In this document: piece by piece, positions 1 to 64,000 of the stretch | Position numbering within the stretch: the first letter of the stretch is position 1 | Layout: every line of letters starts with the position of its first letter | Source of the DNA: Escherichia coli | GTDB lineage: Bacteria > Pseudomonadota > Gammaproteobacteria > Enterobacterales > Enterobacteriaceae | Length of the DNA: 64,000 nt | Assembly: GCF_009931435.1 (NCBI RefSeq) | Contig: NZ_CP043414.1 | Strand: one strand, 5' to 3' | The notes under the pieces: model-generated | Databases searched by the model: none | Seen by the model: only the letters and a program-made list of their open reading frames with translations | Told to the model about the DNA's origin: nothing | Translations under genes and position numbers: made by a program

Positions 1-65
1 CTCTACCGGAAGGCATCTGGAGCGGCGACGTTAGCGTACAGTTCGACGCGACCTGGACCAGTTAA
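1..65 (+). CDS. ecpA: EcpA (common pilus major subunit), 3' end only
   Basis: Frame-3 ORF entering from the left edge, translating ...LPEGIWSGDVSVQFDATWTS then TAA at 63-65; sits directly upstream of ecpB as in the ecp operon. Only 21 codons visible. Confidence 0.55.
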   Translation, partial: LPEGIWSGDVSVQFDATWTS

Positions 66-122
66 TCTCTCTGATGTACCAGCAGGGGTAGCCCCCCTGC
101 TTTATTCCTGGACGGAATTGTT

Positions 123-791
123 ATGAAAAAGCACCTTCTGCCTCTCGCTCTGCTGTTTGCCGGAATATCTCCGGCCCATGCGCTGGATGTCGGCGATATA
201 TCATCGTTTATGAACAGTGACAGCAGCACGCTGAGCAAAACAATCAAAAACAGTACCGACAGTGGTCGCCTCATCAATATCCGTCTCGAACGGCTCTCTT
301 CACCGCTTGACGACGGGCAGGTTATCGCAATGGACAAGCCGGATGAGTTGCTACTCACTCCCGCCAGCTTGCTGCTACCCGCCCAAGCCAGCGAAGTGAT
401 CCGCTTCTTCTATAAGGGACCAGTAGATAAAAAAGAGCGCTACTACCGCATTGTCTGGTTTGATCAGGCCCTCAGTGATGCGCAGCGCGATAATGCCAAC
501 CGCAGCGCTGTGGCCACTGCTTCCGCCCGCATCGGCACCATTCTGGTCGTCGCCCCCCGCCAGGCGAACTACCGCTTTCAGTACGCCAACGGCTCCCTGA
601 CAAATACAGGAAATGCGACGCTGCGGATCCTCGCCTACGGCCCCTGCCTGAAAGCCGCCAATGGTAAGGAGTGTAAAGAGAACTACTACCTGATGCCGGG
701 CAAGTCGCGTCGTTTTACCCGCGTGGACACGGCGGATAACAAAGGACGGGTTGCACTTTGGCAGGGTGATAAGTTCATTCCCGTGAAATAG
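123..791 (+). CDS. ecpB: EcpB periplasmic pilus chaperone
   Basis: 222-aa ORF with signal peptide [20 protein letters not shown]; recognised as EcpB/YagY; operon context with usher and adhesin. Confidence 0.9.
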
Positions 792-816
792 ATAGCTGTG
801 CAGATGGATAACGACA

Positions 817-3342
817 ATGCCTTTACGACGGTTCTCCCCAGGACTGAAAGCCCAGTTTGCCTTCGGCATGGTCTTTTTGTTCGTTCAGCCCGATGCCAGC
901 GCTGCTGACATAAGCGCGCAGCAAATAGGTGGGGTGATTATTCCGCAGGCCTTCAGTCAGGCGCTTCAGGACGGCATGAGCATCCCGCTCTATATTCATC
1001 TCGCCGGTAGCCAGGGTCGCCAGGACGATCAGCGAATCGGCAGCGCTTTTATCTGGTTGGATGATGGACAGTTACGCATCCGGAAAATACAGCTGGAAGA
1101 GAGTGAAGATAACGCCAGTGTCAGCGAACAAACTCGACAGCAACTGATGACTCTGGCCAACGCCCCGTTCAATGAGGCCCTTACCATCCCCCTGACTGAC
1201 AACGCGCAGTTGGATCTCAGCTTGCGCCAACTGCTGCTGCAGCTGGTGGTCAAGCGCGAAGCACTGGGCACCGTACTACGCTCACGTAGCGAAGACATCG
1301 GGCAATCCAGTGTTAACACCCTCAGCAGTAACCTGAGCTATAACTTCGGCATCTATAACAACCAGTTGCGTAACGGCGGGAACAATACATCCAGCTATCT
1401 GTCGCTAAATAACGTGACAGCACTGCGCGAACATCATGTGGTGCTCGACGGCTCGCTGTATGGGATCGGTAGCGGTCAACAGGACAGTGAATTATATAAA
1501 GCGATGTATGAACGCGATTTTGCTGGTCACCGATTTGCCGGTGGAATGCTCGACACCTGGAACTTGCAGTCCTTAGGGCCGATGACCGCCATTTCAGCAG
1601 GGAAGATTTACGGCCTTTCCTGGGGAAACCAGGCCAGCTCCACCATCTTCGACAGCAGCCAGTCGGCCACGCCAGTGATCGCCTTTTTACCGGCGGCGGG
1701 CGAAGTACATCTCACCCGTGATGGGCGGCTACTAAGCGTTCAGAACTTCACCATGGGCAATCATGAAGTGGATACCCGAGGTCTACCGTACGGTATTTAC
1801 GATGTGGAAGTTGAGGTGATCGTTAACGGTCGCGTGATCAGCAAACGCACCCAGCGGGTCAATAAGCTGTTTAGCCGGGGGCGCGGTGTCGGTGCGCCGC
1901 TGGCGTGGCAGATATGGGGCGGCAGCTTTCATATGGATCGCTGGTCGGAAAACGGGAAAAAGACGCGACCAGCTAAAGAGAGTTGGCTAGCAGGAGCCTC
2001 GACCTCCGGCTCACTGAGTACGCTTAGCTGGGCGGCAACGGGATATGGGTACGATAATCAGGCAGTAGGTGAAACCCGTCTGACGCTGCCGCTTGGGGGA
2101 GCAATCAACGTTAACCTGCAAAACATGCTGGCCAGTGACAGCTCATGGAGCAATATCGGCAGCATCAGCGCCACACTACCGGGAGGCTTCAGTTCGCTGT
2201 GGGTTAACCAGGAGAAAACCCGCATTGGCAATCAATTGCGGCGTAGCGATGCCGACAACCGTGCAATCGGCGGCACACTCAACCTGAACTCACTGTGGTC
2301 GAAGCTGGGCACATTCAGCATCAGCTACAATGATGACCGCCGCTACAACAGCCATTATTACACGGCAGATTACTATCAAAGTGTTTACAGCGGTACCTTT
2401 GGTTCGCTTGGCCTGCGAGCCGGTATTCAGCGCTATAACAACGGCGACAGCAGCGCCAATACAGGGAAATATATCGCTCTCGATCTCTCGCTACCTCTGG
2501 GCAACTGGTTTAGCGCAGGGATGACTCATCAAAACGGCTACACCATGGCAAACCTGTCAGCACGCAAGCAGTTTGATGAAGGAACCATTCGCACTGTTGG
2601 TGCCAATCTGTCACGAGCCATCTCCGGCGATACCGGTGATGACAAAACCCTCAGCGGTGGGGCGTATGCACAGTTCGACGCTCGTTACGCCAGCGGAACG
2701 CTGAACGTCAATAGCGCGGCGGACGGCTACGTCAATACCAACTTGACCGCCAATGGCAGCGTCGGCTGGCAGGGTAAAAACATCGCTGCCAGCGGGCGGA
2801 CTGATGGCAACGCTGGGGTGATATTCAACACCGGGCTGGAGGACGACGGTCAGATCAGCGCCAAAATCAACGGGCGGATTTTCCCGCTTAACGGCAAGCG
2901 CAACTACCTCCCGCTCTCTCCGTATGGGAGATATGAGGTGGAGTTGCAGAACAGCAAAAACTCACTCGACAGCTACGATATCGTCAGCGGCCGCAAAAGC
3001 CATCTGACCCTCTATCCAGGCAATGTCGCCGTCATTGAGCCAGAGGTGAAGCAGATGGTTACCGTCTCCGGTCGTATCCGTGCAGAAGACGGCACACTGC
3101 TGGCTAACGCACGGATTAACAACCATATCGGCCGAACCCGAACCGATGAAAACGGCGAGTTTGTCATGGACGTGGATAAGAAATACCCCACTATCGATTT
3201 TCGCTACAGTGGCAATAAAACCTGCGAAGTGGCACTGGAACTCGACCAGGCGCGCGGTGCCGTCTGGGTCGGTGATGTGGTCTGCAGCGGCCTCTCATCG
3301 TGGGCGGCGGTGACGCAGACAGGAGAAGAGAATGAGAGTTAA
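817..3342 (+). CDS. ecpC: EcpC outer-membrane usher
   Basis: 841-aa ORF with N-terminal signal peptide; length and sequence recognised as EcpC/YagX. Confidence 0.9.
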
Positions 3343-4975
3343 CCTACTGATAGCGATGATAATCTTTGCGCTATTCTGGCCAGCAACCGCGCTCAGAGCT
3401 GCAGTGAGCAAAACAATCTGGACGGATGCACCGGCACGCGAGTTTGTGTTTGTCGAAAACAACTCAGACGACAACTTTTTCGTCACGCCTGGCGGGGCGC
3501 TGGATCCGCGCCTGACCGGTGCCAACCGCTGGACCGGTTTAAAATACACTGGCTCAGGAACCATCTATCAACAAAGCCTCGGCTACATTGATAACGGTTA
3601 CAACACCGGCCTTTATACCAACTGGAAGTTTGATATGTGGCTGGAAAATTCGCCGGTTTCATCTCCTTTAACTGGCTTGCGCTGCATCAACTGGTACGCA
3701 GGGTGTAATATGACCACCAGTCTTATCCTGCCGCAAACCACCGACGCCAGTGGATTTTATGGCGCGACGGTGACCAGCGGCGGCTCGAAGTGGATGCACG
3801 GCATGTTGTCAGACGCGTTTTACCAGTATCTGCAACAAATGCCCGTTGGCAGCAGCTTTACGATGACCATCAATGCCTGCCAAACCTCAGTGAACTATGA
3901 CGCCAGCAGCGGCGCGCGCTGTAAGGATCAGGCCTCCGGCAACTGGTATGTTCGCAACGTCACCCATACGAAAGCAGCAAATTTGCGGTTGATAAATACC
4001 CACTCGCTGGCGGAGGTATTTATCAACAGCGACGGAGTACCGACTCTGGGCGAAGGGAACGCCGACTGCCGGACGCAAACCATCGGCAGCCGTTCAGGAT
4101 TAAGTTGTAAGATGGTTAACTATACCCTGCAAACAAACGGGCTCAGCAACACCTCAATCCATATATTCCCGGCGATCGCCAACTCGTCGTTAGCCTCGGC
4201 CGTCGGGGCGTACGATATGCAGTTCAGTCTGAATGGTAGTTCATGGAAACCGGTGAGCAATACCGCTTATTACTACACCTTCAACGAGATGAAGAGCGCA
4301 GACTCGATCTATGTTTTCTTCTCGAGCAACTTCTTTAAGCAGATGGTGAACCTGGGGATCAGCGATATCAACACCAAAGATCTATTCAACTTTCGCTTTC
4401 AGAACACCACATCACCGGAGTCTGGCTGGTATGAATTTTCTACCTCCAACACGCTGATTATCAAACCCCGTGATTTCAGCATCAGTATTATCTCCGATGA
4501 ATATACTCAGACACCGTCGCGGGAGGGATATGTTGGCAGCGGCGAGTCGGCACTCGATTTCGGCTATATCGTAACCACCAGCGGTAAAACAGCTGCCGAC
4601 GAAGTGCTGATCAAGGTGACCGGACCCGCGCAGGTGATTGGCGGACGCTCCTATTGTGTCTTCAGCTCCGATGACGGTAAGGCGAAAGTACCGTTCCCGG
4701 CGACGCTTTCCTTTATTACCCGCAACGGAGCTACAAAAACCTACGATGCCGGGTGCGATGATAGCTGGCGGGATATGACCGATGCGCTGTGGCTAACCAC
4801 ACCGTGGACTGATATCTCTGGCGAAGTGGGGCAGATGGATAAGACCACTGTCAAATTTTCGATTCCAATGGATAACGCCATTTCGCTGCGTACGATAGAT
4901 GATAACGGCTGGTTTGGCGAAGTTAGCGCTTCAGGAGAGATTCATGTTCAGGCGACATGGCGTAACATTAACTAA
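3332..4975 (+). CDS. ecpD: EcpD pilus tip adhesin
   Basis: 547-aa ORF, signal peptide [34 protein letters not shown] upstream; overlaps ecpC by 11 nt; recognised as EcpD/YagW. Confidence 0.9.
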
Positions 4976-5654
4976 GGCCCTGCTGACAGTGGTCTGTATG
5001 CTGGCGACACCTTTGACACAGGCGATTTCGGTCGGCAATCTGACTTTTTCACTGCCGTCCGAGACTGACTTTGTCAGCAAACGTGTAGTGAATAACAACA
5101 AAAGCGCGCGGATATACCGTATTGCCATCAGTGCCATCGATAGCCCAGGCAGCAGTGAATTGCGCACTCGACCGGTGGATGGTGAACTGCTTTTCGCTCC
5201 CCGCCAGCTGGCGTTGCAGGCTGGTGAGAGTGAGTATTTTAAATTTTACTATCATGGCCCCCAGGATAACCGCGAGCGCTACTACCGGGTCTCATTTCGC
5301 GAGGTCCCCACTCGCAACCAGACAAGACGCAGCCCAACCGGCGGCGAGGTCAGCACTGAGCCGGTGGTGGTGATGGATACCATTCTGGTAGTACGACCTC
5401 GTCAGGTTCAGTTTAAATGGTCCTTCGACCAGGTGACAGGAACGGTAAGTAACACCGGCAACACGTGGTTTAAGCTACTGATTAAACCAGGATGTGATTC
5501 GACCGAAGAGGAAGGCGACGCCTGGTATCTACGTCCGGGAGACGTAGTTCATCAGCCTGAGTTACGTCAGCCGGGGAATCATTATCTGGTCTATAACGAC
5601 AAATTCATTAAGATTAGCGATTCCTGTCCTGCTAAGCCCCCTTCGGCGGACTAA
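4944..5654 (+). CDS. ecpE: EcpE pilus chaperone
   Basis: Track ORF 4899-5654 (251 aa); EcpE/YagV is 236 aa beginning [14 protein letters not shown] (signal peptide), so start placed at the in-frame ATG at 4944. Confidence 0.85.
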
Positions 5655-5967
5655 GACTTATCCATCGGACGAGGGAAGAATTCCACCTCAGAGACTCAAA
5701 TAATCGTTTAAATGATGTGGAAGCGATCGTCAATGTCACCTGTAATGATGGGCTTTCTCATATGTACACCATAGTGTTCAGGAGACACGGAAAAGTGCCA
5801 GGCAGCCTGCTAACGAGTGGTTTCTTCACGAATTAGTACGTAAAATCGGTAACGGCTGGAAATCATTCAATACTCACACTATCGAAAGTTCCCCAGCCAA
5901 CCGCGGTACGTTCTTACATACGATGTACCGCTGTTCTCTTTACGATTTATAGCTGTACTGGTGAATT

Positions 5968-6297
5968 ATGAGCAATCTGAATCCATGCATGACGTGTGGT
6001 GCCTGTTGTGCATTTTTCCGCGTCTCTTTTTACTGGGCCGAAGCCGACGATGCTGGCGGTACCATTCCCGCCAGGCTCACTGAACAAATATCCCCTTTTC
6101 ACCGATGCATGAGCGGTACCAATCAGAAAAACCCCAGATGTATTGCCCTTGCAGGAACACCGGGCAAAAATGCCTGCTGCACGATATATAAAAATCGATC
6201 GTCCACGTGCAGAGAATTCGCCATGTCTGGTGAGAACGGAGAAGTCAATGAGGCTTGCAATCGTGCAAGAGCTAAATACGGGCTGACACCGTTATAA
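5968..6297 (+). CDS. ykgJ: YkgJ, small Cys-rich putative metal-binding protein
   Basis: 109-aa ORF with CxxCxxCC motif ([11 protein letters not shown]); recognised as YkgJ; conserved position between ecpE and yagU. Confidence 0.85.
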
Positions 6298-6319
6298 AGA
6301 TGCAATAATTAATTGCACT

Positions 6320-6353
6320 GCCCCGCCAGCTATAATCGCGGGGCTTCGTTTTT
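6320..6353 (+). terminator. Rho-independent terminator after ykgJ
   Basis: GC stem GCCCCGC / GCGGGGC with about 11-nt loop, followed by TTCGTTTTT, about 25 nt after the ykgJ stop. Confidence 0.5.
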
Positions 6354-6504
6354 CAGGGATAACAAAACCCGAAACTTCTTCCATCTGCCAGCAACAATGC
6401 CTCTTCCTCTATAGGGTTCTCCGGATCTACAGCATCCTGAAGTAGCGCGATGTACTCACTGGCTATCTGCATCAGAAAGTTAAAAACAATGTTTTTAACC
6501 TATA

Positions 6505-6531
6505 AAAATGGCGCTGTATTTGCGCCATTTT
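6505..6531. terminator. Bidirectional hairpin terminator between convergent ykgJ and yagU
   Basis: Perfect 10-bp inverted repeat AAAATGGCGC...GCGCCATTTT flanked by A-run and T-run; lies just downstream of the yagU stop (minus strand). Confidence 0.55.
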
Positions 6532-6545
6532 TATCATTCAATGCA

Positions 6546-7160
6546 TTATCTGTTTGAGCCTAAAGGGATCTCAGGGTCTGGCTCATGAGTAATTCTGTTT
6601 CGTAAATCTCTGCGAATAATTTCAATGGACCAGAACCAGACTAAATGTCCAAAAATTTCAGAAACATTCTCATACCACGGGAGATCAAACAGAGGTGGCG
6701 TCAGTCCCATGAGAGGGAATGAAATCATATGAACAAAAAGTTGGGCTAAAGCACCTGCCAGTAAGCCCTGCCAGAGTTTAATTTTTGGAAATACTTCAGC
6801 GACCACACAATAACCGACAGCAAACACTATCGAAAAGATAATGTGCGTAACACCAACCCAGTTAAAGACATGCCCGGCAAAGGTATAAACAGCCGAATTT
6901 GGATCTGTCAGTCCCAGCCAGTCTCGAAGAAAAATATACGGAGGATTGAGAAAATTACGGGAGCAATCAATTTGCCCAGCAGCCCTGATTAATGATTCCG
7001 GGCCACACGCTGCATTAAACATATCCACCGGGCTACGTGGCGGCAATGGAACTTCAGCCCCCCACTTCACAAATGCGGAAACAACGCCAGCAATTAGCCC
7101 AATGAATGCAGCAAGACCATAACGTCTGCGGTTCGGTGGAGTTTGTTCAAATATATTCAT
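6546..7160 (-). CDS. yagU: YagU inner membrane protein (DUF1440)
   Basis: 204-aa ORF with several hydrophobic segments; recognised as YagU ([25 protein letters not shown]...). Confidence 0.85.
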
Positions 7161-7565
7161 ATTTACCCTGTTTGTTTCATTATGTTGTACACCTCTTCAG
7201 GAGTATTCATAAAACAAGATAAATGTAAAGAACTGTATTGTTTTGTATAATGCAATGGTGACTAATCGCCAATTAATATAAGCACCATCATTTCTCCCTA
7301 TTTTTATGTTAGAAGTGACAACGACTTGCAGGGTGATGCAGAGCTGACAATCACAGGTTTCCTTATCGGTTTTTGCATCGCACAACTAAAGCAATAAACT
7401 AGCTCCCGTCATCGGCGAATATGAATTAATTAGCCGGGCTCATAGCTGCATTCGCGTTTTAAGAATAATCCTCCTGCTCTCACCGACTATGCTTAACGTT
7501 TAAAAAAGCATCAACACTCTCGCAACGCACTCTTATTTTCCCCTTTAGAATACCGGAGGCCTGGT

Positions 7566-8255
7566 ATGAGCAACCAAGGCGAATACCCCGAAGATAATCG
7601 GGTTGGGAAGCACGAGCCGCACGATTTTAGTTTGACCCGCCGCGATCTGATTAAAGTGAGCGCCGCAACGGCGGCGACCGCCGTGGTTTATCCTCATTCT
7701 ACGCTTGCGGCAAGCGTTCCGGCAGCTACACCCGCGCCAGAGATAATGCCCCTGACACTTAAGGTGAACGGCAAAACCGAGCAGCTTGAGGTGGATACCC
7801 GAACCACGCTACTGGACGCTTTGCGTGAAAATCTGCATCTGATCGGTACCAAGAAAGGTTGCGATCACGGACAGTGCGGAGCCTGTACCGTACTGGTCAA
7901 TGGTCGCAGGCTTAATGCCTGCCTGACGCTGGCAGTCATGCATCAGGGGGCCGAGATCACCACCATTGAAGGCCTGGGTTCACCAGAGAATCTTCACCCC
8001 ATGCAGGCGGCCTTTATCAAGCATGATGGCTTCCAGTGCGGCTACTGCACCTCCGGGCAAATTTGCTCATCAGTAGCGGTGCTAAAAGAGATTCAGGACG
8101 GCATTCCCAGTCACGTCACGGTCGATTTGGTTTCCCCTCCAGAAAGAACTGCCGATGAGATCCGTGAACGTATGAGCGGCAACATCTGTCGCTGTGGTGC
8201 ATACGCTAACATCCTTGCCGCCATTGAAGACGCTGCGGGGGAGATAAAATCATGA
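7566..8255 (+). CDS. paoA: PaoA, periplasmic aldehyde oxidoreductase 2Fe-2S subunit
   Basis: 229 aa; Tat-type signal ([19 protein letters not shown]); ferredoxin Cys clusters ([25 protein letters not shown]); SD GGAGG upstream. Confidence 0.9.
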
Positions 8256-9208
8256 AGGCGTTTACCTATGAACGTGTGAACACCCCTGCCGAGGCGGCAC
8301 TTAGCGCTCAGCGCGTACCCGGCGCAAAATTTATCGCTGGCGGGACCAATCTGCTGGACCTGATGAAGCTGGAAATTGAAACGCCAACCCACCTTATCGA
8401 TGTGAACGGGCTCGGGCTCGATAAGATTGAAGTGACCGACGCGGGTGGGCTGCGCATCGGCGCACTGGTACGGAACACCGACCTGGCGGCTCACGAGCGC
8501 GTGCGTCGTGATTACGCGGTACTCTCCCGCGCTCTGCTCGCTGGCGCGTCTGGTCAGTTACGTAATCAGGCAACCACCGCAGGTAATCTGCTCCAGCGCA
8601 CGCGCTGCCCCTATTTTTACGACACCAATCAGCCCTGCAATAAGCGCCTGCCCGGGAGCGGCTGCGCGGCACTTGAAGGCTTTAGCCGTCAGCACGCGGT
8701 GGTAGGCGTAAGCGAAGCCTGCATTGCCACCCATCCGAGCGATATGGCGGTCGCAATGCGGTTGCTGGATGCGGTGGTGGAAACCATCACGCCGGAGGGA
8801 AAAACTCGCAGTATCACACTGGCTGATTTTTATCACCCACCGGGGAAAACGCCGCACATTGAAACCGCCCTGCTTCCCGGTGAGCTTATCGTTGCGGTGA
8901 CGTTACCTCCGCCGCTCGGCGGAAAACATATCTACCGCAAGGTGCGCGATCGCGCCTCCTACGCCTTTGCCCTGGTATCGGTCGCGGCGATTATTCAGCC
9001 TGACGGCAGCGGGCGCGTCGCGCTGGGCGGAGTAGCACATAAGCCCTGGCGCATTGAGGCTGCGGATGCTCAGCTATCCCAGGGGGCGCAGGCCGTGTAT
9101 GACGCGCTGTTCGCCAGCGCCCATCCCACCGCTGAAAATACCTTTAAACTCCTGTTGGCGAAGCGAACGCTTGCCTCCGTACTGGCTGAAGCGAGGGCAC
9201 AGGCATGA
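8252..9208 (+). CDS. paoB: PaoB, FAD-binding subunit
   Basis: 318 aa; 4-nt start/stop overlap with paoA; recognised as YagS/PaoB. Confidence 0.9.
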
Positions 9209-11403
9209 AATTTGATAAACCCGCAGGGGAAAACCCGATCGATCAGCTGAAGGTTGTCGGTCGTCCCCATGACCGCATCGACGGACCGCTGAAAACTACC
9301 GGCACGGCACGCTACGCCTACGAATGGCATGAAGAAGCCCCCAACGCCGCCTATGGCTATATCGTCGGTTCCGCCATTGCCAAAGGACGCCTCACCGCCC
9401 TAGATACGGACGCCGCGCAAAAAGCGCCGGGCGTACTGGCTGTCATTACCGCCAGTAACGCTGGGGCACTCGGCAAAGGCGACAAAAACACCGCCAGGCT
9501 GTTAGGCGGCCCCACTATTGAGCACTATCATCAGGCCATTGCGCTGGTAGTGGCCGAGACCTTCGAACAGGCGCGAGCGGCGGCCTCGCTGGTGCAGGCG
9601 CACTATCGCCGTAATAAAGGAGCTTACTCCCTGGCGGACGAGAAACAGGCCGTCAGTCAGCCGCCGGAAGACACGCCCGATAAAAACGTTGGTGACTTTG
9701 ACGGGGCTTTCACCTCCGCTGCAGTGAAAATTGATGCTACATACACGACCCCGGACCAGAGCCATATGGCGATGGAGCCGCATGCCTCGATGGCCGTCTG
9801 GGATGGAAATAAGCTTACCCTCTGGACCTCAAATCAGATGATTGACTGGTGCCGCACCGATCTGGCAAAAACGCTGAAAGTGCCCGTGGAGAATGTGCGT
9901 ATTATCTCCCCGTATATCGGCGGAGGGTTTGGCGGCAAGCTATTCCTGAGAAGCGATGCGCTGCTGGCGGCCCTCGCCGCCCGTGCGGTGAAACGTCCGG
10001 TTAAAGTGATGCTCCCCCGCCCCACTATTCCCAATAACACCACGCACCGCCCCGCCACCCTTCAGCACCTGCGTATCGGTGCCGACCAGAGCGGGAAAAT
10101 CACCGCTATCTCACATGAAAGCTGGTCCGGAAACCTGCCCGGCGGCACGCCGGAAACGGCGGTACAGCAAAGCGAATTACTCTACGCAGGGGCAAACCGT
10201 CATACCGGCCTGCGGCTCGCCGCGCTTGATTTGCCGGAAGGGAACGCCATGCGTGCGCCCGGCGAAGCCCCCGGTCTGATGGCGCTCGAAATCGCGATCG
10301 ACGAACTGGCGGAAAAAGCGGGCATCGATCCCGTCGAGTTTCGCATCCTGAATGACACTCAGGTTGACCCCGCCGACCCGACGCGCCGCTTCTCTCGCCG
10401 TCAGCTTATCGAGTGCTTGCGCACCGGAGCGGATAAATTTGGCTGGAAGCAGCGCAACGCTACACCCGGACAGGTGCGCGACGGGGAGTGGCTAGTCGGC
10501 CACGGTGTTGCGGCGGGCTTTCGCAATAATCTGCTGGAAAAATCGGGTGCTCGGGTTCACCTCGAACAAAATGGCACCGTTACCGTAGAAACGGACATGA
10601 CCGACATTGGCACCGGCAGCTACACCATTCTGGCCCAGACGGCAGCGGAAATGCTTGGCGTACCGCTGGAGCAGGTTGCGGTTCACCTCGGCGATTCCAG
10701 TTTCCCGGTTTCTGCGGGTTCTGGTGGACAATGGGGCGCGAATACCTCCACCTCCGGCGTTTACGCCGCCTGTGTGAAACTTCGCGAAATGATTGCCTCG
10801 GCGGTCGGGTTTGATCCTGAGCAGTCGCAGTTTGCCGACGGCAAGATTACCAACGGTACCCGAAGCGCCACGCTACATGAGGCCACCGCAGGCGGCAGAC
10901 TGACAGCGGAAGAGAGCATTGAGTTCGGCACTCTCAGCAAGGAGTACCAGCAATCGACCTTTGCCGGGCATTTTGTGGAGGTCGGCGTGCATAGCGCGAC
11001 GGGAGAAGTTCGGGTCCGGCGTATGCTCGCCGTGTGCGCAGCGGGGCGCATTCTGAATCCGAAAACTGCACGCAGCCAGGTCATTGGCGCGATGACTATG
11101 GGCATGGGCGCGGCACTGATGGAGGAGCTGGCGGTAGATGACCGTTTGGGCTACTTCGTTAATCACGATATGGCGGGGTATGAGGTGCCGGTTCATGCGG
11201 ATATCCCAAAACAGGAGGTGATTTTCCTGGATGATACCGACCCCATCTCCTCCCCGATGAAGGCCAAAGGTGTCGGTGAGCTGGGCCTGTGCGGCGTGAG
11301 CGCGGCTATCGCCAACGCGGTGTATAACGCCACCGGTATTCGGGTACGGGATTATCCCATCACTCTGGATAAGCTGCTCGATAAACTGCCGGATGTGGTT
11401 TAA
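9205..11403 (+). CDS. paoC: PaoC, molybdopterin-binding catalytic subunit
   Basis: 732 aa; 4-nt overlap with paoB; xanthine dehydrogenase-family large subunit; recognised as YagR/PaoC. Confidence 0.9.
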
Positions 11404-11412
11404 GGAGGAACA

Positions 11413-12369
11413 ATGTCATACTCGCTTTTTGACAAAGACGAGCACTGGCATAAGCCAGAGCAGGCGTTTCTCACCGATGACCACCGGACCATTCTGCGCT
11501 TCGCCGTAGAGGCGCTAATGTCCGGTAAAGGAGCGGTGCTGGTGACGCTGGTGAAGATACGCGGCGGCGCGGCGCGCCCGCTCGGAGCACAGATGGTGGT
11601 GCGCGAAGATGGTCGTTACTGCGGTTTTGTCTCTGGCGGCTGCGTGGAGGCCGCTGCCGCTTTTGAAGCGCTGGAGGTGATGGGCTCAGGCTGCGATCGC
11701 GAAATTCGCTATGGCGAAGGTTCGCCGTGGTTTGACATCGTTCTGCCCTGCGGCGGTGGGATCACGCTGACGCTCCATAAACTACGCTCGGCACAGCCTC
11801 TGCTCGCCGTGCTGAACCGCCTGGAACAGAGAAAACCGGCGGGTCTGCGCTACGATCCGCAAGCTCAATCGCTGGTGTGCCTGCCCACGCAAACCCGAAC
11901 GGGCTGGAATCTCAATGGCTTTGAGGTGGGGTTCAGGCCATGCGTCAGGCTGATGATTTACGGACGTTCTCTTGAGGCGCAGGCAACCGCGAGTCTTGCA
12001 GCAGCCACAGGCTATGACAGCCATATCTTCGATATTTTTCCGGCCTCAGCCAGCGCTCAGATCGATACCGATACGGCGGTCATTTTGCTGTGCCATGATC
12101 TCAACCGGGAGCTGCCAGTGTTGCAGGCCGCGCGAGAGGCAAAACCCTTTTATCTCGGCGCATTGGGCAGCTATCGAACCCACACGTTACGTCTGCAAAA
12201 GCTCCACGAGCTAGGATGGTCCAGGGAGGAGACAGCGCAAATCCGGGCACCCATCGGGATATTCCCCAAAGCCCGGGATGCGCATACTCTGGCACTCTCC
12301 GTGCTGGCAGAAGTCGCTTCTGTACGTCTCCATCAGGAGGAGGATTCATGCCTGCCCCCGTCGTCGTGA
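11413..12369 (+). CDS. paoD: PaoD, XdhC-type molybdenum cofactor insertion chaperone
   Basis: 318 aa; last gene of paoABCD; recognised as YagQ/PaoD. Confidence 0.85.
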   Translation: MSYSLFDKDEHWHKPEQAFLTDDHRTILRFAVEALMSGKGAVLVTLVKIRGGAARPLGAQMVVREDGRYCGFVSGGCVEAAAAFEALEVMGSGCDREIRYGEGSPWFDIVLPCGGGITLTLHKLRSAQPLLAVLNRLEQRKPAGLRYDPQAQSLVCLPTQTRTGWNLNGFEVGFRPCVRLMIYGRSLEAQATASLAAATGYDSHIFDIFPASASAQIDTDTAVILLCHDLNRELPVLQAAREAKPFYLGALGSYRTHTLRLQKLHELGWSREETAQIRAPIGIFPKARDAHTLALSVLAEVASVRLHQEEDSCLPPSS

Positions 12370-12547
12370 TCCTTGCGGCCGGGCGTGGAGAGCGCTTTCT
12401 CGCCTCCGGGGGAAATACCATAAATTAAGAGAAAAATCTGCAGTAGCCGTTTTAGAAAATCACCTAAATCGTTTAAAAGAGCGCCCAACCCATAGTGGGC
12501 GCTCATCGCCTTGTGTAACTTATTCAGCAACGCGCGCCCTCGCCGGA

Positions 12548-13741
12548 CTAAAGCGCACCGGCCTTCTGGCGTGCGGTAACAAAGGTCAGTACGCCAGCGC
12601 AAAGGAGCAGCACGCTACTCATAGCAAACGTGCTCTGCCAGCCAAGGCGGTCAAACACAATGCCTCCTGCCGTTGATCCAAGGGCGATGGCGAGCTGAAT
12701 CACCGCGACCATGAGCCCGCCTCCGGCTTCGGCGTTGTCAGGCAACGTACGCGCAATCCATGTCCACCATCCGGTTGGCGCGGCGGTGGCCAGCATGCCC
12801 CAGAGTCCTAACAGCAGCGAGACCGTCCAGACGTGATGCCCGATAAGCATCAGACCGATAGCAATGACGGCCATAAGTCCGGGTATGGCCATCAGCGTGG
12901 GGTAGAATTTTCTGTTGAGAAATGCCGAAACAACCAGCGTGCCAATAAAACCGGCCACGCCGATAATCAGCAAAATCAACGACAAGCCTGAGGAATTAAC
13001 CCGTGTCACCGACTCCAGAAACGGGCGCACATAGGTGAATAGCGCAAACTGCCCCATGAAAAACAGGCCACAAGCTATCATGCCGACCACAACCATGCGG
13101 CGGCTAAATAAGCGGAATACCGTGCCAAATGACGTGTGGCTTTTATTCGCATCCATACTGGGCAGGCTGATGCACTGCCAGATAAAGGCGACAACCGCCA
13201 TGGGCACCAGGCACAAGAAAGCGCCTCGCCATCCGACCGTAGCCCCCAGATAGCTTCCCAGCGGCGCGGCCACGACCGTCGCCAGCGCATTACCGGCATT
13301 GAAAATCGCCAGCGCACGCGTGACCTGTTGCTGCGGCACCAGACGAATCGCCGTTGCCGCAGACATCGACCAGAATCCGCCAATAGCCACACCAATCATC
13401 GCACGACCGACCATATACATCAGATAACTGGAAGCCAGCGCAATAATAAGCCCCGAGACGGCCATCAGAACCGTCATCCCCAGCAGCAGGAACTTACGAT
13501 TCATCTTTCCAGCTAGCGTTGAAAGCGTCAGGCTGGTCAGAACCGCCAGCGCGCCGGAGATAGCAATCCCCTGCCCTGCCAGCCCCTCCGTCACGCCTAA
13601 ATCGCGGGTAATCGGCGTGAGCAGGCTGACGGGCATAAATTCAGAAGCAATCAGCACAAACACGCACAGGGTCATGGCAAAAATACCGCCCCAGTATGCG
13701 TGCTGATGATGAGGTGATGGTGTTTGGCTTAGTGTCGACAT
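12548..13741 (-). CDS. MFS-family transporter
   Basis: 397-aa ORF, about 12 hydrophobic helices, typical MFS composition; no specific ortholog recognised. A hairpin (about 12479-12503) followed by a T-run on the minus strand looks like its terminator. Confidence 0.75.
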   Translation of the reverse strand: MSTLSQTPSPHHQHAYWGGIFAMTLCVFVLIASEFMPVSLLTPITRDLGVTEGLAGQGIAISGALAVLTSLTLSTLAGKMNRKFLLLGMTVLMAVSGLIIALASSYLMYMVGRAMIGVAIGGFWSMSAATAIRLVPQQQVTRALAIFNAGNALATVVAAPLGSYLGATVGWRGAFLCLVPMAVVAFIWQCISLPSMDANKSHTSFGTVFRLFSRRMVVVGMIACGLFFMGQFALFTYVRPFLESVTRVNSSGLSLILLIIGVAGFIGTLVVSAFLNRKFYPTLMAIPGLMAVIAIGLMLIGHHVWTVSLLLGLWGMLATAAPTGWWTWIARTLPDNAEAGGGLMVAVIQLAIALGSTAGGIVFDRLGWQSTFAMSSVLLLCAGVLTFVTARQKAGAL

Positions 13742-13816
13742 AGTGAAATTTCACAAAGATCAGGATAAAAGCCACCGGCCATAGACCGGTGGCTTTGCAT
13801 CAATTCAGGAGAGGTT

Positions 13817-14965
13817 TTATTTCAGTTTGGTCTGGAAAAATTGTTCGAACTTCGCGAAAGGTATTTTTCCGGCCACGTTATCGTACAGGTCCACGTGATT
13901 TGCCCCTGGTACCACCACCAGCTCTTTGTCTTTACTGCCAACCGCCTTGTAAGCATCTTCAGCAAAATAGCGTGAATGCGCTTTCTCACCGGTCACAATC
14001 AGCGTCGGAATGGTGATTTCACTGGCGTAGCTCAACAGCGGCATATTCATAAATGACAGCGGCATCGTTGCCGTCCACGCCCCGGTAGAGTTAACGGAAC
14101 GTTCGTGGAAGCCGCGCGGCATGCGATAGTAGTCAAAGAACTCTTTCAGTACCGGATGAGGATTTGCCGGCAGCGTTTCTGGCAGAATACGCTCGCCCGC
14201 ACTGACCTTGCCGTTGCTGTCGACATTAATATCATGACCACCGTGAGCGAACGTTCCGCTCTGCGCATCCTTCCAGCGCTGTTCATTCAGATATTGCAGA
14301 ACAGCACGACGGTCGGCGGTAGAATAACGGTCTTTGCCATCCCCCACACCATGGCCCATCGCCCGGCTCATGTCATACATCACGCTGGTAGCTACCGCTT
14401 TAACGCGGGTATCCATCGCCGCGTCGTTCAGCGCCATGCCGCCCCAGCCACAAATACCGAGCAGCCCGATACGGTTGCGATCTACCTCTTTTTGCAGCCC
14501 TAAGAAATCCACCGCCGCGCTGAAATCTTCAGTGTTGATATCCGGTGAAGCGACGTTTCGCGGATAGCCGCCGCTTTCCCCGGTGTAAGAAGGATCGAAC
14601 GCCAGGGTAACAAACCCTCGTTCCGCCAGCGTCTGCGCATACAGGCCGCTGGATTGCTCTTTCACCGCGCCAAATGGCCCACTGACCGCAATCGCCGCCA
14701 GCTTGCGATCGCCACGGTCTTTAGGCAGGTAAAGATCGCCCACTAAGGTGATGCCATATCGGTTCGGGAACGAGACTTTACGGTGATCGACTTTCTGGCT
14801 CTCGGCGAACGTTTTATCCCATTTATCTGTCATGGACACAGGGGCATTAGGATTGGTTGAATCAGCATAACTCATTGTCGTGACTCCACTTAATGATGCG
14901 AAAAGCAGCATGGTCGGCATCGCGATTTTTAGCGTTCGGGTGAAGGCTTTCATAAAAATCCCCAT
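13817..14965 (-). CDS. Secreted alpha/beta-hydrolase-like protein (dienelactone-hydrolase-like, Cys in nucleophile position)
   Basis: Track ORF 13817-14974 begins with TTG; first ATG placed at 14965 (start uncertain). Signal peptide-like N-terminus; nucleophile-elbow-like GICGWGG with Cys rather than Ser. Confidence 0.65.
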   Translation of the reverse strand: MGIFMKAFTRTLKIAMPTMLLFASLSGVTTMSYADSTNPNAPVSMTDKWDKTFAESQKVDHRKVSFPNRYGITLVGDLYLPKDRGDRKLAAIAVSGPFGAVKEQSSGLYAQTLAERGFVTLAFDPSYTGESGGYPRNVASPDINTEDFSAAVDFLGLQKEVDRNRIGLLGICGWGGMALNDAAMDTRVKAVATSVMYDMSRAMGHGVGDGKDRYSTADRRAVLQYLNEQRWKDAQSGTFAHGGHDINVDSNGKVSAGERILPETLPANPHPVLKEFFDYYRMPRGFHERSVNSTGAWTATMPLSFMNMPLLSYASEITIPTLIVTGEKAHSRYFAEDAYKAVGSKDKELVVVPGANHVDLYDNVAGKIPFAKFEQFFQTKLK

Positions 14966-15139
14966 AAAAAACAACAGAGAGATACAGGTTTCCGACGGAC
15001 AACACTGCGGTGCTTTACTTTGATGGGGTCATTATAGTGAGCAGAATTAGTGCTGATTAGGGGGCGATTAATGCTAAGATTAATACCATATTGTTATAAA
15101 TTAATGCGGAGATTGCCGGCATGAAGGGGGGATGTTTCA

Positions 15140-16024
15140 ATGGCGAAAAGGGAGAACTACAACGAGCTGTACCTGTTTATGCAGGTGGTGCGGGAAGGCA
15201 GCTTTACCGCAGCGGCTCAGCGGCTGGGTCTTGCTCAGTCAGGAGTCAGCCGTTCTGTTCGCGAGCTTGAAGAAAGGCTCGGCGTCCAGCTGCTGGTGCG
15301 CACCACGCGTAAACTGTCGCTGACGCAAGCAGGCGAGCAGCTCTACCAGAAGACGGCATCTGGATTTGAAATGTTAGATCTTGGGCTTGCCACACTGGCG
15401 CACTATCGAGAGACGCCCTCCGGCACGGTGCGTATCAATGCCAGCCAGCACGCGATTGATAAATGCCTGCTGCCAAAGCTGGCGGTATTTAAACAGCGAT
15501 ATCCTGATATCCGGCTTGAACTGATAAATGAGAGCCGGTTCGTCGATATCATCGAGGAAAGATTCGATGCTGGTGTCCGCCTGGGGCCTGAAGTCGGCCA
15601 GGGTATGGTCGCGGTACGCATCACGCCCGATATGGAGATGGCAATTGTGGGGACTCCGGAACATTTTCGTCGCTATGGTTTTCCGCAAACCCCGGCGGAT
15701 TTAAAGGCGCATCCCTGTATCGCCTATCAGTTTGCCGACGGCAGCGTATACCAGTGGGAACTCAATCAGGATGATAAAAAAATCACTCATCGCCCTGAAG
15801 GGCAATGGGCCCTATCCGACAGCTATATGGAAGCAGAAGCCGCACGGCTGGGCCTCGGATTGGCCTATGTTCCTGTTGAACTGGTTGCGGATGATTTAGA
15901 ACACGGTAAGCTTATCAGAGTGTTGCAGCGTTACAGCCTGCGAATGGAGGGATTGTTTCTCTATTACCCTCATCGCAACGTCTCCCCCGCTCTGCGGATG
16001 GTCATTGATACATTGAAAATCTGA
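15140..16024 (+). CDS. LysR-family transcriptional regulator
   Basis: 294 aa; N-terminal HTH (FTAAAQRLGLAQSGVSRSVRELEERLGVQLL) and LysR substrate-binding domain; divergent from the hydrolase gene. Confidence 0.8.
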   Translation: MAKRENYNELYLFMQVVREGSFTAAAQRLGLAQSGVSRSVRELEERLGVQLLVRTTRKLSLTQAGEQLYQKTASGFEMLDLGLATLAHYRETPSGTVRINASQHAIDKCLLPKLAVFKQRYPDIRLELINESRFVDIIEERFDAGVRLGPEVGQGMVAVRITPDMEMAIVGTPEHFRRYGFPQTPADLKAHPCIAYQFADGSVYQWELNQDDKKITHRPEGQWALSDSYMEAEAARLGLGLAYVPVELVADDLEHGKLIRVLQRYSLRMEGLFLYYPHRNVSPALRMVIDTLKI

Positions 16025-16734
16025 ACGTTAACAACGACCGACTCTTCACTGTGCAATATTGTGTCAGGTAGTCACTCTGCGTTCAATTCCAGGGGCCGCT
16101 TTGAGCGAGAAAGAGCGGACTTATCTGTACAAGGGGACTATCCAGCAATGGAGATCACCCATAAGAAAAAAGTACCTGGCTCCCTCGACAACCTTCATCC
16201 GGGAATTTAGCCTCAATCAACATTTTTATATCTGTCAGGTTACTTCATTATGAAAACCGATCAATATCGTTGTTTTTGTTGCAATAGTAGAATACGCCTA
16301 TTTATTCCTCCATTTCTATTAATAACGGCCATAAACCGTTCACTTCACTGATATTTAAAATATGCATCCTTTTCCTGCTTTTCAAGTTGTTCAGCGGCGT
16401 AAGAAAACGTATTAAATATGAATTCGACGATTTAACCATTTCTGTCTGATTGGTAATCATCTGTGATTAATGCTGGTCTATTGATTACGCCAGCATTAAC
16501 CGCTTAGGGATGTATTCTTCCTGATCATATACATCCCTCGAAAAAGAGAGAAAATAAAACTGTGTCCAATATTACTCTACCACTCCAGACCGAAGTATCG
16601 GTAGAATTAGCAGAACGACTGGTACAATAGATTGGGATAGCGTCATTTGTCAGGTATTCCATTGCCTGACAAATGACAATTTTGAGTCAATAGACGTGCT
16701 TCTTGATCATGTCTTACAAATTATACCATGAACC

Positions 16735-17007
16735 TTATGAAGCATCATTTTTACTGACTGGTGTTAACTTTGCTATCATATAAACTCTGTTCTTAAAAAA
16801 CGCGCCCAGAATTTTATATGATTTCCCTTGTTTTTCTGCCTGTAAAGAAATTTCTTTTTCAGTGCTGTTAATGGTTGAACCGACGGCAGTAATCTTTTTG
16901 GCGACGCTACTGAATGATAATAAAGACAGTGTAACCACAACAATTAAAGAACAGATAGTATTCACGTTAATTCTCCTGACAATTGAGAGGGTGAGTTTTA
17001 TATACAT
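16735..17007 (-). CDS. Small secreted DUF1471-like (YdgH/BhsA/McbA-family) protein
   Basis: 90-aa ORF in an AT-rich stretch; signal-peptide-like N-terminus; mature part (KITAVGSTINSTEKEISLQAEKQGKSYKIL...YMIAKL) fits the DUF1471 pattern of small stress/biofilm proteins. No convincing SD. Confidence 0.4.
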   Translation of the reverse strand: MYIKLTLSIVRRINVNTICSLIVVVTLSLLSFSSVAKKITAVGSTINSTEKEISLQAEKQGKSYKILGAFFKNRVYMIAKLTPVSKNDAS

Positions 17008-17176
17008 AGGTATTAAACATGAGTCATATTTACTCCAAGAGAAAACACTCCTTCTGTAATTAAACCTTCATCTCCTTCGGGGTGAGCAATACATAATGCA
17101 TCTTGCTATGCAAAACAGGTGGATATCAATTTTCCTCCCGACCTATTTAATAAAACGTGAATATAAAAGTTATTCT

Positions 17177-17899
17177 TCAGTTTGCAGATGCAGTAGGTCT
17201 GATGGTAATTTCGGTTGTATCAACGCTTTCGGGAGATTCAATAATATGCCTTACAGCACGGGCAATATCCGCGGGTTGAAGTGCAACAGAACGGTAGGCG
17301 TTCATTGACTTCATGGTTTCCACATGGGTAATGGTTGAAGCCAGTTCACTTTCTACAACCCCAGGATTTACGCAGGTCACACGGATTTTCGAGCTTTCCT
17401 GCCGTAAGCCATCAGAAATAGCCCGTACTGCAAATTTTGATGCGCAATAGACTGCGCCTGTGGGCACAACAGAAAGGGCACCAATAGAACCAAGATTGAT
17501 TATCTGACCGGAACCCTGTGCTTCCATCACCGGAAGTACAGCGCCAATTCCCCAAAGTACGCCTTTGATATTCACGTCAATAGTGAGCTCCCATTCATTT
17601 TGTTTTCCTGCTGCAAGCGGTGAAAGCGGCATAACGCCCGCATTATTGATAAGAACATCAACTCGCCCCCAGCTATCCAGCGCTGCTTGCACGAAATCTG
17701 CCATGGACTGTCGGTCTGTGACATCCAACTCCCGCGCTTTAGCAATTCCTCCTGCGCGGCAGATTTCTTTTGCAATGGCTTCGATACGCTCAAGTCTGCG
17801 TGCTCCCAGTAAAACCTTTGCACCTGCCGTTCCCAGCTCTCTGGCAATACCTTCCCCAATACCACTTGATGCGCCGGTGATTAATATGACCTTATCCAT
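17177..17899 (-). CDS. Short-chain dehydrogenase/reductase (SDR)
   Basis: Track ORF starts at a TTG (17914); start placed at ATG 17899 (MDKVILITGASSGIGEG, classic TGxxxGxG NAD(P)-binding motif) with AAGGAG SD 7 nt upstream. Confidence 0.8.
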   Translation of the reverse strand: MDKVILITGASSGIGEGIARELGTAGAKVLLGARRLERIEAIAKEICRAGGIAKARELDVTDRQSMADFVQAALDSWGRVDVLINNAGVMPLSPLAAGKQNEWELTIDVNIKGVLWGIGAVLPVMEAQGSGQIINLGSIGALSVVPTGAVYCASKFAVRAISDGLRQESSKIRVTCVNPGVVESELASTITHVETMKSMNAYRSVALQPADIARAVRHIIESPESVDTTEITIRPTASAN

Positions 17900-17997
17900 T
17901 ACGTTCTCCTTCAAATGTGTTCGGAGAGAGAATAGAACTTTATGATTGGTTCCAGTATCCTGCTTTCAATGTACTCAATGGTTAGCGGCATTAAACA

Positions 17998-18897
17998 ATG
18001 AAAATCGATCTTAATCTTTTACCCATTTTTATCGCGGTAGCAGAAGAGAGTAATTTCAGTAAAGCCGCCGCACGACTGGGCGTTACCCGTTCAGCGGTCA
18101 GTCAGGGAATAAGACGTCTTGAAGATGCATTCGGGACAATGCTTGTAATGCGGACCACGCGCTCAGTTAATTTGACGGAAGCGGGAGAACGGCTGCATAA
18201 ATCGTTGTCATTACCTTTATCCGGTATTGAGGCAGCGTTCGAAGAGATGGTCTCTGACCATGTACCACGTGGACATCTCAGAATCGCGGTGACGTCGATA
18301 GCAGAAGAATTTCTTTCAGGTCCGCTAATCGCTTCGTTTGCAGCTGCCAATCCAGCCGTTACGCTTGATATTGTTGTCACGGATGAGGAATTCGATATCG
18401 TTGCCGCAGGTTACGATGCTGGCGTAAGGCTCGGAGAGGTCATTGAAAAAGACATGATTGCTGTTCCCCTTACCGGTAAGCAGCGTGAGATGGTCGTTGC
18501 CTCTCCCTCCTATCTCGCAGCCAACAGCACACCTGTTCATCCGCGCGAACTTGTGAATCATAAGTGTATCGGCTGGCGTCAGTCCCCGGAGGTTGCGCCT
18601 TATCGCTGGCCATTTGAAGAAAACGGTAGAGCTTTCGACCTTGCGATTGAACCGCAGATTACGACGAATGATCTGCGTCTGATGTTGAGGCTGGCTCTTG
18701 CCGGCGGAGGAATAACAATTGCCACTCAGGAAACGTTCAGGCCATATATTGAAAGCGGTAAGCTTGTATCGCTGCTTGATGACTTTCTTCCACAATTTCC
18801 GGGCTTCTATCTGTATTTCCCACAGCGTCGCAATATTGCACCAAAGCTCCGCGCCCTGATTGACCACGTCAAGGAATGGCGGCAGCAATTGGCTTAA
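17998..18897 (+). CDS. LysR-family transcriptional regulator
   Basis: 299 aa, HTH near N-terminus (FSKAAARLGVTRSAVSQGIRRLE); divergently transcribed from the SDR gene. Confidence 0.8.
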   Translation: MKIDLNLLPIFIAVAEESNFSKAAARLGVTRSAVSQGIRRLEDAFGTMLVMRTTRSVNLTEAGERLHKSLSLPLSGIEAAFEEMVSDHVPRGHLRIAVTSIAEEFLSGPLIASFAAANPAVTLDIVVTDEEFDIVAAGYDAGVRLGEVIEKDMIAVPLTGKQREMVVASPSYLAANSTPVHPRELVNHKCIGWRQSPEVAPYRWPFEENGRAFDLAIEPQITTNDLRLMLRLALAGGGITIATQETFRPYIESGKLVSLLDDFLPQFPGFYLYFPQRRNIAPKLRALIDHVKEWRQQLA

Positions 18898-19024
18898 ATG
18901 TCTGCACCTGCACTGCCTGATGTCAGAACAGTATTTTGAGAAATTGCCAGGGTTACAATGGCACAAATACGGCACAGGAGGAAAACGTGGTGTAATTGAA
19001 TGTGAGGTAACTTATTGATTTAAA

Positions 19025-19100
19025 TGGTGCCGATAATAGGAGTCGAACCTACGACCTTCGCATTACGAATGCGCTGCTCTACCAACTGAGCTATATCGGC
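19025..19100 (-). tRNA. thrW: tRNA-Thr (anticodon CGU)
   Basis: Reverse complement reads GCCGATATAGCTCAGTTGGTAGAGCAGCGCATTCGTAATGCGAAGGTCGTAGGTTCGACTCCTATTATCGGCACCA: 76 nt, cloverleaf arms, anticodon loop TTCGTAA, 3' CCA; downstream of proA as thrW is in E. coli. Confidence 0.9.
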
Positions 19101-19214
19101 CCTGAAAGGACATGTTCACGAGCGTGAATCACGGTGGACAAGGTTAAAACTAACCGGGCGATGCGTCAATGGCCTTGTGAATCAAATGGCTACTTTTGCA
19201 TCACCCGGTTTTAT

Positions 19215-20468
19215 TTATGCACGAATGGTGTAATCACCAATGCCGATCCACTTGTAGGTGGTCAGAGCTTCCAGCCCCATTGGGCCGCGCGCGTGGAGTT
19301 TTTGTGTGCTTACCGCAACTTCCGCACCCAGACCAAACTGGCCGCCGTCGGTAAACCGCGTAGAGGCGTTAACGTAAACAGCGGAGGAATCCACTTCGTT
19401 GACAAAACGCTGGGCATTACGCATATCGCGGGTCAGGATCGCATCGGAGTGTTGCGTACCGTGTTCACGAATATGGGCGATGGCATCGTCAAGATCGCTG
19501 ACGATTTTGACGTTCAAGTCTAATGACAGGAACTCATCGTCATACTCTTCGGCTTTAACAGCCACCACCTTCGCGGGGCCTGCCTGCAACTGCGCCAGCG
19601 CAGTTGCGTCAGCGTGTAATGTCACGCCGCTTTCCGCCATTTGCTTGCTTAATGCGGGCAGGAAGCTATCTGCGATGTTTTTATTTACCAGCAACGTTTC
19701 TACCGTATTACACGTGCTCGGGCGCTGAGTTTTCGCGTTGACAATCACTTTCAATGCTTCAGCGATCTCTGCACTTTCATCAACGTAAATATGGCATACG
19801 CCTATACCACCTGTGATTACCGGAATCGTCGACTGCTCGCGGCACAGTTTATGCAACCCAGCCCCGCCGCGTGGGATCAGCATGTCGATGTATTTATCCA
19901 TACGCAGCAGTTCACTGACCAGCGCACGGTCAGGATTATCAATCGCCTGCACGGCACCCGCCGGTAAACCGCAGGATTTCAGGGCGTCCTGAATCACCGC
20001 CACCGTTGCAGCGTTAGTGCGACAGGTTTCTTTGCCGCCACGCAGAATCACTGCATTACCGGTTTTCAGGCACAGCGAAGCGACATCAACCGTCACGTTC
20101 GGGCGCGCTTCATAAATCACGCCAATCACCCCCAGCGGCACGCGACGGCGTTCCAGGCGCAGGCCACTGTCCAGCACGCCACCATCAATCACCTGCCCCA
20201 CCGGATCGGCGAGGTTACACACCTGGCGCACATCATCGGCAATGCTTTTCAGCCGTGCGGGCGTCAGTGCCAGGCGGTCAAGCATCGCTTCGCTAAGGCC
20301 ATTGGCACGCGCGTCAGCAACATCCTGGGCGTTAGCATTGAGGATGCTTTCGCTTTGTGCTTCCAGTTCATCGGCGATTTTTTCCAGCACGCGATTTTTT
20401 TCGCGACTGGAGAGTTGCGCTAAATTATACGAGGCTTGCTTCGCGGCAATGCCCATTTGTTCCAGCAT
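19215..20468 (-). CDS. proA: ProA, gamma-glutamyl phosphate reductase
   Basis: 417 aa, recognised as E. coli ProA ([36 protein letters not shown]...). Confidence 0.95.
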
Positions 20469-20478
20469 CGGCTGCTCC

Positions 20479-21582
20479 TTAACGGGTAATCATATCATCA
20501 CGGTGAACGGCAACCGGGCCGTATTCATATCCCAGTATTGCATCAATTTCTTGCGAGTGGTGTCCGGCAATACGGCGTAATGCATCGCTGTTGTAACGAC
20601 TGACGCCGTGGGCGATATCGCGACCTTCGAGGTTGCAAATGCGAATGACTTCACCACGCGAGAAGTTGCCGGTTACGCTTTTAATGCCTTTCGGCAACAG
20701 GGAGCTGCCGCGTTCAAGAATGGCGGCGGTTGCCCCTTCATCTACCGTGATTTCACCCGCAGGTGGCGCACCGAAAATCCAACGTTTGCGGTTTTCAAGC
20801 GGAGTCGCCTGGGCATGGAACAGCGTACCGACGGAAATACCTTCCATCACATCACCAATGACACCCGGCTTACTGCCCGCGGCAATAATGGTGTCGATAC
20901 CCGCACGGCAAGCCACGTCAGCGGCCTGCAATTTAGTGCTCATGCCGCCGGTTCCAAGACCTGAAACGCTGTCACCGGCAATCGCGCGCAGTGCGTCATC
21001 AATGCCGTACACATCTTTAATCAGTTCTGCCTGCGGATTGCTACGCGGGTCAGCGGTATACAAACCTTTTTGATCGGTCAGCAACAACAGTTTATCGGCA
21101 CCTGCCAGAATCGCCGCCAGCGCCGAAAGGTTATCGTTATCGCCGACTTTAATCTCTGCAGTAGCGACAGCATCGTTCTCATTAATTACCGGGACAATGT
21201 TGTTATCGAGCAGCGCACGAAGGGTATCCCGCGCGTTAAGGAAGCGTTCACGGTCTTCCATATCAGCACGAGTTAGCAGCATCTGCCCGACGTGAATGCC
21301 ATAAATCGAAAACAGCTGTTCCCACAGTTGAATCAGTCGACTCTGCCCTACCGCCGCCAGAAGTTGTTTCGAGGCGATAGTCGCTGGCAGTTCCGGGTAA
21401 CCCAGGTGCTCACGTCCGGCGGCAATCGCCCCCGACGTCACAATTACAATCCGATGCCCGGCGGCATGTAGCTGCGCGCACTGGCGAACAAGTTCAACGA
21501 TATGGGCACGGTTCAGGCGGCGCGATCCGCCTGTTAGCACACTGGTGCCGAGTTTTACCACCAGCGTCTGGCTGTCACTCAT
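20479..21582 (-). CDS. proB: ProB, glutamate 5-kinase
   Basis: Track ORF 20479-21669; ProB is 367 aa starting [19 protein letters not shown], so start placed at in-frame ATG 21582. Confidence 0.95.
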
Positions 21583-21770
21583 GATTCTCTGCCATTCAAT
21601 TTTAGGGAAAATGATATCAAACGAACGTTTTAGCAGGACTGTCGCCGGTTGCCAACCATCTGCAAGCAAAGCATGGCGTTTTGTTGCGCGGGATCAGCAA
21701 GCGTAGCGGCAGTTGTTTACGCTTTTATTACAGATTTAATAAATTACCACATTTTAAGAATATCATTAAT

Positions 21771-21796
21771 CTGTAATATATCTTTAACAATCTCAG
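21771..21796 (+). promoter_or_regulatory. Pho box (PhoB binding site) in the phoE promoter
   Basis: CTGTAATATATCTTTAACAATCTCAG about 75 nt upstream of the phoE start matches the CTGTCATA-type direct-repeat Pho box; further TTACAG/TTACCAC repeats upstream. Confidence 0.5.
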
Positions 21797-21869
21797 GTTA
21801 AAAACTTTCCTGTTTTCAACGGGGCTCTCCCGCTGAATATTCGCGCGTTAATTAAAATCAGGAATGAAA

Positions 21870-22925
21870 ATGAAAAAGAGCACTCTGGCATTAGTGGTGA
21901 TGGGCATTGTGGCATCGGCATCCGTACAGGCCGCAGAAATATATAACAAAGACGGTAATAAACTGGATATCTATGGCAAAGTTAAAGCCATGCATTATAT
22001 GAGCGATAATGACAGTAAAGATGGCGACCAAAGTTATATCCGTTTTGGTTTTAAAGGCGAAACACAAATTAACGATCAACTGACCGGTTATGGTCGCTGG
22101 GAAGCAGAGTTTGCCGGAAATAAAGCAGAGAGTGATACTGCTCAGCAAAAAACGCGTCTTGCCTTTGCCGGGTTGAAATATAAAGATTTGGGTTCTTTCG
22201 ACTATGGTCGTAACCTGGGGGCGCTGTATGACGTGGAAGCATGGACCGATATGTTCCCGGAATTCGGCGGCGATTCCTCCGCGCAGACAGACAACTTTAT
22301 GACCAAACGCGCCAGCAGTCTGGCAACGTATCGGAACACCGACTTCTTCGGCGTTATCGATGGTCTGAACTTAACCCTGCAATATCAAGGAAAAAACGAA
22401 AACCGCGACGTTAAAAAGCAAAACGGTGATGGCTTCGGCACGTCATTGACATATGACTTTGGCGGCAGCGATTTTGCCATTAGTGGGGCCTATACCAACT
22501 CCGATCGCACCAACGAGCAGAACCTGCAAAGCCGTGGCACGGGCAAGCGTGCAGAAGCATGGGCAACAGGCCTGAAATACGATGCCAATAATATTTACCT
22601 GGCAACTTTCTATTCTGAAACGCGTAAAATGACGCCAATCTCTGGTGGTTTTGCCAATAAGACGCAGAACTTTGAAGCAGTCGCTCAATACCAATTCGAC
22701 TTTGGCCTGCGTCCATCGCTGGGTTATGTCTTATCGAAAGGGAAAGATATTGAGGGCATCGGTGATGAGGATCTGGTCAATTATATTGATGTCGGTGCTA
22801 CATATTATTTCAACAAAAATATGTCGGCCTTTGTTGATTATAAAATCAACCAACTGGACAGCGATAACAAATTAAATATTAATAATGATGATATTGTCGC
22901 GGTTGGGATGACCTATCAGTTTTAA
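21870..22925 (+). CDS. phoE: PhoE, phosphate-starvation outer membrane porin
   Basis: Track ORF begins MKMKKSTL; PhoE precursor is 351 aa starting [21 protein letters not shown], so start at 21870 (AGGA SD 7 nt upstream). Confidence 0.95.
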
Positions 22926-22933
22926 TGGAGATT

Positions 22934-22960
22934 GCCGGATGCGGCGCATCCGGCACTTTT
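22934..22960. terminator. Hairpin terminator between convergent phoE and crl
   Basis: GCCGGATGCG...CGCATCCGGC perfect stem followed by ACTTTT, immediately after the phoE stop. Confidence 0.5.
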
Positions 22961-22963
22961 CAC

Positions 22964-23422
<459 letters not shown>

Positions 23423-24667
23423 TTAACACAATCGTTTTTCGATCCAGCTCGTGATTTCCTGAAGACCTTTGTCAAAATTCCGATACACCGGATTAAATGG
23501 AATCTCTAACAATTTACCATCAGCAGATGATGAGGTGATTAAGCGTGAGTCCTCTTCCGGGCTGAACGGATCGTTCTTCCAGTAGCCTGATAACATTGGC
23601 GTCGGGCAGCGACGGCCCAGCAATCCTTGCACTTTTAATGAATAACGATTCAGTTCCACACGCAACGCTTCATCGGAAGCATCATGCATCCCCAAACGAC
23701 TCGCCAGAACGTCAAGATACATTTCCGGCACCTGTTGCTGGCACTTAAAATCACTCAACAGGGTATGAACTACCGGACCAAGACAAGCAACCGCTTTCAG
23801 ACGCGGCGATTCAAGATATGCCAGACGCACAGCAACGTTAGCGCCAAAACGGAAACCAAAGGCCGCGACACGGGTGTGATCCACCCACGGGACGTTAGGC
23901 AGCGCCTTTAAGACGTGCTGATGCAACAGGCTGGAGTCCTGGGTGAGCTTCCATTTTGAAGAAAAGCCCACCGACGGCATATCAATAGTCAGCATCGCAA
24001 TGCCGCGCGGGGCAAAATAACGTTCATACAGACTGTAATAATCCGTCTGCATCGCATCCAGACCACCACACATTAATACCGTCGGGAACGGGCCATCGCC
24101 TTTCGGCATATGCAAAAAGCCGGTGATGGGCGCACCGCCTGGTACGGTAAACTCCATCTGCCGCATCGTGCCCGGCAGACGTTGGGCGGCCTCTTCATAG
24201 GCACGGTTTGACAAAGCCTGCGCTTGCTCGGCCAGGTCATCCCCTTTCAGATGAGGATAGGCGGCAATGTTGTACAACGTGGCCGCATGCAGCCAGTGAC
24301 GACCACTGAGTTGTGGATCTTCTTCCGCACAAGCTTTTTGTTGCCACACCATCGCCTGGGTGGCCCATTCATAAATCCAGTTGCCGCCGCGGTAGCCAAT
24401 CACCGTATCGTATAAATCATCGTCGGTACGTTCAGCATCGCTCATCACAATACGCGCCTGAACGTCGAGGATTTCACGTGGGTCAATGCCGCGCCAGATC
24501 CACATCAGACGGTTTATCATGCGATACCAGTGGGGGATGGTTTTACCATCAAGGGCCGACTGCACAGGCGGTTGTGCGCCGTGATTAAAGCGGCGGACTA
24601 GCGTCGAGGTTTCAGGATGTTTAAAGCGGGGTTTGAACAGGGTTTCGCTCAGGTTTGCCTGTGTCAT
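23423..24667 (-). CDS. frsA: FrsA, fermentation/respiration switch esterase
   Basis: 414 aa, recognised as FrsA ([27 protein letters not shown]...). Confidence 0.95.
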
Positions 24668-24758
24668 GGATGCAGCCTCCAGAATACTTACTGGAAACTA
24701 TTGTAACCTGCCTGAAGTTAAAAAGAACAACGCCCGGCAGTGCCAGGCGTTGAAAAGA

Positions 24759-25217
24759 TTAGCGACCGGAGATTGGCGGGACGAATACGACGCCCATATC
24801 CCACGGCTGTTCAATCCAGGTATCTTGTGGGATATCAACAACATAATCATCAACCAGCGGACGACCTGCCGGTTTAGCGAAGATGGTGACAAAGTGCGCT
24901 TTTGGATACATTTCACGAATCGCAACCGCAGTACCGCCGGTATCCACCAGATCATCAATAACGATGAAGCCTTCGCCATCGCCTTCTGCGCGTTTCAGCA
25001 CTTTAAGCTCGCGCTGGTTGTCGTGATCGTAGCTGGAAATACAAACGGTATCGACATGACGAATACCCAGTTCACGCGCCAGTAACGCACCCGGTACCAG
25101 ACCGCCACGGCTTACGGCAATAATGCCTTTCCATTGTTCAGAAGGCATCAGTCGGCTTGCGAGTTTACGTGCATGGATCTGCAACATGTCCCAGGTGACG
25201 ATGTATTTTTCGCTCAT
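24759..25217 (-). CDS. gpt: Gpt, xanthine-guanine phosphoribosyltransferase
   Basis: 152 aa, recognised as Gpt ([23 protein letters not shown]...); hairpin plus T-run terminator on minus strand at about 24720-24752. Confidence 0.95.
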
Positions 25218-25477
25218 GTGAAGTGTCCCAGCCTGTTTATCTACGGCTTAAAAAGTGTTCGAGGGGAAAATAGGTTGCGCGAGATTATAGAGATCTGACG
25301 CACTAAAAACCAGTATTTCACATGAGTCCGCGTCTTTTTACGCACAGCCTCTCCCTGACGCGGGATAAAGTGGTATTCTCAAACATATCTCGCAAGCCTG
25401 TCTTGTGTTGACAACATTTTCTGCTAACCCTGTGACCTGCAATACTGTTTTGCGGGTGATCGACAAGGAGACTTAAC

Positions 25478-26935
25478 GTGTCTGAACTGTCTCAATTATC
25501 TCCACAGCCGCTGTGGGATATTTTTGCCAAAATCTGTTCTATTCCTCACCCGTCCTATCATGAAGAGCAACTCGCTGAATACATTGTTGGTTGGGCAAAA
25601 GAGAAAGGTTTCCATGTCGAACGCGATCAGGTGGGTAATATCCTGATTCGTAAACCTGCTACCGCAGGTATGGAAAATCGTAAACCGGTCGTCTTACAGG
25701 CCCACCTCGATATGGTGCCGCAGAAAAATAACGACACCGTGCATGACTTCACTAAAGATCCTATCCAGCCTTATATTGATGGCGAATGGGTTAAAGCGCG
25801 CGGTACCACGCTGGGCGCGGATAACGGCATTGGTATGGCCTCTGCACTGGCGGTTCTGGCTGACGAAAACGTGGTTCACGGCCCGCTGGAAGTGCTGCTA
25901 ACCATGACCGAAGAAGCCGGTATGGACGGGGCGTTCGGCTTACAGAGCAACTGGTTGCAGGCTGATATTCTGATTAACACCGACTCCGAAGAAGAAGGTG
26001 AAATCTACATGGGTTGTGCTGGGGGTATCGACTTCACCTCCAACCTGCATTTAGATCGTGAAGCCGTTCCGGCTGGTTTTGAAACCTTCAAATTAACCTT
26101 AAAAGGTCTGAAAGGCGGTCACTCCGGCGGTGAAATCCACGTTGGCCTGGGTAACGCGAACAAACTGCTGGTGCGCTTCCTGGCGGGACATGCAGAAGAA
26201 CTGGACCTGCGTCTTATTGATTTCAACGGCGGCACACTGCGTAACGCCATCCCGCGTGAAGCCTTTGCGACCATCGCTGTCGCAGCTGATAAAGTCGACG
26301 CACTGAAAACGCTGGTGAATACCTATCAGGACATCCTGAAAAACGAGCTGGCAGAGAAAGAGAAAAATCTGGCCTTGTTGCTGGACTCTGTTGCGAACGA
26401 TAAAGCTGCCCTGATTGCGAAATCTCGCGATACCTTTATTCGTCTGCTGAACGCCACCCCGAACGGTGTGATCCGCAACTCCGACGTGGCAAAAGGTGTG
26501 GTTGAAACCTCCCTGAACGTCGGTGTCGTGACCATGACCGACAACAACGTAGAAATTCACTGTCTGATCCGTTCTCTGATCGACAGCGGTAAAGACTACG
26601 TGGTGAGCATGCTGGATTCGCTGGGTAAACTGGCTGGCGCGAAAACCGAAGCGAAAGGCGCATATCCTGGCTGGCAGCCGGACGCTAATTCTCCGGTGAT
26701 GCATCTGGTACGTGAAACCTATCAGCGCCTGTTCAACAAGACGCCGAACATCCAGATTATTCACGCGGGCCTGGAATGTGGTCTGTTCAAAAAACCGTAT
26801 CCGGAAATGGACATGGTTTCTATCGGGCCAACCATCACCGGTCCGCACTCTCCGGATGAGCAGGTTCACATCGAAAGCGTAGGCCATTACTGGACACTGC
26901 TGACTGAACTGCTGAAAGAAATTCCGGCGAAGTAA
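25478..26935 (+). CDS. pepD: PepD, cytosolic non-specific dipeptidase
   Basis: 485 aa with GTG start (AAGGAG SD upstream), recognised as PepD (SELSQLSPQPLWDIFAKICSIPHPSYHEEQ...). Confidence 0.95.
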   Translation: MSELSQLSPQPLWDIFAKICSIPHPSYHEEQLAEYIVGWAKEKGFHVERDQVGNILIRKPATAGMENRKPVVLQAHLDMVPQKNNDTVHDFTKDPIQPYIDGEWVKARGTTLGADNGIGMASALAVLADENVVHGPLEVLLTMTEEAGMDGAFGLQSNWLQADILINTDSEEEGEIYMGCAGGIDFTSNLHLDREAVPAGFETFKLTLKGLKGGHSGGEIHVGLGNANKLLVRFLAGHAEELDLRLIDFNGGTLRNAIPREAFATIAVAADKVDALKTLVNTYQDILKNELAEKEKNLALLLDSVANDKAALIAKSRDTFIRLLNATPNGVIRNSDVAKGVVETSLNVGVVTMTDNNVEIHCLIRSLIDSGKDYVVSMLDSLGKLAGAKTEAKGAYPGWQPDANSPVMHLVRETYQRLFNKTPNIQIIHAGLECGLFKKPYPEMDMVSIGPTITGPHSPDEQVHIESVGHYWTLLTELLKEIPAK

Positions 26936-26991
26936 TTTTTTGATTTGCTGCCGGATGGCGTTTGATCGTCTTCCGGCAGTTTCATCCTTTC

Positions 26992-27606
26992 TTATCCTTC
27001 GATAAAAGCCATCCCTGTAAACGTCCGTCGCGGGTTGCCACGTTCAATCTGGTGATGGAACATTCGCCGCTGCGATTTCAGCGCCGCGCTATTTTCCTGT
27101 TGCTGTTGCTCCAGCTTCCAGGCAATCAGCAATCGCGCCAGCCGTTTGTTGGCATGTTGGCTGCGCTCTGACTGAACCTTCACGCTAATCCCGGATGCCA
27201 GATGCGTGGCGCGTACCGCCGAGTCGGTTTTATTGACATGTTGACCGCCCGGCCCCGACGAACGCAGCGTCTCATAACGGATTGCATCCGATTGTTCCTG
27301 CTCATCAGCGGTAAAACGCCCAATGCCCAGAAACCAGTTTTTGCGCCCATGATGAGGCCGATACGGGCTTGGGCAAATCCACTGAATAGTGCCGCACCAA
27401 CTTTCGCTTAATGCCCATGCGTTATCGCCATCCAGAGAAATCAGCGCCGAACGCAGCGTGTCAGAGTAGCGGCCCGTTTCTGTTTCCAGCACCGTTACCG
27501 CGACGTCTTGTCGGGTAGCTTCTTTAATCAACCTGTCCAGCGCCTTTTTCACTGCGAGACAACATTCTTCCGGTCCCTGAGCTGAGGAGAGTTGCAGCAA
27601 GATCAT
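26992..27606 (-). CDS. prfH: PrfH, peptide chain release factor homolog (RF-H), apparently intact
   Basis: Track ORF 26992-27690; start set at in-frame ATG 27606 giving 204 aa ([21 protein letters not shown]...); contains GGQ motif ([17 protein letters not shown]); ATGA start/stop overlap with upstream rtcB-like gene. Confidence 0.8.
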
Positions 27607-28754
27607 CCTTTTTTCCCTCCACTGTTTTTGAGCGTCAGCACCGGACGCAGTCGCGCGGCAGGAATAATTAAACCGGCCTGCACCAGACATTGCACCACAC
27701 TTTCAGCCGATTTATAGGCTTGTGGCGCTTCTTCAAAGATGAGTTGTTTATCGCGACAAATTACCCGACCGCCAAGTTCAGTACGTGAGAGTTGCGTCGC
27801 CGTGTATTTCGCTGCCAGACGCCCTTTACACTCGGTGCGCCCCCATTTACGCCCTGCCCCATGCGCCAGTGAGTGAAGCGTTTTTTCGTTCGCAACAGGT
27901 TTAACCAGCCAGGAGTAATCACCGCGTGAACCGGGAATAATCACCAGACCGTTGTCATCCGGCGTAGCCCCTTTACGGTGTAACCATCCTTGTTGATCGC
28001 CGATTCGACATGCGCTAACAAAGTTATGCGCCACATCCAGAACCGAATTTCCGTTGGCCTTAACTTGTTGCATTATGCGCAAAGCGATCAGCTGGCGATT
28101 AATACGCGCAAACGCCAGCGCATCATCATGTTCCGCAATATAACTTAGCGCGTCGTCACTGCCTTCCGGCAAACCATGATGCGAAAACGAGGCAATATGC
28201 CGCTGTAAAATAGACTGCCCTAAACCACGCGAGCCGCTATGGACCAGCAGTTGCAGATGCTGCGCATCCAGACCTGACAGTGCAAACAGTTCCGCATCGA
28301 TGATTTGATCAATCTGTTGCAGTTCTGCAAAGTGGTTACCGCCACCGATAGAGCCAAGCGCGCAGCGCCACGGATGCTGTGCAAACGCTGACGGCAGGTT
28401 TTCCTCCAGCCAGCTTTCTTCAGCAACGTCATCCAGCGCAGATAATCGCTTTTCAAACTTATCGGCGTTGTATTTACGCGCGAGAATATCTGTTTGCCAT
28501 AGCGCCATACCGCAGCCGATATCATTGCCGACCAGTGCCGGGTAAAAACGGCCTACGGAGAAGAACGCTGCGCCAATCGGATAGCCGCGTCCTGGGTGTA
28601 AATCTGGCATCCCTACGACGCGTTGCATGTCGGGTAAATTTGCCGTGGTGTGTAATTGTTGGATCGCTGAACTCTCGATCCACAGGTCATCAGATGCGAT
28701 GGTAAATACCGCATCGGATAAGGGACGAATATATTTGCCCATGTACCATTCCAT
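27603..28754 (-). CDS. RtcB-family RNA ligase paralog (RtcB2/YkfJ), apparently intact
   Basis: 383 aa; RtcB-like motifs ([34 protein letters not shown]); translationally coupled to prfH. Start could be the fifth codon. Confidence 0.8.
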
Positions 28755-29059
28755 TTATACTCGTCATACTTCAAGTTGCATGTACTGCGACTGCGTTCGT
28801 TCACCCCAGTCACTTACTTTAGTAAGCTCCTGGGGATTCACTCGCTTGTCGCCTTCCTGCAACTCGAATTATTTAGAGTATATAAATATAAAAATCAGGA
28901 AATGGCAGACGAATCCAGGGCAAGAAAAAAAGAATTAATCCTGGAAAGGTCTGCAAAGAGTCATTGATAAAGGATTTTTCATGATTTACCTCCTTGCAGT
29001 TTGTGGAATAAGAAAACGCGCACATATTAGGCGGGCGTTATTTTCATTGCAAGCTGGAT

Positions 29060-29512
29060 TTAGTGTTGCGGTTTATATCGCATATGAAAATTAGTAAACC
29101 ACGCTCCCCGGCATTCAACGCGCTGCTGCTTAACTGTCTGAAAACCATAACGTTCAAAAAAGGGTTTTGCGGTTATGCTGGCATCTACCGTAAGTTCGGA
29201 TTCAGACTTAATCAAAGGTTTTAACAAAGCGCTGGCAACCCCGCAGCGGTTGTATTTCGGATCAACAAATAACATATCGATATAATGCTCAATGCAGGTA
29301 ATAAAGCCGACCAGTTGTGTATTAATCACCGCAACCCGCACTTGTGATTTCGCGAGTTTCTCTTTCCATCGATGTTCATCAATCTGCGCCCAGGCGGCAA
29401 TTTGTTGTGGTGAATAATGCTGACTGGCGGTCATCGTAACCGCTCTAATAAAAATAGCGCATAGCTGCTGAAAATCGCCAGGCTGATAGTCTCTTATTTG
29501 TATATTATTCAT
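29060..29512 (-). CDS. yafP: YafP, GNAT-family acetyltransferase
   Basis: 150 aa recognised as YafP ([21 protein letters not shown]...); ATGA overlap with dinB stop. Confidence 0.85.
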
Positions 29513-30564
29513 AATCCCAGCACCAGTTGTCTTTCCATTTGCGGATCAAGCAACGTCACATGCAGCCCCACCAGTCGCACACCGCGTCCGCCCCGGCGTT
29601 CATCCCAGGTTTTACGCGCAGTGGCGATCAAGTCAGCTTTATTCAGCCGCGGCCAGACGTGTTCCTGGGTGGTTTGCTGAAAATCGTCGAACTTTAATTT
29701 CACCCCCTGGCGGGCAATCAGTAAATCAGGTTTTACCTTTGCCAGACGACGCTCCAGTTCAGGGTAAAGCCGCTCGATGATCGCTTCACATTCAGACCAG
29801 TGATGAATATCTTCCGCCATGGTGCGTTCTACACCGACGGATTTTCGCAACCTTTCGCTGTTAACGTCGCGCTCGTCAATCCCCTGACTACGCTCCCACA
29901 AAATGCGACCAAATTTGCCAAAGCGTTTAAGCAACGTCACCAGATCACACTTTTGTACATCGCCGCAGGTCCGCAGCCCCATCGCTTCCAGTTTTGCCGC
30001 CGAGACTTTGCCGACACCGGGAATTTTTGCCAGCGGTAAGGTTTGCAGAAATGCCGGGACGTCCGCCGGCGTAATCACAAACTGTCCGTTGGGTTTATTC
30101 ATATCAGAGGCGATTTTGGCGAGAAACTTGACCGGCGCAACGCCCGCAGACGCCGTCAGTTGCAGCTCGTTGAAGATCGTCTGGCGGATTTCCTGAGCGA
30201 TAAGGGTCGCAGAGCCGTGGCAATGTACGCTGTCGGTGACGTCGAGATAGGCTTCATCCAGTGACAGCGGCTCAATACGCGATGTGTAGCGAGAGAAGAT
30301 TTCGCGGATATGATTTGACGCTTCTTTGTAGGCGTCAAAGCGCCCTGGAAGCAAGGTGAGATGCGGACACAGTTTGAGCGCCATGCCGGTTGGCATTGCG
30401 CTACGCACGCCAAATTTACGCGCGGGATAATTGGCGGTGCTGATCACCCCCCGGCGTTCGCGGCTGCCGCCAATAGCAATAGGGATATCGCGCAGGGCGG
30501 GATTGTCGCGCATCTCCACCGCGGCGAAAAAGCAGTCCATATCCACATGAATGATTTTACGCAT
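29509..30564 (-). CDS. dinB: DinB, DNA polymerase IV
   Basis: 351 aa, recognised as DinB ([33 protein letters not shown]...). Confidence 0.95.
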
Positions 30565-30578
30565 TGCTCACCTCTCAA

Positions 30579-30598
30579 CACTGGTAAAGTATACAGTG
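30579..30598 (-). promoter_or_regulatory. LexA (SOS) box of dinB
   Basis: Plus strand CACTGGTAAAGTATACAGTG = reverse complement of CACTGTATACTTTACCAGTG, a CTGT-N8-ACAG palindrome about 15 nt upstream of the dinB start. Confidence 0.6.
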
Positions 30599-30634
30599 AT
30601 TTCAGAGTTTGAGAAATGCGTAAAGATTCAGCAT

Positions 30635-31400
30635 TTAACGCGTTCGCTGCGAAAGCACCTGCTGCTTATCCAGCTTTTTCACCAGCGGCTGCACCACCTT
30701 ATCCCCATGCTGACCAAAATATTGATACAACGTATCAGACGCGCTTTTGGTGAGCACCATAATCTCAATGCGCCGGTTACCCGCACTTTGCGGATTTTTC
30801 GTGTCCAGCAGCATCTGGTCCGCCATTGCGCTCACCTGCATCACTTTATCTTCCGGCATCCCGGCCTCTTCCAGCACCCGACGAGCCGAGAGCGCACGAT
30901 CGCCCGAAAGGTTCCAGTTGTTGTAGATATTGCTTTTATAGGCCATCGCATCGGTATGCCCGGTAATAATAATTTTGTTATCGAGCGAGTCGAATACCGG
31001 CGCGAGCTCCACCAGCAGAGTTTTAAAGAACGGCATAATCTTCGCGCTGCCGCGTTCAAACATATTGCGGTTCTGGTCATCTTTAATCAGCACGCGTAAT
31101 CCCTGCGGGACAATCTCCATCTCCAGATTGGCTTCCATATGCGCATCGCGGGCGATGGTGTTGATACTGGTCGCCAGCTCGCCAAGCTCAGTGGCGGACT
31201 TCTTCTTCAGTAGCGCCGTTTTCTCGTTGACGTCGCGGGCTTTTTTCTCCGTCTCTTCCGGCACCGCCACGGTGGCAGGTTTCAGCGGATGCGTCGGGCT
31301 GATTTTATTTAACGGCGATAGCCCGCCGCCATTGAAAATCGACTGCCCGTGCAGCGCGGCGATAATGCTTTCACGCTCGGATTTACTGACGCTGTTGACA
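30635..31400 (-). pseudogene. lafU: lafU (Flag-2 MotB-like) fragment, N-terminally truncated
   Basis: Track ORF 30635-31552; MotB-like OmpA C-terminal domain (ITGHTDAMAYKSNIYNNWNLSGDRALSARRVLEEAG) but no proper TM/N-terminus; its 5' part is antisense to the lfhA fragment. Boundary approximate. Confidence 0.6.
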
Positions 31401-33104
31401 ATCAACTTTATTGTCGTCACCAAAGGGGCTGAGCGTATTTCCGAGGTTTCTGCCCGCTTTACCCTGGACGCGATGCCCGGCAAGCAAATGGCGATTGACG
31501 CCGATCTTAACGCCGGGTTGATCAACCAGGCGCAGGCGCAGACCCGCCGCAAAGATGTTGCCAGCGAGGCCGATTTCTACGGCGCGATGGACGGGGCATC
31601 GAAGTTTGTGCGCGGGGATGCCATCGCCGGGATGATGATTCTGGCGATCAACCTGATTGGCGGCGTTTGTATCGGGATCTTCAAATACAACCTGAGCGCC
31701 GATGCCGCCTTCCAGCAATATGTGCTGATGACCATCGGCGACGGCCTGGTGGCGCAGATCCCGTCCCTGCTGCTTTCCACCGCGGCGGCGATTATCGTCA
31801 CCCGCGTCAGCGACAACGGCGATATTGCCCATGACGTGCGCCACCAGTTGCTGGCAAGCCCGTCGGTGCTCTACACCGCCACCGGGATTATGTTCGTGCT
31901 GGCGGTGGTGCCGGGAATGCCGCACTTCCCGTTCCTGATGTTCAGCGCCCTGCTTGGTTTTACCGGCTGGCGAATGAGCAAACGCCCGCAGGCGGCGGAG
32001 GCGGAAGAGAAAAGCCTCGAAACGCTGACCCGCACCATCACTGAAACCAGCGATCAACAGGTCAGTTGGGAAACCATTCCGCTGATCGAGCCCATCAGTT
32101 TAAGCCTCGGTTACAAGCTGGTGGCGCTGGTGGACAAAGCGCAGGGCAACCCGCTCACCCAGCGTATTCGCGGCGTGCGGCAGGTGATTTCCGACGGCAA
32201 CGGCGTGCTGCTGCCGGAGATCCGCATTCGGGAAAACTTCCGCCTCAAGCCCAGCCAGTACGCCATTTTCATCAACGGCATTAAGGCTGATGAAGCGGAT
32301 ATTCCGGCGGATAAACTGATGGCCCTGCCCTCCAGCGAAACCTACGGCGAGATTGACGGCGTGCTGGGGAACGACCCGGCGTACGGGATGCCGGTGACCT
32401 GGATTCAGCCCGCGCAGAAGGCGAAGGCGCTGAATATGGGGTATCAGGTGATCGACAGCGCCAGCGTAATTGCCACGCATGTGAATAAGATTGTGCGCAG
32501 CTATATTCCTGATTTGTTTAACTATGACGATATTACTCAGCTGCATAACCGTTTGTCGTCAATGGCACCGCGCCTGGCAGAGGATTTGAGTGCGGCGCTG
32601 AATTACAGCCAGTTGCTGAAAGTGTACCGGGCACTGCTGACCGAAGGCGTTTCCCTGCGCGATATCGTCACCATCGCCACCGTGCTGGTCGCCAGTAGCA
32701 CCGTCACCAAAGATCATATTCTGCTGGCGGCCGATGTGCGCCTGGCACTGCGGCGCAGCATTACCCATCCGTTCGTTCGCAAGCAGGAGCTGACGGTGTA
32801 TACGCTGAATAATGAGCTGGAAAATCTGCTGACCAACGTGGTGAATCAGGCGCAACAGGCCGGCAAAGTGATGCTCGATAGCGTGCCGGTTGACCCAAAT
32901 ATGCTCAACCAGTTCCAGAGCACGATGCCGCAGGTGAAGGAGCAGATGAAAGCGGCAGGTAAAGACCCGGTGCTGCTGGTGCCGCCGCAGCTGCGCCCGT
33001 TGCTGGCGCGTTATGCGAGGTTATTTGCGCCGGGGTTGCATGTGCTGTCGTATAACGAAGTGCCGGACGAGCTGGAGTTGAAGATTATGGGGGCGTTGAG
33101 TTGA
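31401..33104 (+). pseudogene. lfhA: lfhA (Flag-2 FlhA-like) fragment lacking its N-terminal membrane region
   Basis: Track ORF 30975-33104; FlhA similarity begins about codon 143 (INFIVVTKGAERISEVSARFTLDAMPGKQMAIDADLNAG), earlier codons are antisense of lafU; no promoter or start at the homology onset. Boundary approximate. Confidence 0.6.
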
Positions 33105-33187
33105 TTGAGGATTCTTTTCCATACTTTGCAGCACCTGACACCATTAATTGACGTCACACTGCAAAGAGACTACGATGACACCATACA

Positions 33188-33487
33188 ATGACGTCATGGA
33201 TTGATAGTATGATTAAGGTCAGCGCGCTAGGCTCTCGTCATAGAAAAACATTCGACGATGTAATGACGGAGCCGCCAAAATCTGGAATTAAATGGGATGA
33301 TGTTGTTGCTCTCATTAAAGCGGTGGGTGGATCAATAAAAAATAACAACGGCTCCAGACGAAAATTTCAGATTGGAACGACCAAATTCAGCACACATGAG
33401 CCGCATCCAAAGAATGTGATGGATAAAGGCGCAGTAGCAGGTCTTAAGGAGTGGTTTGTTAACTGTGTAGGGGTAGATTATGAATAA
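33188..33487 (+). CDS. Putative HicA-like toxin (type II TA), hypothetical
   Basis: 99-aa ORF overlapping the next ORF by 8 nt; C-terminal half (VVALIKAVGGSIKNNNGSRRKFQIGTTKFSTHEPHPKNVMDKGAVAGLKEW) loosely fits the HicA/YcfA pattern. Start uncertain (alternative ATG about 21 nt downstream). Confidence 0.4.
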   Translation: MTSWIDSMIKVSALGSRHRKTFDDVMTEPPKSGIKWDDVVALIKAVGGSIKNNNGSRRKFQIGTTKFSTHEPHPKNVMDKGAVAGLKEWFVNCVGVDYE

Positions 33488-33836
33488 AGCATCGAACATT
33501 ATCACAATTAAAGGTCAACCAGCCGCAGTGACATTTGAAGCCGATATCAACGCATTTCGCGGCAAGTTCCTCAATGTAAACGGTTATTGTGACTTTGTAG
33601 CCACAAGTATTGAGGCATTATATCGTGAAGGCGAAAGCGCTCTGGATGAGTGGATGGCGGATTGTGAAGAGGACGGTATTGCCCCTTTTCGTGAAGAAGA
33701 AGAGCAAAAACGCCTGACGCTTCGTGTGCCGCATCACATCGATTCGCGGCTGACCATCGTCGCCAGACAACATTCCATTTCAAAAAACCAGCTCATTATT
33801 GATGTCTTAGAACGTGAGTTTTCAGCCCAGATGTAA
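33480..33836 (+). CDS. Putative HicB-like antitoxin with C-terminal ribbon-helix-helix
   Basis: 118 aa; N-terminal HicB/UPF0150-like segment and C-terminal RHH-like segment (KRLTLRVPHHIDSRLTIVARQHSISKNQLIIDVLEREF). Confidence 0.5.
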   Translation: MNKASNIITIKGQPAAVTFEADINAFRGKFLNVNGYCDFVATSIEALYREGESALDEWMADCEEDGIAPFREEEEQKRLTLRVPHHIDSRLTIVARQHSISKNQLIIDVLEREFSAQM

Positions 33837-33858
33837 ACAGGTCGTCAATATTACCCAT

Positions 33859-34608
33859 TTACAAAATCGTCTCTTCCGTCAAAATCCGCCGCGCGCCTAA
33901 AAAATGATCCTGCCAGAAAGGTTCAGCTAACCGACTTACCCGAATGGTTTCCCCGGTGCGCGGCGACTCGATAAACTGACCGTCTCCCAGATACACGCCC
34001 ATATGGTCGGCAATCTCGCGGCTGTGAATATGGAAAAACAGCAAATCTCCCCGGCGCAGGTCGTTATTTGCCACAATGGTTGCCCGACGGTAGTGATACA
34101 TCTCATTGGCCGTGCGCGGGAGTTTCGCCTCGAGGATCTTGTTGTAGGCATAAAAAACCAACCCGCTACAGTCGAAGCCTTTATCAGGCCGCGTACCTCC
34201 CCAGACGTAAGGCTTACCAAGCTGCTGCTCCAGACGGTGAATCGCTACTTCGGTGATGTTATGCAGATGGTCGCTGCTTAAGAAATGGTTGTTTTCCGCC
34301 AGCGCCTGCCAATGTTTATCGCTCAACTTCAACGGTGCAGGGAACCACTCAGGATGCTGTTTTATCTGCTCCCGGTTGTGCTGGCGCAGCGCCCTTCTGC
34401 TTTGTGCATCGCCTTCCACAATGTAGCTGGCCTGTTTTTTCAGATGCGCGTGGTATCGCTTTAGCAATCGCGTACGGTTTTGCATCCGCTGGCGGGCGGC
34501 GTAGCTGAAAGAGATATGTGATGCGGTGGCGCTGGCAAATGAAGAAAACGGCAAGCAAAGCAACAATAATCCCGACAACACAAAAGAGGGAATCGACGGC
34601 AAAGACAT
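33859..34608 (-). CDS. yafL: YafL, NlpC/P60-family lipoprotein endopeptidase
   Basis: Track ORF 33859-34668; YafL is 249 aa starting MSLPSIPSFVLSGLLLLCLPF, so start at 34608; NlpC/P60 Cys motif (GFDCSGLVFYAY). Confidence 0.85.
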   Translation of the reverse strand: MSLPSIPSFVLSGLLLLCLPFSSFASATASHISFSYAARQRMQNRTRLLKRYHAHLKKQASYIVEGDAQSRRALRQHNREQIKQHPEWFPAPLKLSDKHWQALAENNHFLSSDHLHNITEVAIHRLEQQLGKPYVWGGTRPDKGFDCSGLVFYAYNKILEAKLPRTANEMYHYRRATIVANNDLRRGDLLFFHIHSREIADHMGVYLGDGQFIESPRTGETIRVSRLAEPFWQDHFLGARRILTEETIL

Positions 34609-34817
34609 TCTCAATAATGGCTGGTCATGCATTGATGTTGCAGTGTATCCCGGCCCGTACCTGAACAAACTTAATAAACCATTATTATAAAATTAATAAA
34701 TATATTTCAGTTAATTATGTAAAAACATCCGTTTATTAAATTACTCATGGATTGTCGTTGTTGCTCATTTGAGCTACAATTCAAGCTGAATAAATATACA
34801 GCACAGGAGATACCCCA

Positions 34818-35078
34818 ATGGCTGCTAACGCGTTTGTTCGCGCCCGAATCGATGAAGATCTGAAGAATCAGGCGGCGGACGTACTGGCCGGGATGGGGCT
34901 GACCATCTCTGACCTGGTTCGCATAACCCTCACAAAAGTCGCGCGTGAAAAGGCATTGCCGTTTGATTTACGCGAGCCTAATCAATTAACCATTCAATCA
35001 ATTAAAAACAGCGAAGCTGGCGTTGATGTTCATAAGGCCAAAGACGCCGATGATTTATTTGATCAATTAGGAATTTAA
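34818..35078 (+). CDS. dinJ: DinJ antitoxin
   Basis: 86 aa recognised as DinJ (MAANAFVRARIDEDLKNQAADVLAGMGLTISDLVRI...). Confidence 0.9.
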   Translation: MAANAFVRARIDEDLKNQAADVLAGMGLTISDLVRITLTKVAREKALPFDLREPNQLTIQSIKNSEAGVDVHKAKDADDLFDQLGI

Positions 35079-35080
35079 AT

Positions 35081-35359
35081 ATGATTCAAAGGGATATTGA
35101 ATACTCGGGACAATTTTCAAAGGATGTAAAACTTGCACAAAAGCGTCATAATGATATGAATAAATTGAAATATCTTATGACGCTTCTTATCAATAATACT
35201 TTACCACTTCCAGCTGTTTATAAAGACCACCCGCTGCAAGGTTCATGGAAAGGTTATCGCGATGCTCATGTTGAACCGGACTGGATCCTGATTTACAAAC
35301 TTACCGATAAACTTTTACGATTTGAGAGAACTGGAACTCACGCGGCGCTATTTGGGTAA
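35081..35359 (+). CDS. yafQ: YafQ toxin (RelE-family mRNA interferase)
   Basis: 92 aa recognised as YafQ; 2 nt after the dinJ stop. Confidence 0.9.
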   Translation: MIQRDIEYSGQFSKDVKLAQKRHNDMNKLKYLMTLLINNTLPLPAVYKDHPLQGSWKGYRDAHVEPDWILIYKLTDKLLRFERTGTHAALFG

Positions 35360-35514
35360 AGCCCGCTTCCGATGAAATTTGTAAACCCTGCGCCGACAGG
35401 CTTGCGTAAAACTCTTTTGGTGATAATGTGAGCCTTCCAAATCCAGACTATTCCGATTTGGGATCCATTTTGCCGTCCTGGCGTGTGTAACCGTTTTATC
35501 AAGGAATAAGCAGT

Positions 35515-36255
35515 ATGCGTAAAATCGCATTAATTCTTGCGATGTTGTTGATCCCGTGCGTTTCGTTTGCCGGTTTGCTGGGCAGCAGTAGCTCGACCAC
35601 GCCAGTGAGCAAAGAGTATAAGCAGCAGTTGATGGGCTCCCCTGTCTACATCCAGATCTTCAAGGAAGAGCGCACTCTCGATCTCTACGTCAAAATGGGT
35701 GAGCAATATCAGCTGCTCGACAGTTATAAAATCTGTAAATATTCCGGCGGATTAGGGCCTAAACAGCGTCAGGGCGATTTCAAAAGCCCGGAAGGGTTTT
35801 ATAGCGTCCAGCGTAATCAGTTAAAACCAGACAGCCGTTACTACAAAGCGATTAATATTGGATTCCCCAATGCTTATGACCGTGCGCATGGTTATGAAGG
35901 GAAATACCTGATGATTCACGGCGATTGTGTTTCCATCGGCTGCTACGCGATGACCAATCAAGGTATTGATGAGATCTTCCAGTTCGTTACTGGCGCGCTG
36001 GTGTTTGGTCAGCCAAGCGTGCAAGTGAGTATTTACCCGTTCCGCATGACCGACGCCAACATGCAGCGCCATAAATATTCCAACTTTAAGGACTTCTGGG
36101 AGCAACTGAAGCCGGGCTACGACTACTTTGAACAAACCCGTAAGCCACCGACCGTTTCTGTGGTCAATGGTCGTTACGTGGTCAGCAAGCCGTTAAGCCA
36201 CGAAGTGGTGCAGCCACAGCTGGCATCAAACTACACGCTCCCCGAGGCAAAATAA
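35515..36255 (+). CDS. yafK: YafK/DpaA, L,D-transpeptidase-fold periplasmic protein
   Basis: 246 aa, signal peptide [19 protein letters not shown], YkuD-type domain; recognised as YafK. Confidence 0.9.
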
Positions 36256-36993
36256 GCGCCATTCGCCTGGCATAATCTTTTGCCAGGTTTCATTGCCCGT
36301 CAGCGGCTGTGTCGCAATCACCGTGACCACATCATTCGGTGTGGTCTGCGAGCTGAAGTCGATTTCCACATCCTGATCCAGCAACGTTGCCACGCCAAAC
36401 GGCGCGCGGCGGGTGATCCAGTGCAGATTGGTCGAGCAATACGCCATTACATAGCGTCCGTCCGAAAGTAGCATGTTGAAAACGCCCTTCTGCCGCAGTT
36501 CATCCGCCAGTGAGGCGATATATTTAAACACTGCCGCCATGTTGCCTGGTGTGCGCGGGTAACGCTGTGTTAATTTATGCAGCAGCCAGCAAAAGGCTTT
36601 TTCGCTGTCGGTTTCACCTACCGGACGGAAGTTGCCGGTTTCCAGTGACTTGTACCCCGTCAGTTGCCCGTTATGGGCATAAGTCCAGTTGCGTCCCCAT
36701 AACTCGCGGGTAAACGGGTGAGTATTTTCCAGCGCCACCTCGCCCCGATTGGCCTGGCGAATATGAGCCACCACCGAACAGGATTTTATCGGGTAGTCCT
36801 GGACAAGTTTGGCGATGGGGGAATTAAAGCTGGGTTGTGGATCTTTAAATGTGCGACAGCCTTTACCTTCGTAAAAGGTAATGCCCCAGCCATCTTTATG
36901 TGGCCCGGTTCCACCACCACGCTGCACCAGACCGGTGAAACTAAAGCAGATATCGGTAGGGACGTTAGCGCTCATCCCGAGCAATTCGCACAT
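36226..36993 (-). CDS. yafJ: YafJ, class II glutamine amidotransferase-like protein
   Basis: Track ORF 36226-37008; YafJ is 255 aa starting [11 protein letters not shown], so start 36993 (GGAGG SD); 3' end overlaps yafK by 30 nt (convergent). Confidence 0.9.
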
Positions 36994-37049
36994 GGGTAAC
37001 CTCCACAACAGCGGGAGCGCATGGCCCCCGGCGAAGATTGATTTAAGAA

Positions 37050-37195
37050 TTTTCAGGTCGGATGCGGCGTGAATGCATTATTCGGCCTACGGTTCGGGTA
37101 CAGATTTGTAGGCATGATAAGACGCGTCAGCGTCGCATCAGGCATCAGCGCACAAGTGCCGGATGCGGCGTAAACGCCTTATCCAGCCTACGCCA
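37050..37195. repeat. REP/BIME cluster (three REP palindromes)
   Basis: Three copies of the REP motif (GTCGGATGCGGCGTGAATGCATTATTCGGCCTAC; GTAGGCATGATAAGACGCGTCAGCGTCGCATCAGGC; GCCGGATGCGGCGTAAACGCCTTATCCAGCCTAC) in alternating orientation between yafJ and gmhA. Confidence 0.65.
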
Positions 37196-37198
37196 GAC

Positions 37199-37777
37199 TT
37201 ACTTAACCATCTCTTTTTCAATTAACTGGATCAGGATATGGATCACTTTAATGTGGATCTCCTGAATGCGGTCGGCATAACCAAAGTGCGGAACGCGAAT
37301 TTCAATATCCGCCGTGCCAGCCATTTTGCCGCCATCTTTACCGGTCAGGGTGATCACTTTCATCCCCTTCTCACGCGCCGCTGCGATCGCTTTGATCACG
37401 TTTGCAGAGTTACCGGAGGTAGAGATCCCCAGCAATACATCGCCTTCGCGACCTACCGCTTCAACGTAGCGGGAGAAAATATCATTGAAACCGAAATCAT
37501 TACCGACGCAGGAAATATGACTAACGTCAGAAATGGCAATCGCCGGATAGCCCGGACGGTTTTCACGGTAGCGCCCCGTCAACTCTTCGGCAAAGTGCAT
37601 GGCGTCGCAATGGGAACCGCCATTACCGCAGGAAAGCACCTTACCACCGGCTTTAAAGCTATCTGCTAACAGGACCGCCGCGCGCTGAATGGCGTGAATA
37701 TTGGCGTCATCTTTTAAAAAGTTAGCCAGCGTTTCCGCCGCTTCGTTCAGTTCGTTACGAATAAGATCCTGGTACAT
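37199..37777 (-). CDS. gmhA: GmhA, phosphoheptose isomerase
   Basis: Track ORF 37199-37939; GmhA is 192 aa starting [20 protein letters not shown], start at 37777 with AAGGA SD. Confidence 0.95.
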
Positions 37778-37978
37778 GAGGATATCCTTCAGCATAAATG
37801 TAATAGACAAAATGCAGTGTACCGGATACCGCCAAAAGCGAGAAGTACGGGCAGGTGCGATGACCAGGACTTTTTGACCTGAAGTGCGGATAAAAACAGC
37901 AACAATGTGAGCTTTGTTGTAATTATATTGTAAACACATTGCTAAATGTTTTTACATCCACTACAACCATATCATCAC

Positions 37979-37995
37979 AAGTGGTCAGACCTCCT
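37979..37995 (+). promoter_or_regulatory. Candidate FadR operator upstream of fadE
   Basis: AAGTGGTCAGACCTCCT resembles the FadR consensus AACTGGTCNGACCTGTT; about 20 nt upstream of the fadE start. Confidence 0.45.
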
Positions 37996-38016
37996 ACAAG
38001 TAAGGGGCTTTTCGTT

Positions 38017-40461
38017 ATGATGATTTTGAGTATTCTCGCTACGGTTGTCCTGCTCGGCGCGTTGTTCTATCACCGCGTGAGCTTATTTATCAGCAGTCTG
38101 ATTTTGCTCGCCTGGACAGCCGCCCTCGGCGTCGCTGGTCTGTGGTCGGCGTGGGTACTGGTGCCTCTGGCCATTATCCTCGTACCGTTTAACTTTGCGC
38201 CTATGCGTAAGTCGATGATTTCCGCACCGGTATTTCGCGGTTTCCGTAAGGTGATGCCGCCAATGTCGCGCACTGAAAAAGAAGCGATTGATGCAGGCAC
38301 TACCTGGTGGGAAGGCGACTTGTTCCAGGGTAAGCCGGACTGGAAAAAGCTGCATAACTATCCGCAGCCGCGCCTGACCGCTGAAGAGCAAGCGTTTCTC
38401 GACGGCCCGGTAGAAGAAGCCTGCCGGATGGCGAATGATTTCCAGATTACTCATGAGCTGGCGGATCTGCCGCCGGAGTTGTGGGCGTACCTTAAAGAGC
38501 ATCGCTTCTTCGCGATGATCATCAAAAAAGAGTACGGCGGGCTGGAGTTCTCGGCTTATGCCCAATCTCGTGTGCTGCAAAAACTCTCCGGCGTGAGCGG
38601 GATCCTGGCGATTACCGTCGGCGTGCCGAACTCATTAGGCCCGGGCGAGCTGCTGCAACATTACGGCACTGACGAGCAGAAAAATCACTATCTGCCGCGT
38701 CTGGCGCGTGGTCAGGAGATCCCTTGCTTTGCACTGACCAGCCCGGAAGCGGGTTCCGATGCGGGCGCGATTCCGGATACCGGGATTGTCTGCATGGGCG
38801 AGTGGCAGGGCCAGCAGGTGCTGGGGATGCGACTGACCTGGAACAAACGCTACATTACGCTCGCGCCAATTGCGACCGTGCTTGGGCTGGCGTTTAAACT
38901 TTCCGACCCGGAAAAACTGCTGGGTGGCGCAGAAGATTTAGGCATTACCTGTGCACTTATCCCGACCACCACGCCAGGCGTGGAAATTGGTCGTCGCCAC
39001 TTCCCGCTGAACGTACCGTTCCAGAACGGACCGACGCGAGGTAAAGATGTCTTCGTACCGATCGACTACATTATCGGCGGACCAAAAATGGCCGGGCAAG
39101 GCTGGCGGATGCTGGTGGAGTGTCTCTCCGTGGGGCGCGGCATCACCCTACCTTCCAACTCAACCGGCGGCGTGAAGTCGGTGGCGCTGGCAACGGGCGC
39201 GTATGCGCACATTCGCCGTCAGTTCAAAATCTCTATCGGTAAGATGGAAGGGATTGAAGAGCCGCTGGCGCGTATTGCCGGTAATGCCTACGTGATGGAT
39301 GCTGCGGCATCGCTGATTACCTACGGCATTATGCTCGGTGAAAAACCTGCCGTGCTGTCGGCTATCGTTAAGTATCACTGTACCCACCGTGGGCAGCAGT
39401 CGATTATTGATGCGATGGATATCACCGGGGGTAAAGGCATTATGCTCGGTCAGAGCAACTTCCTGGCACGAGCTTACCAGGGCGCACCGATTGCCATCAC
39501 CGTTGAAGGGGCCAACATTCTGACCCGCAGCATGATGATCTTCGGTCAGGGAGCGATTCGTTGCCATCCGTACGTGCTGGAAGAGATGGAAGCGGCGAAG
39601 AACAATGACGTAAACGCGTTCGATAAACTGCTGTTCAAACATATCGGTCACGTCGGTAGCAACAAAGTTCGCAGCTTCTGGCTGGGCCTGACGCGCGGTT
39701 TAACCAGCAGCACGCCAACCGGCGATGCCACTAAACGCTACTATCAGCACCTGAACCGCCTGAGCGCCAACCTCGCCCTGCTTTCTGATGTCTCGATGGC
39801 TGTGCTGGGCGGCAGCCTGAAACGTCGCGAGCGTATCTCGGCACGTCTGGGGGATATTTTAAGCCAGCTTTACCTCGCCTCTGCCGTTCTGAAGCGTTAT
39901 GACGACGAAGGCCGTAATGAAGCCGACCTGCCGCTGGTGCACTGGGGCGTACAGGATGCGCTGTATCAGGCAGAGCAGGCGATGGACGATTTACTGCAAA
40001 ACTTCCCGAACCGCGTGGTTGCCGGGCTTCTGAATGTGGTGATCTTCCCGACCGGACGTCATTATCTGGCACCGTCTGACAAGCTGGATCATAAGGTGGC
40101 GAAGATTTTACAAGTGCCGAACGCCACCCGTTCACGTATTGGTCGCGGTCAGTACCTGACCCCGAGCGAGCATAACCCGGTTGGTTTACTGGAAGAGGCG
40201 CTGGTGGATGTGATTGCCGCCGACCCAATTCATCAGCGGATCTGTAAAGAGCTGGGTAAAAACCTGCCGTTTACCCGTCTGGATGAACTGGCGCATAACG
40301 CGCTGGCGAAGGGGCTGATTGATAAAGATGAAGCCGCTATTCTTGTGAAAGCTGAAGAAAGCCGTCTGCGCAGTATTAATGTTGATGACTTTGATCCGGA
40401 AGAGCTGGCGACGAAGCCGGTAAAGTTGCCGGAGAAAGTGCGGAAAGTTGAAGCCGCATAA
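38017..40461 (+). CDS. fadE: FadE, acyl-CoA dehydrogenase
   Basis: Track ORF 37939-40461; FadE is 814 aa starting [21 protein letters not shown], start at 38017 with AAGGGG SD. Confidence 0.95.
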
Positions 40462-40467
40462 TTGAAT

Positions 40468-40496
40468 AACGGAGCCGAAAGGCTCCGTTTCTTTAT
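40468..40496. terminator. Bidirectional rho-independent terminator between fadE and ivy
   Basis: AACGGAGCC-GAAA-GGCTCCGTT hairpin followed by TCTTTAT. Confidence 0.6.
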
Positions 40497-40503
40497 CCGC
40501 TAA

Positions 40504-40977
40504 TTATTTAAAATTAAAGCCATCCGGATGGTTTTCCAGGCTGCCGGTCAACGCCGCGAACAGCACCGTTTTACCATCAATAGAAAGCGCATCGTTCACA
40601 TTCAACCAGGTGAGTTTCTCTTGCGACGTTTTCTCATCAATGGTCGAGAACAGCCCCGTCATCTGATTAGATTTCTCGGACCACATCACAGCGATACGTT
40701 GCGAGCCACAGTCATGCGGTTTGCACGCGCTCATCACCTGATACGTCTCATCTCCCAACGTTACGGTTTGTGCAGGGGTATAAGTCCCGCCTTTCATCAC
40801 CCAGGCAGGCAGCTTATGCCCTTGTACCATCTGATTAAATGCAGCTTTGGTGGTTTCGCCCTTTGCAAGGCTGCTAATGGTTAAATCATCCTGCGCCATT
40901 GCACTGGTGGCGATGACCAGAGCGGCGACTGTCGTTATTGCCTTAAACATCATTCCTCCCGAGCTTATCCTGCCCAT
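40504..40977 (-). CDS. ivy: Ivy, inhibitor of vertebrate lysozyme
   Basis: 157 aa with signal peptide, recognised as Ivy (…DDLTISSLAKGETTKAAFNQMVQGHKLPAWV…CKPHDCGSQ…). Confidence 0.9.
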   Translation of the reverse strand: MGRISSGGMMFKAITTVAALVIATSAMAQDDLTISSLAKGETTKAAFNQMVQGHKLPAWVMKGGTYTPAQTVTLGDETYQVMSACKPHDCGSQRIAVMWSEKSNQMTGLFSTIDEKTSQEKLTWLNVNDALSIDGKTVLFAALTGSLENHPDGFNFK

Positions 40978-41130
40978 GTTATTAACCTCCTAAAGCCTGG
41001 CGATAACACGATAATTTGCAAATCAGATATTTCCAATATCAGCATTTGTTATCAATTTATTCTGCGCTAAGGCAACTGCCTGATAAGGTGTTAGAGTTAT
41101 AAAACCCTTCACATAAAGGAGTTGTACACC

Positions 41131-41901
41131 GTGCCTGGTTTGAAGATTACGCTTTTGCAGCAACCACTGGTGTGGATGGATGGTCCTGCCAACCTGCGCC
41201 ATTTTGATCGTCAACTAGAAGGTATTACCGGGCGCGATGTGATCGTTCTACCGGAGATGTTTACCAGCGGCTTTGCCATGGAAGCGGCCGCTTCGTCGCT
41301 AGCACAAGATGACGTAGTGAACTGGATGACAGCCAAAGCGCAGCAGTGCAATGCGTTGATTGCAGGCAGTGTTGCATTACAAACGGAGTCTGGTACGGTT
41401 AACCGCTTTTTGCTGGTTGAACCGGGCGGCACGGTACATTTTTATGATAAGCGTCATCTGTTCCGAATGGCAGATGAGCATCTGCATTATAAAGCGGGCA
41501 ATGCGCGAGTGATTGTGGAATGGCGCGGCTGGCGTATTTTGCCGCTGGTGTGCTACGACTTACGTTTTCCAGTGTGGTCGCGCAATCTCAACAATTATGA
41601 CCTCGCCATCTACGTCGCCAACTGGCCTGCACCGCGCTCTCTGCACTGGCAGGCATTGCTGACAGCCCGCGCGATTGAGAATCAGGCGTATGTGGCGGGA
41701 TGCAATCGCGTCGGCAGCGATGGCAACGGCTGCCATTATCGCGGTGACAGCCGGGTGATTAATCCACAGGGCGAGATTATCGCTACTGCCGACGCGCATC
41801 AGGCAACGCGCATTGATGCGGAGCTGTCGATGGCGGTGTTAAGGGAATATAGAGAAAAGTTTCCGGCATGGCGGGATGCGGATGAGTTTAGGTTGTGGTG
41901 A
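41131..41901 (+). CDS. yafV: YafV, omega-amidase (nitrilase superfamily)
   Basis: Track ORF starts at TTG 41122; YafV begins (V/M)PGLKITLLQQPLVWMDG, so GTG at 41131 with AAGGAG SD 9 nt upstream; nitrilase-family Cys (ILPLVCYDLRFP). Confidence 0.85.
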   Translation: MPGLKITLLQQPLVWMDGPANLRHFDRQLEGITGRDVIVLPEMFTSGFAMEAAASSLAQDDVVNWMTAKAQQCNALIAGSVALQTESGTVNRFLLVEPGGTVHFYDKRHLFRMADEHLHYKAGNARVIVEWRGWRILPLVCYDLRFPVWSRNLNNYDLAIYVANWPAPRSLHWQALLTARAIENQAYVAGCNRVGSDGNGCHYRGDSRVINPQGEIIATADAHQATRIDAELSMAVLREYREKFPAWRDADEFRLW

Positions 41902-42029
41902 GTGGGGGTTGTGTTTAGGGCCGGGGAGAGTTGGGGTATGACTACGAAAGCCCGCTCTCCTGCGACCACTTTTATCATAGGAGTGTGGAAGTGCTTTTCC
42001 ATCAATCGCGATGACGTCTCAGGGAAAGA

Positions 42030-43103
42030 TTACGAAAGCCCGCTCCCCGCAAGGACTGACGCCAGATACTTTCTGTCCATGGCTGCTTTTCGCATCTTAC
42101 GTCTTAACCCTGCCTTGAATACCTTATCATTCGTCAAAATATTAATTGCGATGTGCCGTATCCCTGAAAATAATTCTGCTGCATTTCCTCTTCTTATTTT
42201 GCAGTCGTCTTCATTCATTACCACGTCCAGACGCCAGTGCAGCTTATTCTCCACGTGCCAGTGGTTTCGGATTGCTGTGGCGAACTTCTCTGCGGTTAAA
42301 TCAGCAGAACTGATATAATATCTGACCGTCATTTCTGGCTCTTTCTTTTGTTCTGCTATTATTGACCGAAAGGAGACTGCCACGCATAATTTCTTCAGAC
42401 CTTTCCATTCAAACGTGAAATCAATAAGTTCATCAGGGACATCGCAAACAATGTGAAGACGGATTTCTTCTCTGCCGTGACTCTTTTCACTAATTGCGTA
42501 ACTGTCATGCTCTGGATTATTTAATTCTTTCAGCGGAAATTTTTCCTCGAAGCCTTTATTTAGCCGCCCCTGGTTTCCTTTTACAGCGAATAAATAATCA
42601 CCTCCCTGTTTTTGTATCTTCTCTGCAATATCTTTCTGGCAACCCATCGCATCAGTTGTGATGATTTTTCCTTTAATATCCAGCATGTTAAGAAGTTCTG
42701 GGATAGCTGTAATCTCATTGGATTTCTCATCCGTCTTGATCTGTCCGATGACCAGACTGTGCATTGTTGAGAACGCACTAATGACATGAATCGCTCCCCT
42801 GCGGCGACTCTTGTCATAAGAGTGCCGGAGCGTTTTTCCATCAATTGCAATGACGCCTTTATCATCTGAAGAATGGCAGTCACGCATCCAGTTAATAAAG
42901 CACTCGTGAAATTTTGCAGGACTGATACAGGATACAACTCTGGCAATGGTATCGTGAACAGGAATACCATTTTCAAAATCACCATATTGCTTCAAAAAAT
43001 CGAGATGTGTTTCCCCAAAATCCTCTATATCTTCCCAACCTTCTGCACCCGAAATAACGGCGCAAATAGTCAACAGTAGAATATCCGATAATTTATGTTC
43101 CAC
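42030..43103 (-). mobile_element. ISAs1-family (H-repeat-associated) transposase, intact ORF
   Basis: 357-aa ORF recognised as H-repeat/ISAs1 transposase ([39 protein letters not shown]...); lies next to the Rhs genes. Element ends (inverted repeats) not determined. Confidence 0.8.
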
Positions 43104-43310
43104 TTTCTAGGCTTGTCTGTAATCGGGGATAATAGAAATATGTTCCATCAATTTTTTAAGTTCCATTTTGTTCTCCTTAATTATGTAAGGAGTATTTGAT
43201 CATGTATAAGCAATAAAAAACAGCTTCAGGTAATGAGGAATATCTCAATTTTTAAACATAAAATGCGAATTGTTTAGTACAAAAAAGCAGCGTTACGTGA
43301 TCTTTCCCTG

Positions 43311-43414
43311 CCAGCCCCTCCGGGTTGACCTGCTCCGTCACCCGCAGAACCCTGCACAATATCCAGTCCCTTGCAGGTCATGTCACCCTGCCGCGCCGCC
43401 GGTTTTCCGCTCAT
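43311..43414 (-). pseudogene. Orphan Rhs 5' fragment (Rhs upstream region + first 22 codons fused to a short internal Rhs piece)
   Basis: Minus strand 43414 down to 43345 near-identical to the Rhs2 start ([13 protein letters not shown][C][11 protein letters not shown]) and preceded by the same upstream sequence (CATGGTTTATTCCT); 43344-43311 matches an internal Rhs segment (…[11 protein letters not shown]…) read out of frame; stop soon after. Confidence 0.55.
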
Positions 43415-43546
43415 GGTTTATTCCTTTTCTTTTACCTTACATGGCCATACAAATAGTTACCTATACTGTCTTTGAATATTGCCCTATCATTTAAAGCCCA
43501 CCTAATTTTTGCGACAGCAAAGGGATTTCTTTTTTAATCCAATCTA

Positions 43547-43939
43547 TCATTTCATTTTTTTAAAACATACGTTAATGCCATTCACACTTCCACATTCACC
43601 AAAAGCATCAAAATAAATTTCACATTTATTGTTGCCTTTCGAAATGATGCTAACCCCCCATCTTATATTGTTATATTTTTCTTTTCTGAAATACTTCATT
43701 TGCAATAAATCAATTATCTTACCCGCATAGAGATCGCTAAGTTCATTCACCACCACTTTATATCTGTATATTTCATTAAGACCTTCCTTGCTAAGCGGAA
43801 CTAACGTGGTAACATACGATGGAAGATTAACTACCTCTATCGTTTTCACGCTATCTATTCCACACAATTCATTCACTCGCCCCATCCCCAATACCGAACC
43901 AGAAAATAGAGACAATAAAACCATCAAATATTTCATCAT
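43547..43939 (-). CDS. Putative secreted immunity protein for the Rhs2 C-terminal toxin
   Basis: Track ORF starts at GTG 43951, overlapping the Rhs2 stop; ATG at 43939 has a GAGG SD. Sec signal peptide (MMKYLMVLLSLFSGSVLG), about 130 aa, AT-rich, immediately 3' of the Rhs2 toxin domain. No recognised family. Confidence 0.55.
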   Translation of the reverse strand: MMKYLMVLLSLFSGSVLGMGRVNELCGIDSVKTIEVVNLPSYVTTLVPLSKEGLNEIYRYKVVVNELSDLYAGKIIDLLQMKYFRKEKYNNIRWGVSIISKGNNKCEIYFDAFGECGSVNGINVCFKKMK

Positions 43940-43950
43940 AAAAAACCTCA

Positions 43951-46900
43951 CTATTCTGGCGTACCCGTTATTGTCATCGTCTGCAACGGTCCATCCACCC
44001 GATAAAAAGGCAGTCCACTATGAGCTCCTCTGACACACTCATCTAAAGTTTTCGCCGCACGCGATTCAATTATTGTAATAACCCTTGCCTCTTCTTTATT
44101 ATCATATTTCTTATCCGTCCGACTTAAAAGAGCCATGAAATTTTCTTTATCAAGAAGGTAATACTGTGCATGTGCAAACTCATGCCCCAAACCTAATGCA
44201 GGCGATTGTGATTTCGAGTTTAATTCAGTTGAACAAAATAAAGACGCTCTACTATTCCAATATATCGTCATATTATTCGAATTAAATCTACCATTGGTTC
44301 CTTCAATATACTCTATATTTATAGTTTCTTCAGAGCTTGATAAAAAATCTATAGCATCTTTCATTCGTGAATCTTTTTCTAAATACTTAACAGCCTGATT
44401 AAAATCACTTGGATCACCATTAACCTCGAATTTTAAACCCAAAGAATCTATAAACCGAACAGGGTTTAATGGATATTTATACAGATTCCATTCACCTCTT
44501 AGCCCGATTGGATCCTGCGTGATATACCTCCCCTGCAACGGGTCATAGTACCGGTGACGGTTGTAGTACAGCCCCGACTCCTCATCATACTGCTGCCCTG
44601 GCAGACGGTACGGCTGTTGCAGGTGCTCCGGGTTTTCCTCTCCCAGCAGGTTTCCCCACTCGTCATACTCCCCGCGCCACGCCGTTTCCCCTTCCGGGCT
44701 GATAAGCGCCTGCGGCAGCCCACGGTGGTCACAGTGGTAAAGATGAAGTTTCCTCTCCGGGATGTATTCTTCCTCCATCTGGTTGTTCATCTGTTCCGCC
44801 GTCAGCCCGCACTGCGCAAGCCATGCTTCACTCTCCGCACTCACCGCACCCGCGCGCAGTTCCCGCTCCAGCCTCCCCAGCATCACCGACAGCTCCGCCG
44901 GGAGCGTCACACCCGTGTCCTCCTGCAACACCTCCGCCAGGCTACGGTGCCGCGCCTTCGCCTGTTCGCCATTCTCTGTTTCGATTCTCAGGAGCGGCGT
45001 GAAGCTTCCCGGCTGATAAATCGTCTGGATACGTGTGGTGCCGGTCTGTACCGTCGTCAGCCTGTCACCGTCCCACCCGTACCATGTCTCCTCCGGTTTA
45101 CGCGACAGCGACATCCATCCCGTCAGGTCACGCTCCCGCCGCCACACCCGTTTTCCCGTCCTGCGGCCCAGCGGGTCGTAAAGGTAGCGGCTCTCCACCT
45201 GCGGCTCGCCGTGCTGTATCCGCGTGTAGAACACCAGACGGTGCTGGCTGTCGTAATGGTAGTGGTGGGTGCGCTCGTCGTGCATCCGTATCACCCCTTC
45301 CGGGATACGGTCCGTCTTCTCCGCCAGCCTGCCGTATTCATCGTGGCGGTAGACATAGTGCGCATCTTCCGCGATGCGGTTATCCGGCCACGCCGTGAAG
45401 GTGCTGTCCGGGTGCAGTTCCGGGTCCGGCAGCCGGTTTCCTGCCGGGTCCGTCGCATACGGGATATCAATGTCCAGGTTCGCTGCCGTGGTGTGGACGC
45501 CCGTCAGCCTTCCCGTGTCGCTGTAACGGTACTCCCGGCTCTCCTGCGGGCCGCTGATACGCACCAGTTGCCCGTTATCATTCCACGTATACTCACGGTC
45601 AAGCTGCGGAAGGTTCAGGTGCCTGCTCCGGAGCTGGCCTGTGAGGGTGTATGTGCTGGTCAGTTCATATGCGGCATTACTGCCTGCCATGCTGCCGAAG
45701 CTGCGCACCGTCTCACGGTGCAGCCTGTCCCGCGTGTACTCGACCAGCGGCGTTCCGCCCAGCTTCATCCCCGCAAGATAACCGCTGCCATACGTCAGCC
45801 ACTCCACCGGCGGCAGACCGTCCGGCTCCTGACGGGTCGCCAGCCCCTGTTCGCTGTACGCGTGCCCCGTCTCATGCTCCCACAGCATCTCCCCCGTCTC
45901 CGGGTTCTCCACCGTCTGCCGTTCGCCCGTCAGGCGGCCCTTATCGTCATAGCCGTAGTGGACCGCCACACGGTGGCCTTCACTGGTATGGCTGAGGGTG
46001 GTTAACCACCCGTGCTCATCATACTGCCACTGCTCTGCCGCTTCGCCGTTCACCGTCCGGTGCGTGATGCGGTCCGACGCATCGTAGTGCCAGAGGGTGA
46101 TAAGTCCCTCGTCTTCACTGCGGACAAGCTGCCCTGTGGCGCTGTACCGGTAACGCTGTGTCCGTCCGTCAAAGCCGCGCTGCTCCGTCAGGCGGTCCAC
46201 CGGGTCATACAGGAACGTGGACTGGCTGCCGTTCTCATTAGTCAGCGTGGTGATGCGCCCGGCGGCGTCATACCCCATGCTGCGCGTCAGACCGCCCTGC
46301 GTGGTGCTGATAGCTTTACCCCACGCATCATACTGTGTCTCACTGCGGCTGCCGTTCGGGGCAATGATAGCGGTGAGGTCGCCTGCGGCGCTGTACTCAT
46401 AACGGGTTTCACGCCCCTGCACATCCTTCTGACTGACCAGTTGACCACGCGGGTTATAACTGCTGTAAGTGCTGATGCCTTCTTCCCGGTGAACCGCCGT
46501 CCTCTGCCCGTACCGGTCGTACTCATACCGTGTCGTGTACCCCGAGCAGTCCGTGAAGGCCAGCAGTTGACCGTAGCGGCTCCATGCCATCTGTTTTGTA
46601 CTGCCCGTCGCATCCTGTATCCCTGTCGGCAGCTCACTCGCCGGGTCATCATAGCTGTACCGCGTCGTCTCACCGCTGCGCGAGGTCTCCGCCGCCAGCC
46701 TTCCCTTCTCATCATACTCCCGGCTGCTGCGAAGCCCGTCCGGGTACGTCACTGACGTCACCTGCCGCTGGCTGTTGTAGCCATACCGCACCGTCCTGCC
46801 GTCCGGCCCCGTCACCGCCGTCACCGCGCCCGACGCCATATGCAGGCTGTACTCCGTCCGCCGCCCCGCCGCATCCGTCTGCGCCTTCAGCCTCCCCGCC

Positions 46901-48207
46901 GCATCATACTCGCTGCGGGTGATGCTCCCGTCCGCATGCTCCTTCTTCACCACCCGCTTCAGGCCACCCTCGCCTTCCGTGTACAGCACCTCCCGCCTGT
47001 TCAGGCTGTCCGTGATGGTCACACGGTCCTGCCCGTACTCAAAGCGGTAGGCCAGCCCCTCCGGGTTGACCTGCTCCGTCACCCGACCGGTATCATCATA
47101 CCGGTAGCGGCTCTCCGGCCTCCCCGCATAATGGTGCGCCACCATCCGCCCGGCGTGCTCCGCATCATAAGTAAACCCGCGCACCTGCGTCCCGCTGCGG
47201 TCATACACCGCCAGCAACTCACCGCTGGCCGTGTACGTGTAGCGCGCCAGCGGCGCAGTCGGCTGTTCATCCGGGTATGCCGGGTCGTGTGTCAGCCACA
47301 CCGCCTCCAGCCGGATACCGTTATCGGCACCGTATTCTGTACCGGCGGGCAGCGTGTCGGGGAAAACCTGAGAAGAGGAAACAGAACGGGGACCGGCAGG
47401 GGAAGATAAAGACGTGGCGCGCTGTTTACGGCAGGCTTCCGCCCGCTGCGCCTGCGTGCTCAGCAACAGGTGAAAACGACGGCCCGCACCGTCCGTCCCC
47501 CCCGTCACCGCGCCCGCCACGTCACCCTCCGCTGCCCGGTGAAAGGCCAGCGTCCGACCAAAGCCATCCACCACGCCCGTCAGCACCCGGTATGCGGGCG
47601 GTTCCGGCGGCAGCACCTCGTCCGCCCCCGGCACCCGCTCCGGCCAGCTGAGTATCCACCACGGCCCCTGAAGGCTGTTTGTCGCCAGGTACACATGCGG
47701 ACTCAGGCGAACATCTTCCGGCAGCACCTGCCAGAGCGCGCTTAGCGGCTGCGAACTGTGCTGCTCCGCCCCCCCGCCCCGCGCCAGCCAGAACGACTCG
47801 CTGCGGCTGTAGCTTATCTCGCCGGGAAACAGCGGCTCAAAGTGAATGCTCCTGCCGCCGTTGTCGTTGAGTATCAGTTCCCGCTCATGAACCTGTAAGC
47901 GGATATCGAAGGGCGCTTTCCAGCCGGGGCCGAACACGCCCACCGGCGCGGGCGTCCTGGTCCGGTAACTGCTGTAAGCGCGGGAAAGAATAAACGGCAG
48001 CGGGCCGGGCAGTGCCAGGTCCGTCTCGCCCGGCAGCACCTTCGCACCCAGCACCGGGTTCACCGGGTTAGCATAGGTAATCCCTCCCGGACACACCGAG
48101 CAGGCCACTCCCGTCGGCGCACCTATCAGCACCCCTGCTGAACCCTGCACAATATCCAGTCCCTTGCGGGTCATGTCGCCCTGCCGCGCCGCCGGTTTTC
48201 CGCTCAT
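43951..48207 (-). CDS. PAAR-Rhs polymorphic toxin (Rhs2), HExxH-containing C-terminal domain
   Basis: 1418 aa; N-terminus carries a literal PAAR motif ([13 protein letters not shown]...GSAGVLIG); long YD-repeat core; core ends [27 protein letters not shown]; last about 160 aa unique, with HEFAH. Confidence 0.9.
44497..47450. repeat. Rhs core direct repeat, copy A (paired with 50623-53580)
   Basis: Track shows identical 483-aa antisense ORFs at 44554-46005 and 50680-52131, so at least 1.45 kb is nucleotide-identical between the two Rhs genes; flanking core highly similar with scattered substitutions. Outer boundaries approximate. Confidence 0.8.
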
Positions 48208-48330
48208 GGTTTATTCCTCTTCCTCTGAATAAACTTATTTTTGATGCACTAATGATTTTCAAAAGAGATTTATATTTAACGACAATTCAGCACTTTTAAT
48301 GTAAAAGATCCCCGGCTGAATGATATTCAC

Positions 48331-49323
48331 TCATTGTTTGTTATCAGAAAGTGTTTTATACAGCGGCACATATCCCACGTCTTCCACAAGACTTTGCCCC
48401 TGAGGGCTTAAAAACCAGTCCACTAGTTTTTGTGTTTCCGGTGTCGGCTTTTCGCGGGTGACCATGTAGGCATCCACCACATACGGATAAGTACCGTTGC
48501 GGATATTCTCCACCGTTGGTGCAATACCATTTATTGCCAGCAGCTTAAGATTTGGGCTTATATCCTTATTCATCTGTGTGACATAATAGCGGAAGGTGTA
48601 ACCAATTGAAGGCTGCGTATTCCGGTAGGCAATTACTTTGGTTAACACTCCATTCATAAGGCTTACTTCTGTAGATGTTCTGGCGGGTAGCATCGGTGTC
48701 TCTTTCATCACCTTTGCCAGCATCACCGTCTGGCTACCGGAATCTTCCGGACGCTGCCAGACCTGAATGCGCTCATCACTGCCACCAACCTGACTCCAGC
48801 GGGTGATTTTACCGCTGAAGATATCCCGAACCTGCTGTTCAGTAAAAGAACTGACCGGATTACTGGCGTTAACGATAAAAACAAAGGCTTCGTGGGCGAA
48901 GGGGGTATAAACCAGTTTCACCCCGGCATCGGCAGCCCGTTGTTTTTGTCCTGCGGAAGGCTGGGCAACAAAAATAACATCGGCCTGGCGCTTTATGAGA
49001 TCATTATAGGCTTCTGGTGTACGAGTCGGATACATATAATTCAAACCCGGATCTTGATGGTTATCCCCGGGGATCAAATATCGGTAAGCTGAAGCATACA
49101 GTGGATATAACGCGGTTGCACCACATACCCGGGGCCATTTATTCGAGTTATCAGTGTAGCGTAAAGTGGGTTCTCCTCGTATATTGGTTTTCTCCCAACT
49201 CACTGTTTCTTTTACGCTGTTATCGCCCCCGCCGTCTACACATCCTGACATTAATACCGTCATATAAAATAATACTGGTAACAGGCCCACCCTACGCATA
49301 CAATGATTTAATAAATACGCCAT
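48331..49323 (-). CDS. PstS-like (phosphate-binding-protein fold) putative lipoprotein, orphan
   Basis: Track ORF 48331-49365; start placed at ATG 49323 (GAGG SD 5-6 nt upstream) giving MAYLLNHCMRRVGLLPVLFYMTVLMSGC with lipobox-like LMSGC; PstS-like motifs (VIFVAQPSAGQ..., FTEQQVRDIFSGKITRWSQVGGSDERIQVW); no ABC transporter genes nearby. Confidence 0.55.
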   Translation of the reverse strand: MAYLLNHCMRRVGLLPVLFYMTVLMSGCVDGGGDNSVKETVSWEKTNIRGEPTLRYTDNSNKWPRVCGATALYPLYASAYRYLIPGDNHQDPGLNYMYPTRTPEAYNDLIKRQADVIFVAQPSAGQKQRAADAGVKLVYTPFAHEAFVFIVNASNPVSSFTEQQVRDIFSGKITRWSQVGGSDERIQVWQRPEDSGSQTVMLAKVMKETPMLPARTSTEVSLMNGVLTKVIAYRNTQPSIGYTFRYYVTQMNKDISPNLKLLAINGIAPTVENIRNGTYPYVVDAYMVTREKPTPETQKLVDWFLSPQGQSLVEDVGYVPLYKTLSDNKQ

Positions 49324-49627
49324 ATACCTCACTCTAAAATATTGATTATATAAATACATATGCATAATTATATTTACATCAAATTCTGAATGAACAATTT
49401 AAATTTAGAGAAAGTGAAATTTAATTTTTCGATACTTCCGCATACATATTCCCCTCGCTAAAAAATCATCATTCCACAATCAATCATTAATTACAACTCA
49501 ATATACATCATTTAACTTTCATTAAACTCGCAATTTATTATTACATTGTAGCCATTATGAACTGTCATCACGCACACACTCTACATACACATTAGAAACA
49601 ATATAACCCCATGAGCCATCCTCCGTT

Positions 49628-50074
49628 TCAATACTTAGTGCAGCGTGTCTTAAGGAAATTAGAAGCCACAACATCAATCTTTTCTTTTAAGACTAAATCA
49701 TCCACATAATCACAAGACAAATAGAAGTCATTACCATCGGCCATTATAAATATCCTCATAGGTAAAGATTTATCATTATCAACATGAGCATTCGTAATAA
49801 TCCAATAATAAGGAAATCTAACATTTTTTGTAGGAATACCCAATAAATCATAAGCTTTATTATTATATTCTATCGCTCCCTTAACAAACGTTGGTTTGAC
49901 CTCCTTACCAATAATGCGATGCGACGTATATTCTTCCTTCTCAGCAAACGATTGCATTAATGCCCATATAGGTTTATTTGCCAGCTCACCGTGATGAAAA
50001 ATCCGATAAAAATACACTCCTAAAAAAAATATTAAGCCTAAGCAAACCAATACCATGAGGCAGTTCTTACTCAT
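49628..50074 (-). CDS. Putative membrane-anchored immunity protein for the Rhs1 C-terminal toxin
   Basis: 148 aa; ATGA start/stop overlap with Rhs1; single N-terminal TM helix ([19 protein letters not shown]); AT-rich. No recognised family. Confidence 0.55.
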
Positions 50075-53000
50075 TGATTAAAATCCGTAAAATTAGAAGG
50101 AACAGGGCCATTCTCAGGTGAAAACAATGGAGATGTATTTGATACTCGTGATGCTATCATTTCTACAGTAGCAGGAAGATACATTGGCATTCCATTATCA
50201 CCACCTAGCGGATCAGTTGAAGTTAAAATTTCATTTATTGAATCTACTGAGACTCCCGCATGCAACATTGCCTCAATAACCATTGTTGCACAATTGTGCG
50301 TAAAATAGTTATAGTCACTTCTATCTACTTTATATTTTTCATCAATGTACTTAATCATTGCTTTCTCTTGTTCTGGCGTGGTTTTAATTGTATATATCCT
50401 CGTGCTTCTACGTTGTGCTTGTTCAGTTAAATAAGCTATGACACTCCCTCCACGTGGGGTAGCGGTTCCATAGCTATATACCCCTTTTCCAGTAAATGCC
50501 ATCGCAGAATGCCCTAATGGATTACCACTCGTGGGTCCCCCAGCAAAAATAAGGGTATCCAAACCAAGTGGATCTATATTTATAGTTGGATTCCACGGAT
50601 ATTTATAAAGATTCCATCCCCCCGCAAGCCCGATTGGATCCTGCGTGATATACCTCCCCTGCAACGGGTCATAGTACCGGTGACGGTTGTAGTACAGCCC
50701 CGACTCCTCATCATACTGCTGCCCTGGCAGACGGTACGGCTGTTGCAGGTGCTCCGGGTTTTCCTCTCCCAGCAGGTTTCCCCACTCGTCATACTCCCCG
50801 CGCCACGCCGTTTCCCCTTCCGGGCTGATAAGCGCCTGCGGCAGCCCACGGTGGTCACAGTGGTAAAGATGAAGTTTCCTCTCCGGGATGTATTCTTCCT
50901 CCATCTGGTTGTTCATCTGTTCCGCCGTCAGCCCGCACTGCGCAAGCCATGCTTCACTCTCCGCACTCACCGCACCCGCGCGCAGTTCCCGCTCCAGCCT
51001 CCCCAGCATCACCGACAGCTCCGCCGGGAGCGTCACACCCGTGTCCTCCTGCAACACCTCCGCCAGGCTACGGTGCCGCGCCTTCGCCTGTTCGCCATTC
51101 TCTGTTTCGATTCTCAGGAGCGGCGTGAAGCTTCCCGGCTGATAAATCGTCTGGATACGTGTGGTGCCGGTCTGTACCGTCGTCAGCCTGTCACCGTCCC
51201 ACCCGTACCATGTCTCCTCCGGTTTACGCGACAGCGACATCCATCCCGTCAGGTCACGCTCCCGCCGCCACACCCGTTTTCCCGTCCTGCGGCCCAGCGG
51301 GTCGTAAAGGTAGCGGCTCTCCACCTGCGGCTCGCCGTGCTGTATCCGCGTGTAGAACACCAGACGGTGCTGGCTGTCGTAATGGTAGTGGTGGGTGCGC
51401 TCGTCGTGCATCCGTATCACCCCTTCCGGGATACGGTCCGTCTTCTCCGCCAGCCTGCCGTATTCATCGTGGCGGTAGACATAGTGCGCATCTTCCGCGA
51501 TGCGGTTATCCGGCCACGCCGTGAAGGTGCTGTCCGGGTGCAGTTCCGGGTCCGGCAGCCGGTTTCCTGCCGGGTCCGTCGCATACGGGATATCAATGTC
51601 CAGGTTCGCTGCCGTGGTGTGGACGCCCGTCAGCCTTCCCGTGTCGCTGTAACGGTACTCCCGGCTCTCCTGCGGGCCGCTGATACGCACCAGTTGCCCG
51701 TTATCATTCCACGTATACTCACGGTCAAGCTGCGGAAGGTTCAGGTGCCTGCTCCGGAGCTGGCCTGTGAGGGTGTATGTGCTGGTCAGTTCATATGCGG
51801 CATTACTGCCTGCCATGCTGCCGAAGCTGCGCACCGTCTCACGGTGCAGCCTGTCCCGCGTGTACTCGACCAGCGGCGTTCCGCCCAGCTTCATCCCCGC
51901 AAGATAACCGCTGCCATACGTCAGCCACTCCACCGGCGGCAGACCGTCCGGCTCCTGACGGGTCGCCAGCCCCTGTTCGCTGTACGCGTGCCCCGTCTCA
52001 TGCTCCCACAGCATCTCCCCCGTCTCCGGGTTCTCCACCGTCTGCCGTTCGCCCGTCAGGCGGCCCTTATCGTCATAGCCGTAGTGGACCGCCACACGGT
52101 GGCCTTCACTGGTATGGCTGAGGGTGGTTAACCACCCGTGCTCATCATACTGCCACTGCTCTGCCGCTTCGCCGTTCACCGTCCGGTGCGTGATGCGGTC
52201 CGACGTATCGTAGTGCCAGAGGGTGATAAGCCCCTCGTCTTCACTGCGGACAAGCTGCCCTGCGGCGCTGTACCGGTAACGCTGTGTCCTGCCATCAAAG
52301 CCGCGCTGCTCCGTCAGGCGGTCCAGCACATCATAGGTAAACTCACTCCGGCTGCCGTTCTCGTTGGTCAGCACGGTGATGCGCCCGGCGGCGTCATACC
52401 CCATGCTGCGCGTCAGCCCGCCCTGCGTGGTGCTGACGGCCTTTCCCCACGCATCATACTGTGTCTCACTGCGGCTGCCGTCCGGGGCAATGATAGCGGT
52501 GAGGTCGCCTGCGGCGCTGTACTCATAACGGGTTTCACGCCCCTGCACATCCTTCTGACTGACCAGTTGACCACGCGGGTTATAACTGCTGTAAGTGCTG
52601 ATGCCTTCTTCCCGGTGAACCGCCGTCCTCTGCCCGTACCGGTCGTACTCATACCGTGTCGTGTACCCCGAGCAGTCCGTGAAGGCCAGCAGTTGACCGT
52701 AGCGGCTCCATGCCATCTGTTTTGTACTGCCCGTCGCATCCTGTATCCCTGTCGGCAGCTCACTCGCCGGGTCATCATAGCTGTACCGCGTCGTCTCACC
52801 GCTGCGTGAGGTCTCCGCCGCCAGCCTTCCCTTCTCGTCATACTCCCGGCTGCTGCGCAGCCCGTCCGGGTACGTCACTGACGTCACCTGCCGCTGGCTG
52901 TTGTAGCCATACCGCACCGTCCTGCCGTCCGGCCCCGTCACCGCCGTCACCGCGCCCGACGCCATATGTATCCGGTACTCCGTCCGCCGTCCCGCCGCAT

Positions 53001-54342
53001 CCGTCTGCGCCTTCAGCCTCCCCGCCTCATCATACCCGCTGCGGGTGATGCTCCCGTCCGCATGCTCCTTCTTCACCACACGCTTCAGGCCACCCTCGCC
53101 CTCCGTGTACAGCACCTCCCGCCTGTTCAGGCTGTCCGTGATGGTCACACGGTCCTGCCCGTACTCAAAGCGGTAGTCCAGTCCCTCCGGGTTGACCTGC
53201 TCCGTCACCCGCCCGGTATCATCATACCGGTAGCGGCTCTCCGGCCTCCCCGCATAATGGTGCGCCACCATCCGCCCGGCGTGCTCCGCATCATAAGTAA
53301 ACCCGCGCACCTGCGTCCCGCTGCGGTCATACACCGCCAGCAACTCACCGCTGGCCGTGTACGTGTAGCGCGCCAGCGGCGCAGTCGGCTGTTCATCCGG
53401 GTATGCCGGGTCGTGTGTCAGCCACACCGCCTCCAGACGGATACCGTTATCGGCACCGTATTCTGTACCGGCGGGCAGCGTGTCGGGGAAAACCTGAGAA
53501 GAGGAAACAGAACGGGGACCGGCAGGGGAAGATAAAGACGTGGCGCGCTGTTTACGGAAGGCTTCCGCCCGCTGCGCCTGCGTGCTCAGCAACAGGTGAA
53601 AACGACGGCCCGCACCGTCCGTCACCCCCGTCACCGCGCCCGCCACGTCACCCTCTGCCACCCGGTGGAAAGTCATCGTCCGACCAAAGCCATCCACCAC
53701 GCCCGTCAGTACCCGGTATGCGGGTGGCTCCGGCGGCAGCACCTCGTCCACTTCCGGCACCCGCTCCGGCCAGCCGAGCACCAGCCACTGCCCGGTTGTG
53801 CTGACAGCCATCATATAGGTGTGTGGACTCAGGCGGACCGCTTCCGGCAGCGCCCGCCAGAACCGCGCAAGCGGGTGTCCTTTATGCTGTTTCAGCACCC
53901 CGCCCCGCGCCAGCCAGAACGACTCGCTGCGGCTGTAGCTTATCTCGCCGGGAAACAGGGGTTCAAAGTGGATGCTCCGGCCACCGCTGTCGTTAAGTAT
54001 CAGTTCACGCTCACAAATCTGTAAGCGGATGTCGGAGGGGGCTTTCCAGCCGGGGCCGAATATCCCCACCGGGGCTGGCGTCTTCGTCCGGTAACTGCTG
54101 TAGGCGCGGAAAAGGATGAACGGCAACGGGCCGGATAGTGCCAGGTCGGTTTCAGCAGGCAGTACCTTCGCTCCCAGCAGCGGGTTTACCGGATTGCCAT
54201 ATTTCGGCGTGGCTTCCCCTGTGGGACACACCGAGCAGGCAACCCCCGTCGGCGCACCTATCAGCACCCCTGCTGAACCCTGCACAATATCCAGTCCCTT
54301 GCGGGTCATGTCACCCTGCCGCGCCGCCGGTTTTCCGCCCAT
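50071..54342 (-). CDS. PAAR-Rhs polymorphic toxin (Rhs1), His/Cys-containing C-terminal domain
   Basis: 1423 aa; PAAR motif at N-terminus ([13 protein letters not shown]...); YD-repeat core; core ends [27 protein letters not shown]; last about 162 aa unique (…[11 protein letters not shown]…[11 protein letters not shown]…); GAAGGA SD; 75 nt downstream of vgrG. Confidence 0.9.
50623..53580. repeat. Rhs core direct repeat, copy B (paired with 44497-47450)
   Basis: See copy A; same orientation, about 6.1 kb apart. Confidence 0.8.
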
Positions 54343-54417
54343 GAATCAATTCCTTCTGCTTTTAATATGGTTCATCTGGCCACTGCACCAGTTCCGTTTT
54401 AATTTTTTGCACCTGAC

Positions 54418-56559
54418 TCAAAATTGCCGCATATCCGGCATTCCGGGGGGTAAATCTTTCGGCACAGGCGCATCCGGCACAGGTTGTGTGGCACCACAGT
54501 TCCAGTTAATCACCGGCGCATCACCGTTCACATCCGACTCCCCTTCCAGATGAATGTGCGTACCATTAAGAAATATGCTTCCGTCCTTCGTCAGCACCAG
54601 CCTTGCCTTACCACAGCAGAGTTCAAGATGCTCACCGGCAGAATAAACTGCTGTTTGTCCGGTGTTTTCCTTCATCGTCTTGCCCACCGAGAAGGTGACG
54701 TTATTCCCTACATTGACGCTGTAGCCCATTCCCACCATCAGTGATTTATGCAGCCCTACCTGTGAGGACTGCAACAACGCCACCGAGGTATTCATAATGC
54801 CGCCTACCGTCGTCTGGTAAGCCACGCCCACCGTCAGCGCACGAATGATCCCCACCTTTTCAACCTGGTTTGATCCCACTTTGATAATCTGGTTACTGCC
54901 CACCGTTTCCACCTGGTTGACACCAACCGTCTGTATCTGATTAACGCCAATGTTCTGGATCTGGTTATTGGTAACGGTGATCGCCTGGTTGTTACCTATT
55001 TTTTCGGCATGGTTGTTTATCACATCAGTGGTGCGGTTATTCAGCACCTCGGTGTTCATGTTCTTCTGCGCGTGGATGTAGACCTGTTCTTTCCCTGTCG
55101 CATCGTCAAACTTCAGTTCATTAAACCCGCTGCCCTTATAGGTTTTCGAACGAATGGTCATCTGCGTCTTTGTTCCCGGCAGGCTGCCGGGGGTGCGGTT
55201 TTCCTGGTGGTAGGTACGCCCCATAATAATCGGCTGGTCCGGATCGCCGTTGAGGAAGTCCACAATGACCTCCTGACCCACACGCGGTATCGCCAGGTTA
55301 CCAAACCCGGTGCCTGCCCACGCCTGTGCCACACGGATCCAGCATGAACTGTCCTGGTTTGACGGGTTATAACGGTCCCAGTTAAATTTCACCCGCACGC
55401 GGCCATGTTCATCACAGAAGATTTCTTCTCCTGCCGGTCCCGTCACGACGGCGCTCTGCGGGCCATCCACCAGCGGTTTCAGCAACGGCTGTGGCCGCCA
55501 TGTTCTGTCTGCCGGTATTACCGCAAAGTGGTTATTCAGCGTGGTACCTGAACCCCTGCGTCCCGGCACCGCCTGCGGCTGCTCGCCGTGCAGTTCACTT
55601 GCCACCACCTGCCATTCCCGGTTCAGGTTCGCCTGCGGATGCCCCGTCAGCGCAATTCGCCGTCCCGGCCATATCTCCGGAGAACGGCTTGTTCCGCGCG
55701 CCACTTCTGCGTTGTTTCGCCAGCCATCCATCTGCCAGCGGGCAAAGTTCTGCCCGTGGGCACCCTTGAAACGTCCGGGGTAGTCATACACTTCATACTG
55801 TGTGCGCTGGTAATCCTGGTACTGGCCTTCCTGATCAAAACGCCCTGCCCAGCCGGGTCGTTTAAAGGTGTAGTCCTTGGTCACCACGGAAGAAGGGCGG
55901 ATTTGTGCGCTGTAGCGGAACTGGCTGATGCATAGGGTGCTCACCTCGGTACGGGTGTTCGGATTCCAGGGGATCTCAAAGGACTCCGGCAGATAACGCA
56001 CGGTGTCGCACAGGACCAGGCTCTGGTCGGTACTTTTTTGCGCGTGCTCCTCATAAAAGAAGATGCCTTCCTCCGCCGCCATCCGGCACAGGAAATCGTA
56101 ATCGGTTTCGCCGTACTGGACACAAAACTCACGGGAAGGATGCGGCTCGCTGAACAGCGGACTCCACTCGGTCACCCCGTTTTCTTTCAGGATCGTCGCG
56201 AGTATGCTTTCGATGTCCTCATTCTGGAAGATACGGAAGTTCTGGCGCAGCCCTGTGCGCCACAGCGGTGGGCATACCTTCATGCTGTACAGCATCTGGT
56301 TTTTGTCGTTCTCCCCCAGTTCAAACCAGGTCACCACACCTTTCACCCGGCGCTGTACGTCATCGCCCTGCCATATCGTCAGGTAGGCCATTTTGTCCAG
56401 CACCTGCGCAAATTCAAGGGAGAGAAACTGCTGGCTGACCAGAGAGAGATCGAGGGAAAAGAGCGAAGAGAGTGACTGGTTCAGATGAAAGGAGACCACC
56501 GCAAACGCGTCCGGTGGCAGGCCGTCCACTTCCAGCGTGAAACGTAATCCGGTTGACAT
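54418..56559 (-). CDS. vgrG: VgrG (TssI) spike protein
   Basis: 713 aa; gp27/gp5-like region and C-terminal beta-helix repeats (VGVNQVETVGSNQIIKVGSNQVEKVG); no large C-terminal effector extension. Confidence 0.9.
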   Translation of the reverse strand: MSTGLRFTLEVDGLPPDAFAVVSFHLNQSLSSLFSLDLSLVSQQFLSLEFAQVLDKMAYLTIWQGDDVQRRVKGVVTWFELGENDKNQMLYSMKVCPPLWRTGLRQNFRIFQNEDIESILATILKENGVTEWSPLFSEPHPSREFCVQYGETDYDFLCRMAAEEGIFFYEEHAQKSTDQSLVLCDTVRYLPESFEIPWNPNTRTEVSTLCISQFRYSAQIRPSSVVTKDYTFKRPGWAGRFDQEGQYQDYQRTQYEVYDYPGRFKGAHGQNFARWQMDGWRNNAEVARGTSRSPEIWPGRRIALTGHPQANLNREWQVVASELHGEQPQAVPGRRGSGTTLNNHFAVIPADRTWRPQPLLKPLVDGPQSAVVTGPAGEEIFCDEHGRVRVKFNWDRYNPSNQDSSCWIRVAQAWAGTGFGNLAIPRVGQEVIVDFLNGDPDQPIIMGRTYHQENRTPGSLPGTKTQMTIRSKTYKGSGFNELKFDDATGKEQVYIHAQKNMNTEVLNNRTTDVINNHAEKIGNNQAITVTNNQIQNIGVNQIQTVGVNQVETVGSNQIIKVGSNQVEKVGIIRALTVGVAYQTTVGGIMNTSVALLQSSQVGLHKSLMVGMGYSVNVGNNVTFSVGKTMKENTGQTAVYSAGEHLELCCGKARLVLTKDGSIFLNGTHIHLEGESDVNGDAPVINWNCGATQPVPDAPVPKDLPPGMPDMRQF

Positions 56560-56768
56560 AGCAACCTCCGGGTTTAAGGAAAAACAGACAGTTCGCTGTT
56601 AAAGCGGCTGTAACAGTACAGTGTTACGCTTGCGTTCAGGCACGCTACCGCCGAAGTTTCCGGCATCCGCCATCTCCCGTGAACGTAACCCCTTACTGAC
56701 AACCTTTCTTTTTACGGCGTAATACAAAAACAGCATCCGGCCTGATAGCCGGATGCTGTTGGCTTAAC

Positions 56769-57287
56769 TTATGCTTCCAGCGGTGCGCGCCAGTCGTCGG
56801 CACCGGAGGTGCCAGATTTGACGTGTTCCCACTCAATCTTGCGGTAGGCCAGTGAAACTTCGAGCAACTGGGTGAACTCGCGTTTCGCCGGGTCCTGGCA
56901 ATGCGGCATATGCAGTTTCATATCGACAATCGTCGAATCAGTCAGGCGGGTGGTGAAATAATGCTCCTGTTTGCCTTCCACAGATGTACGCCACCAGTGC
57001 AGTTCAGTGGTTGGCAGCATTTCACCGGAGGCCAGTGCGTTGTACATCAGCGGAACCGCTTTGTTCAGCGCCACGGTAAAAATGAACGGCTTGTGAGCAC
57101 GCTGACCCGCAGGCTGACCGGACTGAGGATCGGTCGGGACAGTAACGTTATGCAGGAATTCCTGCACCAGCATCTCGTCTTCGTGCCCCTGCACATAGAT
57201 GTTGCCGACAGAATCAGCGGTAAATGCACCTGCAGTAATATTTCCCTGGGTCTGACCAGTGATGGAGATATAACACGGTGTTGGCAT
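56769..57287 (-). CDS. hcp: Hcp (TssD) tube protein
   Basis: 172 aa, Hcp1-family sequence (MPTPCYISITGQTQGNITAGAFTADSVGNIYVQGHEDEMLVQEF...); directly upstream of vgrG. Confidence 0.85.
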   Translation of the reverse strand: MPTPCYISITGQTQGNITAGAFTADSVGNIYVQGHEDEMLVQEFLHNVTVPTDPQSGQPAGQRAHKPFIFTVALNKAVPLMYNALASGEMLPTTELHWWRTSVEGKQEHYFTTRLTDSTIVDMKLHMPHCQDPAKREFTQLLEVSLAYRKIEWEHVKSGTSGADDWRAPLEA

Positions 57288-57583
57288 TTGTAAACTCCTT
57301 GTTAACGTGGTTAATTACTACTTACAATGACCTGCCGTTAATCCCAGACAGGCAGATGCAGCTCACTTCACGGAACCGCATCATTTTTCAGTATTTTTTA
57401 CATACAAACCGAGCTAGAATTTACGGTTGTCGTAAAAACTATTTTTAAAATCATTAAATCTCTTATTCAGCAATAACTTAATAATATATATCTGGATAAC
57501 TATACCCAACTGTTCAAAGTCCGTATTGCCTCCATAAAATGGCCAAAGCTGAATCATGAATAAATATTGTATTTATCCTTTCT

Positions 57584-57605
57584 GAATTATCATTTTGATA
57601 ATTTT
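57584..57605. promoter_or_regulatory. Candidate Fur-box-like site in the divergent T6SS promoter region
   Basis: GAATTATCATTTTGATAATTTT contains inverted ATTATC/GATAAT hexamers; in AT-rich 700-bp region between hcp and tssB. Weak call. Confidence 0.25.
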
Positions 57606-57982
57606 TGAGATATTCCTTAAAAATACCCACTTACTCAATCACAAAACAAATATATAAACAAGCAATCATTAGATTAGCTTATGTTTAATGAAATTATTAT
57701 ATACTTCAATAAGATACATAAAAACTCTATATTTAAATTATTGCCATAATACACCTGACGCGAATTGCACAGGTTCACACAATCTATTTAACGCTTGCAG
57801 AATACCCCTCTTTACGATCGATAAAAAGTCCTTTTCTTATTTATTTTGAAGCGTAAAATGCGGGGTGATGAAGGAGTGGTGATTTTATTTTCACCGCCAT
57901 CAAGGCGGCATTTCCGATATTTTTTGCGGTACAAATATGCTGTGTTCATGGCCTGTACGAGATAACATGACGGATCACTTTT

Positions 57983-58483
57983 ATGAGCAAAAAATTTGAA
58001 GGCAGCGTCGCGCCTCGCGAGCGTATTAATATATCGTATGTCCCAAAAACAGATGGCCAGACGGCTGAAGTGGAACTTCCGCTTAACATGCTCGTTGTCG
58101 GCGATACCGGAAATACGCAGGAAACATCCTCACTGGATGAACGTCAGGCAGTTTCCGTTAACAAGCACAATTTCGGTGCAGTGATGGCTGAAGCAGCCAT
58201 TGGCCTCAATTTTACCGTCCCCGCCACGCTGAAGGGAAGCACAACGGACGATGAACTGAATGTGGCGCTGAATATCAAGTCACTGGATGATTTTTCACCA
58301 GATAGCGTGGCCCGGCAGGTTCCGGAAGTGAATAAATTGCTGGAATTACGTGAAGCACTGACTGCACTGAAGGGGCCGATGGGTAACCTTCCGGCATTCC
58401 GTACCCAGCTCCAGGCATTGCTGGAAAATGAAGAGTCCCGCGAGCAGTTGCTCAAAGAAATCGGCCAGGTGAGCAATAAATAA
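57983..58483 (+). CDS. tssB: TssB (VipA) sheath small subunit
   Basis: 166 aa recognised as TssB (MSKKFEGSVAPRERINISYVPKTDGQTAEVELPLNMLVVGD...). Confidence 0.85.
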   Translation: MSKKFEGSVAPRERINISYVPKTDGQTAEVELPLNMLVVGDTGNTQETSSLDERQAVSVNKHNFGAVMAEAAIGLNFTVPATLKGSTTDDELNVALNIKSLDDFSPDSVARQVPEVNKLLELREALTALKGPMGNLPAFRTQLQALLENEESREQLLKEIGQVSNK

Positions 58484-58517
58484 CCACCACTATTTCATTA
58501 AACAGGGTTATCCAGGC

Positions 58518-58742
58518 ATGACGGCACACAAAAATATCTCCGGGACATACCACCTCTCTGTTGCAGACATTCTGCAGGTGGTTTACCAGGTATGTTTCAG
58601 CCCGTCCGTTGAAATCAACCAGGATGGTGTGGCTGCGCTGATTACAACACTGGATCGCCGTATCAGTGATCTATTGGATGAGATTATCCATTTTTGTGAG
58701 TTTCAGCAGAGCGCGTCGCACTGGCAGCGCGTACTTCACTGA
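58518..58742 (+). CDS. Hypothetical 74-aa protein resembling a TssC N-terminal segment
   Basis: ORF between tssB and tssC; C-terminal half (LITTLDRRISDLLDEIIHFCEFQQSASHWQRV) aligns with TssC residues IADIDERISRQMDVIIHAPAFQQVESFWRSL; similarity is protein-level only. Confidence 0.3.
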   Translation: MTAHKNISGTYHLSVADILQVVYQVCFSPSVEINQDGVAALITTLDRRISDLLDEIIHFCEFQQSASHWQRVLH

Positions 58743-58792
58743 CGGCGAAAAGCCGGTTTCAGAAACACAGCTAAAACAGAAGGATTTTCAGT

Positions 58793-60268
58793 ATGTCTTT
58801 ACAGGAAGAGGAACTCGTTTCCAGTCATGCCGGGCAGCCTGAGCAGGCATCGTCGCTGCTTGATCAAATCATGGCACAGACCCGTATTCAGCCCGGTTCG
58901 GAAGGTTATGACGTTGCCCGCCAGGGTGTGACAGCCTTTATTGCCAGCATCCTGCAATCCACTGCATCTGCCGAACCGGTCAATAAACTGGCCGTGGACA
59001 GCATGATTGCAGATATTGATGAACGCATCAGCCGCCAGATGGATGTCATCATCCATGCGCCTGCCTTTCAGCAGGTCGAGTCGTTCTGGCGCTCACTGAA
59101 AACCATGGTGGATCGCGTTGATTTCCGTGAAAACATCAAGGTCAACGTGCTTCATGTCACCAAGCAGGAACTTCTGGAAGACTTTGAGTTTGCGCCAGAA
59201 ATTATTCAGTCCGGATTTTATAAGCACGTTTATTCGTCCGGTTTCGGACAGTTTGGCGGTGAACCCATCGCTGCCGTGCTGGGCGCTTATGAGTTCAAAA
59301 ATACCGCGCCTGACATGAAACTGCTGCAATACGTCAGTGCCGTGGGCGCAATGGCGCACGCACCGTTCCTGTCCTCCGTTTCCCCGGAGTTTATGGGGCT
59401 GAACTCGTGGACCGAACTGCCTAATATCAAAGATCTTTATGCCATCTTTGAAGGTCCGGCCTACACCAAATGGCGCGCCCTGCGTGACTCGGAAGATTCG
59501 CGCTATTTAGGGCTTACGGCACCCCGCTTCCTGCTTCGCCAGCCCTATTCACCAACAGATAACCCTGTTAAGAACTTTAACTATTACGAAGATGTCAGCC
59601 AGAACCACGAAGATTATCTGTGGGGTAATACGGCCTGGATGCTGGCATGCAATATCGCAGACAGTTTTGCCAAATACCGCTGGTGTCCAAACATTATCGG
59701 TCCGCAAAGCGGCGGCGCAGTGAAAGATCTGCCGGTGCATCTGTTCGAAACGATGGGGCAGATTCAGGCCAAAATCCCAACCGAGGTGCTGGTCACCGAT
59801 CGCCGCGAATTTGAACTGGCTGAAGAGGGTTTTATCACCCTTACCATGCGTAAAGACTCTGATAATGCAGCCTTTTTCTCTGCAAACTCGGTACAAAAAC
59901 CGAAGCACTTTCCGGGAAAAGATGCAGAAACCAACTATAAGCTGGGTACGCAGCTTCCTTATCTCTTCATCATCAATCGGTTAGCGCACTACATCAAGGT
60001 GTTGCAGCGTGAACAACTGGGGTCATGGAAAGAAAGGAGCGACTTAGAAAGAGAGCTTAATACCTGGATCCGTCAGTATGTTGCCGACCAGGAAAACCCG
60101 CCTGCAGACGTGCGCAGCCGCAAACCTCTGCGCGCTGCCAAAGTTGAGGTTATGGATGTAGAAGGCGAACCCGGCTGGTACCAGGTTGCGCTAAGCGTGA
60201 GACCTCATTTTAAATTTATGGGGGCAAATTTTGAGCTTTCCCTGGTTGGCCGGTTAGACAGGGAGTAA
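58793..60268 (+). CDS. tssC: TssC (VipB) sheath large subunit
   Basis: 491 aa recognised as TssC. Confidence 0.9.
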   Translation: MSLQEEELVSSHAGQPEQASSLLDQIMAQTRIQPGSEGYDVARQGVTAFIASILQSTASAEPVNKLAVDSMIADIDERISRQMDVIIHAPAFQQVESFWRSLKTMVDRVDFRENIKVNVLHVTKQELLEDFEFAPEIIQSGFYKHVYSSGFGQFGGEPIAAVLGAYEFKNTAPDMKLLQYVSAVGAMAHAPFLSSVSPEFMGLNSWTELPNIKDLYAIFEGPAYTKWRALRDSEDSRYLGLTAPRFLLRQPYSPTDNPVKNFNYYEDVSQNHEDYLWGNTAWMLACNIADSFAKYRWCPNIIGPQSGGAVKDLPVHLFETMGQIQAKIPTEVLVTDRREFELAEEGFITLTMRKDSDNAAFFSANSVQKPKHFPGKDAETNYKLGTQLPYLFIINRLAHYIKVLQREQLGSWKERSDLERELNTWIRQYVADQENPPADVRSRKPLRAAKVEVMDVEGEPGWYQVALSVRPHFKFMGANFELSLVGRLDRE

Positions 60269-60274
60269 CACACC

Positions 60275-60688
60275 ATGATACCGGATCGGGAAAGAACCAC
60301 AGGTTCTCTTTTTGAGCGTATGGAAGCCTCTTCGGCCAGAAACCGGCAGGGAGGCAGTATTCATTCGCTCAGGCAATCCATTCGCCAGAACCTACGAAAC
60401 ATTCTTAATACCCGGTCCGGTAGTTGCCGGGGTGCGCCTGAGCTGGGCATTGATGAACCGGAAGGGGCTGAAAACTTCCGCGAATCCATGAGTCGGGCCA
60501 TCGAGCAATGTATAGAACGCTATGAACCCCGGATCTCACACGCTGAAGTGCAGGCAGTGGTTTCATCCGCCTCCAGCCCGCTGGATATGACGTTTCATAT
60601 TACAGCCTGGGTGACATTTAACGAAACGCATGAGGTGCTTGAATTTGATATGGCACCGAATGGCAGCCAGCATTACCGGGTGGACTGA
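60275..60688 (+). CDS. tssE: TssE (gp25-like baseplate protein)
   Basis: 137 aa, GSLFERM-type N-terminus; GGGAG SD; position after tssC. Confidence 0.75.
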   Translation: MIPDRERTTGSLFERMEASSARNRQGGSIHSLRQSIRQNLRNILNTRSGSCRGAPELGIDEPEGAENFRESMSRAIEQCIERYEPRISHAEVQAVVSSASSPLDMTFHITAWVTFNETHEVLEFDMAPNGSQHYRVD

Positions 60689-60691
60689 CAG

Positions 60692-62542
60692 ATGGAATTT
60701 GAAGAACGCTATTTCCGGGAAGAACTCGATTACCTGCGCCAGCTCAGCAAGCTGCTGGCAACGGAAAAACCCCATCTGGCCCGCTTCCTGGCCGAAAAAG
60801 ATGCGGATCCGGATATTGAACGCCTGCTGGAAGGCGTGGCTTTTCTTACCGGCAATCTCCGTCAAAAAATTGAGGATGAATTCCCAGAACTGACGCACGG
60901 GCTTATCAAGATGCTGTGGCCTAATTACCTGCGTCCGGTTCCGGCAATGACCCTTATTGAATATACGCCGGATATGGATAAGTCTTCTGTGCCGGTGTTA
61001 ATCCCCCGTAATGAGCAGTTTACAACCAACGCCGGGGAAATCAGAGTCGATGAAGTGCTGCCCTCCGATGCTAAAAAGGAGGAGCCGCCTCCCTGTACCT
61101 TCACCCTCTGCCGGGATATCTGGCTGCTGCCCGTTCGCCTGGAGCAGATTGAAAACCGCAGTACGACCCGTAATGGTGTTATCAACATCACCTTTTCGGT
61201 CGCACCGGGAACGGACTTCCGCACGCTGGATCTGAACAAACTTCGCTTCTGGCTCGGCAATGACGACAACTATACCCGTGACCAGCTTTATTTATGGTTC
61301 TGTGAATACTTGCAGGGTGCCGACCTGACTGTGGGTGAACAGCATATTCGCCTGCCTGAGTTTATACTGAAAGCTGTCGGTTTTGAGCCGCAGGATGCCA
61401 TGCTGCCCTGGCCGAAAAACGTCCACAGCGGCTACCGGATCCTTCAGGAGTATTTCTGTTACCCGGATGCGTTTCTCTTTTTTGATCTTTGTGGTTGCCC
61501 GGCGTTACCTGACGGATTGCAGGCTGAATCCTTTACCCTGCAACTGCGTTTTTCGCGCCCATTGCCCGTGGACATCCGGTTGCGCCGCGACTCCCTGCGC
61601 CTGTATTGCGCGCCTGCCATTAATTTATTTATCCACCATGCAGAAGCCATCACGCTGGACAACCGGCGGGCAGACTATCCGCTGGTTCCCAGCCGCCATT
61701 ATCCGAAACATTACGATGTCTTTTCCGTTAACGGCGTGATAAGCCAGGTGCAGGATATGTTCAGGAAAAAAGATCTGGGGCGTCCTGTTTCGACGCAGGC
61801 CGCGCGCCAGTGGCCTGCCTTTGAAAGTTTCAGCCATCAGATGGAATACAGCCGGAAGCGGGAAGTGGTGTACTGGCATCACCGGACCAAAACATCCCTG
61901 TTCCATCGCGGCTTTGATCATACCCTTGCTTTTATACATGCTGATGGCAGTTATCCGTCAGACGAATCGCTGCTCAGTAATGAAGTGGTTTCGGTATCGC
62001 TGACCTGTACCAACCGTGAGCTTCCGTCACAAATTCGTTCCGGCGATATCACCGGCACAACCGGTAAAAATGCGGCTGTTGCTTCATTTCGCAACATTAC
62101 CCGCCCGACGCAACCACTCTGGCCGGTCATTGATGGCAGCCTGCACTGGTCCCTACTCTCCGCCATGAACCTGAATTATCTGTCATTACTAGATACGGAC
62201 GCGCTGAAGCAGGTCATCGCCAACTTTGATCGCCACGCAATCCATCATCCGCAGACGGCGCGGCTGTCACAACAAAAGCTGGATGCCATTGAGCGTCTGG
62301 AGACCCGCCCCGTTGATCGCCTGTTTACGGGTATTCCCGTCCGGGGGCTGGCCTCCACGCTGTATCTGCACCCGGAGCCGTTTGTCTGTGAAGGGGAAAT
62401 GTATCTGCTCGGTACGGTGCTTTCGCATTTTCTGTCGCTGTACGCCAGCGTTAACTCATTCCACATGCTGACCGTTGTGAACACAGAAAGCCAGGAGACA
62501 TGGAAATGGACGGAAAGAACCGGGCAGCATCCTCTTATCTGA
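60692..62542 (+). CDS. tssF: TssF baseplate protein
   Basis: 616 aa; size, sequence and operon position consistent with TssF. Confidence 0.8.
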   Translation: MEFEERYFREELDYLRQLSKLLATEKPHLARFLAEKDADPDIERLLEGVAFLTGNLRQKIEDEFPELTHGLIKMLWPNYLRPVPAMTLIEYTPDMDKSSVPVLIPRNEQFTTNAGEIRVDEVLPSDAKKEEPPPCTFTLCRDIWLLPVRLEQIENRSTTRNGVINITFSVAPGTDFRTLDLNKLRFWLGNDDNYTRDQLYLWFCEYLQGADLTVGEQHIRLPEFILKAVGFEPQDAMLPWPKNVHSGYRILQEYFCYPDAFLFFDLCGCPALPDGLQAESFTLQLRFSRPLPVDIRLRRDSLRLYCAPAINLFIHHAEAITLDNRRADYPLVPSRHYPKHYDVFSVNGVISQVQDMFRKKDLGRPVSTQAARQWPAFESFSHQMEYSRKREVVYWHHRTKTSLFHRGFDHTLAFIHADGSYPSDESLLSNEVVSVSLTCTNRELPSQIRSGDITGTTGKNAAVASFRNITRPTQPLWPVIDGSLHWSLLSAMNLNYLSLLDTDALKQVIANFDRHAIHHPQTARLSQQKLDAIERLETRPVDRLFTGIPVRGLASTLYLHPEPFVCEGEMYLLGTVLSHFLSLYASVNSFHMLTVVNTESQETWKWTERTGQHPLI

Positions 62543-63588
62543 GTCCGGGACATCCCCCGGCAGATAAAGAGCAGAATGATCCGCTGGCACAGGTTTTCCA
62601 TAACGCCTGCTCTTACAATTTTTTTGCGATGGCGGAGCTGTTGCACCGCCTGGCACAGGGTGAAAAGGGGACACCGGAATTATCCCTGCGCGATGATCCG
62701 GCACAGGAAACCCTGCGTTTCAGCGCCGATGCCAGCCTTGCCTTCCCGTGCAGTGATATCAGTGGGCTGAAACGGGATAAGTCAGGGGCATTCAGGATGA
62801 CCACCACCTTTATGGGGTTACAGGGGAGCCAGTCGCCTCTTCCCGGTTATTACCTGGATCACCTGGCCTGGAAAGCGGTACATGAACAAAGTCCGGTAGG
62901 CGATTTTCTGGATATGTTCAGCCACCGCCTGACCCAGTTTGTCTGGCATATCTGGCGTAAGTACCGCTATCACATCAGTTTTCGTAACGGCGGTGTGGAT
63001 GCGTTCTCGCAGCGCATGTACTCCCTTGTCGGGCTGGGCCACCGCCAGCTTCGCGATAAGCTGGCGATTAATCACAGCAAAATGCTGGCGTATTCCGGGA
63101 TCCTGGCAAATCCGGGACGATCCCCGGAAATCATCTGCGGCCTGGTGTCCCACTGTTTTGACTTGTCAGACGTGACGCTGCAAAACTGGCAACGTCGCAA
63201 GGTGGATATTGAACCGGATCAGCAAAACAGCCTGGGGAGCTATTCCCTTAAAAATGGCGAAAAACTGGCCGGAAGATCGGTACTGGGCAACTTTGTTCTG
63301 GGTACACGGGTGCCCGATCTCAGCGGAAAATTCCAGCTCAGTATTACCAGCCTGACCCGAAAACAGTTCCTCTCTTTTCTGCCGTCCGGCGAAAACTTCC
63401 TGCCACTGACGATGTTTGTGTCCTTCATCCTGCGCGATCAGCTTGCCTGGGACTTACATCTGGGGCTGGCACCGGAGCAGGTGGGCGCAATGCGCCTGGG
63501 CGATAACAAAAGTGCGCTGCTGGGCTGGACCAGCTTCCTCGGCACACCGGAAGAACGACCCTCAGTCACCATCAGGGTACGGTCGTAA
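62506..63588 (+). CDS. tssG: TssG baseplate protein
   Basis: Track ORF starts at 62500; second ATG at 62506 has better AGGAG spacing; about 360 aa; overlaps the tssF 3' end by about 37 nt. Confidence 0.75.
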   Translation: MDGKNRAASSYLSPGHPPADKEQNDPLAQVFHNACSYNFFAMAELLHRLAQGEKGTPELSLRDDPAQETLRFSADASLAFPCSDISGLKRDKSGAFRMTTTFMGLQGSQSPLPGYYLDHLAWKAVHEQSPVGDFLDMFSHRLTQFVWHIWRKYRYHISFRNGGVDAFSQRMYSLVGLGHRQLRDKLAINHSKMLAYSGILANPGRSPEIICGLVSHCFDLSDVTLQNWQRRKVDIEPDQQNSLGSYSLKNGEKLAGRSVLGNFVLGTRVPDLSGKFQLSITSLTRKQFLSFLPSGENFLPLTMFVSFILRDQLAWDLHLGLAPEQVGAMRLGDNKSALLGWTSFLGTPEERPSVTIRVRS

Positions 63589-63612
63589 ATTATGATAATC
63601 ACGGAGCAGAAT

Positions 63613-64000
63613 ATGCCGGAAGAGAAACTACAGACGCTTTCATTGCAGGTCATTAACGGCAGTGAGCTGGAAAGCGGGCGGGCGGCGCGCTGTCTGTTCA
63701 CGCAGCAGGGAAATGTCGGCCATGGCCCCGAATGCCACTGGTCGGTACAGGATCGTCAGCAGAGCATTCCGGCTCAGGCCTTTACCGTTATACTGCACGA
63801 TGGCACATTTTGTCTGCGCCCGCAGACGGCACAACTGTGGCTGAACCAGGCAAAAGTCACAGCAACATCAGACCTGATACAGCTGCGCCAGGGCGATGAG
63901 ATCCAGATAGGGCGTCTGATGGTGAGGGTTCATCTGAACCGGGGTGATATCCCCCATTACGATGAGGAAATGGCCACTCCCGAAACCATCGTCACCAATC
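63613..64000 (+). CDS. FHA-domain T6SS protein (TagH/Fha-like), 5' part only
   Basis: ORF starting at ATG 63613 (GGAG SD), running off the window; FHA-like pattern (…GRAARCLF…HDGTFCLRPQT…LRQGDEIQIGRLMVRV). Confidence 0.45.
   Translation, partial: MPEEKLQTLSLQVINGSELESGRAARCLFTQQGNVGHGPECHWSVQDRQQSIPAQAFTVILHDGTFCLRPQTAQLWLNQAKVTATSDLIQLRQGDEIQIGRLMVRVHLNRGDIPHYDEEMATPETIVTN

Follow-up and report, generated by a model that had tools for sequence, protein, structure and literature searches.

What does the C-terminal tip of the Rhs1 protein do, and in which compartment of the target cell does it act? The question is raised by a 64,000-nucleotide stretch of Escherichia coli DNA (contig NZ_CP043414.1; hereafter the window), in which an Rhs gene is linked to genes of a type VI secretion system (T6SS) and followed by a small gene. 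The features that define the locus are as follows.

56769..57287, minus strand: hcp/tssD, T6SS tube protein, upstream of vgrG-Rhs1 (NCBIfam TIGR03344, E 1.7e-61)
54418..56559, minus strand: vgrG/tssI, T6SS spike (NCBIfam TIGR03361, E 3e-189)
50071..54342, minus strand: Rhs1 open reading frame, 1423 aa, with its stop codon at 50071..50073
50560..54342, minus strand: PAAR-motif N-terminal region and RHS/YD-repeat core of Rhs1, residues 1-1261, ending DPIGL...DPLGL (NF041261)
50074..50559, minus strand: C-terminal toxin domain (tip) of Rhs1, residues 1262-1423, 162 aa, a predicted permuted papain-like, DUF4105/Lnb_N-like Cys/His enzyme

The start of Rhs1 lies 75 nt from the end of vgrG, which hcp adjoins, and the neighbouring tssC/E/F/G are 99.4% identical to E. 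coli. In NCBIfam, the RHS_core model NF041261 covers Rhs1 residues 1-1261 (1261/1261; 2549 bits) and TIGR03696 covers 1184-1261; because RHS_core fills this part end to end, the tip was delimited as residues 1262-1423. Rhs1 and a second Rhs protein, Rhs2, share 94% identity in the core and 16% in the tip, and the split falls right after DPLGL/DSLGL. The GC content falls from 0.633 (core) to 0.391 (tip) and 0.333 (downstream gene). Both comparisons bear out an earlier sequence-only reading, in which the last approximately 162 codons were described as unlike Rhs2 and AT-rich. Rhs1 is identical to the NCBI protein QHQ00991.1 / WP_161524876.1, and since exact proteins exist there and homologues of the tip number in the hundreds, it is not a chance open reading frame. 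The full core, the DPxGL-type junction, the variable tip, the vgrG/hcp linkage and the small downstream gene together make up the architecture of an Rhs polymorphic toxin, from which we infer that Rhs1 is carried, as a PAAR-Rhs effector, by the neighbouring VgrG of an E. coli T6SS.

The tip gave no match in NCBIfam or PADLOC. In Pfam, it matched Lnb_N (PF13387, formerly DUF4105) with E 3e-7, partially, over model positions 92-151 of 175; this model was matched by 9/51 family members at E 1e-3 and by 18/51 at 0.1. Weaker Pfam matches were PPPDE (alignment residues 17-91) and TseH (not significant, 0.05-0.065), and fragments of the Rhs1 protein are labelled 'DUF4105 domain-containing' at NCBI. 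Sequence searches of the PDB with the single tip sequence and with a 51-sequence profile found no relative, and only fold comparison succeeded. In the AF2 model (pLDDT 95.9, pTM 0.91), His17 stands at the start of a strand and Cys90 at the start of a helix; the overall fold, in which this helix packs against the sheet carrying the His, is similar to that of solved members. A Foldseek search of AFDB50 ranked Rhs tips highest, together with proteins named 'DUF4105 / Lnb N-terminal periplasmic domain', and also recovered full-length Lnb-like membrane proteins (E ~1e-5 to 3e-6). The best fold matches were permuted members throughout. The tip itself has no hydrophobic segment (maximum mean Kyte-Doolittle (KD) value over 19 residues, 1.27).

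Three residues of the tip (numbered from its first residue) are of interest as its putative active site.

50509..50511, minus strand: His17 (Rhs1 His1278), predicted catalytic base, opening strand 17-22; H in 50/51 family members
50473..50475, minus strand: Ser29, candidate third active-site residue, on the strand adjacent to that of His17 (hairpin 17-22/26-28); invariant in 51/51
50290..50292, minus strand: Cys90 (Rhs1 Cys1351), predicted nucleophile, opening helix 90-100; invariant in 51/51

His17 and Cys90, the sole Cys of the tip, are 73 residues apart, close to the spacing of about 70 first noticed for the two motifs, and the conserved His precedes the conserved Cys, as in permuted NlpC/P60 proteins. 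The 51-sequence family alignment has N13, G16, S29, R51 and C90 without exception and H17 in 50/51; in P0001, a close tip homologue, Tyr replaces His17. Position 34 (+17 from His17) is variable, polar and mostly Thr, and the invariant Ser29 lies at +12. By model and alignment, Ser29 is a candidate third active-site residue, position 34 being the other. A word-index search yielded only 4 toxin relatives; the family could be seen only by exhaustive profile search, which recovered 482 clusters at E<=1e-3. Among the top 152 matches, the domain is at the protein C-terminus in 108 and DPxG[LWF] occurs in 100. Modelling and conservation together show the tip as a predicted compact, circularly permuted papain-like enzyme of the NlpC/P60 superfamily. 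The permuted papain-like (LRAT/NlpC-P60) Cys/His assignment had been made from motif order, with structure prediction and fold comparison proposed as its check, and it has come through both. Nevertheless, the substrate cannot be read from the fold alone: PPPDE proteins act as isopeptidases, YiiX has yet to be characterised and the in vivo target of TseH is debated.

The gene immediately downstream bears on the site of action.

49628..50074, minus strand: predicted cognate immunity gene, 148 aa, whose ATG overlaps the Rhs1 TGA as ATGA at 50071..50074
50006..50062, minus strand: residues 5-23 of the immunity protein, an N-terminal membrane helix or signal anchor (mean Kyte-Doolittle 2.53)

The coupling through ATGA (50074..50071) and the one N-terminal transmembrane helix were already noted on first inspection and are both present as described; the next-best hydrophobic segment scores only 0.55, leaving a single membrane segment. 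Full-length homologues share an equivalent segment (mean KD 1.7-2.8), and P0190, which has an internal start call, keeps part of it. The flanks of the helix, with one K/R before and two after, are ambiguous under the positive-inside rule. The immunity protein has no Pfam, NCBIfam or PADLOC match, and since its model reached only pLDDT 70 and pTM 0.54, it was judged too weak for a fold search. It was also considered as a lipoprotein, which was rejected, as no lipobox precedes Cys11. Homologues fall in 12 clusters, and some adjoin related toxins, in Citrobacter and at a metagenome locus (hhalign 97.9%); the Stenotrophomonas partner of a related toxin is probably homologous as well (hhalign 73%, E 3e-5). 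A Cys pair is kept in 9/9 of the enterobacterial-type immunity homologues checked and in the L007 partner, and is absent from that of L004. When the downstream partners of five loci (this window, L004, L007, L001 and L005) were compared, 5/5 had either a membrane helix at the N-terminus or a signal of lipoprotein(-like) type; that of L001 has a clear LAGC lipobox and that of L005 is lipoprotein-like. Because all five carry such a signal, periplasmic action of the toxin is pointed to. The membrane-proximal target first suggested by the single helix is likewise in keeping with these five membrane- or lipoprotein-type candidates, which fit an envelope or lipid target. In addition, the Lnb domain, homologous to the tip, is periplasmic (PMC11573676).

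The best explanation, to which we lean with slightly better than even confidence, is that the tip is a periplasmic permuted papain-like enzyme with phospholipase A-type attack on envelope lipids, countered by an anchored immunity protein. If Rhs1 behaves like other Rhs proteins, its cage would cleave itself after ...DPLGL and free the 162-residue tip, which would belong to a branch with the periplasmic DUF4105 domain of Lnb, TseH of Vibrio cholerae and Tox-Act1 of Salmonella. Judging from these relatives, Cys90 would attack the ester-linked fatty-acyl chains of envelope lipids in the target periplasm and form an acyl-thioester. Hydrolysis of this intermediate would amount to phospholipase A activity and release membrane-damaging lysophospholipids; handing the acyl chain to another acceptor instead seems less likely. 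The co-translated 148-residue protein would be held in the inner membrane by its one N-terminal helix, and its domain of about 125 residues, with the largely conserved Cys pair, would face the periplasm and block the toxin in siblings.

The foremost alternative keeps the same fold and compartment and supposes that the tip is mainly an acyltransferase, moving phospholipid acyl chains to an envelope acceptor and being toxic via mis-acylation or a lysolipid by-product. Lipoprotein N-termini (as for Lnb), PG or PE head groups, and lysines would be candidate acceptors. The sole significant family match of the tip is indeed an N-acyltransferase domain, that of Lnb, in which Cys148 is essential (PMC11573676), and acyl transfer has been left open for the clade (PMC12994826). 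Lnb, however, has five membrane helices after this domain and the tip has none, the sequence suggests no acceptor, and the characterised toxins of the group, Tox-Act1 and TseH, gave phospholipase activity and not transfer (PMC12994826). We regard mainly acyl transfer as unlikely. A more specific proposal, to be given somewhat less credence again, is that Rhs tips of about 150-165 aa with the pattern NPFGH...YSYGT...R...TTPEQE...[DH][NT]C[AS]...FNP form a distinct toxin family, so far without a model of its own and nearer to Lnb than to Tox-Act1, which would kill by acyl transfer (e.g., aberrant N-acylation or mis-acylation of envelope lipoproteins or lipid head groups) and be countered by a new single-helix, periplasm-facing immunity family. 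If acyl transfer were true, bacterial warfare would have in these tips its first 'toxic lipoprotein/lipid acyltransferases'.

A cell-wall target would suit the periplasm-facing immunity candidates equally, the tip then being a peptidoglycan amidase or endopeptidase that cuts cell-wall peptides in the periplasm, like the NlpC/P60 T6SS effectors (Tse1/Tae). This reading is improbable: a His before the Cys means permuted topology, and the best matches are permuted throughout. Moreover, permuted members form a hydrophobic pocket specific for lipids, and cells intoxicated by Tox-Act1 lyse and leave sacculus-like, rod-shaped remnants (PMC12994826). More doubtful still is a protein substrate in the cytoplasm, for which the tip would act as a PPPDE-like isopeptidase or thioesterase, or as a RID-like acyltransferase, with the immunity helix tethering a cytoplasm-facing domain. 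It has in its favour that Rhs tips act more often in the cytoplasm (PMC12994826) and that the charges on either side of the immunity helix do not clearly favour one orientation. Against it, the lipoprotein signals of the L001 and L005 partners put those immunity proteins beyond the cytoplasm, the largely conserved Cys pair suggests a disulfide and hence an oxidising compartment, and the family closest in sequence, Lnb_N, is periplasmic (PMC11573676). Finally, a serine lipase using GHSAM as a 'nucleophilic elbow' can practically be dismissed, since the likeness to GxSxG/GHSxG is local only, position 18 is V in 21, A in 10, T in 8 and S in 7 of the 51 family sequences, the fold is papain-like and not alpha/beta-hydrolase, and no lipase family matched; the initial reading, which had set such a lipase aside, was right to do so because Ser18 is unconserved.

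The phospholipase A-type reading places the tip, on an activity judged from relatives, in a recently described group of lipid-targeting T6SS toxins, and its novelty is moderate; the toxin class had already been published in 2024-2026, as had an RHS+DUF4105 example from E. coli (PMC12994826). Lipid-directed permuted NlpC/P60 toxins have been characterised only within those years, namely Tox-Act1 and, by re-interpretation, TseH. When the DNA of the tip and immunity gene was compared with 5,426 complete RefSeq E. coli genomes (megablast and sensitive blastn), a set that does not include NZ_CP057959.1, the record holding QMP79959.1, only the Rhs core or nothing was matched. Judged by sequence similarity, the tip-immunity module is either uncommon in E. 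coli or missing from the genome set searched. The general picture is unchanged by this locus. It is a clear-cut and intact representative, in E. coli, of a second sub-family, widespread in 482 clusters, which is smaller than Tox-Act1, Rhs-borne, closest in sequence to Lnb and equipped with its own immunity family. A periplasmic tip would also depart from the usual expectation of a cytoplasmic site of action for Rhs tips.

Tox-Act1 of the Salmonella SPI-6 T6SS is among the closest known systems. It is toxic in the periplasm only and requires both its His and its Cys (PMC12994826, PLoS Biol 2026); it produces lysolipids by cleavage of PG and PE, has a membrane-bound immunity protein and forms a sister clade of DUF4105 (PMC12994826). 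Like the tip, it is an antibacterial T6SS toxin with a permuted NlpC/P60 core and the His before the Cys, and a gene for a membrane-protein immunity partner follows immediately downstream. In contrast, Tox-Act1 is a stand-alone protein of 279 aa with His43 and Cys151 (spacing 108) and without a Pfam match, whereas the Rhs tip has 162 aa, a spacing of 73 and a match to Lnb_N. With a Tox-Act1 query rebuilt from the primer sequences given in the paper (PMC12994826), no sequence similarity between the tip and Tox-Act1 (STox_15) could be detected: BLASTP gave E 28. The hhalign probability was 1.3%, obtained with a weak profile of 1-3 near-identical Tox-Act1 sequences, over 22 columns round the Cys only; this local alignment pairs Cys90 with Cys151. 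The immunity proteins differ too: Imm-Act1, recovered from L008, has 86 aa and two membrane helices, the present one 148 aa, one helix and a domain of about 125 aa, and at an hhalign probability of 0.08% the two families are unrelated. An E. coli RHS+DUF4105 protein of 1422 aa, QMP79959.1, has been shown as a Tox-Act1 homologue, and the E. coli Rhs protein sits on the 'DUF4105b' sheet, not on the Tox-Act1 sheet (PMC12994826); for the names tried, members of the tip family did not overlap with the S3 tables of that paper.

By sequence family, Lnb is the nearest relative. Lnb (BT_4364) is a Bacteroides lipoprotein N-acyltransferase whose domain lies on the periplasmic side and handles acyl-lipid substrates (PMC11573676). 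It shares with the tip the permuted Cys/His fold, through which Lnb-like proteins were recovered by Foldseek. It differs in being a housekeeping enzyme of 398 aa with its domain followed by membrane helices (PMC11573676), whereas the tip is the soluble end of an Rhs protein; its His-to-Cys spacing is 99, and its proposed third residue, Asn66, lies at +17 from the His, as against the invariant Ser29 at +12. TseH (VCA0285, PDB 6v98), another T6SS effector, also has a permuted Cys/His core and reported phospholipase activity in liposomes (PMC12994826), and is set apart by 15% identity to the tip, its stand-alone form and a Glu81-His64-Cys172 triad. The YiiX/YaeF-like proteins (PDB 2if6, 3kw0) and LRAT/PLAAT proteins also have the His before the Cys, at 11-15% identity, and are housekeeping or eukaryotic enzymes, not secreted toxins. 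In PLAAT/LRAT proteins, the third residue presumably lies at +12 from the His (PLAAT3 His23/His35/Cys113), the same spacing as between His17 and Ser29 of the tip.

Rhs1 is a PAAR–Rhs effector encoded beside VgrG, with a literal PAAR motif in its N-terminus; vgrG lies 75 nt upstream of it and hcp adjoins vgrG. The tssC/E/F/G genes of the window are 99.4% identical to those of many complete E. coli genomes. The Rhs1 module comprises:

50071..54342, minus strand: Rhs1, 1423 aa (ORF map)
50559..50074, minus strand: C-terminal toxin domain of Rhs1 (the tip), residues 1262-1423, 162 aa
49628..50074, minus strand: predicted cognate immunity ORF, 148 aa (ORF map)

Residues 1-1261 of Rhs1 are matched end to end by the RHS_core model (NCBIfam), and therefore the variable tip corresponds to residues 1262-1423, exactly the bounds and the roughly 162 codons proposed by the sequence-only reading. 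The further claims of that reading on the locus were also borne out. Global alignment with the second Rhs protein, Rhs2 (43951..48207, minus strand), gave 94% identity in the core vs 16% in the tip, breaking directly after DPLGL/DSLGL. The tip is AT-rich (GC 0.391 vs 0.633 in the core; 0.333 in the downstream gene). A His motif and a Cys about 70 residues later are represented by His17 and Cys90 (numbered within the tip; context THNCATMV), 73 residues apart, Cys90 being the only cysteine of the tip. The ATGA coupling is found in 'caATGAgt', where the Rhs1 stop overlaps the start of the downstream gene (50071..50074). The exact Rhs1 protein is named 'RHS element core protein' at NCBI (QHQ00991.1 / WP_161524876.1), fragments in its 90% cluster 'DUF4105 domain-containing protein' and the downstream protein 'hypothetical'. 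No match to the tip-plus-immunity DNA was obtained in 5,426 complete RefSeq E. coli genomes, sensitive blastn included, and hence this module appears to be rare in E. coli.

Searches against Pfam revealed a significant, partial match of the tip to Lnb_N (PF13387, formerly DUF4105; E 3e-7 to 4e-7, model positions 92-151/175) and below-threshold matches to PPPDE (Peptidase_C97) and to TseH, a V. cholerae T6SS effector. A profile search covering 1.84 billion representative proteins recovered 482 clusters at E<=1e-3, of which 321 reach E<=1e-10, the named members being RHS proteins of Stenotrophomonas, Solimonas, Betaproteobacteria and others. The domain forms the C-terminal end in 108 of the 152 best matches, and DPxG[LWF] occurs in 100 of them. 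N13, G16, S29, R51 and C90 are invariant in a 51-sequence alignment of the family, H17 is present in 50/51, and variation is almost absent from the TTPxQ[ED] motif and from the P..L..FNP motif at the C-terminus.

The AlphaFold2 model built on this alignment (pLDDT 95.9, pTM 0.91) places His17 at the start of a beta-strand and Cys90 at the start of a helix. No PDB relative of the tip was detectable by sequence search; with Foldseek, TseH was the top PDB match of the model. In AFDB50, matches were Rhs tips and 'DUF4105 / Lnb N-terminal periplasmic domain' proteins, including Salmonella salamae proteins of 43-44% identity, with full-length Lnb-like membrane proteins lower in the list. Structure prediction and fold comparison, together with the conservation of H17 and C90, thus support the proposed permuted papain-like Cys/His fold, which is predicted for the tip. 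The GHSxM lipase elbow, already doubted from the sequence, is rejected since Ser18 is poorly kept (V 21, A 10, T 8 and S 7 of 51).

The last 10 tip residues (~50074..50103) are conserved in the family alignment (P154, L/F157, F160, N161, mostly ending FNP), an unusual degree of constraint for the terminus of a polymorphic toxin. In a metagenome homologue of 65% identity (P0001), Tyr replaces the predicted catalytic His17 (GNPLGYSAMAF) and everything else is retained, Cys90 included; this variant could be inactive, or the Tyr could stem from a sequencing error. Four E. coli Rhs proteins in AFDB (A0AAD2GF05, A0A377E3W9, A0A7B3IIY1 and A0A8S7B1G1, annotated as RhsD, RhsE core and RHS fragments) carry a terminal domain with the fold of the tip at only 23-26% identity, indicating several diverged versions of the toxin in E. 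coli.

The immunity protein has no match in Pfam, NCBIfam or PADLOC, and its homologues form 12 clusters. Its sole strongly hydrophobic segment is residues 5-23, in agreement with the single N-terminal TM helix described earlier. HHGELANKP, following the helix, and a Cys pair (Cys121 and Cys145) are conserved in nine aligned homologues. In Citrobacter, one homologue, P0190, adjoins a toxin tip of 65% identity; an IS3-family insertion (rve/HTH_Tnp_1) interrupts the Rhs gene of this locus (L002 2452..8417, CP186530.1) just before the tip, leaving a 236-aa DUF4105-like tip ORF and P0190. The genes after the toxin in locus L007 and in Stenotrophomonas (L004) encode immunity homologues (hhalign 97.9% and 73%, respectively), both with an N-terminal membrane helix. 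The partner in locus L001 is a lipoprotein (LAGC lipobox), and that in L005 is an ankyrin-repeat protein whose signal is lipoprotein-like (…FSFWGC). At the latter locus (10480..10950; Solimonas sp. K1W22B-7) the tip sits on a 2489-aa teneurin/NHL-type RHS protein, and the ankyrin-repeat protein would represent another way of achieving immunity to this toxin fold. Based on these helices and signals, tethering outside the cytoplasm is predicted for all five partners examined, the partner of the Rhs1 tip being predicted as envelope-tethered. The charge flanks of the helix in the window's protein are ambiguous and its AlphaFold model is only moderate (pLDDT 70); we infer a periplasm-facing topology because partners at other loci are lipoproteins, the Cys pair is present and the homologous Lnb domain is periplasmic (PMC11573676).

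Other Rhs proteins are known to cleave their own cage and so free the tip, and by analogy the Rhs1 cage would release its tip likewise. Toxicity of Tox-Act1, a Salmonella T6SS toxin, is confined to the periplasm and depends on the His and the Cys of the protein, which turns PG and PE into lysolipids; for TseH, phospholipase activity has been seen with liposomes, and Lnb, a Bacteroides enzyme, N-acylates lipoproteins via its Cys (PMC12994826, PMC11573676). From these known activities, the most likely mechanism is that Cys90 would attack the ester-linked acyl chains of phospholipids in the envelope and form an acyl-thioester, whose hydrolysis would yield phospholipase A activity. The main rival is acyl transfer in place of this hydrolysis. 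Two candidates for a third active-site residue are Ser29, invariant and at +12 from His17, as in PLAAT/LRAT, and position 34, mostly Thr and at +17, the spacing of TseH/Lnb.

The Rhs2 tip (~157 aa) contains a HEFAH (HExxH) motif with a weak Peptidase_M91 match in Pfam (E 9e-4), and the 134-aa gene after it (43547..43951, minus strand) has a signal-peptide-like N-terminus, MRFFMMKYLMVLLSLFSGSVLG; judged from their sequences, the pair looks like a second toxin of the cluster with an apparently exported immunity protein. The interval between the two Rhs modules contains a 344-aa PstS-family phosphate-binding-protein-like ORF (48331..49365, minus strand; TIGR02136, E 4e-37, under the curated cut-off) with a lipoprotein-like N-terminus (…VLMSGC). 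The Rhs cores (44500..48207; 50600..54342), 100% identical in protein over residues ~800-1200, form a long direct repeat that could allow deletion or tip swapping between Rhs1 and Rhs2. Just downstream of the Rhs2 module, a 357-aa ORF (42030..43103, minus strand) looks, from its translated sequence, like an H-repeat/ISAs1-type transposase. Such transposases often accompany Rhs elements.

Tox-Act1 was described as the first lipid-targeting NlpC/P60 toxin, from a sister clade of DUF4105 (PMC12994826; preprint 2024, PLoS Biology 2026). In the same work, the E. coli Rhs protein QMP79959.1 (1422 aa, DUF6531+RHS repeats+RHS+DUF4105) was presented as a homologue whose context is that of a conflict system; the main text terms it a 'Tox-Act1 homolog', an example of the Tox-Act1 clade, whereas S3 Table places it in sheet S3D, 'DUF4105b (Firmicutes)', outside the Tox-Act1 sheet (PMC12994826). 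The published clade assignment of such Rhs tips is therefore ambiguous. Tox-Act1 (279 aa) and its immunity protein Imm-Act1 (86 aa, two helices) were recovered via primer sequences. No similarity was detectable between Tox-Act1 and the tip or between Imm-Act1 and the window's immunity protein, and Tox-Act1 has no Pfam match; the tip is thus rejected as Tox-Act1 proper, and as Lnb proper since it carries no membrane domain. It shares a superfamily with Tox-Act1 and TseH and forms part of what appears to be a separate, compact, Rhs-borne sub-family, only marginally modelled by Pfam. The sequence-only reading of the tip is supported as a whole and confirmed in all its observed details. Toxins of this kind, an E. 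coli Rhs protein among them, are already published, and the uncharacterised part of the finding is this sub-family with its immunity protein, the tip being predicted by analogy to act like its superfamily relatives Tox-Act1 and TseH.

Follow-up and report, generated by a model that had tools for sequence, protein, structure and literature searches.

The window, by which we mean the whole 64-kb stretch of Escherichia coli DNA analysed here, contains a T6SS gene cluster whose hcp and tssB genes diverge from a common intergenic spacer of 695 bp (57288-57982), with hcp on the minus strand and tssB on the plus strand. According to their NCBIfam assignments, the genes flanking this pair are vgrG and an Rhs core gene on the left, and tssC, tssE, tssF and tssG on the right. 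The spacer and its bordering genes are arranged as follows:

56769-57287, minus strand: hcp/tssD, 172 amino acids; the start codon (on the complement) ends at 57287.
57288-57982, no strand: the complete hcp|tssB spacer, which is the bidirectional promoter region (t6sP) of T6SS-2, identified from the NCBIfam flanks, a genome survey and the literature.
57392-57791, no strand: AT-rich core (GC 0.26, A/T tracts and TpA steps), a putative platform for H-NS binding and spreading in this strain.
57983-58483, plus strand: tssB, 166 amino acids; ATG at 57983.

The spacer is the divergent promoter region of the E. coli T6SS-2 at the aspV island, and has already been described. Among 5426 complete E. coli genomes, 2228 carry it, each as one copy and at 95-99.6% identity, and the aspV tRNA context is found in related genomes. 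The spacer is 98% identical to that of O157:H7, where the surrounding gene order is the same; the approximately 13 point differences from O157 spare both the Fur-like cluster and the conserved promoter block described below. A rare private variant in the segment 57547-57640 is common to this window and strain 2013C-4282. Several start sites were reportedly mapped in this promoter region by Kim, Lee and Yoon in 2022 (J Microbiol 60:928). T6SS-2 is the most prevalent T6SS of E. coli, this allele being carried by about 41% of complete genomes; it has been linked to EHEC virulence, and the attempts of several groups to induce it have failed. The corresponding hcp3|tssB spacer of EHEC EDL933 was named the 'bidirectional promoter' t6sP; its native promoters were not reliably activated by any medium, and Ptac/ParaBAD in place of the spacer drives both operons (PMC13141884). 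The S. sonnei spacer was cloned in both orientations before GFP, and these reporters stay silent under changes of osmolarity, medium (M9 versus TSB) and temperature and under polymyxin B (PMC10924462). The primers of that study match 57289-57308 (as the reverse complement) and 57963-57982 of the window exactly. EHEC EDL933 t6sP and the S. sonnei spacer thus represent the same locus and the same allele with the same flanking genes, and in both organisms T6SS-2 is silenced by H-NS and has no known inducing condition. The original prediction, made from the letters of the window, described this gap as a divergent control region between hcp-vgrG-rhs and tssBC, which is correct and matches the published bidirectional promoter of T6SS-2. 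As a separate observation, the EHEC papers PMC5363993 and PMC13141884 assign z0264 differently, to Hcp-2 in one and to TssB in the other, so that statements on this promoter that are based on locus tags need a sequence check.

The composition of the spacer sets it apart from its surroundings, with a GC content of 0.328 compared to 0.525 for the whole window (about 0.52 in the flanks). Both the lowest-GC 200 bp (57552-57751, GC 0.20) and the lowest-GC 400 bp (57392-57791, GC 0.262) of the 64-kb window lie inside it. Within the AT-rich core, A/T tracts reach 2.7 versus 0.93 per 100 bp, and TpA steps 10.4 versus 4.5 per 100 bp. The spacer holds no open reading frame of at least 60 amino acids, the largest one touching the gap having 56. 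The gap had been predicted to be AT-rich and free of such frames, which is borne out, and its AT-richness exceeds chance. Two shorter frames were considered as coding sequences and rejected: a 53-residue frame (57688-57849) is frameshifted in O157, and a 39-residue frame (57846-57965) does not survive the indels of E. albertii. Searched against Rfam, the spacer with its flanks gave a single miRNA match at E=0.6, which is meaningless, and a search by eye for sigma-54 or other alternative-sigma motifs in the spacer found none that was convincing. Other strongly AT-rich segments of the window (49298-49897, 43903-44502 and 42664-43263; GC 0.29-0.38) lie downstream of the rhs core gene, a pattern that typically marks variable Rhs C-terminal toxin/immunity cassettes; they served here solely as composition controls.

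Spacers from E. albertii, Yokenella, C. youngae and both E. coli alleles were aligned, and the comparison was later extended to Salmonella, Superficieibacter, C. farmeri, Enterobacter and Buttiauxella. All of them show the divergent hcp|tssB layout, and the 11 spacers measure 536-705 bp at a GC content of 0.29-0.33. Since all 11 are long and AT-rich, a long AT-rich spacer is ancestral to this T6SS lineage. The second E. coli allele is represented by the APEC/ExPEC (phylogroup B2) strain TW-XM, whose hcp2B|vipA2 pair occupies the same aspV island in the same divergent layout, with an AT-rich spacer of 705 bp that is H-NS repressed and keeps the promoter-like and leader blocks. It is nonetheless a distinct allele: its TssB is 55% and its Hcp 94% identical to that of the window, its spacer core is unalignable (37-52%), and it has no Fur-like repeat.

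When the window (56769-58483) is set against the ExPEC XM sequence (NZ_CP025328.1, 37507-39234), the two T6SS-2 alleles are discrete, with no intermediates. Their DNA identity is 83-93% in hcp and 48-65% in tssB, and the similarity collapses near 57375, within the spacer. Such a pattern points to separate histories for the hcp-vgrG module and the structural tssB operon, the two meeting at a recombination junction inside the spacer. E. coli strain 1506 (NZ_CP059288.1, 4001-4838) provides a further variant, in which an IS1 follows after about nucleotide 126 of the spacer, the tssB operon is missing, and hcp-vgrG(pseudo)-rhs is left adjoining ykfM and tRNA-Asp; this strain illustrates how T6SS-2 can decay through the spacer.

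If the two ribosome-binding regions are set aside, a single block of the spacer retains at least 85% column identity. Its elements are:

57799-57861, plus strand: conserved non-coding block, candidate tssB core promoter (at least 85% column identity across 6 sequences).
57799-57813, plus strand: sub-block AGAATAC..CT.T of the conserved block.
57821-57837, plus strand: sub-block consisting of an A-tract and a weak -35, TTTTCT.
57854-57859, plus strand: -10 TAAAAT, after a 16-nt spacer from the -35; predicted start near 57866.

This 63-bp block reads AGAATACCCCTCTTT, then ATAAAAAGTCCTTTTC, then GCGTAAAATG, and it is kept in 7 lineages including Salmonella. The -10-like hexamer, TA.AAT, is present in every close lineage, as TAAAAT or, in APEC XM, as TAGAAT. 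The -35 varies, reading TTTTCT in the window and TTCTCA in Yokenella, Citrobacter and Salmonella, and is preceded by the conserved A-tract. The block is probably the tssB core promoter, judged by its conservation and its hexamers; transcription would start near 57866, leaving a leader of about 117 nt. The proposed -35 is poor (3/6), and this promoter was missing from the output of a simple consensus scan. Elsewhere in the window, the conserved sub-blocks have one copy with two mismatches, at 16289, which is without companion blocks and was judged to be a chance match. With its invariant -10-like hexamer, the 63-bp cross-genus block is a better place than the AT-rich core to seek the missing activator as well as the tssB promoter.

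In the mechanism that we propose, two divergent units would start in the spacer, hcp-vgrG-rhs leftward and tssB-tssC-tssE-F-G rightward. The 400-bp core, at 26% GC, resembles the DNA to which H-NS binds and along which it spreads, and this protein would hold both promoters off in laboratory conditions. The tssB core promoter would most likely lie in the cross-genus conserved block 57799-57861, whose upstream A-tract and AGAATAC element could serve as a contact for an activator or for the alpha subunit of RNA polymerase. For the 'high-affinity' H-NS motif TCGATAAATT, the spacer contains 3 matches at up to two mismatches compared to 2.2 expected, which is not enriched beyond composition. In EHEC, H-NS binds between hcp3 and tssB, and the mRNAs of both genes go up upon hns deletion (PMC13141884). 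Wan et al. found T6SS transcripts up to 60-fold higher in an hns mutant, an effect reversed by complementation (PMC5363993). Silencing by H-NS is most likely also at work in this strain, the mechanism being taken from the literature on the 98%-identical allele. A comparison confined to the literature places the T6SSs of Salmonella SPI-6, Vibrio and Edwardsiella beside it, as these are likewise horizontally acquired, have AT-rich promoters and are silenced by H-NS; their promoter sequences are not homologous to the spacer. The EHEC hns mutant produces T6SS proteins in DMEM or MM9 and little in LB (PMC13141884). Because hns deletion alone yields the proteins in those media and not in LB, at least one further, medium-dependent layer of control exists beyond H-NS, with Fur among many candidates for it. 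Taken as a whole, we consider it very likely that the locus is an ordinary T6SS-2 bidirectional promoter and silencing region, silenced by H-NS, whose Fur-like and GATC motifs are by-products of composition.

A complement to this explanation would place the key element at 57799-57836, where an activator binding AGAATAC..CCT would be needed besides relief from H-NS. The element bears a possible resemblance to an RcsB-type box. We hold this activator to be a tentative possibility, which draws on the position of the element just upstream of a weak -35, on its being the sole conserved non-coding sequence from Escherichia to Salmonella, Citrobacter and Yokenella, and on the observation that hns deletion alone does not achieve expression; moreover, RcsB directly controls a Serratia T6SS promoter (PMC5565961). 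Against it, the block could be merely an UP-element together with the core promoter, the likeness to the RcsB box is putative, at 9/14 in the window, and polymyxin B, an envelope stress, left the S. sonnei reporters uninduced (PMC10924462).

Control of these promoters by Fur had been raised as a possibility on the basis of an inverted hexamer pair (about 57584-57605). The corresponding features are:

57585-57627, no strand: three weak Fur-matrix matches in a 12-bp phase, starting at 57585, 57597 and 57609 (10.2, 8.6 and 8.9 bits).
57586-57602, no strand: Fur-box-like inverted repeat ATTATCA-ttt-TGATAAT, a perfect 7-3-7 repeat (12/19 of the consensus, 10.2 bits).

The inverted pair is present as predicted, at 57586-57602, with its hexamers in everted order (ATTATC-5 nt-GATAAT, where the canonical arrangement is GATAAT-n-ATTATC). 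The spacer has 2 loci with a perfect 7-bp inverted repeat compared to 0.77 expected, a marginal excess (P=0.08). Against the 19-bp Fur consensus, the predicted site matches at 12/19 and the best site in the spacer at 13/19; counting consensus matches is uninformative here, as 90% of shuffles reach at least 12/19 and 44% at least 13/19. We also scored the spacer with a Fur matrix, a palindromic 19-mer built from 14 classical Fur-repressed K-12 promoters. This matrix recovers GATAATGATAATCATTATC on its own (14.6 bits), and in a leave-one-out analysis of the 14 promoters genuine Fur sites score 6.4-22.7 bits, with a median of about 15.5. The predicted site is the top match in the spacer at 10.2 bits, a score reached by 39-40% of dinucleotide-preserving shuffles (P=0.39-0.40) and by five other places in the 64-kb window, and the AT-rich control segments reach 11.1-11.3 bits. 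The repeat is real, then, whereas its resemblance to a Fur box lies at the level of chance (10.2 bits, P=0.39). Put through the same test, the validated sci1 boxes give 6.7 bits for fur1 and a promoter maximum of 8.8 bits (P=0.35). The test is low-powered, because the experimentally validated sci1 promoter fails the same shuffle comparison. From these statistics, the Fur reading appears to have no support beyond chance; they give no positive evidence for Fur and cannot show non-binding.

Clusters of Fur sites have a known spacing in multiples of 6 bp (PMC2189734), and the three phased matches reach a cluster score of 27.8 compared to 13.3±5.8 in shuffles (P about 0.02), by a statistic that was defined post hoc. 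The phased cluster was not reproduced in relatives. Across ten independent related spacers, Fur sites are not enriched (Fisher P=0.33 for the best site), and for clusters the Fisher P is 0.07, rising to 0.23 without this window. In E. albertii, substitutions and an insertion of 4 nt have destroyed the left arm of the repeat, and the APEC XM, Yokenella and Enterobacter spacers contain no such repeat. In APEC TW-XM, the clpV2 and hcp2B mRNAs (T6SS2) are unchanged by fur deletion or iron limitation and both are changed by hns deletion, whereas T6SS1 of the same strain is activated by fur deletion and iron limitation (PMC5874247). Two reviews assign Fur to T6SS-1 only.

The same material can be read as the trace of a genuine second-layer repressor, with Fur-Fe2+ dimers sitting on the phased weak sites at 57585-57627, and perhaps at 57559-57577. 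These sites would overlap a distal hcp promoter (-35 ATGATA at 57593-57588, -10 TACAAT at 57571-57566), and iron limitation would de-repress the cluster only after H-NS had been displaced. Such a role for Fur is unlikely in our judgement. Its case is built on the best matrix match with two more at 12-bp steps, on a site that outscores the validated fur1 box of sci1, on the overlap of this site with the -35 of a promoter found by the consensus scan on the hcp strand, and on the appearance of T6SS proteins in the EHEC hns mutant in DMEM/MM9 and not in LB, the former media presumably being iron-poor. These points are outweighed by the chance level of the single site and the post hoc nature of the cluster statistic, by the lack of enrichment in the ten related spacers, and by the higher scores of the AT-rich control segments. 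In E. albertii, the 4-nt insertion that accompanies the loss of the left arm also upsets the spacing within the predicted hcp promoter. The sister APEC allele is Fur- and iron-independent (PMC5874247), although it is distinct and does not carry the repeat, which makes this evidence indirect. Reporters of the same allele were equal in M9 and TSB, with H-NS present (PMC10924462), and the reviews list Fur for T6SS-1 alone. Slightly less probable still is the evolutionary extension of this reading, according to which the EHEC-type T6SS-2 allele, unlike its relatives, would have acquired the phased weak Fur sites as a second lock beneath H-NS. If true, this lock would account for the medium dependence of the hns mutant, which yields the proteins in iron-poor DMEM/MM9 rather than in LB; T6SS-2 could then be switched on by a concrete route, namely iron chelation or the deletion of both hns and fur.

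Returning to silencing by H-NS as the preferred explanation, the remaining motifs to be accounted for are two GATC sites, which had been predicted and are present at 57816-57819 and 57973-57976:

57816-57819, no strand: GATC site 1, between the conserved sub-blocks and about -50 from the predicted tssB start.
57971-57976, plus strand: tssB ribosome-binding region, with GGA 8 nt before the ATG; it overlaps GATC site 2 (57973-57976).

The count of two compares to 2.05 expected from base frequencies and 1.7 in dinucleotide-preserving shuffles (P(>=2)=0.52), and the density is 2.9 per kb in the spacer versus 3.1 per kb in the window. Site 1 exists only in the EHEC-type allele of E. coli, and the aligned position is without GATC in E. 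albertii, APEC XM, Yokenella and C. youngae. At site 2 it is GGAT that is conserved, the full GATC being confined to E. coli and E. albertii and replaced elsewhere by GGATTA or GGATGA. Because it overlaps the tssB ribosome-binding site, the GATC at 57973 lies within the transcribed leader. Among the 11 related spacers, the number of GATC sites ranges from 0 to 3 and their positions vary freely.

The suggestion of joint Fur and Dam control is borrowed from EAEC sci1, a different T6SS cluster (T6SS-1), whose promoter is a Fur/Dam epigenetic switch (PMC3145626). In the sci1 promoter sequence, fur1 is TATAATGATCAAAATTAAA, with GATC-I inside it, and GATC sites lie at -129, -97 and -80. The two promoters are alike in being tssB-proximal in an E. 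coli T6SS and in having weak Fur matches (13/19 and 11/19 in sci1, 12-13/19 in the spacer); they differ in cluster, and their sequences are unrelated. The fur1 box of sci1 lies over a TATAAT -10 that is about 85 nt away from the ATG, and three GATC sites fall within about 50-53 nt. In contrast, the spacer has neither such an overlap nor such a cluster, its Fur-like site being positioned about 265 bp upstream of the conserved -10-like hexamer and 380-398 bp from the tssB ATG. That the spacer is a Fur-Dam ON/OFF switch of the sci1 kind, in which Fur shields a GATC from Dam methylation, methylation blocks Fur and expression heterogeneity is heritable, is extremely improbable: beyond the precedent in an E. 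coli T6SS promoter (PMC3145626) and the presence of a Fur-like repeat and GATC sites in one spacer, the defining overlap of GATC and Fur box is absent (the GATC nearest to the repeat, at 57816, is 214 bp away), no 60-nt stretch holds more than one GATC compared to three within ~50 nt in sci1, the two sites equal the chance expectation, one of them sits in the ribosome-binding site of tssB, their number and position are free to vary among the 11 spacers, and the cluster is T6SS-2 rather than T6SS-1, with a different gene order. The reading as a Dam switch is effectively refuted by this architecture. Of the control by Fur and Dam that the original prediction had, appropriately, offered as an inference, the Dam part fails on architecture and chance counts and the Fur part finds no support beyond chance. 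We interpret the Fur-like repeat and the two GATC sites as probable by-products of AT-rich composition, with no Fur/Dam switch. This chance-level result stops the regulatory model of one T6SS from being passed on to an unrelated one.

The leaders on both sides and the AT-rich core carry several further elements:

57295-57300, minus strand: hcp Shine-Dalgarno sequence AAGGAG, 7 nt before the ATG, read directly.
57355-57382, minus strand: possible stem-loop of 10 pairs in the hcp mRNA leader, from a fold.
57560-57576, no strand: second perfect 7-3-7 inverted repeat, ATAAATA-ttg-TATTTAT, 26 bp from the Fur-like repeat.
57861-57913, plus strand: Escherichia-only leader segment, absent from Yokenella, C. 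youngae and Salmonella.
57947-57958, plus strand: tssB-leader conserved block CATGGCCTGTAC, in seven lineages.

The hcp Shine-Dalgarno sequence is part of a block (57258-57306) that is conserved in all relatives. The stem-loop of the hcp leader is specific to the minus-strand RNA, because its pairing needs G-U pairs. It is kept via one-sided changes in E. coli, in APEC XM (three substitutions) and for the most part in E. albertii, and it is broken in Yokenella and C. youngae; we regard it as a weak candidate, a possible structure. The folds of the tssB and hcp leaders are no better than those of shuffles (z=-1.3 and -0.6, respectively). The second inverted repeat is embedded in a 32-nt segment (57547-57578) that is 100% identical in E. 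albertii though the surrounding DNA has diverged. The Escherichia-only leader segment holds a hairpin, CCGCC-atcaa-GGCGG, which is disrupted in O157. The block CATGGCCTGTAC reads CATAGTCTGTAC in C. youngae and Salmonella, and it lies at distances from the start codon that differ by 17 nt; its conservation suggests that it could be a protein- or RNA-binding site.

Downstream of tssB, a 74-residue open reading frame (58518-58742, plus strand) fills the 310-nt gap between tssB and tssC, and shows a sub-threshold Pfam match to the VipB/TssC N-terminus (E=0.0026). Salmonella has a similar gene of 70 residues, and in APEC XM, Enterobacter, C. farmeri and Buttiauxella tssC begins about 20 nt after tssB. 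There may be a link between this frame and the published claim of separate transcription units for tssB and tssC in EHEC.

Follow-up and report, generated by a model that had tools for sequence, protein, structure and literature searches.

A small open reading frame between tssB and tssC of Escherichia coli as a probable remnant of an ancient partial tssC duplication

Among the proteins that act on the sheath of type VI secretion systems (T6SS), TagJ/HsiE1 are small cytoplasmic accessory proteins that contact a sheath subunit, and TagJ-type genes are conserved as genes. Some reading frames called in T6SS clusters are pieces of T6SS genes. The T6SS island of E. coli O157:H7 contains several such remnants, including the split tssA (Z0251/Z0252) and truncated versions of vipB, tssM and etse4 (PMC7216683; PMC12981562), and the CAG-to-TAG mutation of vipB/Z0262 has been published previously (PMC12981562). 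Between tssB (Z0264) and tssC (Z0262) of O157:H7 EDL933 lies Z0263, whose product (WP_000123970) is annotated by PGAP as "hypothetical protein". The searchable literature mentions Z0263 in a gene-presence list only, and gives neither a function nor a link to TssC, while one source labels a Z0263-type ORF "predicted component of type VI protein secretion system".

Here we analyse the same ORF in a stretch of 64,000 nucleotides from E. coli contig NZ_CP043414.1, hereafter called the window; its identity with Z0263 was assigned by the locus-tag numbering of EDL933. The relation of the ORF to tssC and its decay were worked out in the present analysis. We consider it probable that the ORF is what remains after an ancient duplication copied part of tssC, namely its 5' end, and that it has ceased to evolve like a gene for a protein. 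Compared to TssC/VipB (TIGR03355, PF05943), its product comprises only 74 aa, of which residues ∼31–72 are homologous to TssC 61–102, and lacks the ∼390 residues that form the sheath subunit. Like the remnants of the O157:H7 island, it would thus be a non-functional or fragmentary piece of a T6SS gene that is still called as an ORF. However, the lesions of the island are recent, strain-level events in the single copy of a gene, whereas the ORF would be an old extra 5' copy that is present in several genera and has an intact parent next to it. To TagJ/HsiE1 there is no sequence relationship; a resemblance could be functional at most, if the product acted on the sheath, and the frame of the ORF, unlike the TagJ-type genes, is not conserved.

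Layout of the locus and homology of the ORF to TssC

The T6SS cluster of the window carries vgrG and hcp on the minus strand and tssB, tssC, tssE, tssF and tssG on the plus strand. The gene for the small sheath subunit, tssB (57983..58483, +), is intact (166 aa; TIGR03358, E 1.7e-50) and is annotated as such by PGAP in matching E. coli genomes. The large subunit is encoded by tssC (58793..60268, +), the probable parent gene of the fragment. It is full length, as the first-pass annotation of the window had stated (491 aa; TIGR03355, 703 bits, model positions 2–473 of 473), and matches the solved VipB/TssC structures. In this it differs from tssC of O157:H7 F6667 (L001:12894-14366, equivalent to 58793-60268 of the window), which is annotated with 463 aa due to a premature stop, while tblastn aligns all 491 residues at 99.6%. 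The spacer between tssB and tssC (58484-58792) measures 309 nt. Within it the small ORF described from the letters of the window is indeed present, extending over 74 codons from ATG to TGA (58518-58742, +), and most likely represents the still-open portion of a tssC 5' remnant. In this Escherichia type of spacer the tssC ATG is located 275 nt 3' of the ORF ATG, and the two genes are in different frames. The GC content by codon position (GC1 0.57, GC2 0.35, GC3 0.56) shows a coding-like pattern, and the Shine-Dalgarno pairing of the ORF is not weaker than that of tssB.

Downstream of vgrG, the minus strand of the window contains two large tandem ORFs of 1418 and 1423 aa (43951-48207 and 50071-54342), whose equivalents in L001 are annotated as RHS core proteins. 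Inside both of these RHS-type ORFs lie long antisense ORFs that are similar to each other (483 aa each; 44554-46005 and 50680-52131) and are probably an artefact of repeat composition.

Several independent comparisons relate the ORF to TssC. By BLASTP, ORF residues 15–72 align to TssC 50–102 with 20 identities in 58 positions (E 2e-8), which reproduces the match claimed earlier for the C-terminal half of the ORF. The Smith-Waterman score of 76 was reached by none of 5000 shuffles (27.9 ± 4.2; z 11.5). The TIGR03355 profile recognises the ORF with an E-value of 5e-4 (19.1 bits, model positions 43–82 of 473), and Pfam VipB does so with an i-E of 0.003 over 32 of 301 positions. Comparison of an ORF-family profile with TssC 61–102 by hhalign gave a probability of 95.6% (E 1.2e-8) for ORF residues ∼31–72, and a profile built from the fragments of three lineages matched TssC at E-values of 1e-14 to 4e-13 (∼4e-13 for its own TssC). 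Pairwise and profile alignment, which had been proposed as a check, is therefore significant, and at the sequence level common descent of the ORF with the TssC/VipB family is confirmed. As a whole protein (TIGR03355, or both domains PF05943 and PF18945) the ORF product falls below the curated cut-off, which is 271.5 bits for TIGR03355. On the DNA level, the detectable similarity to tssC is restricted to a best blastn match of just 51 nt at 70.6%, so that the duplication must be old, in agreement with the initial statement that it is not a recent one.

The stretch homologous to TssC ∼50–115 covers 58560..58775 (+), as delimited by BLASTP from ORF residue 15, by a tblastn high-scoring pair that reads through the stop, and by alignment to a TssC N-terminal HMM. 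Homology is colinear and crosses the TGA at 58740-58742 without a gap or change of frame, up to GFRNTAK, which matches the DFRENIK motif of TssC. With read-through translations of the spacer, the HMM alignment reaches profile position 113–115 in three Escherichia alleles, the part behind the stop being short and of low posterior probability. Since the match continues beyond the TGA, the homologous segment is longer than the ORF and the stop codon lies inside it. At the other end the alignments begin at TssC ∼41–61, and neither the ORF nor the spacer contains a match to TssC residues 1–40. The SLLDQIMAQ region of TssC is presumably the ClpV-binding helix known from VipB. Nothing equivalent to this N-terminal helix (LLDxIM region, TssC ∼21–29) is present in ORF or spacer; the DLLDEII of the ORF pairs with RQMDVII at TssC 81–87 and not with the helix. 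In the contracted sheath model of V. cholerae (3J9G), the first residue is the equivalent of TssC residue 64.

Distribution among relatives and origin of the fragment

Of 5,426 complete E. coli genomes, some 2,260 carry the same DNA, O157:H7 among them. The ∼2,240 genomes with an open ORF fall into no more than two haplotypes, one with ≥99% identity (1,967 genomes) and one with ∼93.5% (284 genomes), and the intactness of the ORF in E. coli is therefore not independent evidence. A search of 5.8 billion protein sequences returned ORF homologues from Escherichia only, 40 to 107 aa in length, many of them clearly frameshifted versions of the same DNA. A few members of the ORF protein cluster (P0061-P0063) are labelled Legionella pneumophila or Klebsiella pneumoniae; they stem from contigs of 300–450 bp and most likely reflect contamination of the respective assemblies with E. 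coli DNA. The size of protein clusters was also considered as a measure of polymorphism (419 members for the ORF versus 1386 for TssB, 898 for TssE and 1050 for Hcp) but gives no information here, since conserved proteins cluster at 90% across a larger number of lineages.

Outside E. coli, 73 related tssC loci from other species were each scanned for TssB, TssC and the ORF. Spacers of ∼290–310 nt bearing the element occur in this set only in Escherichia (L005, L027), Citrobacter youngae (L006), Atlantibacter (L007) and Yokenella (L008). In tssB-linked loci from the remaining genera (Rahnella, Yersinia, Serratia, Buttiauxella, Trabulsiella, Halomonas, Photobacterium, Helicobacter and others) tssC begins about 20–110 nt past the TssB match, and the ORF matches solely the tssC of the respective locus. 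Where it could be read directly, the tssB-tssC spacer of element-free clusters amounts to about 25–35 nt from stop to ATG. A second protein search added 70-aa versions from C. portucalensis, Salmonella enterica and metagenomes, and a profile search of 1.84 billion representatives revealed one further divergent lineage (L085 and L086). Apart from this lineage and the Escherichia and Citrobacter types, the profile search gave only truncated TssC fragments and spurious repeats, and the idea of a wider family of small TssC-like proteins was rejected. Spacer length stays between 283 and 316 nt across lineages so divergent that tssB and tssC are saturated at their 4-fold sites, which is a point against a pure relic. 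The element is thus known from three lineages, namely Escherichia, a group of Citrobacter, Atlantibacter, Yokenella and Salmonella, and the lineage of L085 and L086. It had a single origin in the common ancestor of this one sub-branch of the cluster family, and can serve as a lineage marker for this sub-branch of the T6SS type that includes VipA/VipB of V. cholerae.

In the 290-nt spacers of the Citrobacter type (L006:2888-3177, L007:2711-3000 and others) the fragment is in the frame of tssC, with 261 nt from ATG to ATG. Two TGA codons separate fragment and tssC in Citrobacter-type loci, the first of which is TGG in L006.

When the fragment profile of all three lineages was run against TssC proteins, the top scores (41–46 bits) fell on the TssC of exactly the 18 loci that bear a fragment, and scores decreased with distance. 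Such a ranking suits a copy made from the resident tssC better than a leftover of foreign origin. The position of the ORF points in the same direction: its ATG lies 29–34 nt 3' of the tssB stop, which is the usual start site of tssC in element-free clusters. Moreover, copies of the Citrobacter type start with MSLRKD, MGLRKD or MGLQKD, while TssC starts with MSLQEE. The ATG position and this MSL/MGL start are the sole hints to the junction. When the 36 nt preceding the ORF were compared with those preceding tssC for a duplicated ribosome-binding region, they proved no more alike than shuffled sequences, 6–26% of which do as well, and the mechanism of duplication is therefore inferred.

We propose that tssC originally started beside tssB, at the position now occupied by the ORF. 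A partial tandem duplication would have copied the tssC start together with about 115 codons, leaving the working tssC with its own ribosome-binding site further downstream. Subsequently, ∼30 codons near the N-terminus of the first copy would have been lost. The remnant would then correspond to TssC ∼40–115, devoid of the region of the ClpV-binding helix and of the remaining ∼375 residues.

Evolution of the fragment and of the DNA before tssC

Recent evolution within Escherichia was assessed with the window, the second E. coli haplotype (L002, 93.5%) and E. albertii (L003). The dN/dS of the ORF ranges from 0.91 to 1.48, compared to 0.06–0.13 for tssB and 0.03–0.22 for tssC (Fisher p 1e-8 to 1e-4 for the ORF versus its neighbour genes), and the synonymous fraction of 0.17–0.24 embraces the neutral expectation of 0.23. 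Variable sites at the three codon positions number [11,12,5] for Escherichia, while ten loci of the Citrobacter type have [30,30,27]. In nine Citrobacter-type loci, diversity by codon position is 0.126/0.133/0.146 for codons 1–44 and 0.068/0.074/0.071 for codons 45–70. For tssB and tssC of Citrobacter-type loci the corresponding values are 0.18–0.20 at position 3 versus 0.02–0.03 at positions 1 and 2. Among at least 98 substitution events in the ten Citrobacter-type loci, 3 nonsense mutations were seen and 3.4 were expected neutrally; this neutral count holds despite the fact that seven of the ten loci had been found through called ORFs of 58–70 aa, which biases the sample towards open frames.

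An open frame is kept by the two E. coli haplotypes, by E. albertii and by 7 of the 10 loci of the Citrobacter type. Of the five loci that were found through tssC independently of ORF calling, L005 and L007 have an open frame, but L006, L008 and L027 do not. Lesions comprise a TGA at codon 21 (L006), a frameshift together with a TAG (L008), a TAG in the homologous frame (L084), an early TGA (L086) and loss of the stop with a read-on to 105 aa (L085). L027, a divergent E. albertii allele, lacks the ATG and has acquired five indels. Its divergence of 0.27–0.33, with a flat codon-position profile of [26,20,20], equals that of the 4-fold sites of its own tssC. In all six of these loci the adjacent tssB and tssC are intact. 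In addition, several variants carry Pro substitutions in the predicted helix. Thus nonsense mutations, frameshifts, start loss and shifted stops show that the frame is not conserved in related clusters, although the idea of a functional mimic had been made to depend on such conservation. As judged from these alignments, there is no purifying selection on the encoded peptide within lineages, and its recent evolution is neutral.

Between the two E. coli haplotypes, divergence over the tssB-tssC region (57983-60268 of the window versus L002:3081-5366) is mosaic, with a dS of 0.17 in tssB but 0.012 in tssC, and the differences within the ORF are mostly in its 5' half, which points to a breakpoint of recombination within or beside the fragment.

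Deeper comparisons gave a different picture. Between group ancestors, the changes at the three codon positions amount to [24,19,37] of 70 (p 0.04). NG estimates between lineages gave a pS of 0.67–0.75 and a pN of 0.28–0.37; the resulting pS/pN of 2.0–2.3 exceeds the 1.05–1.4 obtained in neutral simulations (kappa 1–6), and out-of-frame controls are flat. For the third lineage, position 3 differs by 0.49–0.65 versus 0.35–0.43 at positions 1 and 2, while its own shallow pair is flat ([15,13,16]). The pooled shallow pattern of [82,75,68] differs from the deep ratio. All of the deep pairs share the same internal branches, single tests yield p values from 0.01 to 0.5, and the ratios are imprecise due to saturated synonymous sites; a gene under normal constraint would give a much stronger signal. 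Disequilibrium of base composition was considered as a cause, but by a rough estimate accounts for a ∼1.1-fold excess versus the ∼1.5–1.7-fold excess observed. Gene conversion from tssC after the split is unlikely, because the fragments of different lineages are ∼61% identical to each other in DNA and have almost no DNA similarity to tssC. We take the deep excess as a hint at translation and weak constraint of the fragment over some period after the lineages had separated.

Conservation of another kind is found at the 3' end of the spacer (58713..58792, +), which comprises the final codons of the ORF and the 50 non-coding nt behind it, and where it was recognised by diversity, by the differences between ancestors and by Shine-Dalgarno pairing. 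Over the last ∼80–100 nt before tssC, diversity per site decreases to 0.03–0.04, compared to 0.11–0.17 in the 5' part. This conservation is equal at all codon positions and carries on past the ORF stop to the tssC start, the group ancestors differing at just 5 of 48 positions behind the stop. Both features argue for constraint at the nucleic-acid level. The conserved end includes GAAGGA at 58779-58784, upstream of tssC, with a Shine-Dalgarno pairing of −5.5 kcal/mol, and is probably the leader and ribosome-binding region of tssC. In the 5' two-thirds of the spacer, drift proceeds at roughly the neutral rate of the locus. Persistence of the DNA is probably due to the present role of its 3' end as leader and translation-initiation region of tssC and to the small number of deletions that have occurred. 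The spacer has no match to an Rfam family at E ≤ 1, and conserved RNA structure is not supported there (alifold covariation −0.44 kcal/mol; z −1.4 for the single-sequence fold). A search of 58484-58792 for sigma-70 promoters or terminators found no consensus site, and counts equal the shuffle expectation.

Alternative explanations and consequences for annotation

Three other readings have to be weighed against decay of a duplicated tssC 5' end. The ORF may encode a working small protein derived from the N-terminal region of TssC that binds TssB or the growing sheath and modulates its assembly. Such a protein would be in line with the real homology to that TssC segment where the ordered part of the contracted sheath model begins, with the open frame in both E. 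coli haplotypes, E. albertii and many of the 70-aa Citrobacter-type versions, with the weak coding-like signal on deep branches, and with a Shine-Dalgarno pairing at least as strong as that of tssB. However, a dN/dS of ∼1 and flat codon-position profiles are seen in every lineage, nonsense mutations occur at the neutral rate, and L006, L008, L027, L084, L085 and L086 show start loss, frameshifts or moved stops next to intact tssB and tssC. Helix-breaking Pro substitutions in several variants, the extension of TssC homology past the stop codon, and the fact that most related clusters function without the element also speak against a working protein, which we regard as improbable. No more probable is the specific version in which the 74-aa product of E. 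coli would be a TssC decoy at the contact that TssC ∼60–100 makes with TssB or the neighbouring subunit, tuning or braking sheath polymerisation. If this were true, the high dN/dS would have to mean weak or diversifying instead of absent selection, and a peptide that is made and active would bear on the control of sheath assembly. Of the two options left by the first-pass annotation, the TssC mimic that modulates sheath assembly is not supported, since orthologous clusters do not preserve the frame. The degenerate relic, on the other hand, gains support from dN/dS values of ∼1, the lack of codon periodicity, the lesions in orthologues and the homology past the stop.

It is also conceivable that for some time after the duplication the fragment was translated and had a use, or was under constraint at the least, and that this role was then lost independently in all sampled lineages, so that it is now decaying. 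The third-position excess of the deep comparisons, set beside shallow comparisons that are all flat, is what this would predict, and by the rough estimate base composition could produce an excess of only about 10%. Nevertheless, a history of this kind needs parallel loss of constraint in three lineages and relies on a marginal signal from shared internal branches with saturated synonymous sites, and we consider it unlikely. Finally, the ORF could be irrelevant and the spacer kept as a cis element of tssC, be it an internal promoter, a CsrA-bound leader or a site of mRNA processing. The 3' ∼80–100 nt are conserved at every codon position and beyond the stop, and CsrA repression of tssC has been cited together with an A(N)GGA motif reported 8 nt before the tssC ATG (PMC13141884). 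Separate transcription units for tssB and tssC are attributed to Kim et al. 2022 (J Microbiol) in the citation given by PMC13141884, but the conclusion of PMC13141884 itself is that a single polycistronic operon spans the tssB region. The spacer is furthermore without a sigma-70-like site, Rfam match or supported RNA structure, and its 5' two-thirds evolve near the local neutral rate. Such an element would account for retention of the DNA and not for its origin, and is compatible with a duplication remnant; as a replacement for the latter it is very improbable.

The value of the finding is mainly practical, as it allows for a correction of annotation and provides the lineage marker described above. 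Because the E. coli frame happens to be open for 74 codons, pipelines call a hypothetical protein, and ORFs of the Z0263 type are listed as such in thousands of E. coli genomes. They would be better flagged as a tssC 5' remnant, so that they are no longer taken for T6SS components, virulence markers or candidate effectors. In vitro, the T6SS of EHEC is silent (PMC13141884), and the probable leader in the conserved ∼80–100 nt upstream of tssC may be relevant to the poor expression of this system.

Called products of the element vary from 34 to 107 aa, with varied starts and stops. On a metagenome contig with a degraded cluster (L087:2150-3300), a deletion joins the C-terminal part of tssB to the fragment and creates a chimeric ORF of 99 aa; tssC of this contig ends after ∼99 codons, beside a transposase-like gene.

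Follow-up and report, generated by a model that had tools for sequence, protein, structure and literature searches.

In the 64,000-nt stretch of Escherichia coli chromosomal DNA analysed here (the window), tssG almost certainly starts at the ATG at position 62506, inside the 3' end of tssF, and the two genes of this type VI secretion system (T6SS) cluster overlap by 37 nt. Taken as a whole, our explanation is that tssG is translated from this ATG, that the 37-nt overlap is genuine and conserved, and that translational coupling of the two genes most likely accompanies it; we hold this explanation with high confidence.

The E. coli strain 2013C-4282 (NZ_CP027579), which is 99.9% identical to the window over the region 62200-62900, was used as the reference for annotation, and DNA similar to this region was found in 2116 of 5426 complete E. 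coli genomes. The NZ_CP027579 annotation was applied only to the shared genes, namely the ecp operon and the T6SS cluster; compared with the whole window, the reference is not collinear upstream of the T6SS cluster. In its PGAP annotation, hcp, vgrG, tssB, a small hypothetical gene, tssC, tssE, tssF, tssG and tagH are followed by tssJ, tssK, tssL, tssH, vasI, tssA and tssM. The core neighbour genes of a type VI secretion cluster were thus found around the pair in the PGAP annotation of this 99.9% identical locus, and the two ORFs upstream of tssF were identified by Pfam as TssC and TssE. The E. coli T6SS-1/2/3 subtype naming was not found in the review PMC6730261, and the cluster is given no subtype name here.

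The ORF list, Pfam and PGAP agree on tssF as a + strand coding sequence at 60692-62542, encoding 616 amino acids and ending in TGA at 62540-62542. Its product matched the Pfam family PF05947 (T6SS_TssF) with an E value of 3e-130 and a score of 436 bits (gathering cutoff 25), residues 6-612 of 616 aligning to positions 7-607 of 608, so that the match is full-length and extends into the overlap region. From the start supported by PGAP, homologue alignment, locus conservation and Pfam, tssG occupies 62506-63588 on the + strand and encodes 360 amino acids. Its product matched PF06996 (T6SS_TssG) with an E value of 4e-87 and 292.7 bits (gathering cutoff 24.6), residues 38-348, as numbered in the 362-codon ORF, covering positions 4-304 of 304, again a full-length family match. 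In addition, a phmmer comparison with the TssG of enteroaggregative E. coli (EAEC; 6GIY_C) gave an E value of 4.6e-26.

Several other features of the surrounding DNA were observed. Two large paralogous tandem ORFs of 1418 and 1423 aa lie on the minus strand at 43951-48207 and 50071-54342, adjoining vgrG (54418-56559) and hcp (56769-57287), and they show mirrored patterns of spurious plus-strand ORFs. Their homologue in NZ_CP027579 is annotated as "RHS element core protein", and they are likely Rhs effector genes. Beside the Rhs region of NZ_CP027579, outside the window, an ISAs1 transposase pseudogene and a group II intron (ltrA) are found at 46137-48804 (L096). Between tssB and tssC, a 74-aa hypothetical CDS at about 58518-58742 of the window is annotated in a near-identical genome (L001, 8319-8543).

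The tssG reading frame lies at -1 relative to tssF and is opened by a TAA at 62452-62454 (+ strand), after which the first start in the ORF list is the ATG at 62500. The original prediction placed the overlap of tssF and tssG at 37-43 nt, and an overlap of this size was borne out, being 43 nt when counted from ATG 62500 and 37 nt when counted from ATG 62506; within that range, 37 nt is the value supported. In NZ_CP027579, PGAP ends tssF at 12343 and begins tssG at 12307, a 37-nt overlap whose start maps to 62506 of the window. The dual-coding segment at 62506-62542 (+ strand) therefore carries TssF residues W606-I616 with the stop codon and, in the -1 frame, TssG residues 1-12 (MDGKNRAASSYL). 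The tssG ATG is formed across the TssF codons K605 (AAA) and W606 (TGG) at 62504-62509 (+ strand), as A|TGG. A Shine-Dalgarno-like AGGAG at 62493-62497 (+ strand) is located 8 nt upstream of ATG 62506, within the TssF codons Q601-E602 (CAG GAG). With both the start codon and the Shine-Dalgarno motif inside tssF, the initiation signals of tssG fall on bases that are under TssF coding constraint as well.

The overlap had been described as unusual against overlaps of 1-4 nt elsewhere in the window, which is only partly right. In the ecp fimbrial operon, ecpC and ecpD overlap on the same strand by 11 nt at 3332-3342, and ecpD and ecpE by 32 nt at 4944-4975, the latter counted from the PGAP start, corresponding to 4944. 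The ecp operon thus also has longer-than-usual overlaps, and tssF/tssG is not the sole long overlap in the window.

To place the TssG N-terminus, 21 homologues with 53-92% identity from Salmonella, Citrobacter, Buttiauxella, Yersinia, Serratia, Trabulsiella and others were aligned. All 21 N-termini aligned on the Met at 62506, with the motif M-x-G-x-[ND]-R, followed by a linker of variable length and then the conserved TssG domain. Since predicted N-termini depend on gene callers, the DNA of the loci was inspected directly. A one-genome-per-species scan yielded 80 related loci, which belong to Enterobacterales, Pasteurellaceae and Aeromonas and show 49-99% protein identity. Each of the 80 has an ATG before the end of the tssF stop codon, at a distance of exactly 37 nt in 68 and of 34 nt in the remaining 12, which form one clade with a one-codon deletion, and tssG was in the -1 frame at every one of them. 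Furthermore, of the 68 distinct junction sequences, nearly all have cAGGAG or cAGGAA at the unchanged 8-nt distance, and many Xenorhabdus and Photorhabdus loci have a tssG-frame stop codon directly before the conserved ATG. In one related locus, that of Rahnella laticis (L078), the tssG frame is broken 3' of the -37 ATG at about 3007-3245 and the TssG match is picked up again in another frame from residue 98; this tssG is either a pseudogene or an assembly error.

The codons underlying the ATG show a distinctive pattern. Whereas the Trp606 codon of TssF is invariant among the related loci, the codon before it varies at its first and second bases and always ends in A, with an amino-acid entropy of 1.46 bits and a third-base entropy of 0 over 66 distinct sequences. 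The codons used are GAA (58), CAA (11), AAA (4), ACA (3) and CGA (3), encoding five amino acids (E, Q, K, T and R), counts that do not represent independent events as the loci share phylogeny. Elsewhere in tssF, the background use of these A-ending codons is 0.65 for GAA, 0.38 for CAA, 0.70 for AAA, 0.20 for ACA and 0.15 for CGA. A wobble base that is fixed under a free amino acid is the pattern that selection on an overlapping start codon would leave, and it marks selection on the tssG ATG itself. Together with the presence of an ATG at -37 or -34 in all 80 loci, the invariant A indicates that the overlap is not a chance ORF artefact.

We also considered selection on the TssG tail, as judged from low synonymous variation across the whole overlap, and rejected it, as the reduction was modest. 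TssF third positions within the overlap had an entropy only modestly below that upstream, except for the start-codon base and the second and third codons. With third-position variability only slightly reduced, the conservation of TssG residues 1-12 appears to derive mostly from the constraint on TssF. These residues form a poorly conserved N-terminal tail ahead of the Pfam domain. In an AlphaFold2 model of TssG that is poor as a whole (mean pLDDT 55.7, pTM 0.38), residues 1-25 had the lowest pLDDT, about 30, hinting that the N-terminal tail may be disordered.

More distant T6SS loci were sought with tblastn against plasmids and chromids, which returned 424 records, and 14 loci with 23-43% identity were inspected. 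Ten of these, from alpha-, beta- and gammaproteobacteria, carry the ATG at exactly -37 (Salinivibrio, two Paraburkholderia, Enterobacter, Rahnella, Ralstonia, Azospirillum, Rhizobium etli, Sinorhizobium and Pseudosulfitobacter), and for five of the ten a 37-nt overlap is also what the deposited annotation records. In the high-GC genomes among the distant loci, the codon before Trp or Cys again ends in A (CGA, AGA, GCA, GAA). In three of the loci, L082 (Salinivibrio, 2411-2471), L083 (Paraburkholderia sprentiae) and L093 (Sinorhizobium medicae), the annotated start lies downstream despite an in-frame -37 ATG, either 23 nt after the tssF stop or at a 4-nt or 1-nt overlap; these tssG entries may be N-terminal truncations in RefSeq.

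The -37 ATG is absent from the other four distant loci, those of Campylobacter coli, Vibrio sp. THAF64 and the Escherichia albertii and Pantoea piersonii plasmids, all of which have an ATGA or GTGA 4-nt overlap instead. These loci share the gene order and the -1 phase of the window, and three of the four keep the G-[EK]-x3-W motif at the TssF C-terminus. Different from the window, three of them have C ahead of the Trp codon (CTGG), and Campylobacter has no Trp there. With C before TGG, or with no Trp, the -37 position lacks an ATG, and the stop-start junction provides the start of tssG. As a 4-nt overlap suffices in several T6SS lineages, function does not depend on the 37-nt form.

These distant loci bear on whether tssG might instead start downstream of, or right at, the tssF stop codon, with the long overlap being an ORF artefact. 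In favour of such a start, the first ~35 TssG residues fall outside the Pfam TssG domain, residues 1-25 have the low pLDDT of about 30 given above within a model that is poor overall, some distant T6SS loci start at the 4-nt overlap position, and PGAP chose a downstream start in Salinivibrio, P. sprentiae and Sinorhizobium despite an ATG at -37. However, the window has no in-frame ATG, GTG or TTG at 62509-62628, and the 4-nt position, where other T6SS loci (L083, L086, L088, L091 and L095 were compared) have an ATGA or GTGA start, is occupied by the non-canonical CTG at 62539-62541 (+ strand). The next in-frame canonical start, the ATG at 62629-62631 (+ strand), is Met44 of the 362-codon ORF and is already inside the conserved TssG domain; initiation there would cut off the invariant N40-F41 motif, which is encoded upstream of it. 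With no canonical start before ATG 62629, an overlapping upstream start is forced unless a non-canonical codon is used. The internal start further downstream that the original prediction had offered as one option is therefore rejected, and the alignment revealed no conserved downstream start in the homologues, all of which place their Met at 62506. Moreover, the A completing the ATG is invariant under five different preceding amino acids, and the conserved Shine-Dalgarno motif is at optimal spacing from ATG 62506. On this evidence, a start at or beyond the tssF stop is very improbable.

Translation from the first ATG, at 62500-62502 (+ strand), would give a 43-nt overlap and a protein of 362 aa, and both ATGs might also be used. 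No other start codon stands between the in-frame stop and this ATG, the four closest relatives (L002-L005) retain the resulting 'MEM' arrangement, and some database proteins are 362 aa long. Against this, the AGGAG ends only 2 nt before ATG 62500, a gap from Shine-Dalgarno motif to start codon that is too close for normal initiation. The 'MEM...' arrangement occurs only in the window and these four relatives, the ATG is missing from the other 76 of the 80 related loci, and the PGAP start is 62506. We therefore regard initiation at 62500 as unlikely, albeit less so than a start at the tssF stop; it is probably not the main start, and it may serve as a minor second start. ATG 62506 is retained as the tssG start in what follows.

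By its arrangement, the gene pair has the positional features expected of a translationally coupled overlapping pair: both genes are on the same strand, the start of the downstream gene is inside the upstream ORF by 37 nt, and the ribosome-binding site of tssG is within the tssF coding sequence. Near the tssF/tssG junction, no promoter match and no + strand terminator match were found; one terminator-like match was on the minus strand and at chance level. An internal tssG promoter and a terminator after tssF were rejected on these grounds, indicating that tssF and tssG are co-transcribed. The junction RNA (62455-62560) showed no structure beyond chance, with a minimum free energy of -25.2 kcal/mol, the mean for shuffled sequences being -27.7 (z = +0.69). 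A structure masking the Shine-Dalgarno motif or the ATG was thus not found, and as the junction RNA is not unusually structured, a structure-based coupling mechanism is unsupported. Termination followed by reinitiation 37 nt backwards is expected to be inefficient.

It has also to be asked whether programmed -1 ribosomal frameshifting in the overlap makes a TssF-TssG fusion. The -1 frame of tssG relative to tssF at every locus inspected would be consistent with this, as would the natural tssF'-'tssG fusion of uropathogenic E. coli (UPEC) CFT073 and a functional engineered fusion (PMC4604203). However, the -1 phase is equally given by a plain ATGA overlap, and tssG is equipped with a conserved Shine-Dalgarno motif and ATG of its own. 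Furthermore, no slippery heptamer of the form X XXY YYZ occurs in the last 40 tssF codons, and the junction RNA is neither stable nor unusual in structure (z = +0.69 as above). Lacking both the heptamer and the structure, the frameshift-fusion model was rejected, and we consider its chance close to nil.

Translational coupling of separately initiated tssF and tssG is plausible, since it fits the geometry and the conserved register and matches a suggestion made for Serratia. The tssG start is superimposed on the invariant TssF Trp codon (xxA|TGG) and its AGGAG on Gln601-Glu602, and tssF and tssG are carried on one mRNA. Ribosomes translating tssF run across the start of tssG and reach the tssF stop 37 nt further on, and their passage would most likely tie TssG synthesis to TssF synthesis in space and time. 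Such linked synthesis would suit TssF and TssG, neither of which is stable without the other and which form a (TssF)2(TssG)1 heterotrimer.

In Serratia, tssF and tssG have been reported to overlap, with the ribosome-binding site of TssG located inside tssF and with 'likely translational coupling' (English et al. 2014, PMC4072051). The same work found a TssF:TssG ratio of 2:1, and neither protein could be produced alone, in keeping with mutual instability. The Serratia loci in our set (L030 and L038) have the 37-nt register of the window, although the published work concerns another species and strain, Serratia marcescens Db10; its text states no overlap length, and neither the conservation of the register nor the Trp-codon anchoring is analysed in it. 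In EAEC, TssF and TssG stabilise each other (Brunet et al. 2015, PMC4604203), and cryo-EM has shown them as an interdigitated (TssF)2(TssG)1 heterotrimer (PMC6300606). The tssF'-'tssG gene of UPEC CFT073, a natural fusion whose engineered TssF-TssG counterpart is functional (PMC4604203), is an extreme linkage of the same gene pair as in the window. In CFT073 the pair is one reading frame, whereas the window has two ORFs that are out of phase and have separate start and stop codons.

The E. coli T6SS-1 or EAEC Sci-1 type (6GIY, 6N38) resembles the window in the gene pair, the -1 phase, a TssF ...R-W-K-E... motif and a start codon at -37. It differs in its protein identity of only about 27-30% to the window and in its gene order, tssF-tssG-tssJ-tssE. 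In the T6SS-1-type locus L097, GTG occupies the -37 position, and PGAP chose an ATG at -46 as the tssG start, so that the annotated overlap is 46 nt long; the beginning of the EAEC TssG chain in 6GIY, a cryo-EM entry, agrees with this start. In the same locus (2496-2541), a purine-rich AAGGAAA is found only 1-2 nt before the -46 ATG and about 10 nt before the -37 GTG, and tssG of the EAEC-type system may in fact begin at this GTG.

A tssF/tssG overlap with likely coupling is already in print for Serratia (English et al. 2014), and the present finding is real but ordinary. Our modest additions are the 37-nt register kept across distant T6SS lineages and the anchoring of the tssG start on an invariant Trp codon with a selected A before it. 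The main value is for annotation: the long overlap is real and 62506 is the correct tssG start, and homologues for which pipelines picked other starts are flagged, such as the 46-nt overlap in E. coli T6SS-1 and the downstream start in Salinivibrio. Long overlaps are often mis-annotations, and the tssF/tssG case is backed by an unusual signature in which the third base is invariant and the amino acid variable.

A bolder possibility, which we advance tentatively and consider rather doubtful, is that the 37-nt register is an ancient, selectively kept expression device that makes TssG synthesis dependent on, and lower than, that of TssF. If so, the device would help to set the 2:1 TssF:TssG ratio and could allow the co-translational capture of unstable TssG by freshly made TssF, and the lineages with a 4-nt ATGA overlap would represent an alternative solution. 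If coupling itself is confirmed, tssF/tssG would neatly exemplify a gene overlap that helps an obligate 2:1 complex to assemble.
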